Virus genome (UHGV): UHGV-0141067
DNA: 14,271 nt
Source of the DNA: a virus
Direction: 5' to 3' (one strand)
In this document: in pieces, positions 1-14,271 of the stretch
Position numbering within the stretch: the stretch's first letter is position 1
Layout: the number at the start of each line of letters is the position of its first letter
The notes under the pieces: generated by a model
What the model was told of the DNA's origin: nothing
The model's database searches: none
Seen by the model: the letters and a program-made list of their open reading frames with translations, nothing else
Position numbers and translations under genes: made by a program

Positions 1-46
1 AGGTTGCTCCGGGCTATGAAATAGAAAAATGAATCCGTTGAAGCCT
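1..46. other. Host chromosomal flank (B arm of attL), adjoining the att core
   Basis: Sequence left of the core (gaatccgttgaagcctgc) matches my recollection of the E. coli attB-side flank rather than the phage P arm; the phage-type P' arm starts right of the core. Confidence 0.55.
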
Positions 47-61
47 GCTTTTTTATACTAA
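47..61. other. attL: att core (lambda-type 15-bp common core GCTTTTTTATACTAA)
   Basis: Exact 15-bp lambda core sequence at 47-61. Confidence 0.9.
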
Positions 62-134
62 GTTGTCATTATAAAAAAGCATTGCTTATCAATTTGTTGC
101 AACGAACAGGTCACTATCAGTCAAAATAAAATCA
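62..134. promoter_or_regulatory. attL P' arm with Int arm-type sites and an IHF-like site
   Basis: Near-identical to the lambda P' arm as I recall it. Arm-type repeats CAGGTCACTAT (107-117) and CAGTCAAAAT (118-127) plus AAATCATTAT; IHF-consensus-like TATCAATTTGTTG at 86-98. Confidence 0.8.
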
Positions 135-1205
135 TTATTTGATTTCAATTTTGTCCCACTCCCTGCCTCTGTCATCACGATACTGTGATGCCATGGTGTC
201 CGACTTATGCCCGAGAAGATGTTGAGCAAACTTATCGCTTATCTGCTTCTCATAGAGTCTTGCAGACAAACTGCGCAACTCGTGAAAGGTAGGCGGATCC
301 CCTTCGAAGGAAAGACCTGATGCTTTTCGTGCGCGCATAAAATACCTTGATACTGTGCCGGATGAAAGCGGTTCACGACGAGTAGATGCAATTATGGTTT
401 CTCCGCCAAGAATCTCTTTGCATTTATCAAGTGTTTCCTTCATTGATATTCCGAGAGCATCAACATGCAATGCTGTTGGGATGGCAATTTTTACGCCTGT
501 TTTGCTTTGCTCGACATAAAGATATCCATCTACGATATCAGACCACTTCATTTCGCATAAATCACCAACTCGTTGCCCGGTAACAACAGCCAGTTCCATT
601 GCAAGTCTGAGCCAACATGGTGATGATTCTGCTGCTTGATAAATTTTCAGGTATTCGTCAGCCGTAAGTCTTGATCTCCTTACCTCTGATTTTGCTGCGC
701 GAGTGGCAGCGACAGGGTTTGTTGTTATATGGCCTTCAGCTATTGCCTCTCGGAATGCATCGCTCAGTGTTGATCTGATTAACTTGGCTGATGCCGCCTT
801 GCCCTCGTCTATGTATCCATTGAGCATTGCCGCAATTTCTTTTGTGGTGATGTCTTCAAGTGGAGCATCAGGCAGCCCCCTCCTTATTGCTTTAATTTTG
901 CTCATGTAATTTATGAGTGTCTTCTGCTTGATTCCTCTGCTGGCGAGGATTTTTTCGTAGCGATCAAGCCATGAATGTAACGTAACGGAATTATCACTGT
1001 TGATTCTCGCTGTCAGAGGCTTGTGTTTGTGTCCTGAAAATAACTCAATGTTGGCCTGTATAGCTTCAGTGATTGCGATTCGCCTGTCTCGGCCTAATCC
1101 AAACTCTTTACCCGTCCTTGGGTCCCTGTAGCAGTAATATCCATTGTTTCTTATATAAAGGTTAGGGGGTAAATCCCGGCGCTCATGACTTCGCCTTCTT
1201 CCCAT
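135..1205 (-). CDS. int: Site-specific tyrosine integrase (lambda Int)
   Basis: 356-aa ORF beginning MGRRRSHERRDLPPNLYIRNNGYYCYRDPRTGKEF, recognised as lambda Int; ATG start; lies next to the P' arm; overlaps xis as in lambda. Confidence 0.97.
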   Translation of the reverse strand: MGRRRSHERRDLPPNLYIRNNGYYCYRDPRTGKEFGLGRDRRIAITEAIQANIELFSGHKHKPLTARINSDNSVTLHSWLDRYEKILASRGIKQKTLINYMSKIKAIRRGLPDAPLEDITTKEIAAMLNGYIDEGKAASAKLIRSTLSDAFREAIAEGHITTNPVAATRAAKSEVRRSRLTADEYLKIYQAAESSPCWLRLAMELAVVTGQRVGDLCEMKWSDIVDGYLYVEQSKTGVKIAIPTALHVDALGISMKETLDKCKEILGGETIIASTRREPLSSGTVSRYFMRARKASGLSFEGDPPTFHELRSLSARLYEKQISDKFAQHLLGHKSDTMASQYRDDRGREWDKIEIK

Positions 1206-1401
1206 TTCTGATCCTCTTCAAAAGGCTACCTGTTACTGGTCGATTTAAGTCAACCTTTACCGCTGATTCGTGGAACAGATACTCTCTTCCATCCTTAACC
1301 GGAGGAGGGAATATCCTGCATTCGCGCACCCATCGACGAACTGTTTCAAGGCTTCTTGGACGTCGCTGGCGTGCGTTCCACTCCTGAAGTGTCAAGTACA
1401 T
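1183..1401 (-). CDS. xis: Excisionase (lambda Xis)
   Basis: 72-aa ORF MYLTLQEWNARQRRPRSLETVRRWV..., recognised as lambda Xis; 3' end overlaps the int start. Confidence 0.95.
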   Translation of the reverse strand: MYLTLQEWNARQRRPRSLETVRRWVRECRIFPPPVKDGREYLFHESAVKVDLNRPVTGSLLKRIRNGKKAKS

Positions 1402-1426
1402 CGCAAAGTCTCCGCAATTACACGCA

Positions 1427-1449
1427 AGAAAAAACCGCCATCAGGCGGC
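1427..1449 (-). terminator. Putative intrinsic terminator (minus strand) just upstream of xis
   Basis: Stem ccgcc/ggcgg (1435-1449) with loop atcag; A-run 1429-1434 on the plus strand gives a U-tract after the stem on the minus-strand transcript. Confidence 0.5.
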
Positions 1450-1620
1450 TTGGTGTTATTTCAGTTCTTCAATTCGAATATTGGTTACGTCTGCATGTGC
1501 TATCTGCGCCCACAGCATCCAGTGGTCATAGCAGTCGTTGATGTTCTCCGCTTCGATAACCCTGTTGAATGGCTCTCCATTCCATTCTCCTGTGACTCGG
1601 AAGTGCATTTATCATCTCCA

Positions 1621-1645
1621 TAAAACAAAACTCGCCGTAGCGAGT
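1621..1645 (-). terminator. Putative intrinsic terminator (minus strand) downstream of the 132-aa gene
   Basis: Stem aactcgc/gcgagtt (1628-1645) with loop cgta, followed on the minus strand by a TTTTGTTTT tract. Confidence 0.5.
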
Positions 1646-1708
1646 TCAGATAAAAGAAATCCCCGCGAGTGCGAGGATTGTTATTCACCTTTGACGGCAA
1701 GTTGCAGG

Positions 1709-2107
1709 TTAGCCATGGTTAACCTCCTGCTCAATATTTTTAAGGTCATTTTCCGCATACAGTATTGCAGTCCTTGCTGCTCGCAACCGTGCTTTGGTGT
1801 TCTTTTCTTCGCGCTCAAGGTTGGCTACAGACTCGCGCAACTCATCACGGCGACGATGGAGTTGCTCAATCTCAGTGACGATATGCTCACCATCAGTAGC
1901 TACCTGCAGGATGTGCTCGAAGGGGTCAATAACGCAGCCGCACTTTGTGCAACGAACAACGCGATCAGTTTCACAAACCTCGATAGCCCGATGCTTACAG
2001 CTATGTTGTATGTAGTTTTTTCTGTCAGTTACAGTGATGTTCAGCAGTTTCTCTTCATTGCGCTTTGGCTGCACCAGAGAGATGACGTTGTCGCTTTCAT
2101 TTTCCAT
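1709..2107 (-). CDS. Hypothetical phage protein with a putative zinc-ribbon (C-x-H...C-x2-C) and C-terminal coiled coil
   Basis: 132-aa ORF with ATG start; stop of the upstream gene overlaps its start (TAATG); Cys/His cluster CKHRAIEVC...CTKCGC; heptad-like charged C-terminus. Confidence 0.75.
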   Translation of the reverse strand: MENESDNVISLVQPKRNEEKLLNITVTDRKNYIQHSCKHRAIEVCETDRVVRCTKCGCVIDPFEHILQVATDGEHIVTEIEQLHRRRDELRESVANLEREEKNTKARLRAARTAILYAENDLKNIEQEVNHG

Positions 2108-2907
2108 TACTTCGCCTCCAGCGGAGGTTCTGGTAGCGGCATCCAGTGAGTTGCTTGCTCAATACCATTACCCGGCTTAATCATTGCATCTCCGCGCCGA
2201 AAGGTGCTTCCGGTATAGCGTGCGGAGCATATTAGCGGTTCAACCAGAGAGCTATCGAAATTCACCGAAATAAGCACGTTCTGGCCCTTTTCAGGCATTC
2301 GCTCACTACAGCTTATCCAACCATCCGGAGTTAACGGAGAGTTGCCACCCTGAACAGTAGGCATATCCGGACCTTTGCGAATCGCCCTGGCAAGATCGAT
2401 TTGGTCGTCGTACAACCAGTCACCTGTTTGCGGATGATTGGCTTCTGCCAATTGTGCAGCCCATTCAAGGCCGTCTTTGTGACCTTGCAGATAGTCCAGC
2501 GGTAACTCATCACTATTACTTACAGGTTCGGCCTGAAGCATGGCGGCGCGATAGGCGTTCCAGCCGACAGCTTTTCCGTGTTCAAACGCGCTGTCAAAGT
2601 CATCATCAATTTCCATCGCAGCGGGCACAGATACCGGCGCTGGCGGGGAGGCGTAAAGCGGCGTTACTTCTCGCAGCGGGTCGGCATAAGCATTGCCACT
2701 ATCGAAGCTGACGTTGTTTTTTGCCCCGCCTCCTGACAGCAACCACGCCACCGGCTCCGCTTCGAGCGATGCCAGTGCGATACGCGCATTATTAATCAGG
2801 AGGCTATCAGCAGGAGATAAAACAACATGAGCGTTTCCCTCCGCATCAATTTCAGAATTCGTAATTTTTCTGAACAGCTTTGCCAGTTCTCTGGTAATAG
2901 TGCTCAT
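2107..2907 (-). CDS. Phage protein with a C-terminal DUF551-like domain
   Basis: 266-aa ORF with ATG start; C-terminal motif ...GWISCSERMPEKGQNVLISV...THWMPLPEPP resembles the DUF551 signature as I recall it. Confidence 0.75.
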   Translation of the reverse strand: MSTITRELAKLFRKITNSEIDAEGNAHVVLSPADSLLINNARIALASLEAEPVAWLLSGGGAKNNVSFDSGNAYADPLREVTPLYASPPAPVSVPAAMEIDDDFDSAFEHGKAVGWNAYRAAMLQAEPVSNSDELPLDYLQGHKDGLEWAAQLAEANHPQTGDWLYDDQIDLARAIRKGPDMPTVQGGNSPLTPDGWISCSERMPEKGQNVLISVNFDSSLVEPLICSARYTGSTFRRGDAMIKPGNGIEQATHWMPLPEPPLEAK

Positions 2908-3176
2908 GGGCGAATCTCCGTCCTGCCACCAAGTAAGCGGATTGCCACTCGTTCCCGGAAGGTAAGCGGTCGATGGTGTCCGCGGGCATTAACAATTTCA
3001 GGCTTTCCATTAGGCGGATAATTGACTCTGACCGATTGACCATCTAGCGCGTGAGAAGCCTCGAGTAGTGCTGACTTTAAGTGCGCAGGGCACTCTTTCT
3101 GCACCCGCTCGCCGTCTGAAATGACACCTGCAATCCCCTGAAGCATGCTGGCTAAATTGCTGAGATAATTTTTCAC
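2904..3176 (-). CDS. Hypothetical phage protein
   Basis: ORF in the track as 2904..3182 with a GTG start; I moved the start to the GTG at 3176, which sits about 6 nt after an AGGAGA Shine-Dalgarno. Start is uncertain. Confidence 0.55.
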   Translation of the reverse strand: MKNYLSNLASMLQGIAGVISDGERVQKECPAHLKSALLEASHALDGQSVRVNYPPNGKPEIVNARGHHRPLTFRERVAIRLLGGRTEIRP

Positions 3177-3178
3177 AT

Positions 3179-3619
3179 TCACTCTCCTTTACCGGTGCCA
3201 TAGGCAGATAAGCACTCTTCAAATCCAGCCTGATTATCCGTTTGACCAAAACTGAAGCCATGCTGAAGACCATGACGAAATGCGCTATCTTGCAATTTAT
3301 CTGCGGTTTCGAGCTTCGCCTCCAGTTCTGCTATGCGCTCTTCATAGCGAGCACCAACCGATACGGCTTTATGGAAGGCTTCGCACCACTTTGACGATTG
3401 CGCCTGCGTCTTCTCCAGCTCATCCAGCAGCGCCAGCACGGTAGTGGGGTTTGCTGCGGAGTTCAGCGCGTTCAAGGCAGTGATATCTGCATCAAGCTGA
3501 GGTCCTTCTGCCAGTGAGATATCGAAAATGTCATCAGGCGGCATAACACTAAGGCGCTCATGTGCGCCAACTGCTGCCGCTGCGATTTCACGCAGCGCCT
3601 GTTTGTCGATGTTGCTCAT
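3179..3619 (-). CDS. Ea22-like phage protein (early-left accessory)
   Basis: 146-aa ORF with ATG start preceded by AGGAGG; acidic coiled-coil character and position typical of ead/Ea22-like proteins in lambdoid prophages. Confidence 0.7.
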   Translation of the reverse strand: MSNIDKQALREIAAAAVGAHERLSVMPPDDIFDISLAEGPQLDADITALNALNSAANPTTVLALLDELEKTQAQSSKWCEAFHKAVSVGARYEERIAELEAKLETADKLQDSAFRHGLQHGFSFGQTDNQAGFEECLSAYGTGKGE

Positions 3620-4353
3620 TGGACTGCCTCCTGGCGGTCTATGCGTTCAATTTCGGCCAGAATAAGTGCGCCAGCTTTCACCAGGTCACGGCGTGGATTT
3701 GTCGGCTTCCACCATTCTGGTGTCCACGGCCAGTCAAATGGAATGCGGTTAAATGGATGGATGGCATTCAGTACGTAGCATGAGGATGCCCACAGTAACT
3801 GCGATTTGCTGTACTGGTCATCATGCTCAGGCGTCCATCCCTCAGCTGATTGATGGCGTTGACGCTCTGCAATTACTGACTGAACGGCATTGGATAGCGA
3901 TTTCACACCCTGCGCACGCACTTCAGCCAGGAAAGCATCGGTGGCTGGGGTTTCTGGAATGGCGTCTGGAATAACCTCTGAGTAGACGCGTTCCATTGCC
4001 GACTCCCATCCGTAGTAACAAGCCGAATAGCCGTCGCGCTGGTAGCCGTGGTCTTCAACTCCACATCCCATGCCCTGGTCATGGTATTCAGGCTGATTGT
4101 CGGGATTAATGCAGTATTCAATGACCGACTTCATCCCCGCATTCTCCGCTGCCAGCGCAGTGCACTTGGCCTCAAGGTTATCAATCGTGATTCCAGCAGA
4201 ACGACACTCCCGCAACGCCGTTTCTAGTTTTGATTCAAGTTCACCGAACTTACGGACAAGATATTCAGCGTTTGTTTCGTTAACCTTTAAATCTCGTGGG
4301 ATGCATTTACCTTTCAGAAAACCATCCATCTCAATTAGTGACATTTGTTTCAT
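3616..4353 (-). CDS. Hypothetical phage protein (Trp-rich C-terminal region)
   Basis: Track ORF 3616..4371 begins at a GTG; an in-frame ATG at 4353 has a GGAG-containing Shine-Dalgarno upstream. Stop overlaps the downstream gene start. Confidence 0.7.
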
Positions 4354-4514
4354 TTTTTCCCACTCCGCCACATCGCATTCAGATGTTTGTTTTGATTTAC
4401 TGACGGAAAAGAATTTCTCTTAAGCAATTCCTCTCTCGATGGCATTGGCTTTACGCGTTGGCGAATAATCATTTCTGCCGGAAGAATGCCGGGATTGTAT
4501 GCAAGTCCTCTCAT
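4350..4514 (-). CDS. Small hypothetical protein (54 aa)
   Basis: ATG at 4514 preceded by a GAGGA Shine-Dalgarno; the longer 115-aa track ORF overlaps the upstream gene and is probably an over-extension. Confidence 0.45.
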
Positions 4515-4524
4515 GGTAAATTCC

Positions 4525-4821
4525 TCAGTCATTACTGATAGCGCCATAGCGTGAGCGGTAATTACGCAGGCGCGGGTCGATATATTCAGGGAAGTGGGTA
4601 TATGTGGCTTTGCGGAATGGTCGGATTGATGTCTGGTAAATTCGCTCGCGTTCTTCTTTCTCTGCAAGCCATATACAATGGCGAAATTCCTTTTCATCTT
4701 TCGTTTCCTGCGGTAGAGACATTATCTGGTCGTAGTTTTTCCTGAATTTATCCAGCACCTCCGATACGGAATTGCCGGAACAGCGGCGCGGGTCATCCGC
4801 ACCATACTGAGGCGCTGGCAT
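4525..4821 (-). CDS. Hypothetical phage protein
   Basis: 98-aa ORF with ATG start preceded by AGGAGA; tightly packed in the leftward operon. Confidence 0.7.
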
Positions 4822-4834
4822 GATTTTCTCCTGA

Positions 4835-5314
4835 TTAAATTGCGTGAATAGCGTGACGAGGGAAGGGGAGAGTTACTGGCTCCTCGTCTGGGTAGATAGG
4901 TTTGTTATGTTTGTGCCACTCGACATGACATGACTTGCAGAGCCACATCACATCGGTTGGTTTACTGTAGTCGCAGTGGTGCGCCTGTGGTTTACATTCT
5001 GATCCGCAGCACTCACATTGTGGTGGTCGGATTAGCTTACCGTCGCGCAAAAAATTACCCACAATGATGTGGGCTTTTCTTTTCCATGGGTTGCTCTGAA
5101 TGAACCGATTTTTGGCTGCGTTACACCGTTCTCTTCCGCGTTCCGATGATTGATATTCTCTCCTTGCTGATACTCGATGTGGCAATCCAGCGCGTTCTTT
5201 GTCGTATTCAGCCAGGCAAGCCCGGCAAGCGGCAGTTAATCCATCTCTGGATGCTCTTCTGATTTGAAAGTCCCTTTCTTCCTTCTGTTGATGGCATCTT
5301 GAGCAGATTTTCAT
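4835..5314 (-). CDS. HNH-family endonuclease
   Basis: 159-aa ORF with ATG start and AGGAG Shine-Dalgarno; C-terminal CECCGSECKPQAHHCDYSKPTDVMWLCKSCHVEWH fits an HNH/zinc-finger nuclease motif. Confidence 0.8.
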   Translation of the reverse strand: MKICSRCHQQKEERDFQIRRASRDGLTAACRACLAEYDKERAGLPHRVSARREYQSSERGRERCNAAKNRFIQSNPWKRKAHIIVGNFLRDGKLIRPPQCECCGSECKPQAHHCDYSKPTDVMWLCKSCHVEWHKHNKPIYPDEEPVTLPFPRHAIHAI

Positions 5315-5323
5315 ATTCAGCTC

Positions 5324-5797
5324 CTAGAACGGAATATCCGAATCGTCGAAGTTCATAGGTGGTTCGCTGTGATCCCCCTGCTGCTGAGGTTGCTGTCTTT
5401 GTTGCTGACCGCTATTTCGCTGAGGAGAAGACTGTTCATTGCCTCCTTGCTTGCCACCAAGCATTTGCATGGTTCCACCAACGCCCACGATGACTTCGGT
5501 AGTGAACCGATCCTGTCCGCTTTGATCCTGCCATTTTCTTGTCCGCAATTTGCCTTCAAGATAAACCTCAGAGCCTTTTCGCAGATATTCGCTGGCAATT
5601 TCTGCCAGTTTCCCGCTCATTACCACGCGGTGCCACTCCGTCTGCTCCTTTTGCTCTCCAGTTTGCTTATCACGCCATTGTTCTGACGTAGCAACTGTAA
5701 GGTTTGCAAATGCCGTTCCTGATGGTGAATATCTGATTTCTGGATCATGCCCAAGGCGACCAATAATGATCACCTTATTTACGCCTCTGCTTGCCAT
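5324..5797 (-). CDS. ssb: Single-stranded DNA-binding protein
   Basis: 157-aa [19 protein letters not shown]...; OB-fold SSB pattern, Gly/Gln-rich linker and acidic tail ending DDSDIPF. Confidence 0.93.
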
Positions 5798-6505
5798 TTA
5801 TGCCGCCTGTTTTAGTTCGTTAACTCTGATGTTCATTACCTGAACGCATTTAGCCTGCGCCTCCTCGTTGCCAGCCATTAATTGCCAGTCACGCTGATAA
5901 CGCTCGATGAGTTTTTTCTTGTCAGTTTCTGTTGACGCATAATCGCTGAAGTCTTTCAGGATTTGTTCGCAGTCAACCGATGGAGATTTCTGGTTGATAT
6001 TTTCTGGTGATGGTTTGTTATCTGATGCTGGGATTGCCCATCCCGGAAGCGATGGAGGGAGCCAGTAAAATCCTGTTCCATCTTTCAGTTTTGCCCTGTG
6101 CCATCCCTGCTTTTTATCGAGAGATGTTTGTGCGAAACCTTCCTCAAGGTTATACAGATACCGACCGATTCCCCACTGAACGGCAGCGCGCTTCATTGCA
6201 CCGGAACGACCACCTTTGACGGCTTCTACCTGCGTGTTTTCAGCAGCATCCCATTTGGTTACCCATTCGGAATCAATCTTGATTGATATGCCGCATTCAA
6301 CTCCGCCGTTGTTGGGAATATCGCGGTATTCATTGCGCCATCCTGCTTTGCCGCAAACATCGTCCAGGCGTTTCATGATTGCCCGGTTCGTGACATAAGC
6401 CAGCACCATAGCCCACACCTTGCCATCGCGTGTTTTACCGCTTTGCTGTATTCGCCATTCGATATCTTCAGGGCTGAATGGCTCATCGAATTTATTCAAA
6501 TCCAT
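5798..6505 (-). CDS. Rad52-family single-strand annealing protein (recombinase)
   Basis: 235-aa ORF with ATG start and GAGGTG Shine-Dalgarno; stop overlaps the ssb start (TAAATG); central region (...GGRSGAMKRAAVQWGIGRYLY...) looks like the Rad52/Sak annealing fold; occupies the bet position. Confidence 0.8.
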   Translation of the reverse strand: MDLNKFDEPFSPEDIEWRIQQSGKTRDGKVWAMVLAYVTNRAIMKRLDDVCGKAGWRNEYRDIPNNGGVECGISIKIDSEWVTKWDAAENTQVEAVKGGRSGAMKRAAVQWGIGRYLYNLEEGFAQTSLDKKQGWHRAKLKDGTGFYWLPPSLPGWAIPASDNKPSPENINQKSPSVDCEQILKDFSDYASTETDKKKLIERYQRDWQLMAGNEEAQAKCVQVMNIRVNELKQAA

Positions 6506-6513
6506 AATTCACC

Positions 6514-6702
6514 TCAGAATGGTAATTCGGATGGGGAGGAAAGAAATTCGCGCTCATTCATGCGCTCTCTTTGTGCTTGCCATAAACAAAGTTGTTTCTT
6601 TGATTTATCTCCCGCTTTACGCCAGTAACGAGCCTCAGCAATGTGATATTCTCTTTTTAATCGACTTAACTCTGGAGTTTTCGCCAGCTCTACCGGAATC
6701 AT
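6514..6702 (-). CDS. Small hypothetical protein (62 aa)
   Basis: ATG start preceded by GGAGG; start overlaps the kil stop (ATGA). Confidence 0.55.
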   Translation of the reverse strand: MIPVELAKTPELSRLKREYHIAEARYWRKAGDKSKKQLCLWQAQRERMNEREFLSSPSELPF

Positions 6703-6812
6703 TTAGACCTCCATTTTCTGTAGGCTTCGACGGCCTCACGAAACATCTTTTCATCGCCAATAAAAGTGGCGATAGTGAATTTAGTCTGAATAGCCATAAG
6801 TGTTTTATCCAT
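6699..6812 (-). CDS. kil: Kil-like host cell-division inhibitor
   Basis: Contains MDKTLMAIQTKFTIATFIGDEKMFREAVEAYRKW, matching my recollection of lambda Kil; start placed at the internal ATG (6812) because the longer 67-aa track ORF would run through the cIII 3' end. Confidence 0.65.
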   Translation of the reverse strand: MDKTLMAIQTKFTIATFIGDEKMFREAVEAYRKWRSK

Positions 6813-6951
6813 TTTTTGGAACTCTTGGCTGATTAAGTACGTCGATGAGTCGTTTCCATCCGTCACGTAATTTACGGGTGATTCGTTCAAGTAAAGATTC
6901 ATTTAGTTGGAAGGCACCCATGCGAGCGCCTCCCGCGATTGCGTAAATCAT
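6805..6951 (-). CDS. cIII: CIII-like protease inhibitor (48 aa; absent from the ORF track because it is under 60 aa)
   Basis: Hand translation gives MIYAIAGGARMGAFQLNESLLERITRKLRDGWKRLIDVLNQPRVPKNG; the ESLLERITRKLRDGWKRLID core matches lambda CIII as I recall it. Confidence 0.8.
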   Translation of the reverse strand: MIYAIAGGARMGAFQLNESLLERITRKLRDGWKRLIDVLNQPRVPKNG

Positions 6952-6975
6952 GGGTGGTTCCTTATGTTGGTTTTA

Positions 6976-7944
6976 TTAGTAGGTTATTTTTGTTGCGAAT
7001 ACTTCGCCTTTTACGATGGCTGTTATGATATTTTTAGCAACATCTTCTGATGCGCCAACCTTGATAAGGTCAGCAAGTATTTTGTTATTTACTTCTTTCC
7101 GGTGAGCTTTATCCTTTGCTCTACGCTCTTCTTCTTCCTTGATTCTTTTTTCTTCTGCTATTCTGGCTTGCTCTTTTGCTTCAGCCTCGCGCCGGATTCG
7201 TTCAGCCTCCTCCTGTGCTTTTCGGCGTTCTGCTTCAATTGCCGCCTGCTTTTCTCTTTCAGCTCGTTCTGCTGCCTCTTTTGCTTCGCGCTGTGCTCGT
7301 TGCTCGGCTTCAATGCGTTCACGCTCTGCACGTTCCGCTGCGGCCTTAGCTTCTGCTTCTCGCCTTGCTGCTGATTCAATTTCGGCTTTTGCCTTTGCTT
7401 CGGCTTCTGCTCTGGCTTTCTCTTCAGCTTCTCTTTTTAAGCGTTCTTCATGCTCTCGCTTTTCCTGCTCCGCTTTGAGTCTTGCCTCTTCTCTTTGGCG
7501 GTCAAATTCGCGATCCATCAAAATAGCTATTTCATGATCAGACTCAATTTGCTTTGCGAGAGCTTCAGCTGCTGCCTTAGCTTCTTCTTCGGCTTTAATC
7601 CGCGCCTGTTCCTCCTCATAATCAGTAAGAGGCTGGCGAGCCTTGGCTTTCAGTTCATCAAGGCGATCGCGCACTGTCTTGCGGTTGGCATCAATTAGCT
7701 TTGGAATTTCCTTCAGTTCAGCAACAAGGTCTTTGCCAAGACCATCGAGATATGTTTTCGTCTGCGCAACTTTATACGCCAGAGAAGCGATCTCCTTTCT
7801 GCCCTTTGCCGTTGTGATATCAGGCACAAAGGACATAACTTCACGTTCAACCTTTTGAAGGATTTCTTCAATCTGGTCTGCAGACTGAAATACAGTCATT
7901 GCATTTGCTTTTTCAATAAAAACTAAGTCTGTTACTTCACTCAT
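6976..7944 (-). CDS. Phage protein with a long Glu/Ala/Arg/Lys-rich helical (coiled-coil-like) central region
   Basis: Track ORF 6976..7998; start moved to the ATG at 7944 (MSEVTDLVF...), which follows a GGAGG Shine-Dalgarno. About 150 aa of low-complexity EAKA/ERAE repeats. Confidence 0.75.
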   Translation of the reverse strand: MSEVTDLVFIEKANAMTVFQSADQIEEILQKVEREVMSFVPDITTAKGRKEIASLAYKVAQTKTYLDGLGKDLVAELKEIPKLIDANRKTVRDRLDELKAKARQPLTDYEEEQARIKAEEEAKAAAEALAKQIESDHEIAILMDREFDRQREEARLKAEQEKREHEERLKREAEEKARAEAEAKAKAEIESAARREAEAKAAAERAERERIEAEQRAQREAKEAAERAEREKQAAIEAERRKAQEEAERIRREAEAKEQARIAEEKRIKEEEERRAKDKAHRKEVNNKILADLIKVGASEDVAKNIITAIVKGEVFATKITY

Positions 7945-7956
7945 ATATCCTCCATC

Positions 7957-7983
7957 AAAAAAATCGCCCTCACATCGGAGGGC
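7957..7983 (-). terminator. Putative intrinsic terminator (minus strand) between the 70-aa gene and the coiled-coil gene
   Basis: Stem gccctc/gagggc (7966-7983) with a 6-nt loop, followed on the minus strand by a T7 tract (plus-strand A-run 7957-7963). Confidence 0.5.
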
Positions 7984-8078
7984 AAAGAAGATTTCCAATA
8001 ATCAGAACAAGTCGGCTCCTGTTTAGTTACGAGCGACATTGCTCCGTGTATTCACTCGTTGGAATGAATACACAGTGC

Positions 8079-8291
8079 TTATTCGCGAGCTTTGAGCATG
8101 GCATCAGCAATAAAGTAGGCATCATCTGCTAATTCTTTGTACTGTGGTGAATTCTGTCCACCGCCAAAGGAATGTCCGTCCCATCTGCGCACTATTGCTG
8201 CCATAGCCTTAGCAGCGAAGTAATCACGTAATGTCGCATCACTTGCCATTTCTGGGCGTTTGATATCTGCTTCATAAAACTCGCACATCAT
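8079..8291 (-). CDS. Hypothetical phage protein (70 aa)
   Basis: ATG start with GGGAGGTGA Shine-Dalgarno; start overlaps the upstream stop. Confidence 0.6.
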   Translation of the reverse strand: MMCEFYEADIKRPEMASDATLRDYFAAKAMAAIVRRWDGHSFGGGQNSPQYKELADDAYFIADAMLKARE

Positions 8292-8567
8292 TCACCTCCC
8301 AGAGCCTTGCTGATTGCTGCCTTGGCTCGTTTGTATTCGGTTAACTCTCTGCACCCTTCGTCATGCTCGTAAAGGAAGACAAGCTCTTGCAGTGCTTCAA
8401 GCAAATCAGGAGCTGCTGCTATCAGTAGCGCATCCTCCCTTTCATTTCTTGTTGCTGCTTCAATGTATGTGTCACCAATCGTCACACCATGGAACGTAGT
8501 CATCATCTCGTTGACGTTTCTAACCGTGTACTTCCATTTACCAGGCGTACCCTTAAACTCTTTCATA
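8288..8567 (-). CDS. Hypothetical phage protein
   Basis: Track ORF 8288..8572 starts at a GTG; the ATG at 8567 follows a GAGGTGG Shine-Dalgarno. Confidence 0.65.
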
Positions 8568-8574
8568 TCCACCT

Positions 8575-8614
8575 CTGTTGTTTATGCCAAAAATAAAGGC
8601 CGACTATGCGGCCT
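8575..8614. repeat. Copy 1 of a ~40-bp direct repeat containing a hairpin (terminator-like on the minus strand)
   Basis: ctgttgtttatgccaaaaataaaggccgactatgcggcct; stem aggccg/cggcct with loop actatg; a U-tract follows on the minus-strand transcript. Near-identical copy at 9118-9155. Confidence 0.8.
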
Positions 8615-9083
8615 AGTAGAATACCCAATTTTCTGTTTCTTGGTTGTGTCCAAAGTTATATTCAATATCTGGTGTTGATGTATCAATATTCTTCATCCCA
8701 TCAACAAGAGTTGATACAACAGCCAAATCTTGTTTGATTCTCATCAAATGGTATTTCTTCCGGCGCAATAAACTTTCAATGGCAAGTTTCTTCGTCGGGA
8801 ACGCAAAAGATCTTTCTGCATTTTTTGCTACTTTCTTAATTGCATATCTATTTCTCCTTTGTTTCCATTCCTGTAACCACTGATTTGGTGCTGGTTTAAA
8901 ATTAACAATCCAATGCGCAGGAACCAACCATGCATAATGCTCTGTCTGATGAAAAGCTATATATTGAAGTGCGAATATTTTGATTCCATCTTCTTCAACT
9001 GTCGCTTGGAATCTCCAGAAAACAGGCATTCCATCATGTTCAGTTTCTGATTCAGGAAAAGGTACGCTCCATGATTTTGTCAT
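8613..9083 (-). CDS. Hypothetical protein (156 aa) in the AT-rich insert
   Basis: ATG start preceded by ttatttgaGGTGAgat, the same RBS context as the next gene; visibly AT-rich; stop overlaps the hairpin repeat. Confidence 0.7.
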   Translation of the reverse strand: MTKSWSVPFPESETEHDGMPVFWRFQATVEEDGIKIFALQYIAFHQTEHYAWLVPAHWIVNFKPAPNQWLQEWKQRRNRYAIKKVAKNAERSFAFPTKKLAIESLLRRKKYHLMRIKQDLAVVSTLVDGMKNIDTSTPDIEYNFGHNQETENWVFY

Positions 9084-9117
9084 ATCTCACCTCAAATAAT
9101 TCAGTGCAGTGTTTATT

Positions 9118-9155
9118 CTGTTGTTTATGCCAAAAGAAGGCCGACTATGCGGCCT
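9118..9155. repeat. Copy 2 of the ~40-bp hairpin-containing direct repeat
   Basis: ctgttgtttatgccaaaagaaggccgactatgcggcct; same hairpin, lying just downstream (on the minus strand) of the 149-aa gene. Confidence 0.8.
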
Positions 9156-9159
9156 GAAA

Positions 9160-9609
9160 TTACTTAACCAATGATGCTGCATATTCGATAAGGTAAAGAT
9201 TTGGGGTCAGCCAAATTTTTAACCAAGTCATATTGGTTACTACACCAATAATAAAAATCCCCCACAGAGTCAAAACTACAACCAATGGCATGATAAGAAG
9301 ATTAATATCACCTTTGCTATCCCAAACCATTGTCGGCCTGTATTTGGGATTTCCTTTCTCCCATGAATATCCTTCATCACCGATTTTACCTGTCTCAACT
9401 CTTTGGCACTGCTTCTTCATAAACCAGAAAACCAGTGGGATTGTTAGAATGGCCATTAATGTTTTAATCAGACTGTCAACCATATTCCATAGCAGCAACT
9501 GATGAACAACATCAGGAATCTGTGCCTGGCTAAATGAAACAGCCGCGTCTATTCCATTACTGGCTTTTTGCAGTAGTTCTACGAGAATCTTGTTTGCTTG
9601 TTCTTCCAT
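9160..9609 (-). CDS. Putative inner-membrane protein with two predicted TM helices (possible superinfection-exclusion function)
   Basis: 149-aa ORF with ATG start and the duplicated ttatttgaGGTGAga RBS context; hydrophobic segments LIKTLMAILTIPLVFWFM and INLLIMPLVVVLTLWGIFIIGVV; AT-rich; sits next to N where lambdoid phages often carry sieB-type genes. Function is inferred from position only. Confidence 0.65.
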   Translation of the reverse strand: MEEQANKILVELLQKASNGIDAAVSFSQAQIPDVVHQLLLWNMVDSLIKTLMAILTIPLVFWFMKKQCQRVETGKIGDEGYSWEKGNPKYRPTMVWDSKGDINLLIMPLVVVLTLWGIFIIGVVTNMTWLKIWLTPNLYLIEYAASLVK

Positions 9610-9663
9610 ATCTCACCTCAAATAAGTGGTTTGCTGCGAAAGTAAATACGCTTAAGTTACCTG

Positions 9664-9801
9664 TTATTTATCCCACCAAGTTCCGTATCTATCTATCCAG
9701 TTACACCAATCATCGACACTCCATTTTGTTGTGTCGCATTTTGGCAACTGGCATGAATATCTACCTTCTTTGTAAAGTCGGCGTTTGACTTTCTTGAGCA
9801 T
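9664..9801 (-). CDS. Small Cys-containing hypothetical protein (45 aa; hand-translated)
   Basis: ATG at 9801 preceded by GAGGTGA; translation MLKKVKRRLYKEGRYSCQLPKCDTTKWSVDDWCNWIDRYGTWWDK; immediately downstream of N. Confidence 0.4.
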   Translation of the reverse strand: MLKKVKRRLYKEGRYSCQLPKCDTTKWSVDDWCNWIDRYGTWWDK

Positions 9802-9809
9802 GGCTCACC

Positions 9810-10142
9810 TCAATCGTAATAAGCTGGAATTGATTTTCCGCGTTGCTTCTGGCGGCCTGAGCAGGTCAACCCCATTTCACTGCGTGGCTTGCTGTACCAT
9901 GTGCGCTGATTCTTGCGCTCAATACGCTGCAGGTTGCTTTCAATCTGTTCGTGGTATTCAGCCAGCACCGTAAGGTCTATCGGATTCAGTGCGCTTTCTA
10001 CTCGTGATTTCGGTTTGCGATTCAGCGAGAGAATAGGGCGGTTAACTGGTTTTGCGCTTACCCCAACCAACAGGGGATTTGCTGCTTTCCATTGAACCTG
10101 TTTCTCTGCGCGACGTTCGCGGCGGCGTGTTTGTGCATCCAT
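9810..10142 (-). CDS. N: Antitermination protein N (lambda-like)
   Basis: 110-aa ORF MDAQTRRRERRAEKQVQWKAANPLLVGVSAKPVNRPILSLNRKPKSRVESALNPIDLTVLAEYH..., matching lambda N including the Arg-rich boxB-binding motif. Confidence 0.96.
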   Translation of the reverse strand: MDAQTRRRERRAEKQVQWKAANPLLVGVSAKPVNRPILSLNRKPKSRVESALNPIDLTVLAEYHEQIESNLQRIERKNQRTWYSKPRSEMGLTCSGRQKQRGKSIPAYYD

Positions 10143-10410
10143 CTGGATTCTCCTGTCAGTTAGCTTTGGTGGTGTGGTGGCTGGTAGTCTAGCTCCAGCT
10201 TGTTGAGTCTCATTCGGAGGGGTATAACCGGCACCCCAGCGATTTTTCCATGCGACAACGTGCGCGTTATGGCGGCCTTATCGCCCGCGGCTCCCCATCT
10301 CGTCCACGCTATTGCTAGCGTTGGGAGCGCTTCACCGCTCAACAGTAGGTAAGCACTTGCCAGTGACTAGCTGGCTTCACCACACCCCAAAGCCTTCTGC
10401 TTTGAATGCT

Positions 10411-10441
10411 GCCCTTCTTCAGGGCTAAATTTTTAAGAGCC
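10411..10441 (-). promoter_or_regulatory. nutL (boxA + boxB)
   Basis: Minus strand reads GGCTCTTAAAAATTTA GCCCTGAAGAAGGGC; the boxB hairpin is identical to lambda nutL boxB as I recall it, and boxA-like CTCTTAA is adjacent. Confidence 0.85.
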
Positions 10442-10480
10442 TCACCTTCATGGTGGTCAGTGCGTCCTGTTGATGGCTAG

Positions 10481-10509
10481 ATAATCACAAATTGTGTTCG
10501 TGCTGTCAA
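10481..10509 (-). promoter_or_regulatory. pL promoter (-35 TTGACA, 17-bp spacer, -10 GATTAT)
   Basis: On the minus strand TTGACA is the complement of 10504-10509 and GATTAT the complement of 10481-10486; positioned upstream of nutL and N. Confidence 0.65.
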
Positions 10510-10543
10510 CACGAAATGTGATTGTTTTTATCACAACACGTGT
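10486..10543. promoter_or_regulatory. oL operator: three CAC-N5-GTG palindromic sites
   Basis: cacaaattgtg (10486-10496), cacgaaatgtg (10510-10520), cacaacacgtg (10533-10543); centres spaced 24 and 23 bp; overlap the pL -10 and -35. Confidence 0.6.
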
Positions 10544-10573
10544 TTTCATTGATTTTTAAGGTAATTTAATTTT

Positions 10574-10605
10574 CTTTGGGCAACAAAAAACCCGCCGAAG
10601 CGGGT
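10574..10605. terminator. Intrinsic terminator downstream of cI (bidirectional appearance)
   Basis: Stem cccgc/gcggg with loop cgaa (10580-10593), flanked by A6 upstream and T-rich tttgatgttttt downstream; closes the cI transcript before the pL region. Confidence 0.7.
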
Positions 10606-10630
10606 TTGATGTTTTTAAGTGGCGGGTATA

Positions 10631-11272
10631 TCAGGAGAATTTCATCATCATCTGCACTGCTACGCCGATTATCTTGCAGTTGCCGTCGATTGGGATCAAC
10701 GGATAGGCAGGGTTAAGCCCTTTCAGGTATTTGTTACCGCCATCAATGATTAGCTTCTTGAACGTGGCTTCATTAGCATCTGTCAGCTTCGCAACTACCA
10801 GGCTTCCATTAACGGCTTCCTTTCCAGTGTCGAACAGAACCAGCATACCCTCAGGAACGCTAAGGCCGGTAGGAGCTGTCATTGAGTCGCCCTGAACCCT
10901 GAGCCAGAAGGCGTCACCGACAACGTGACAATCTGATTCATACCACTCATCCACTGCCTGAGGGTTGTACGGCTCTACGGCCTCACTCCATGCACCTGCG
11001 CTAACCCAGCTAATCAACGGAAACTTTTCCCCTGGCTTGTATTGTCCCTGATAGTTGTCGCCAAAAAGCAGTTCTGCCGGAGCGACGCCCAAAGCTTTAG
11101 CTATTACCTCTGCGTCATCAACACTAACGCTTCTGGTTCCTGATTCATAGTTGCCGATCCGAGATTGTGAAGCCCAGCCGCAAAGCTCCGCCAGAGCCTT
11201 CTGTGAAAGCCCTTTATCTTCCCGTAATCGCTTGATACGCGCGGCGATAGTTTCTGTTCTGTTCATGCGCAT
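10631..11272 (-). CDS. cI: CI-type prophage repressor (HTH N-terminal domain plus LexA/S24-like autocleaving C-terminal domain)
   Basis: 213-aa ORF; C-terminal half (KFPLISWVSAGAW...GDSM...VVAKLTDANEATFKKLIIDGGNKYLKGLNPAYPLIPIDGNCKIIGV) closely resembles the phage 434 repressor C-terminal domain as I recall it; N-terminus is a distinct HTH. Start could be the ATG at 11272 or 11266. Confidence 0.9.
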   Translation of the reverse strand: MRMNRTETIAARIKRLREDKGLSQKALAELCGWASQSRIGNYESGTRSVSVDDAEVIAKALGVAPAELLFGDNYQGQYKPGEKFPLISWVSAGAWSEAVEPYNPQAVDEWYESDCHVVGDAFWLRVQGDSMTAPTGLSVPEGMLVLFDTGKEAVNGSLVVAKLTDANEATFKKLIIDGGNKYLKGLNPAYPLIPIDGNCKIIGVAVQMMMKFS

Positions 11273-11278
11273 TTTATA

Positions 11279-11336
11279 TCACATTCCGTGGTTTAAGGCT
11301 TTACACGATTTGTGTTGACTATCAATCACAATATGT
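11279..11336. promoter_or_regulatory. oR operator: three CAC-N5-GTG sites (pRM/pR control region)
   Basis: cacattccgtg (11279-11289), cacgatttgtg (11303-11313), cacaatatgtg (11326-11336); same motif and spacing as oL. Confidence 0.6.
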
Positions 11337-11343
11337 GTTTAAT
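11314..11343 (+). promoter_or_regulatory. pR promoter (-35 TTGACT; -10 around TTTAAAT)
   Basis: TTGACT at 11314-11319 with a T/A-rich -10 candidate 17-19 bp downstream; overlaps operator sites; about 30 nt upstream of cro. Confidence 0.55.
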
Positions 11344-11376
11344 AAAGACTGAGTGAACTAGCTCTTAAGGAAACCT

Positions 11377-11592
11377 ATGAACAACATTGCCAACGAACGG
11401 AAAAAGCTTGGCATCACTCAATCTGCGTTAGCAGGCGCGTGTGGCTGGAACCAGTCCCGCTTAGCTAACTACGAGTCAGGTATCCGGACTCCAGATTTAG
11501 AGTCGTGCCGTCGCCTGGTAAAGGCGCTGAATAAATTGGGGAGCAAGACAACGCTAGATGGCTTGTTCCCGCCGGAACACAAAGCCGCTTAA
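11377..11592 (+). CDS. cro: Cro-like HTH repressor (XRE family)
   Basis: 71-aa ORF with ATG start and AAGGA Shine-Dalgarno; HTH pattern LGITQSALAGACGWNQSRLANYESG; first gene rightward from pR, divergent from cI. Confidence 0.85.
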   Translation: MNNIANERKKLGITQSALAGACGWNQSRLANYESGIRTPDLESCRRLVKALNKLGSKTTLDGLFPPEHKAA

Positions 11593-11600
11593 GACATTCC

Positions 11601-11632
11601 CGCTCTTACACATCCCAGCCCTGAAAAAGGGC
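11601..11632 (+). promoter_or_regulatory. nutR (boxA CGCTCTTACA + boxB GCCCTGAAAAAGGGC); tR1/cII-leader region follows
   Basis: Consensus boxA at 11601-11610 and boxB hairpin at 11618-11632; the sequence from here to the cII ATG appears essentially identical to the lambda nutR-tR1-cII leader as I recall it. Confidence 0.88.
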
Positions 11633-11711
11633 ATCAAATTAAACCACACCTATGGTGTATGCATTTATTTGCATACATTCAATCAATTGTTATCTAAGGA
11701 AATACTTACAT

Positions 11712-11990
11712 ATGCAACTTACAAGTACTCGCAAGAAAGCGAATGCAATTACAAGCAACATCCTGAATCGAATTGCTGTACGTGGTCAGCGAAAGGTTGC
11801 CGACGCGTTAGGGATTAATGAATCGCAAATTTCGCGATGGAAAGACAGCTTCATCCCAAAAATGGGAATGCTTCTGGCTGTTCTTGAATGGGGTGTTGAA
11901 GACGAGGAGTTGGCGGAACTGGCTAAGAAAGTAGCCAGAATGCTGACAAAAGAAAAAGCCCCGAAGAACGGCGAATTCTTCGAGGCCTGA
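11712..11990 (+). CDS. cII: CII transcriptional activator
   Basis: Start at the ATG at 11712 (lambda-like leader ...TAAGGAAATACTTACATATG); motif ESQISRWK...IPKMGMLLAVLEWGV matches lambda CII; the track's 11652 start would extend into nutR/tR1. Confidence 0.9.
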   Translation: MQLTSTRKKANAITSNILNRIAVRGQRKVADALGINESQISRWKDSFIPKMGMLLAVLEWGVEDEELAELAKKVARMLTKEKAPKNGEFFEA

Positions 11991-12014
11991 TGTAGAAAGA
12001 CTGGATCAATCCAC
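11950..12014 (-). ncRNA. oop: oop-like antisense RNA overlapping the cII 3' end
   Basis: On the minus strand: -10-like CATAAT (complement of 12022-12027), a 5' region resembling lambda oop (GAUUGAUCCAGU), and an intrinsic terminator (stem cgaagaa/ttcttcg, 11962-11982, plus U-tract) inside the cII 3' end. Confidence 0.55.
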
Positions 12015-12024
12015 AGGAGTAATT

Positions 12025-12669
12025 ATGACATACGAAAATGACAAATTCCAGGTTCTGAAGAGCATGAAGGTGCCAGATGATTTTAAATCAAATGGCTTTG
12101 TTTATGTGCTTTCTAATGAGTGCATGCCAGGAATTTATAAGATTGGGATGACTAAGCATTCACCAGAAGTTAGGGCTAAAGAAATTTCAGCCTCTACTGG
12201 CGTTCCTAAGCCATTTAAGGTGATAGCAGCCTTTCATTCAAATAATCCCGCATCAGATGAAAAACTCATTCATAAAGCCTTTGCAAAAGAGAGGCTTAGT
12301 GATAATCGAGAGTTTTTCAAGCTTGAAGATAATGAGCTTTCTGAATCTCTAAATGAAATAAGGGCGCTGGTTGGCCCTGAAAGAAATGGCGAGACGGCAG
12401 AATACGCAATTTACGACTCATTCATTTCTTTTCGCCATGAAAATGAGCTTGATCTTAATGAGGAGCTTATAGAGCAAGGTCTGGGTAGTGTAGTTGGTCA
12501 TCTTCCTGCGGTGAAAAATTTCCTTATTCGCGCCGGAATTGATTACGCGAAGCAACTGATAAGCAAATATAACTCATCGATAGTTATTAATACAGATGGC
12601 AGTGTGGTGATGGTTAAGTCTCTTGAAGCCCAATGCTTTGATGCGGAGGTTGGAAATGAGCCTGGCTGA
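12025..12669 (+). CDS. T5orf172 (GIY-YIG-like) domain protein; AT-rich insert between cII and O
   Basis: 214-aa ORF with ATG start after a CAGGAG Shine-Dalgarno; N-terminal GFVYVLSNECMPGIYKIGMTKHSPEVRAKEISASTGVPKPFKV...NREFF fits the T5orf172 domain pattern as I recall it; C-terminal ~100 aa unassigned. Confidence 0.8.
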   Translation: MTYENDKFQVLKSMKVPDDFKSNGFVYVLSNECMPGIYKIGMTKHSPEVRAKEISASTGVPKPFKVIAAFHSNNPASDEKLIHKAFAKERLSDNREFFKLEDNELSESLNEIRALVGPERNGETAEYAIYDSFISFRHENELDLNEELIEQGLGSVVGHLPAVKNFLIRAGIDYAKQLISKYNSSIVINTDGSVVMVKSLEAQCFDAEVGNEPG

Positions 12670-13498
12670 AGTATTTTACCTGTCGAAGAGTGAACCTGTT
12701 GAACAGGAGCGAAGAGTGGCTGATATCGATGATGGTTACACCAGATTCGCTAACGAGCTGCTGGAAGCTATCGCAAGTGCTGATTTAACCGCTCGCCAGT
12801 TGAAAGTTATGCTGGCCTACGTCCGGAAAACATATGGATTCAATAAGAAAACAGATCGAATAGCCGATGAGCAAATTGCTCAGTTAACAGGACTGTCAAG
12901 GCAGAATGTTAACAAGGCTAAAAAAGAACTGATTTCAATGAATTGCCTGTTTATGGATGGAAATCAAATCGGTGTAAACAGTGAGGTATCTGCGTGGCAA
13001 TTCAGCAAGTGTCTCCAAGTTAGCAACTTTGTCTCGAAGTTAGAGACAAAAAATGTCTCCAAATTAGAGACACTCAATGTCTCGAAGTTAGAGACACACA
13101 AAAGACATTCTTTAAAGACAAAAGAAAATATTAATAAACCCCCTATATCCCCCAAAAAAGTTTCTCAGAAGTTCGACCCGCTAGAAACAGAGTTGCCTGA
13201 TTGGTTATCAGCAGAAACATGGTTGTCGTGGGTTACCTATCGCAAGGAGATAGGTAAGTCGATCAAGTCTAAGCAAAGTGTCACTCAGGCTATCAACGTT
13301 CTAAGCAGAAGTCTGGAGAAGGGATATACACCTGAAGAAATTATAAACCAGAGCATCGCCAGTGGTTGGCAGGGGATTTTTGAACCCAAGACTCCAAAGG
13401 GGAAATCTCAACCGAGGCCGCAGCAGCGAGCTATGCAGGAAAACTTTGCCGCCAAAGATTACGGGCAAACTGAAATGCCTTCATGGGCGCAGGAGTGA
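12656..13498 (+). CDS. O: Replication initiator O (lambda O-like, with internal origin)
   Basis: Start at the ATG at 12656 (GGAGG Shine-Dalgarno); N-terminal ...QERRVADIDDGYTRFANELLEA...RQLKVMLAYVRKTYGFNK aligns with lambda O as I recall it; the iteron region translates as SKLETKNVSKLETLNVSKLET. Confidence 0.9.
   Translation: MSLAEVFYLSKSEPVEQERRVADIDDGYTRFANELLEAIASADLTARQLKVMLAYVRKTYGFNKKTDRIADEQIAQLTGLSRQNVNKAKKELISMNCLFMDGNQIGVNSEVSAWQFSKCLQVSNFVSKLETKNVSKLETLNVSKLETHKRHSLKTKENINKPPISPKKVSQKFDPLETELPDWLSAETWLSWVTYRKEIGKSIKSKQSVTQAINVLSRSLEKGYTPEEIINQSIASGWQGIFEPKTPKGKSQPRPQQRAMQENFAAKDYGQTEMPSWAQE
13010..13096. repeat. Replication origin iterons (four ~19-bp repeats TGTCTC-N7-GAGACA-like) inside O, followed by an A/T-rich tract
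   Basis: Iterons at about 13010-13027, 13030-13048, 13054-13072 and 13078-13096 with ~24-bp periodicity; AT-rich region 13097-13165; same architecture as lambda ori. Confidence 0.8.
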
Positions 13499-13500
13499 AT

Positions 13501-14220
13501 ATGAATACGACAAATGGTTACAATCTGGCACTGCAAAGGCAACTTGTAGACTCAAAAATCAATGACATTTCTGATCTGAAACAGAAACTTGAGTTTAGCA
13601 AAATTGGATCAGCATCAGATGGAATGTCAGTTACCAGCACAGTGGAAGAGTGCGAGAAACACGGTAAATATACTTCCTATGAGAAATATCTGACCATCTC
13701 AGGAAAAAGAATTACTTCAAGTAAATCTGAGTGCCCACAGTGCCTTGAGGAGAAAATTCGTAAGAAAGAGATTGAACGTGAGCAGGCAGAACAAAGAGCA
13801 AGACAATCAAAAATTGAATATTTGTTGAATTCTCTCAATATTCCAGAGAGGTTCAAAAATTGCACTCTTCAGAATTATGAGCCTGTTAACGATGATGCAA
13901 AGCGAGTTCTTAAGGTATGCCAGGCATATGCCAGTAAGTGGCCTGAACGCCTTCAGAAAGGTGGCGGACTGGTCATGTGTGGTAAGCCTGGAACTGGAAA
14001 GAACCACCTTGCACTGGCTATCGCTAGGCACGCCATTATCGAGCATCAAAGCTCTGTGATATTTACCACTGCGTTGAAAATTGCCAGAGAGTACAAATCA
14101 ACATGGTCTAAGGCCGCAACCAGAACTGAAGAAGAAGTCATTAGGCAATTTACGCATCCTGACTTGTTAATAATCGATGAGGTTGGCGTGCAGTTCGGCA
14201 GTGATGCTGAAAAGCTGTAA
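13501..14220 (+). CDS. DnaC-like AAA+ helicase loader (replication protein); C-terminus possibly truncated
   Basis: ATG at 13501 after AGGAGTG, overlapping the O stop; Walker A GKPGTGKNHLA and Walker B LLIIDEVG; the ORF ends only 14 aa after Walker B. Confidence 0.8.
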   Translation: MNTTNGYNLALQRQLVDSKINDISDLKQKLEFSKIGSASDGMSVTSTVEECEKHGKYTSYEKYLTISGKRITSSKSECPQCLEEKIRKKEIEREQAEQRARQSKIEYLLNSLNIPERFKNCTLQNYEPVNDDAKRVLKVCQAYASKWPERLQKGGGLVMCGKPGTGKNHLALAIARHAIIEHQSSVIFTTALKIAREYKSTWSKAATRTEEEVIRQFTHPDLLIIDEVGVQFGSDAEKL

Positions 14221-14271
14221 GCGTGCAGTGAGAACCGTATTGACGAAGTGAAGCTGGTCAGGCAGGCAGAG

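Follow-up and report, generated by a model that had tools for sequence, protein, structure and literature searches.

A lambdoid Rec module of the Sf6/ES18 type with a chimeric Rad52/Erf annealase and an optional HNH-like gene

In phage lambda, gam, bet and exo lie downstream of cIII and kil. What takes this place in a partly lambda-like genome without homologs of them, and do all the genes found there belong to one recombination system? The question is raised by a 14,271-nucleotide stretch of virus genome UHGV-0141067, hereafter the window. A sequence-only reading had proposed that a Rad52-family annealase, an SSB and an HNH nuclease gene replace exo, bet and gam. The module does occupy the gam-bet-exo place downstream of lambda-like cIII and kil; overlooked was abc2, the analog of gam. 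The proposal of a one-off module swap in lambda did not hold, as the proper comparator is the P22/Sf6/ES18 family of Rec modules. We consider it very probable that the window carries an intact lambdoid Rec module of the Sf6/ES18 type, working by Abc2-RecBCD resection, SSB and annealing by the annealase (SAP).

Organization and distribution of the module

The genes follow the order cIII, kil, orf62, SAP, ssb, HNH-like ORF and abc2 in the early-left (pL) operon (Table 1). An ORF check found SAP, ssb and the HNH-like ORF on the minus strand where they had been placed, the last next to ssb at 4835-5314. The unit is larger than had been claimed, as it includes abc2, 13 nt after the HNH-like ORF, and orf62, 8 nt upstream of SAP. 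A Shine-Dalgarno-like sequence precedes each gene, the gaps read off the sequence are 0-13 nt (9 nt between ssb and the HNH-like ORF), and the packed genes are probably translationally coupled. The supposed TAAATG overlap of SAP and ssb is a direct abutment, in which the TAA at 5800-5798 is followed by the ssb ATG at 5797-5795 with a 0-nt gap. Scanning 4300-8200 for promoters and terminators gave no more than shuffled sequence would yield (6 terminator-like sites, where 4.7 were expected), and the GC profile showed no compositional island at the HNH gene. A separate O-type/DnaC-type replication module lies at 12623-14220.

Table 1. Features of the early-left block in the window
Feature	Coordinates	Strand	Description
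cIII	6805..6951	(-)	48 aa, lambda-type FtsH inhibitor; 75% aa identity to lambda CIII
kil	6699..6812	(-)	Host septation inhibitor; Pfam Lambda_Kil E 4e-21
orf62	6514..6702	(-)	Conserved small ORF, 62 aa; phrog_1723 E 1.6e-33
SAP	5798-6505	(-)	235 aa, Pfam Rad52_Rad22
SAP N-terminal core	6056..6505	(-)	Residues 1 to ~150, predicted Rad52/Sak-type single-strand annealing domain
SAP C-terminal domain	5801..6037	(-)	Residues 157-235, homologous to P22 Erf C-terminal domain
ssb	5324..5797	(-)	157 aa, bacterial-type SSB; PF00436 E 1e-38
HNH-like ORF	4835..5314	(-)	159 aa, beta-beta-alpha-Me zinc-finger nuclease candidate; optional cassette
Shared tail PVTLPFPRHAIHAI	4838..4879	(-)	14 residues closing the HNH-like ORF
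abc2	4525..4821	(-)	Anti-RecBCD protein; Pfam PF11043 (Anti-RecBCD_p2) E 8e-61

At the upstream edge of the block common to Sf6, Bas106 and ES18 stands cIII, and homologous loci (L001-L003) have a CIII annotation at this position. The Lambda_Kil match falls on residues 32-62 of a long mechanical ORF (6699-6902); the true start of kil is probably the ATG at 6812 (MDKTLMA...) rather than the first ATG of that ORF, and a kil of 114 nt is called at the homologous place by PGAP and by phage annotations. The kil/cIII segment (6710-6900) is 93% identical to lambda DNA. An otherwise lambda-like backbone had been proposed, and this is true only of that segment, of 47-1684 (att-int-xis-orf55), of 9886-10189 (N) and of short nut segments; it fails elsewhere. 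The product of orf62 is identical (100%) in Bas106 and in Escherichia coli PI24 and 66-68% identical in ES18 and epsilon34, and it is possibly an accessory recombination factor. Homology of orf62 to P22 Arf was considered and dropped, as BLASTP detects no similarity between the two and their likeness is positional only.

The best overall relative of the window is the P22-like phage CurroJimenez_Bas106 (72% coverage, 99.4% identity). The seven-gene block is present in this viable phage and in the E. coli PI24 prophage at ~98-99% DNA identity over 100% of the 2.5-kb query, and genes 25-32 of Sf6 match at 98% identity over 86% of the query, leaving the kil/orf62 stretch uncovered. Of the 5426 complete E. 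coli genomes searched, 392 (~7%) have the SAP gene. The ES18 type of Rec module has been defined by an anti-RecBCD protein, SSB, nuclease and SAP, and occurs in 25 of 325 lambdoid phages (PMC12315714, Genome Res 2025). In the window, abc2, the HNH-like ORF, ssb and SAP are contiguous downstream of cIII-kil, which is the arrangement of that type.

A Rad52-type core joined to an Erf C-terminal domain

The 235-aa protein had been read as a Rad52/Sak-like annealing protein, and it is one, with annealing activity predicted from its family and modeled fold. It matches Pfam Rad52_Rad22 (PF04098) at 91.9 bits against a cutoff of 20.3 (E 5e-26, far above chance), with residues 4-136 aligned to profile positions 7-153 of 153. 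The same family is carried by all 120 SAP homologs listed. Its predicted structure has the Rad52 N-terminal fold, a beta-beta-beta-alpha core with hairpin, and its best structural match is the Sak of phage 80alpha. Searches against sequences of solved structures, with the single sequence and with a profile of 28 sequences, found neither RAD52 nor Sak and returned only sub-threshold matches to a PRP40 WW domain (E 0.08-0.14); it is therefore by Pfam and by its predicted fold that SAP is assigned to the family.

The HMM check that had been suggested thus succeeds for Rad52_Rad22 and fails for ERF. SAP has no PF04404 (ERF) match, whereas P22 Erf matches this family at E 4.6e-46. Only SAP residues 157-235 are Erf-like, being 63% identical to residues 134-205 of P22 Erf (E 2e-30), a stretch that lies mostly C-terminal to the PF04404 match in P22 Erf (residues 5-146). 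By sequence comparison, SAP is a chimera of a Rad52/Sak-type core and the P22 Erf C-terminal domain, and the "Erf-like" label given to it by PHROG and GenBank stems from the latter. The mosaic nature claimed for the element therefore holds and extends to the annealase itself, which had been missed. Such a swap of the Erf domain onto a different annealing core has already been published.

The C-terminal domain consists of a disordered linker and then a three-helix bundle (predicted helices 179-192, 196-209 and 214-234), and is presumed by analogy to bind a partner. It is 35% identical to the C-terminus of an ERF-family SAP at the deeply diverged locus L013. A phmmer search with the 80-residue domain recovered 17 representatives, mostly fragments and too few to map its distribution; the full-length proteins among them have, by Pfam, both Rad52_Rad22 and ERF cores. 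Since the same Erf-type C-terminal domain is found on two annealing cores, it offers a clean system for asking what the C-terminal domains of annealases bind. In the window, P22 and L013 it is accompanied by Abc2 or a protein like it. A role as strict Abc2 adaptor was rejected, because the Abc2 of HK620 pairs with a Sak4 that lacks the domain.

The SSB and a shared 15-residue tail

The adjacent protein was likewise correctly taken for a phage SSB with an OB fold, and here sequence sufficed, no structure prediction being required. It matches TIGR00621 at 181 bits against a 54-bit cutoff and the solved enterobacterial SSBs 7f2n and 1eqq at E ~1e-63/1e-64, and residues 1-116 are ~80% identical to crystallized OB domains (1eyg, 7f2n). 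A disordered Gly/Gln/Pro linker follows, and the acidic tip ...NFDDSDIPF forms the true C-terminus, unlike in the SSBs of HK75 and epsilon34, which run 15 residues past the IPF tip.

In modules without the HNH-like ORF, the DNA for this tail (PVTLPFPRHAIHAI) is a 3' extension of ssb beyond the IPF tip. Among 120 viral contigs with the tail, it is carried by the SSB in 96 and by the HNH-like ORF in 23, counts obtained with a back-translated pattern in which the peptide is fixed and which therefore cannot measure nonsynonymous variation in the tail. In the model of the HNH-like protein the tail region (residues 145-159) has low pLDDT. A 15-residue tail that most related modules place behind the IPF tip of SSB, and the window on the HNH-like ORF, may be an undescribed feature. 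The GenBank note on Sf6 gene 26 ("14 contiguous amino acids identical to E. coli SSB") was considered as an annotation error and this was rejected, since the note describes the tail shared with prophage SSBs.

A diverged SSB (L019) ends in a similar tail, ASVGLQYGRHRIYAL, after DDEIPF. It is identical to A/E-PVTLPFPRHAIHAI at 7/15 residues but at only 21/48 nucleotides of DNA, which may be a sign of selection on the peptide.

An optional HNH-like gene between ssb and abc2

The N-terminal part of the HNH-like ORF has a CxxC...CxxC ribbon and a helical region, and its C-terminal motif reads CxxC-HHxD-...-CxxCH-xxWH. No Pfam HNH family was matched by this protein or any of 35 homologs at E <= 0.1, nor was there an NCBIfam match or a PDB sequence match, even at relaxed thresholds across the 35 homologs; among PHROGs only phrog_2340, "endonuclease," matches. 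On its motif and on weak structural matches it is a candidate beta-beta-alpha-Me nuclease with predicted activity, here called HNH-like.

The gene is an optional cassette of SAP-ssb-abc2 modules. It is present in 98 of the ~392 E. coli genomes with SAP, about a quarter of the modules, and ssb is followed directly by abc2 in 202. The contents of the slot vary: it may be empty, or hold a DnaQ-like exonuclease, both genes, or, in ES18, an unrelated HNH_3 nuclease. Sporadic presence with a precise boundary is the pattern of a homing-type gene, and both were found, the boundaries being known to within ~30 nt. The protein had been described as either the nuclease of the module or a free-standing homing-type endonuclease, which is a fair statement of the two readings.

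The protein may be a working part of the module, i.e., an SSB-linked nickase or endonuclease that would make or process ends or nicks for SAP and SSB, either as Exo does or together with Abc2-RecBCD; this is a real possibility that we hold tentatively. Homologs of 35-50% identity lie immediately downstream of ssb with three recombinase families: Rad52-type (L009-L012), ERF-type (L013-L015, L019-L020) and Sak4/AAA_24-type (L016, L018). The ORF is tightly packed between ssb and abc2, and its catalytic and zinc motif varies little or not at all among the 35 homologs. Modules of the SSAP-ssb-HNH kind also occur in Firmicute phages (PMC8093625), and a survey in 2025 rated the ES18 HNH a likely legitimate module member (PMC12315714). 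Yet the gene is evidently dispensable, given its frequency among the E. coli genomes and its presence in only 23 of the 120 tail-bearing viral contigs, and given a slot that may stand empty or be filled by other nucleases. Moreover, the homologs L017 and L021/22 are not near any recognizable recombination gene, and resection would already be supplied by Abc2-RecBCD.

The other reading, that of a selfish homing-type cassette that has invaded the 3' end of ssb and plays no part in recombination, is tenable, and our confidence in it falls short of even. The gene is sporadic among near-identical modules, and HK75 and L010, which share an ssb allele background, differ by a clean indel: identity is 59-60/60 nt per bin from nt 60, stops ~27 nt before the ssb stop, and resumes in the 15-codon tail and abc2 (160/168 nt). 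The SSB tip is recoded, reading MNFDDEIPF-stop in nuclease-bearing alleles as against MDFDDDIPF-A... in empty ones, as would be expected of a disrupted or immunized target site. Two HNH variants that share only 47% identity end in the same tail, and unrelated HNH_3 genes sit at neighboring junctions (between SAP and ssb in L010, upstream of ERF in L019, in the ES18 slot, and in 7 of 120 viral contigs). The survey authors also urged caution, HNH genes being mobile (PMC12315714). On the other hand, the gene stays linked to ssb in homologs as distant as ~35-40% protein identity and in modules with SAPs of three families, which is long-lived for a purely selfish element, and the cleavage site and homing are putative. 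In the window, furthermore, the HNH gene accompanies another ssb allele, whose product has 67% aa identity to the HK75 SSB; the exchanged unit here is the ssb allele plus the HNH gene and not the latter alone.

A further idea is that the family is no random passenger but a nuclease coupled to SSB, which accompanies ssb through modules of the Rad52, ERF and Sak4 types, with A/E-PVTLPFPRHAIHAI as a portable functional partner-binding tail. We think this improbable. If it were true, a tail past IPF should mask the terminal Phe carboxylate required by host SSB-interacting proteins; with the HNH cassette, the free SSB tip would be restored and the tail passed to the nuclease, and the cassette would thus switch the contacts of the phage SSB with host and phage partners.

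Abc2 and the proposed mechanism

Abc2 matches PF11043 at 202.7 bits against a cutoff of 25 and along its whole length is 91% identical to P22 Abc2, whose Pro68 (the PpiB site) it retains; the roles of the RecC-binding helices and of Pro68 come from PMC9836394. abc2 is the functional counterpart of lambda gam. In the P22 model, Abc2 binds RecC and reprograms RecBCD into a resection nuclease (PMC9836394), and the HNH-like protein thus need not be the nuclease of the module.

For the intact Sf6/ES18-type module, we propose a mechanism in which each biochemical step is modeled on characterized homologs, and in which gene identities, folds, order, spacing, conservation and distribution are direct observations. 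As judged from P22, Abc2 would bind the RecC of host RecBCD, which would lose Chi response and RecA loading and keep its helicase and 5'-nuclease; the altered enzyme would resect phage DNA ends to give 3' ssDNA. By its family assignment the phage SSB would coat this ssDNA, and the Erf-type three-helix domain may bring SAP onto it. Its partner may be either or both of the ...DIPF tip of SSB and the Abc2-RecBCD complex, as suggested by the analogous cases of the Red-beta C-terminal domain and HK620 Sak4/SSB: an annealase C-terminal domain binds both its exonuclease partner and the SSB tail (PMC11611040), and a neighboring SAP is stimulated in a manner dependent on the SSB C-tail (PMC5928155). 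This role is proposed purely by analogy, and HK620 Abc2 works beside a Sak4 without the domain. SAP would then anneal the ssDNA to a complementary strand; likely outcomes would be circularization of terminally redundant DNA, fork annealing and recombination-dependent replication. The HNH-like protein would be an accessory, dispensable nuclease cassette linked to ssb.

It seems rather unlikely to us that SAP and SSB act mainly in the replication of phage DNA (recombination-dependent or fork-associated) instead of in Red-like recombination. DNA replication of the phages 80alpha and phi11 requires a matched pair of Sak or Sak4 with its cognate Ssb (PMC5499656), and 80alpha Sak is the closest structural match of SAP; but the window has its own O-type/DnaC-type replication module, and P22 cannot do without erf only when the host is recA or recJ (PMC5499656). 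The two roles are not mutually exclusive. A decaying, non-functional prophage remnant, which might be read from an HNH-like ORF left unannotated by PGAP in RefSeq E. coli genomes and from ssb-HNH and HNH-exonuclease fusion or fragment products in the protein database (P0131, P0134, P0145, P0171), is largely refuted and hardly credible because all seven ORFs are intact, at 94-100% protein identity to the isolated plaque-forming Bas106 and mostly 97-99% to Sf6 (where the cIII/kil/orf62 stretch is more diverged), and int, xis, N, cI, cro, cII and O are intact in the window as well.

Significance and comparison with known systems

The module is already known, being catalogued in Sf6 and ES18, and the observation is correct but ordinary. 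Modules of this type have been sequenced since Sf6 (2004) and ES18 (2005), and were catalogued in 2025 (PMC12315714); that survey names the SSB-1 of Sf6 and ES18 and the HNH of ES18 as module members, and reports the Sf6/ES18 proteins as being without experimental study. Our results mainly confirm textbook lambdoid mosaicism, in which the early-left recombination module is one of ~13 known interchangeable types. The SAP/SSB(/Abc2) set is of modest practical value as a natural, E. coli-adapted and experimentally uncharacterized Rad52-type recombineering system. The SSB tail extension, the boundaries of the HNH cassette with the recoded SSB tip, and the regular position of this HNH family behind ssb are small testable leads and not discoveries.

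Sf6 and Bas106 are like the window in genes, order and spacing, and their SAP, SSB, HNH-like and Abc2 proteins are 94-100% identical to those of the window. Sf6 differs in having two small ORFs (genes 29 and 30) where the window has orf62, and in Bas106 an additional gene, for a DnaQ-like 3'-5' exonuclease, separates the HNH gene from abc2. The int/xis and N that accompany the block in the window are of lambda type and not those of Sf6 or Bas106. ES18 shares the functional composition and the early-left position, with SAP 97% identical at the N-terminus and 82% in the C-terminal domain, SSB 89% and Abc2 74%; its nuclease gp47, however, is an unrelated HNH_3/T7 gp7.7-like protein. The deeply diverged L013 keeps the same order, with an ERF-type SAP bearing an Erf-like C-terminal domain, an SSB, an HNH homolog and a 93-aa protein similar to the C-terminus of Abc2; the Abc2-like protein of L013/L019 scores below the Pfam threshold (18.7 bits vs. 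25).

P22 (c3-kil-arf-erf-abc1-abc2) has its recombination genes at the same operon position after c3-kil. Besides the close match of Abc2, Erf and SAP share 63% identity in their C-terminal domains, and the logic is presumably the same, i.e., Abc2-modified RecBCD with a ring-forming annealase. The annealing cores differ, being PF04404 ERF in P22 and PF04098 Rad52_Rad22 in the window, and P22 has abc1 and arf but neither ssb nor a nuclease gene, its Arf being unrelated to orf62.

The HK620 Sak4-SSB-Abc2 module and the staphylococcal Sak/Sak4-Ssb(-HNH) modules resemble the window in having an annealase next to a cognate SSB, and in them the SSB C-terminal tip is needed for stimulation of the annealase. 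As in the window, abc2 lies downstream in HK620, and an HNH gene follows ssb in the staphylococcal phages. These modules differ in their recombinase family (Sak4 being RecA-like), in SSBs that are only distantly related to the bacterial protein, and in an HNH gene of another family, HNHc_6.

Lambda Red (gam-bet-exo) holds the same syntenic place downstream of cIII-kil and comprises the same triad of an anti-RecBCD protein, a Rad52-superfamily annealase and a source of 5' resection, yet none of its genes is homologous to a gene of the window module. Gam blocks RecBCD, whereas the Abc2 of the window would reprogram it. The window module lacks a dedicated 5'-3' exonuclease and encodes its own SSB, and its anti-RecBCD gene stands at the distal end, in contrast to the proximal end in lambda Red.

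The recombination module and its genomic setting

Three ORFs, for the single-strand annealing protein (SAP), the SSB and an HNH-like protein, were recovered on the minus strand where the sequence-only reading had placed them, and the module indeed occupies the syntenic position of lambda gam-bet-exo. The claimed TAAATG overlap was not found: the SAP stop codon (5800-5798) abuts the ssb start codon (5797-5795). The HNH-like ORF follows ssb after 9 nt, and a Shine-Dalgarno-like sequence can be read ahead of every gene of the packed cluster. A lambda-like backbone had also been proposed, which holds for three segments and for short nut-region pieces, the only other lambda-like DNA in the window, but not elsewhere, the best overall relative being the P22-like phage CurroJimenez_Bas106 (coverage 72%, identity 99.4%). 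With lambda identity confined to a few segments and Bas106 as its best relative, the element is therefore a typical lambdoid mosaic, as had been suggested.

Similarity to lambda sets in at base 47, where the attP core of lambda begins, thus bases 1-46 are probably host flank; judging from this sequence match, the window probably starts at a prophage end integrated via a lambda-type att site. Just upstream of cIII lies the gene for a highly charged, Glu/Ala/Lys/Arg-rich, coiled-coil-like protein, a homolog of Sf6 gene 33 named “cell envelope biogenesis protein TolA” by PGAP; it matched no Pfam family, and its PHROGs matches are only of unknown function. An ORF for a T5orf172/MUG113 (GIY-YIG-like) domain protein, possibly a moron, is flanked by cII and the O-type replication gene, overlaps the start of the latter, and is present in Bas106 too by overall similarity.

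Coordinates of features in the window and in homologous loci (L-handles)
Feature	Position	Strand	Remark
att core, int, xis, orf55	47-1684		lambda-like, 98.8% identity
kil/cIII	6710-6900		lambda-like, 93% identity
N	9886-10189		lambda-like, 97% identity
SAP	5798-6505	-	235 aa
ssb	5324-5797	-	157 aa
HNH-like ORF	4835-5314; L003:9687-10166; L008:3264-3743	- (window)	159 aa
orf62	6514-6702	-	62 aa; stops 8 nt ahead of SAP gene
abc2	4525-4821	-	98 aa; start 13 nt past HNH-like ORF
Tail sites	4838-4879; L005:3140-3187; L007:3102-3149; L019:3515-3562	- (window)
WW-like segment of SAP	6014-6121	-	residues 129-164
Protospacer in SAP gene	6326-6357	-	spacer at L144:1501-1533
Coiled-coil-like protein	6976-7998	-	340 aa
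T5orf172/MUG113 protein	12025-12669	+	214 aa
HNH_3 genes	L010:3060-3527; L019:1979-2446; L006:3097-3618

A chimeric annealase with its own SSB

SAP residues 4-136 match Pfam Rad52_Rad22 (E 5e-26; 91.9 bits, cutoff 20.3 bits), and neither ERF nor RecT was matched in the same Pfam search. The AlphaFold2 model of the protein, with 28 homologs as input, has a mean pLDDT of 85. Residues 157-235 share 63% identity with the C-terminal domain of P22 Erf, the N-terminal core of which falls in PF04404, a Pfam family other than that of the SAP. As judged from these matches, the annealase is a chimera of a Rad52-type core and a P22 Erf-type C-terminal domain. Carriage of the Erf domain accounts for the annotation “Erf-like” in GenBank and PHROGs, and the chimera has been described previously as an Erf “domain swap” (PMC2629481). 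The neighboring protein is a bacterial-type SSB (PF00436, E 1e-38; TIGR00621, 181 bits) ending in ...NFDDSDIPF, and the OB fold expected of it is borne out by ~80% identity to crystallized enterobacterial SSB OB domains. The reading of the pair as annealase and SSB therefore survives on both counts, annealase-family membership and OB fold.

Past the Rad52 core, ahead of the linker, the SAP carries a WW-domain-like signature (W135 ... W156-x-x-P159, two short strands predicted). Matches to the PRP40 WW domain are sub-threshold (E 0.08-0.14), W148, P151, L153, P154, W156 and P159 are invariant among the 28 homologs, and the likeness could be due to chance. Separately, a 32-nt spacer in a type I-E CRISPR array of E. 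coli JNE151685, located between queE and downstream genes, is 100% identical to part of the SAP gene, where an ATG PAM adjoins the protospacer; the match shows directly that CRISPR has targeted this module in the past.

Annealase and SSB had been read as standing in for exo, bet and gam. A gam analog was overlooked: the product of abc2 matches Pfam Anti-RecBCD_p2 (E 8e-61) and shares 91% identity with P22 Abc2, Pro68 among the conserved residues. Abc2 binds RecC, and in the current model RecBCD becomes a Chi-blind resection machine passing ssDNA to the phage annealase (PMC9836394). Since Abc2 is encoded, the module has a gam analog and need not rely on the HNH protein for a resection nuclease. 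If Abc2 acts as its P22 homolog does, RecBCD-Abc2 would resect the phage ends, the phage SSB would coat the ssDNA produced, and the Rad52-type ring, once loaded, would anneal complementary strands. The Erf-type C-terminal bundle may act as the loading adaptor, because the Red-beta C-terminal domain, likewise small and helical, binds both the exonuclease that it works with and the final residues of SSB (PMC11611040), and HK620 Sak4 requires the last six residues of the neighboring SSB (PMC5928155). We infer this whole scheme, from resection to annealing, for the window's proteins by analogy.

The HNH-like protein

No curated HNH model in Pfam or NCBIfam and no PDB sequence matched the HNH-like protein. 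Across 35 homologs (to ~35% identity), C100xxC103, H112-H113-x-D115, P119, C126xxC129-H130 and H134 vary little or not at all, and the motif residues lie on a strand-strand-helix unit in the model (pLDDT 93). Because of this conservation and placement, an HNH fold is favored, and the protein is likely, though unproven, an HNH-type nuclease. The ORF is not annotated by PGAP in any RefSeq E. coli record sampled, and the GenBank entry for phage N7 omits it as well; with its conservation, strong RBS and confident predicted fold, the gap in annotation looks systematic.

The protein may be a working component of the recombination module, at somewhat less than even odds. Homologs at 35-50% identity lie directly after ssb in modules with Rad52-type SAPs (L009-L012), ERF-type SAPs (L013-L015, L019-L020) and Sak4/AAA_24 recombinases (L016, L018). 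At L013 the order is a SAP with an Erf-like C-terminal domain, SSB, HNH and a small protein similar to the Abc2 C-terminus, a match that is sub-threshold in Pfam. Analogous SSAP-ssb-HNH modules of Firmicute phages (PMC8093625) also argue for membership. That the gene is instead a selfish cassette is an equally serious possibility, again falling a little short of an even chance. The gene is dispensable and sporadic among modules; the ssb-abc2 slot is variably empty or occupied by this HNH gene, by a DnaQ-like exonuclease or by both, and in ES18 by an unrelated HNH_3. In other modules HNH_3 genes separate SAP from ssb (7/120 contigs, and L010) or precede the ERF gene (L019). Boundaries are sharp, such that ssb of HK75 and L010 agrees at 59-60/60 nt per bin from nt 60 to a point ~27 nt short of the ssb stop codon, and identity resumes from the tail on (160/168 nt). 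Nuclease-bearing alleles have a recoded tip, ...MNFDDEIPF-stop, and empty alleles read ...MDFDDDIPF-APVTLPFPRHAIHAI-stop. Aligned with HK75, the window shows 98-100% identity in the SAP gene and only 58-86% (DNA) in ssb, and identity is back in the tail and abc2; on this alignment, the exchanged unit in the window is larger than the HNH gene alone. Sequence alone favors neither reading.

These unrelated HNH_3 genes (T7 gp7.7-like, homing-type) thus occupy several junctions of the same Rec modules; L010, L019, L006 and 7/120 viral contigs (e.g., L045) are the examples. The modules look like hot spots at which nuclease genes insert. In four public protein entries (P0131, P0134, P0145, P0171), part of the HNH protein is joined to SSB or to an Rv2179c-like exonuclease, which points to deletions or frameshifts fusing neighboring slot genes in some prophages.

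A tail shared by SSB and the HNH protein

The HNH protein ends in 14 residues that equal the extension after the SSB IPF tip in HK75, epsilon34 and the majority of related modules, and the DNA is identical too. Among contigs carrying the tail, its coding sequence is on SSB in 96/120 viral contigs and on the HNH ORF in 23/120. Where it is on SSB, as in HK75 and epsilon34, the IPF tip is not terminal and runs on as APVTLPFPRHAIHAI; the distant SSB of L019 has a similar 15-residue tail, ASVGLQYGRHRIYAL, with divergent DNA. An SSB with a non-C-terminal IPF should bind host SSB-interacting proteins poorly, given what is established about SSB-Ct recognition. The tail could be a functional extension not yet described, or could mask the C-terminal interaction tip of SSB. 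No paper containing the peptide was found in the literature; the identity behind it was seen in 2004, according to a GenBank note on Sf6 gene 26. Of the whole locus, only the tail, peripheral to the module finding, may be undescribed, and it offers a small, testable side lead.

Comparison with known modules

The observation is confirmed and the module is already known; the earlier interpretation is right in its core and incomplete. The right comparator is P22, with the layout c3-kil-arf-erf-abc1-abc2, and its relatives, rather than lambda alone. Among 325 lambdoid phages, a survey published in 2025 recognized 13 functional Rec-module types, among them the “ES18 type” (anti-RecBCD, SSB, nuclease and SAP; 25 phages) and, without nuclease, the “HK75 type” (27 phages); it named the Sf6 and ES18 SSBs “SSB-1” and judged the ES18 HNH and epsilon34 DnaQ nucleases likely legitimate module members, with caution about HNH mobility (PMC12315714). 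Of 5426 complete E. coli genomes, 392 carry the SAP gene, 98 the HNH gene and 202 the HK75-type junction, with abc2 directly after ssb. Sf6 genes 25-32 are ~98% identical to the seven-gene block (86% of the 2.5-kb query aligned), and Bas106 and several E. coli prophages carry the block at ~99% identity across the whole 2.5-kb query.

Follow-up and report, generated by a model that had tools for sequence, protein, structure and literature searches.

Two adjacent AT-rich genes between N and cIII of a lambda-like phage are probably separate early accessory cassettes joined at conserved linkers

The two AT-rich genes that lie side by side in the leftward operon of the virus genome UHGV-0141067, here called A and B, are best explained as unrelated early accessory cassettes. 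They were probably acquired independently and shuffled by recombination at conserved linkers in the N-cIII slot of a lambda-like pL operon, and we give this reading a probability of about 70%. The window is the whole stretch of 14,271 nt that was analysed, and its relevant features are listed in Table 1. ORF calling returned both genes with the positions and lengths given in the first-pass annotation, which was made from the letters and their reading frames. It had placed two genes between N and the cIII side. A and B are indeed real genes, but the N-cIII interval holds six, those for a 45-aa protein, B, A, a 94-aa, a 70-aa and a 340-aa protein. The description of B as a two-segment membrane protein and of A as soluble agreed with the segment prediction, which placed hydrophobic segments at about 43-64 and 104-126 in B and none in A. 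pL, nutL and N are intact and lambda-like in the window. We read the nutL element as lambda nutL, and its boxB hairpin was also detected by the hairpin/terminator scan.

Table 1. Positions of genes, signals and repeated blocks in the window.
Feature	Position	Strand	Remarks
Rad52-family protein gene	5798-6505		
cIII	6805-6951		
Third terminator-like hairpin	7964-7985	(-)	end of the 94-aa/70-aa unit
94-aa gene (phrog_1273) and 70-aa gene	8079-8573	(-)	next indel unit
Second hairpin (8614-8597) and 19-nt TTTTGGCATAAACAACAGA block	8574-8614	(-)	terminator-like; 2-nt overlap with the stop codon of A
Gene A, 156 aa	8613-9083	(-)	ORF call; soluble basic protein, pI 9.1
RBS-19, copy 2	9081-9099	(-)	19 nt; its end is the start codon of A
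526-nt indel unit	9081-9606	(-)	one RBS-19 copy, B ORF, hairpin, linker
Hairpin (9155-9138) and conserved linker TTTTGGCATAAACAACAGAATAAACACTGCACTGAA	9100-9155	(-)	terminator-like
Gene B, 149 aa	9160-9609	(-)	ORF call; two hydrophobic segments, phrog_3054
RBS-19, copy 1	9607-9625	(-)	19 nt; its end is the start codon of B
45-aa Cys-rich DUF5484 gene	9664-9801	(-)	weaker third RBS-block copy (9799-9813, 87%) upstream
Antiterminator N	9810-10142	(-)	Pfam N36 1.2e-25; tblastn with lambda N 93% identity, E 5e-70
nutL, lambda-like	10411-10440	(-)	boxA GCTCTTAAA 10440-10432; boxB GCCCTGAAGAAGGGC 10425-10411
pL-like promoter	10481-10509	(-)	TTGACA, 17-nt spacer, GATTAT, TG extension; 10/12 consensus matches

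The repeated sequences around the two genes carry most of the argument. A common RBS context ahead of A and B and a near-identical hairpin repeat behind each of them had been noticed at the outset, and both observations hold at base level. The RBS-19 block, CATATCTCACCTCAAATAA, reads TTATTTGAGGTGAGATATG in the sense of the coding strand, and its copies at the starts of A and B are 100% identical and 526 nt apart. This 5' linker contains a strong Shine-Dalgarno sequence, GAGGTGA, plus the start codon. An exact 19-mer that occurs twice within 1.5 kb is far beyond chance. Downstream of the genes, a 24-nt hairpin block occurs at 8591-8614 and again, with 92% identity, at 9132-9155, and the 19-nt block at 8574-8592 is repeated at 9117-9135 (100%). 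Both hairpins received a terminator-like call, with a 6-bp stem of which five pairs are GC, a 6-nt loop and a T-rich tail. The RNA fold energies are -9.6 to -12.3 kcal/mol with modest z-scores of -1.5 and -2.2, the variants found in HF4s and NCTC11121 carry an uncompensated stem mismatch, and Rfam gave no match in 7800-11500. The two hairpins are best regarded as modest putative terminators.

A comparison with prophages lacking the insert, which the first-pass annotation had suggested, showed that B was inserted as a unit of exactly 526 nt with the 19-nt repeat at its boundaries. When this unit was deleted in silico, the N-45aa-A arrangement of the NCTC11121 prophage resulted, with 260 of 260 nt aligned at 99.6% and with no gaps. 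In the comparison with two loci (L006 and L001), the overlap between the flanking homology blocks is exactly the 19-nt repeat. The NCTC11121, STEC383 and HF4s loci lack the neighbouring unit of the 94-aa and 70-aa genes, whose right breakpoint lies immediately past the linker block. The linkers were also found around other genes. In HK97 and 933W, gene A is preceded by the same 31 nt that stand ahead of B in the window, and in NCTC11121 and Bas106 the sequence before gene A is near-identical. The hairpin with its linker follows different genes in Bas106, HF4s, STEC383, STEC384, NCTC11121 and CUS-3, and in STEC384 it follows both an Nmad5 gene and a 63-aa gene. In a scan of viral contigs, the exact RBS-19 block begins ORFs of at least 16 clusters, which represent at least 14 unrelated families. 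ORFs of at least 16 clusters, from at least 12 unrelated families, end at the hairpin. The idea that the two genes are cassettes from a common flanking module was borne out and sharpened by these data, in that the RBS block, like the hairpin with its linker, serves as a generic junction around many unrelated genes. The duplicated RBS and hairpins are copies of generic inter-cassette linkers and are not private to a two-gene system. The N-cIII slot, bounded by such linkers, offers a simple handle for harvesting more cargo genes.

From these observations, the N-cIII slot would be a hypervariable region in which A and B were separate arrivals. The 5' linker would provide a strong RBS and a start codon, and the 3' linker would combine a tL1-type intrinsic terminator with a conserved spacer behind it. 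Because the same short blocks are common to many lambdoid phages around different cargo, they offer homology for recombination, and from the positions of the breakpoints we infer that recombination occurs at the linkers. Such exchange would add, remove or swap whole cassettes. Placement of a B cassette of exactly 526 nt between N-45aa and A would have duplicated the 19-nt RBS block. The likely agents would be the phages' own annealing proteins, of which a Rad52-family one is encoded in the window. Where homology is short or diverged, exchange is promoted by Rad52-like phage recombinases (PMC3945230). A modular-evolution model of lambdoid phages, in which recombination is targeted to conserved boundary sequences, has been summarised (PMC3233612). 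When the locus was compared with it as a mosaic cassette between boundary sequences, short conserved intergenic blocks were found around unrelated genes, and the presence/absence breakpoints fell exactly on these blocks. The record of CUS-3 itself annotates 'bsq' boundary sequences. The present blocks differ from the model in that they double as a strong RBS with start codon and as a tL1-type terminator, and in that at least three units follow one another as a repeated chain in a single slot. The locus is a base-resolved example of how the early accessory region of a lambdoid phage is assembled from cassettes joined at linkers with these double functions.

The AT-rich contrast with the flanks described by the first-pass annotation was reproduced by a windowed GC calculation, in which A and B form the most AT-rich part of the window. 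The GC content is 36.7% for A (GC3 30%) and 38.9% for B, compared with 51.4% for N, 47.0% for the downstream 94-aa gene and 46.2% for the whole window. The lowest values in the 14-kb window come from the 300-nt windows at 8551-9000 (36.3%). By strand, position and intervening terminators, A and B fit a pL early operon, as they lie on the same strand as, and downstream of, pL, nutL and N, with terminator-like hairpins in between. Judged from its sequence, the pL-like promoter would drive the leftward operon as a whole. The terminator scan gave no terminator-like site between N and B, so B would be part of the immediate-early N transcript. A stands past the first hairpin and would require N-modified polymerase reading through from nutL. 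Read-through by polymerase modified in this way belongs to lambda biology. A relaxed consensus scan gave no sigma-70-like promoter upstream of A or B, its best sites (8/12) being inside coding sequence; a possible weak or non-sigma-70 promoter with expression in the lysogen would be compatible with this type of scan. Since A and B lie within a cI-repressed pL operon and have no recognisable promoter of their own, nothing indicates expression in the lysogen. Both genes would be transcribed leftward from pL, so that they would be silent in the repressed lysogen and switched on by infection or induction.

This expression context bears on the alternative that survives best, which we nevertheless consider unlikely. 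It takes A and B for classical morons that are independent of each other, have an unrecognised promoter active in the lysogen and protect the host each on its own, B for example through single-gene superinfection exclusion in which DNA entry is blocked at the inner membrane. The morons of HK97 and lambda-like phages are extra genes of unusual composition that carry a promoter and a terminator of their own and are missing from relatives. A and B share with them low GC, absence from relatives with precise indel boundaries among related phages, and a putative terminator hairpin directly downstream, and A itself is HK97 gp45. B is also a small two-segment membrane protein like several known exclusion proteins. 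T4 Imm, HK97 gp15 and P22 SieA are all small membrane exclusion proteins. In the alleles of B, the central TM-loop-TM part is swapped while the termini are 90-100% identical, which would fit a specificity determinant. However, an own promoter was not detected for either gene, although this is a weak negative from a consensus scan, and the intergenic linkers of only about 55-75 nt are filled by hairpin and RBS. Unlike the known morons, A and B are co-directional with the pL operon and apparently dependent on pL. Furthermore, both families extend beyond temperate lambdoid phages, and B is found in phages of clearly virulent type (N4-like Vibrio phages, phi92-like phages), for which there is no lysogen to be protected. 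B also occurs inside the late operon of other genera, where its 4-nt overlap with a spanin gene (Pantoea, Citrobacter) indicates late lytic expression. No match to PADLOC, or to Pfam SieB or Imm, was obtained.

The late-operon copies of B suggest another explanation, in which B is a lysis-associated membrane protein, either antiholin-like or a lysis-timing factor, that was also captured in the early operon, and A is unrelated cargo. We regard it as quite unlikely. B homologs end the lysis cassettes of Pantoea, Citrobacter freundii and Enterobacteriaceae strain BIT-l23 (three of the nine sampled lineages), where holin, endolysin and spanin genes are followed by B just before terminase. The overlap mentioned above is with the stop of the preceding spanin gene, and in BIT-l23 two further genes separate the spanin gene from B. 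In a fourth lineage B lies two genes downstream of Q. On the other hand, B is in the early-left operon after N in the remaining five sampled lineages and in phages of E. coli and Salmonella, while the virulent phages place it among early or nucleotide-metabolism genes. B matched no Pfam holin or antiholin model. Position is weak evidence here, as the region after Rz is a known accessory-gene slot, occupied in lambda by bor.

The proposal of the first-pass annotation, that A and B are a paired Rex-like exclusion or abortive-infection module, fared worst. That A as soluble sensor and B as membrane effector form a two-component system protecting the lysogen is highly improbable, and this model is already largely refuted by the comparative data. 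As in lambda RexA/RexB, a membrane and a soluble protein are neighbours in the vicinity of the immunity region, and the phage was correctly described as having no rexA or rexB, because a tblastn search of the window with the two lambda proteins gave no match below E 0.3. In addition, the N-proximal region of lambda and P22 hosts the exclusion gene sieB. The B-then-A order also recurs, in three E. coli genomes and in four to five viral contigs; the shared linkers explain this order, or it could reflect selection. But the two genes are not inherited as a pair. A was found in 598 of 5,426 complete E. coli genomes (about 11%, 834 places) and B in 244 of them (257 places), and they are adjacent in only three. 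Among 211 viral loci, 62 carry A only, 38 carry B only and five carry both, fewer than the roughly 14 expected under independence. Each gene is present alone in many functional phages. Directly after N, A stands alone in HK97 (N-gp45-terminator-cIII) and 933W (N-L0079-ssb-cIII), and B in HF4s (N-B). Where homologs occupy other slots, such as the lysis end for B and xis-int for A, the partner gene was never present in the sampled contexts, and the same holds for lytic phages. The adjacency in the window is accounted for by the single 526-nt cassette insertion. Co-transcription with the repressor was not observed either, as the cI transcript terminates at 10607-10588, before pL, and the genes belong to the repressed pL operon instead of the cI/pRM transcript.

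The HMM and structure-based searches that had been suggested for both proteins pointed in the same direction, revealing no likeness to RexA, RexB, SieB, Pfam, PADLOC or PDB entries. The hhalign probabilities were at most 0.5%, with 0.5% for the A family against RexA, 0.1% for the B family against RexB and 0.1% for B against lambda SieB. RexB has four hydrophobic segments, unlike B with two. B resembles lambda and P22 SieB in being a membrane protein immediately downstream of N. It differs in that lambda sieB is on the strand opposite to N, while B is co-directional with N in the same neighbourhood and has homologs in late-operon slots as well, and Pfam SieB (PF14163) matched neither B nor 30 members of its family. 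Pfam, NCBIfam and PADLOC gave no match for the two proteins or their family alignments, and the PHROGs searches with the same queries returned PHROGs of unknown function alone. A profile search against PDB sequences gave nothing below E 0.3 for either protein. The AlphaFold2 models built from the family alignments were of low confidence (pLDDT 60 for A and 65 for B), and a Foldseek search with them found no match at E <= 0.001 in PDB or BFVD, the top matches being uncharacterised phage proteins. A literature search by gene name, accession and PHROG number found no work on either protein. A false lead is removed by these results, as the A/B locus is not a new Rex-like two-gene defence system.

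We tentatively propose that the two proteins act separately during lytic growth. B is predicted to be a small inner-membrane protein in which the N- and C-terminal helices are conserved and the TM-loop-TM core is exchangeable; across its family a variable middle lies between conserved ends. Its Lys/Arg load is 7.5 for the loop, 2.1 for the N-tail and 3.0 for the C-tail, the C-tail being net positive as well. Most plausibly, but with low confidence, B would act on the envelope of the infected cell, either in the exclusion of a secondary infection or in the modulation of membrane or lysis events. T4 Imm and Sp are small early membrane exclusion proteins of a virulent phage. B is similar to them in being a small membrane protein expressed early in the lytic cycle and in having family members in virulent phages; it differs in having no Pfam match. 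Of the two, B is the stronger candidate for a role in exclusion, lysis or anti-defence at the membrane, and as a widespread membrane protein whose core is exchangeable it is the more interesting lead. A bolder proposal, which is speculative and rather doubtful, is that B represents an unrecognised class of widespread phage inner-membrane proteins, carried by temperate as well as virulent phages of Enterobacterales, Vibrio and Pseudomonas. Its conserved N- and C-terminal helices would be a constant scaffold for function and its core, exchanged as a whole between alleles, would set specificity, for instance when superinfecting phages are excluded at DNA entry or when abortive-infection effectors that act on the membrane are neutralised. 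In the same proposal, A would serve early and independently, in counter-defence or host takeover, and the RBS/terminator linkers would be a dedicated shuffling scaffold.

A is predicted to be a cytoplasmic basic protein with a beta-rich N-terminal half and a Lys/Arg-rich helix. It could plausibly, though this is a low-confidence assignment, be an early factor that binds a host component or nucleic acid, of the same general sort as slot occupants such as Ral. A and B share with the N-cIII occupants lambda Ral, Ea10/Ssb and the Nmad5 family the slot, the orientation and the character of small interchangeable early genes. They are unrelated to these occupants in sequence, and the function of Ral is anti-restriction. 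A lambda SieB tblastn match inside gene A (E 0.014 in a tiny search space) was rejected, being out of frame, gapped and across a stop codon. An AP2-like DNA-binding reading of the RFAF-TK-A motif of A was dropped for want of support. Gene A corresponds to HK97 gp45 and to 933W L0079 (phrog_1636), and many records of Stx-converting phages in the collection contain it, 933W among them. A and B belong to two orphan families that are very common, and both are flagged here for phage accessory-gene screens. A profile search of 1.84 billion representative sequences widened family A to 87 representatives, all of which are unannotated. Its homologs adjoin xis-int in Pectobacterium and Brenneria, and distant relatives occur in a 75-kb Pantoea myovirus and in a Vibrio phage.

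The window covers the immunity region of a lambda-like temperate phage together with its early-left arm, and carries six small or unknown genes between cIII and N. Two of the genes named in the first-pass annotation, A (156 aa) and B (149 aa), were found at the coordinates given there, reading leftward like N, and the other features described there were found as well. Their AT-richness was also confirmed. The GC content is 36.7% in A and 38.9% in B, compared with 51% in N, 47% in the gene that comes next downstream and 46.2% in the window, and in a windowed calculation the 300-nt windows at 8551-9000 were the window minimum. Two hydrophobic segments were identified in B and no such segment in A.

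Coordinates of the features in the window
Feature	Position	Strand	Remark
int	135-1205	minus	
Ea22-like gene		minus	
SSB	5324-5797	minus	
Rad52-family annealing protein	5798-6505	minus	
kil		minus	
cIII	6805-6951	minus	
340-aa coiled-coil protein	6976-7998	minus	rich in Glu/Ala/Lys/Arg
94-aa (phrog_1273) and 70-aa gene unit	8079-8573	minus	presence/absence between relatives
Hairpin after A	8614-8597		
A	8613-9083	minus	phrog_1636
RBS block copies	9081-9099, 9607-9625		19 nt
Hairpin after B	9155-9138		
B	9160-9609	minus	phrog_3054
N	9810-10142	minus	93% identity to lambda N
60-aa ORF	10160-10342	minus	TTG start; in N leader, nutL on one side and N on the other
nutL			lambda-type; between N and pL-like promoter
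pL-like promoter	10509-10481		
cI-like repressor	10631-11272		own terminator 10607-10588
cro, cII, O-like gene		plus	beyond repressor
T5orf172 gene	12025-12669	plus	214 aa; beyond repressor, between cII and O-like replication gene

The nearest phage record, Bas106, is 99.8% identical across 8000-9099, and B is absent from it. The comparison with a relative without the insert was carried out with the NCTC11121 prophage, to which 8574-9099 and 9607-10176 are homologous. In that prophage, the stretch shared by the two homology blocks is precisely the 19-nt RBS block. When 9081-9606 was deleted in silico, the restored joint was 99.6% identical to NCTC11121 over 260 nt, gap-free. Therefore, B, its terminator and its linker are a single inserted unit. 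The duplicated RBS, TTATTTGAGGTGAGATATG, was recovered as two exact 19-nt copies 526 nt apart, a start codon closing each, and is the footprint of the B insertion. A weaker third copy precedes a 45-aa DUF5484 gene. B in the window shares its 31-nt upstream sequence with A of HK97 and 933W, and a near-match precedes A in NCTC11121 and Bas106. The duplicated hairpin was likewise present, as AGGCCGCATAGTCGGCCT with a T-rich tail followed by TTTTGGCATAAACAACAGA, once after B and once after A. Across different phages, the same hairpin and linker are found 3' of A, of B, of a B allele with 49% identity, of an Nmad5-family gene and of a 63-aa gene.

A viral contig collection was scanned twice, for the exact RBS block and for the hairpin, and counts refer to the matches listed. 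The exact block opens ORFs of at least 16 clusters and the hairpin closes ORFs of at least 16 clusters. Among the matches listed, the block opens A 62 times and an acidic mini-ORF 39 times; B accounts for 3 matches, and the others are an 83-aa gene, a 107-aa gene and singletons. Both the RBS block and the hairpin with its linker are generic junctions. The proposal of two cassettes built from a shared flanking module was right; both elements recur around unrelated genes, and B is a 526-nt insertion. The mini-ORF encodes 19-28 very acidic residues (MEEEFEEFEEHPQDVMEQYQDYPYDCDY; 39 of 126 among the matches listed, for example loci L123 and L204) and ranks second to A as cargo of the block. In the STEC384 prophage (L005 2535-3158), the same slot holds a gene annotated as 'Nmad5 family putative nucleotide modification protein'; this gene ends at the same hairpin, beyond which come the same linker and gene A. 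The hairpins of HF4s (L003 2556-2539) and NCTC11121 (L006 2056-2039) carry a substitution at one shared stem position without a compensating change; therefore, the terminator stem is not strictly kept in all phages.

The neighbouring 94-aa and 70-aa genes are a second unit of this kind, which Bas106 carries and three relatives (NCTC11121, STEC383 and HF4s loci) lack; on the right, it breaks off immediately past the conserved linker. The probable start of the 94-aa ORF is ATG 8566, not GTG 8572. The arrangement exemplifies lambdoid mosaicism in its conserved boundary-sequence form (PMC3233612), and the CUS-3 record annotates boundary-sequence features. The phage's own Rad52-family annealing protein is of a class shown to promote recombination between short or diverged homologous sequences (PMC3945230).

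The two genes had been proposed to form a Rex-like exclusion or abortive-infection pair beside N. Neither rexA nor rexB is present in the window, as had been noted, and the pair reading itself is unsupported. The locus departs from RexAB in every testable defining feature, namely homology, pairing and co-transcription with cI: A and B have no RexA or RexB homology, lie outside the cI transcript and stand side by side in only three complete E. coli genomes; A is carried by 598 complete E. coli genomes (834 places) and B by 244 (257 places). When 211 viral contig stretches selected for containing the junction motifs were surveyed at the protein level, 62 held A only, 38 B only and five both, where about 14 with both are expected under independence. 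By sequence, the locus does not belong to SieB. Two of the three features of a moron were found, but no promoter is detectable. Both tested features of boundary-sequence-bounded cassettes and the tested features of pL-operon early genes were present. The feature is an ordinary though neatly resolved piece of lambdoid mosaic carrying two common orphan genes.

The gene order is N-gp45-terminator-cIII in HK97, N-L0079-ssb-cIII in 933W, N-B in HF4s and N-ral-B-like in CUS-3. In more distant lineages, A and B go entirely separate ways. B homologs follow N or lie near cIII/kil in Kluyvera, Cronobacter, Citrobacter koseri and Siccibacter, are found at the lysis-cassette end in Pantoea (two prophages), Citrobacter freundii and Enterobacteriaceae isolate BIT-l23, and lie downstream of Q in one more lineage. 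In Pantoea and C. freundii, the start of B and the stop of the spanin gene share 4 nt. At L226 (2768-3453), L231 (2474-3450), L228 and L238, from Pantoea stewartii, Citrobacter freundii and other prophages, B is at or just beyond the cassette end, the order being holin, endolysin, spanin genes, B and, further on, a terminase or HNH gene. A homologs stand immediately before xis-int in Pectobacterium and Brenneria, and distant A-like genes occur in early-gene arrays of a 75-kb Pantoea myovirus and a Vibrio phage. One metagenomic contig, L032 (IMGVR_UViG_3300009148_000117, 382-2489), encodes diverged A-like (64% identity) and B-like (54%) proteins on one strand, with about 1.2 kb between them, the only co-occurrence seen beyond near-identical E. 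coli alleles.

Both A and B lie downstream of an intact pL-nutL-N unit and are read in its direction, and the repressor transcript terminates ahead of pL. No terminator-like site was detected between N and B, and no promoter-like site in the short upstream linkers of A and B. By analogy with lambda, neither gene would be expressed in the lysogen, and both would be turned on by infection or induction; B would be co-produced with N from the immediate-early transcript, and A would follow once N-modified polymerase passes the first hairpin. That B relatives occur in virulent phages, B in late operons and distant relatives of A outside the lambdoid phages fits a lytic-cycle role over lysogen protection.

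A is 99-100% identical to HK97 gp45, 933W L0079 and equivalents in dozens of Stx1- and Stx2-converting phages. A profile search linked it to a wider group of 130-155-aa phage proteins (phrogs 13631, 25384 and 28215), of unknown function throughout. Searches of Pfam, NCBIfam, PADLOC, PDB sequences and fold libraries gave no match for A or B, the fold searches carrying little weight because the structure models were poor, and a literature search found no publication mentioning either protein. A is basic (pI 9.1), its predicted model having a beta-rich N-terminal half plus a Lys/Arg-rich helix; at a guess, it may be an early nucleic-acid- or host-factor-binding protein. B homologs, 26-49% identical along the full length, occur in P22-like, N4-like Vibrio, phi92-like myovirus, Pseudomonas and Klebsiella phages. 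In the B family, conservation is about 90% over the N-terminal 42 and the C-terminal 23 residues but does not extend to the TM-loop-TM core. Between the window and the CUS-3 allele (L007 2501-2923), identity is 90-100% over the opening 115 nt and over the final ~60 nt with the linker, whereas the central ~270 nt (TM1-loop-TM2) are ~40% identical, the random level. Therefore, the core has been exchanged as a module. As a conjecture, this pattern would suit an envelope-acting protein of variable specificity, in exclusion, lysis modulation or anti-abortive infection. That B stands for a widespread, so far unrecognised class of membrane proteins in phages, with an exchangeable core that sets specificity, is considered unlikely.

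Three further genes were noted. The 60-aa N-leader ORF has a Bas106 counterpart annotated as a hypothetical protein, gave no match in a Pfam search and may be a spurious call; in lambda, the N leader is untranslated. The 340-aa coiled-coil protein matched only PHROGs of unknown function, and its homologs are named inconsistently ('TolA' in NCTC11121; 'antitoxin, similar to phi80 Agt' in HF4s). The extreme AT skew at 7201-7500 (-0.76) arises because this protein is encoded there. The 214-aa gene, with its T5orf172/MUG113 (GIY-YIG-like) domain (Pfam, 1e-15), is an accessory gene of the pR operon and is also carried by Bas106, where it is annotated as a hypothetical protein.

Follow-up and report, generated by a model that had tools for sequence, protein, structure and literature searches.

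The window analysed here is a stretch of viral DNA of 14,271 nucleotides (UHGV-0141067), and its segment from 11300 to 13600 is 100% identical to Escherichia phage CurroJimenez_Bas106 (PQ850599.1; hereafter Bas106), a P22-like Lederbergvirus of the BASEL collection. Genes for a cI-like repressor, Cro, CII and the replication initiator O follow one another at this locus, and a 214-aa open reading frame, Bas106_0049, lies between cII and O; a DnaC-like helicase loader is also among its neighbours. The phage record annotates the product as a 'hypothetical protein', and RefSeq entries for this protein in E. coli prophages bear the name 'GIY-YIG nuclease family protein'. The features of the locus are as follows.

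10631-11272, minus strand: cI-like repressor
11377-11592: cro
11712-11990, plus strand: cII (Phage_CII), with a longer start at 11652 in the record annotation
11946-12014, minus strand: predicted oop-like antisense RNA, overlapping the 3' end of cII, its start (~12014) placed by homology with lambda
12000-12030, plus strand: conserved lambdoid boundary sequence (Sf6 'bsq5'), with the SD GGAG at 12016-12019 and ATGACA
12022-12050, minus strand: oop promoter Po by homology with lambda; -10 CATAAT (12027->12022) and TG extension (12030->12029), both kept
12050->12045, minus strand: oop -35 position, replaced by the cassette; TGGAAT here, TTGAGT in lambda and N7
12025-12669, plus strand: the 214-aa ORF (Bas106_0049), ATG start, with a T5orf172 nuclease domain and a family-specific C-terminal domain
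12094-12360, plus strand: T5orf172/MUG113 (GIY-YIG superfamily) domain, aa 24-112
12370-12666, plus strand: C-terminal domain, aa 116-214, acidic (pI 4.45), without Cys pairs, with a confident AF2 core and of no known fold or family
12031-12700, plus strand: presence/absence cassette of 670 bp, replacing 42 bp (AATACAGCAAAAATACTCAACTTCGGCAGAGGTAACTTTGCC) of cassette-less alleles
12656-13498, plus strand: replication initiator O (Phage_rep_O), ATG at 12656

The ORF begins 35 nt after cII and overlaps O by 14 nt, since its stop codon ends at 12669 and the O ATG is at 12656; in lambda O follows cII directly, with a spacing of 32 nt. An earlier sequence-only reading of the window had described both the lambda arrangement and the 14-nt overlap in the same way, and both descriptions stand. 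It had also called the ORF AT-rich, and the GC content is indeed lower (~40.5%, with GC3 of 35%, versus 46.6% for cII, 43.7% for O and 46.2% for the window), although the composition is only moderately shifted.

The N-terminal part of the protein matches two Pfam families of the GIY-YIG clan, T5orf172 (PF10544; E=1.4e-15, 58 bits with a cut-off of 20, aa 24-112) and MUG113 (PF13455; E=7e-16, 59 bits with a cut-off of 22.3, aa 38-111), and the protein has the alpha/beta fold of the superfamily. Twelve residues, G24, Y27, Y38, K39, G41, R50, E53, H83, R95, E96, F97 and F98, are invariant in a 25-sequence alignment of the family that reaches down to 33% identity, and they make up the full GIY...YIG...R...E set (GFVY27, Y38KIG, R50, H83 and RE96FF); catalytic-type roles are given to Y27, Y38, R50, H83 and E96 by motif position rather than by structural superposition. 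The T5orf172 (GIY-YIG) domain proposed in the sequence-only reading is thus borne out, and the product is probably an active endonuclease of this superfamily.

Among 5.8 billion proteins searched, 52 relatives were retrieved. The family consists of one subfamily of ~214 aa (54-99% identity) and another of ~230-238 aa (33-38%), and its hosts are E. coli, Klebsiella, Pectobacterium, Cronobacter, Pantoea and Enterobacter. Within the phage collection the full-length protein is confined to Bas106, the sole Escherichia phage record with the gene. All six E. coli copies examined are intact. Relative to an 84%-identical homologue, dN/dS is 0.088 overall, 0.094 in the nuclease domain and 0.040 in the C-terminal domain, at a dS of ~1; both domains are under strong purifying selection (omega ~0.09), and it is strongest on the C-terminal domain. 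Proteins of the sister subfamily end in tails that resemble the SSB tip (...SDDSDIPF and ...DFDDNPF), a feature absent from the Bas106 protein itself.

The remainder of the protein (aa ~113-214) has no match in Pfam, the PDB or BFVD, in agreement with the sequence-only reading, which had left a C-terminal region of ~100 aa without assignment. No zinc finger, HTH or other recognisable DNA-binding motif was found in the C-terminal domain, in which A128, G152 and G158 are invariant across the same 25-sequence alignment. A profile search of 1.84 billion representative proteins recovered this domain in just 13, all of the same architecture or fragments, and from these searches it appears unique to the Bas106_0049 family and never to have recombined with other modules. 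One protein that looks like a fusion of the C-terminal domain to O (P0032) is apparently a frameshifted metagenome call. The possibility that the domain is a DNA-binding domain borrowed from an initiator, in the style of Odn (see below), was rejected, as the hhalign probability is 1% against O and 0.4% against the DnaC-like loader.

Comparison with phage N7 reveals the gene as part of a discrete cassette. N7 lacks the ORF, albeit with 99.1% identity in cII and 98.5% in O, and its homology to the window runs to 12030 and resumes at 12701. The 42 bp replaced by the intervening 670 bp hold O codons 3-16 and the oop -35, and are identical in lambda, N7 and the four aligned empty alleles; the cassette boundaries are the same whether determined against N7 or against three aligned cassette-less E. 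coli prophages. An especially close pair is provided by two prophages, L016 with the cassette and L023 without it, which have identical repressor and Cro proteins and flanks that are 99.3% identical over ~1.9 kb on each side of the 670-bp/42-bp difference. The same O allele is found in 47 complete E. coli genomes, 19 of which carry the cassette, always with the same boundaries. Among the 26 listed of the 28 cassette-less genomes, homology starts at exactly 12701 in 24 and at 12792 in the other two, of which the one examined has an IS2 insertion in O. The gene is also missing from N7 and mEpX1, which have the same O and loader. Synteny at the cII-O junction thus confirms the earlier suggestion of an accessory gene: it is present or absent as a cassette and is not a universal part of the replication module, and N7, mEpX1 and 28 of the 47 E. 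coli genomes with the same O do without it, such that it is dispensable.

Cassette-bearing and empty alleles both have the boundary sequence at 12000-12030. All seven cassette-bearing alleles read A at position 12021 and all four empty ones read C, and this is the single linked base on the left; no cassette-linked SNPs were found in O beyond 12701. This pattern fails to separate homing from ordinary recombination. A transposon-like insertion was considered and rejected, as the cassette has no terminal inverted or direct repeats and no target-site duplication. The 73-bp empty junction, at 95% identity or higher, is found in 134 phage records, including lambda, 434 and Stx phages, and in 1344 of 5426 E. 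coli genomes; the cassette is tied to one O allele in E. coli.

The left boundary of the cassette falls within the oop promoter. Minus-strand alignment of lambda, N7 and the window gives the lambda promoter as TTGAGT-17 nt-CATAAT with a TG extension. The extended -10 is kept as TGTCATAAT (12030->12022 on the minus strand); its complement, ATTATGACA, contains the start codon of the ORF, and the -35 position lies inside the ORF, where the match to consensus goes from 4/6 (TTGAGT) to 3/6 (TGGAAT). The 5' end of the gene does, as the sequence-only reading had it, sit on the oop promoter. A sigma-70 consensus scan makes no call at this promoter. The oop RNA was placed by lambda homology because Rfam has no oop model, and the Rfam search returned only chance matches below threshold; the phage 434 record annotates oop RNA at the homologous junction. 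The 3' end of cII holds a strong minus-strand terminator hairpin (11988->11956) followed by a T-run, which is where the oop terminator would be expected. The promoter changes suggest that the insertion may alter the oop level, and hence cII control.

At the right boundary the cassette supplies the start of O. The first 15 codons of O (12656-12700) and its SD (GGAGG, 12645-12649) come from the cassette, and the N-terminus reads MSLAEVFYLSKSEPV in Bas106 versus MTNTAKILNFGRGNFA in N7; the insertion also puts O 628 bp farther from cII. We note that the sequence-only reading lacked three points: the replacement of the first ~14 codons of O together with the oop -35, the constancy of the gene's position described below, which extends to 13 of 13 loci, and the published record of T5orf172 genes as homing-type nucleases at recombination boundaries (PMC10448857).

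Searches of the plus strand showed no promoter-like site upstream of the ORF, no terminator before O and no CII-activated promoter (CII box) for the gene. Because the gene follows cII by 35 nt, has no promoter of its own, overlaps O by 14 nt and is separated from it by no terminator, this layout makes co-transcription from pR likely. The sequence-only reading had proposed a moron co-transcribed from pR, and the second half of that proposal holds to this extent. The gene is moron-like in its lower GC and in its absence from N7 and the 28 E. coli genomes, but it is not a classical moron since it has neither a promoter nor a terminator of its own.

The position of the gene is strikingly constant among its relatives. 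It lies directly upstream of a replication initiator in 13 of 13 loci from Enterobacterales and one Burkholderia phage (Bas106, Klebsiella L005, Pectobacterium L007, Pantoea L009, Enterobacter L011, L013, L029, L030, L031 and L032, and the more distant Proteus phage Brookers gp48, Salmonella phage S107 orf64 and Burkholderia phage KL4 gp09), often overlapping the initiator or within 0-11 nt of it, and its left neighbour in the examined loci is cII or YdaT. The initiators include Phage_rep_O proteins with lambda-P, DnaC-like or DnaB-like partners, an HTH_36/DnaD_N type and two without a Pfam match. The C-terminal domain of Brookers gp48 is homologous to that of Bas106_0049 with an hhalign probability of 95% (66% for S107 orf64), and KL4 gp09 consists of the nuclease domain only, the C-terminal domain being absent. 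Nucleases with 60-64% identity are found beside unrelated initiators, and with 69% identity beside initiators that are 35% identical; the gene is also paired with at least five cI/cro/cII sets. Since its identity exceeds that of the initiators and it accompanies these different immunity sets, the gene is mobile relative to both flanks. The motif cAGGAGTAATTATG precedes it in nearly all loci, even where the upstream sequence is otherwise unrelated, and corresponds to the lambdoid boundary sequence (Sf6 'bsq5'), which comprises the first RBS of the replication module and the complement of the oop -10. Sf6, mEp213 and HK97 have an unrelated ORF of 53 aa in this slot, again with a 14-nt overlap with O.

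The explanation that we favour, albeit tentatively, is that Bas106_0049 is a free-standing mobile nuclease of the homing or competition type at the immunity/replication boundary, expressed early from pR and coupled to O. The cassette would be a horizontally mobile 670-bp carrier at this module boundary in lambdoid and P22-like phages. In cassette-less phages O is translated from the conserved RBS and ATGACA start; the nuclease gene would have taken these over and would provide O with a replacement SD and N-terminus from within its own 3' end. From this layout of a taken-over RBS and an O SD inside the gene, we would expect early expression from pR, in lytic growth or upon induction, and translational coupling to O, whose translation would depend on the SD inside the nuclease gene. 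The nuclease would then act in the manner of free-standing homing or marker-exclusion nucleases of the T4 Seg or ICP1 T5orf172 type: related phage or prophage DNA without the cassette in the same cell would be cut at or near the conserved cII-O junction, the cassette-bearing allele would be spared by its lack of the junction sequence, and after the cut the rival allele would be converted through recombination between the flanking sequences, or else the competitor would be damaged.

Several observations argue for this explanation. The T5orf172/MUG113 matches are well above cut-off with catalytic-type residues invariant, and the indel is clean, with the same boundaries throughout and no transposon-like ends. 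As is characteristic of HEGs, the gene is present or absent at one fixed site among near-identical genomes, and its history is incongruent with that of the flanks, relative to which it is mobile and of lower GC. Because the 42 bp are identical among the empty alleles and the 73-bp junction is widespread, the empty site would constitute a conserved essential-gene target of the kind used by HEGs, and one missing from the cassette-bearing allele. The order of an N-terminal catalytic domain and a C-terminal second domain is that of I-TevI and the Seg proteins, and T5orf172 genes are documented as HEGs at recombination boundaries (PMC10448857).

Other properties fit homing less well. The C-terminal domain is acidic and has no DNA-binding motif, unlike the 87% of T5orf172 HEGs that carry CapR, DUF723 or DUF4397 zinc fingers (PMC10448857), and no other part of the protein is as well conserved (omega 0.04), even beside unrelated initiators, whereas a module for target recognition would diversify. 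Few genomes have the cassette compared with those that offer an empty site (19 versus 1344), and in E. coli it is found with one O allele. The slot is moreover kept with unrelated sequence on both sides, to which sequence-specific homing is hard to fit. Under homing, such fidelity would be explicable if the target were a short conserved boundary motif.

It is these features, the conserved second domain without DNA-binding character, the rarity of the cassette and the constancy of the slot, that favour the closest alternative, which we regard as possible but somewhat improbable: a replication-linked, partner-directed nuclease whose C-terminal domain docks on a conserved replication or repair protein of host or phage or on a DNA structure, rather than on a DNA sequence. 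Such a nuclease would act on forks, origins or branched intermediates, either processing the phage's own DNA or attacking competitors or satellites, and its placement before the initiator would give both products the same timing and stoichiometry. It accounts almost as well as homing does for a C-terminal domain that is acidic and invariant and for the constancy of the slot. Location upstream of the initiator in 13 of 13 loci whatever the initiator family, purifying selection on both domains and most strongly on the C-terminal one, and a C-terminal domain that seems unique to the family and not recombined with other modules are all consistent with it. So are the SSB-tip-like tails of the sister subfamily, the closest solved structures, which are those of SLX1, a structure-specific GIY-YIG nuclease with a partner-binding C-terminal domain, and the precedent set by Odn, whose T5orf172 nuclease targets an origin of replication (PMC8263062). 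However, a replication function has to contend with the absence of the gene from N7, mEpX1 and 28 of the 47 E. coli genomes, with a C-terminal domain unlike O or the loader (hhalign probability at most 1%), with the KL4 homologue that occupies the same slot without that domain, and with a Bas106 protein that has no SSB-like tail; the slot conservation could also be plain inheritance within a mosaic gene order.

A more specific version, which we consider unlikely, makes the gene a slot-specific accessory of lambdoid replication modules that has so far gone unrecognised, in which the C-terminal domain, and in the sister subfamily the SSB-tip-like tail, would recruit the nuclease to the host replication or repair machinery or to initiator-bound origins. 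There it would attack rival lambdoid phages, prophages or satellites by cutting their DNA as it replicates, or would process intermediates of the phage's own replication, and it would be a weapon or processing factor coupled to replication and not an element that homes to a sequence.

The sequence-only reading had also put forward a defence or anti-defence function. Anti-defence finds no evidence in the present data, and we consider it improbable that the gene is a prophage defence or superinfection-exclusion nuclease, similar to PD-lambda-1/SNIPE or the candidate PDC-S57, that protects the lysogen. The PADLOC models for PDC-S57 (E=4.5e-29) and PD-Lambda-1 (E=4e-12) do match, the GIY-YIG domain of SNIPE cleaves incoming phage DNA (PMC13190303), and the gene is accessory, AT-shifted and prophage-borne. 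These matches are nevertheless confined to the shared nuclease domain (aa 21-113), that to PDC-S57 covering model positions 3-94 of 212 and so falling short of full length; a Pfam search found no DUF4041 in the protein, and 214 aa is too short for a membrane anchor, DUF4041 and a nuclease. The location is always the cII-initiator junction and never a defence island. Since the pR operon is repressor-controlled and the gene has no promoter or CII box of its own, it should be silent in a lysogen, and nothing in the data indicates lysogen expression.

T4 EndoII is also a GIY-YIG enzyme, and an early host-takeover nuclease of that sort, which would nick or degrade host DNA for shut-off or nucleotides and might bias infection to lysis, is similarly doubtful: the early-operon position, the intact predicted active site and the clear plaques of Bas106, which 'did not show temperate behavior' unlike three sister Lederbergvirus isolates, are in keeping with it, but a lambdoid phage does not mark its own DNA with a modification that would distinguish it from that of the host, 19 E. 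coli prophages carry the same cassette, which is hence compatible with lysogeny, and the plaque correlation concerns one phage, for which its authors offer a missing attB as another explanation.

In phage genomics, the immunity/replication boundary is one of the most familiar sites of recombination. Work on T5orf172 nucleases has so far dealt with homing genes of virulent phages (ICP1, T5-like) or with bacterial defence (SNIPE), and the Bas106_0049 family places one at this classical boundary of the lambdoid modules. The domain, the RefSeq name and T5orf172 homing genes were known beforehand. Our literature search found no paper joining GIY-YIG, lambdoid and cII, and in the literature searched we did not find described a two-domain family with this unique C-terminal domain, its strict placement before unrelated initiators in lambdoid and P22-like phages, or the precise structure of the cassette where cII, oop and O meet. 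About a quarter of complete E. coli genomes have the empty junction, and if the nuclease cuts it, the enzyme could actively generate lambdoid mosaicism at this site, or alternatively serve as a weapon between co-resident prophages. If the homing explanation is wrong, the coupling to unrelated initiators and the unique C-terminal domain would point to a function linked to replication that has yet to be described. Both the oop promoter and the translation start of O are rewired by the cassette, and Bas106 forms its clear plaques with no obvious defect of a lysogeny gene. These ideas are directly testable, as Bas106 is distributed with the BASEL collection and isogenic alleles that have or lack the cassette occur naturally.

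Among known systems, the eukaryotic nuclease SLX1 offers a resemblance and no more, with 11-14% identity, no RING domain and no known partner of the SLX4 type. SNIPE, to which the PD-lambda-1 model belongs, and PDC-S57 share a related nuclease domain. SNIPE is built from a membrane anchor, DUF4041 and a C-terminal GIY-YIG nuclease that is required for defence (PMC13190303), whereas the nuclease of the Bas106 protein is N-terminal, lacks an accompanying DUF4041 and is encoded in a phage early operon rather than a defence island. The HK97 gp53-type ORF (Sf6 gene 42, mEp213_055) has the same cII-O slot, boundary sequence, ATGACA and 14-nt overlap with O, although it is only 53 aa long and has no nuclease domain; the idea that Bas106_0049 is a remnant or relative of it was rejected, at an hhalign probability of 0.6%.

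Odn (ICP1 gp88), which is directed to an origin, established that the T5orf172 domain is a real nuclease that requires its conserved Glu (PMC8263062). It resembles the Bas106 gene in tying such a nuclease functionally to a replication module, although Odn is targeted by a RepA_N-like DNA-binding domain and the second domain of Bas106_0049 is unrelated to the adjacent O. The likeness to T4 Seg and I-TevI lies in an N-terminal GIY-YIG catalytic domain followed by a C-terminal domain of ~100 aa, in an intergenic, free-standing and co-transcribed gene, and in a gene-bearing allele without the sequence of the empty one. Finally, the T5orf172 genes of ICP1, T5-like and other phages are HEGs at genetic-exchange boundaries beside essential (replisome) genes (Barth et al. 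2023, PMC10448857). Bas106_0049 has the same nuclease domain and is likewise free-standing, beside an essential gene, exactly at an exchange boundary and polymorphic for presence and absence between close relatives. Those HEGs, however, belong mostly to virulent phages, carry zinc-finger domains in 87% of cases and usually have the nuclease at one end, whereas the Bas106 gene resides in a temperate lambdoid phage, has an acidic, Cys-poor second domain of no known fold, and keeps its slot across unrelated flanks.

The junction at which O directly follows cII in lambda also accommodates genes other than the nuclease gene. An unrelated 53-aa open reading frame of the HK97 gp53 type lies in the same slot at two loci:

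L003, 2945-3106: 53-aa open reading frame, Sf6 gene 42
L004, 3226-3387: 53-aa open reading frame, mEp213_055

The start of this open reading frame has the same boundary sequence and ATGACA as that of the nuclease gene, and a 14-nt overlap with O is common to both. The cII-O slot serves as a general landing site for small genes that would be translationally coupled to O. The 202-aa metagenomic protein call P0032 begins with the C-terminal ∼66 aa of the nuclease protein, at 97% identity, and continues in the same reading frame into O; it is most likely the product of a frameshift or an assembly artefact at the 14-nt overlap.

Several E. coli prophages carry IS elements (IS3 family, ISKpn26, IS2) that break the loader or O gene beside the junction:

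L017, 4611-5824: IS-interrupted loader or O gene
L018, 4724-5704: IS-interrupted loader or O gene
L024, 1181-2409: IS-interrupted loader or O gene

These prophages are decaying; the nuclease gene is still intact in L017 and L018.

The plaques of phage Bas106 are clear, and according to the BASEL paper (10.1101/2024.09.12.612763) the phage 'did not show temperate behavior', in which it differs from three sister isolates, Huey, Dewey and Louie; it has no obvious defect in its lysogeny genes. Among the Escherichia phage records of the collection, the nuclease cassette is found in Bas106 only, where it alters the oop promoter. The coincidence of clear plaques with the cassette and its altered oop promoter is a correlation within a single phage.

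The annotated cII start in the record is the ATG at 11652, giving 112 aa; in Sf6, mEp213 and E. coli prophages, the cII homologues have 92 aa, with a start codon that corresponds to 11712. Two perfect CII boxes and two features of O were located in the window:

11745-11758, minus strand: perfect CII box TTGCTTGTAATTGC, pRE type
1414-1427, minus strand: second perfect CII box
13030-13101: three tandem 24-bp units inside O, consensus TGTCTCGAAGTTAGAGACACACAA
13298-13336: GWQGIFEPKTPKG region of O (aa 215-249), aligned by hhalign with sister-subfamily tails

The tandem units encode a repeated VSKLET motif and are probably ori iterons, as in lambda.

Proteins of the ∼230-aa sister subfamily (P0029, P0030, P0034, P0035, P0037 and P0040; an example gene is at L011, 4001-4693) close with acidic tails and a terminal Phe, with endings such as ...GIYGPEQPVEF, ...QSDDSDIPF and ...IPDFDDNPF. 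The C-terminal tip of E. coli SSB is DFDDDIPF. Because two of the tails closely resemble this tip, their sequences suggest docking to SSB-tip-binding replication or repair proteins; the Bas106 nuclease protein itself has no SSB-tip-like tail. The 'GIYGPxxP' tail motif aligns weakly with GWQGIFEPKTPKG in the C-terminal part of O (E=0.054, probability 1%), a match that is probably due to chance, and that would be of interest if both bind one common partner.

The nuclease domain also occurs in another setting:

L028, 3495-4454: 319-aa protein of Vibrio phage K303, N-terminal T5orf172 domain, then a weak ParA/CbiA-like P-loop region

This protein is also present in ∼70 near-identical records, and K303 additionally encodes a ParA-like partition protein. 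It shares its nuclease domain with the Bas106 protein but differs in architecture.
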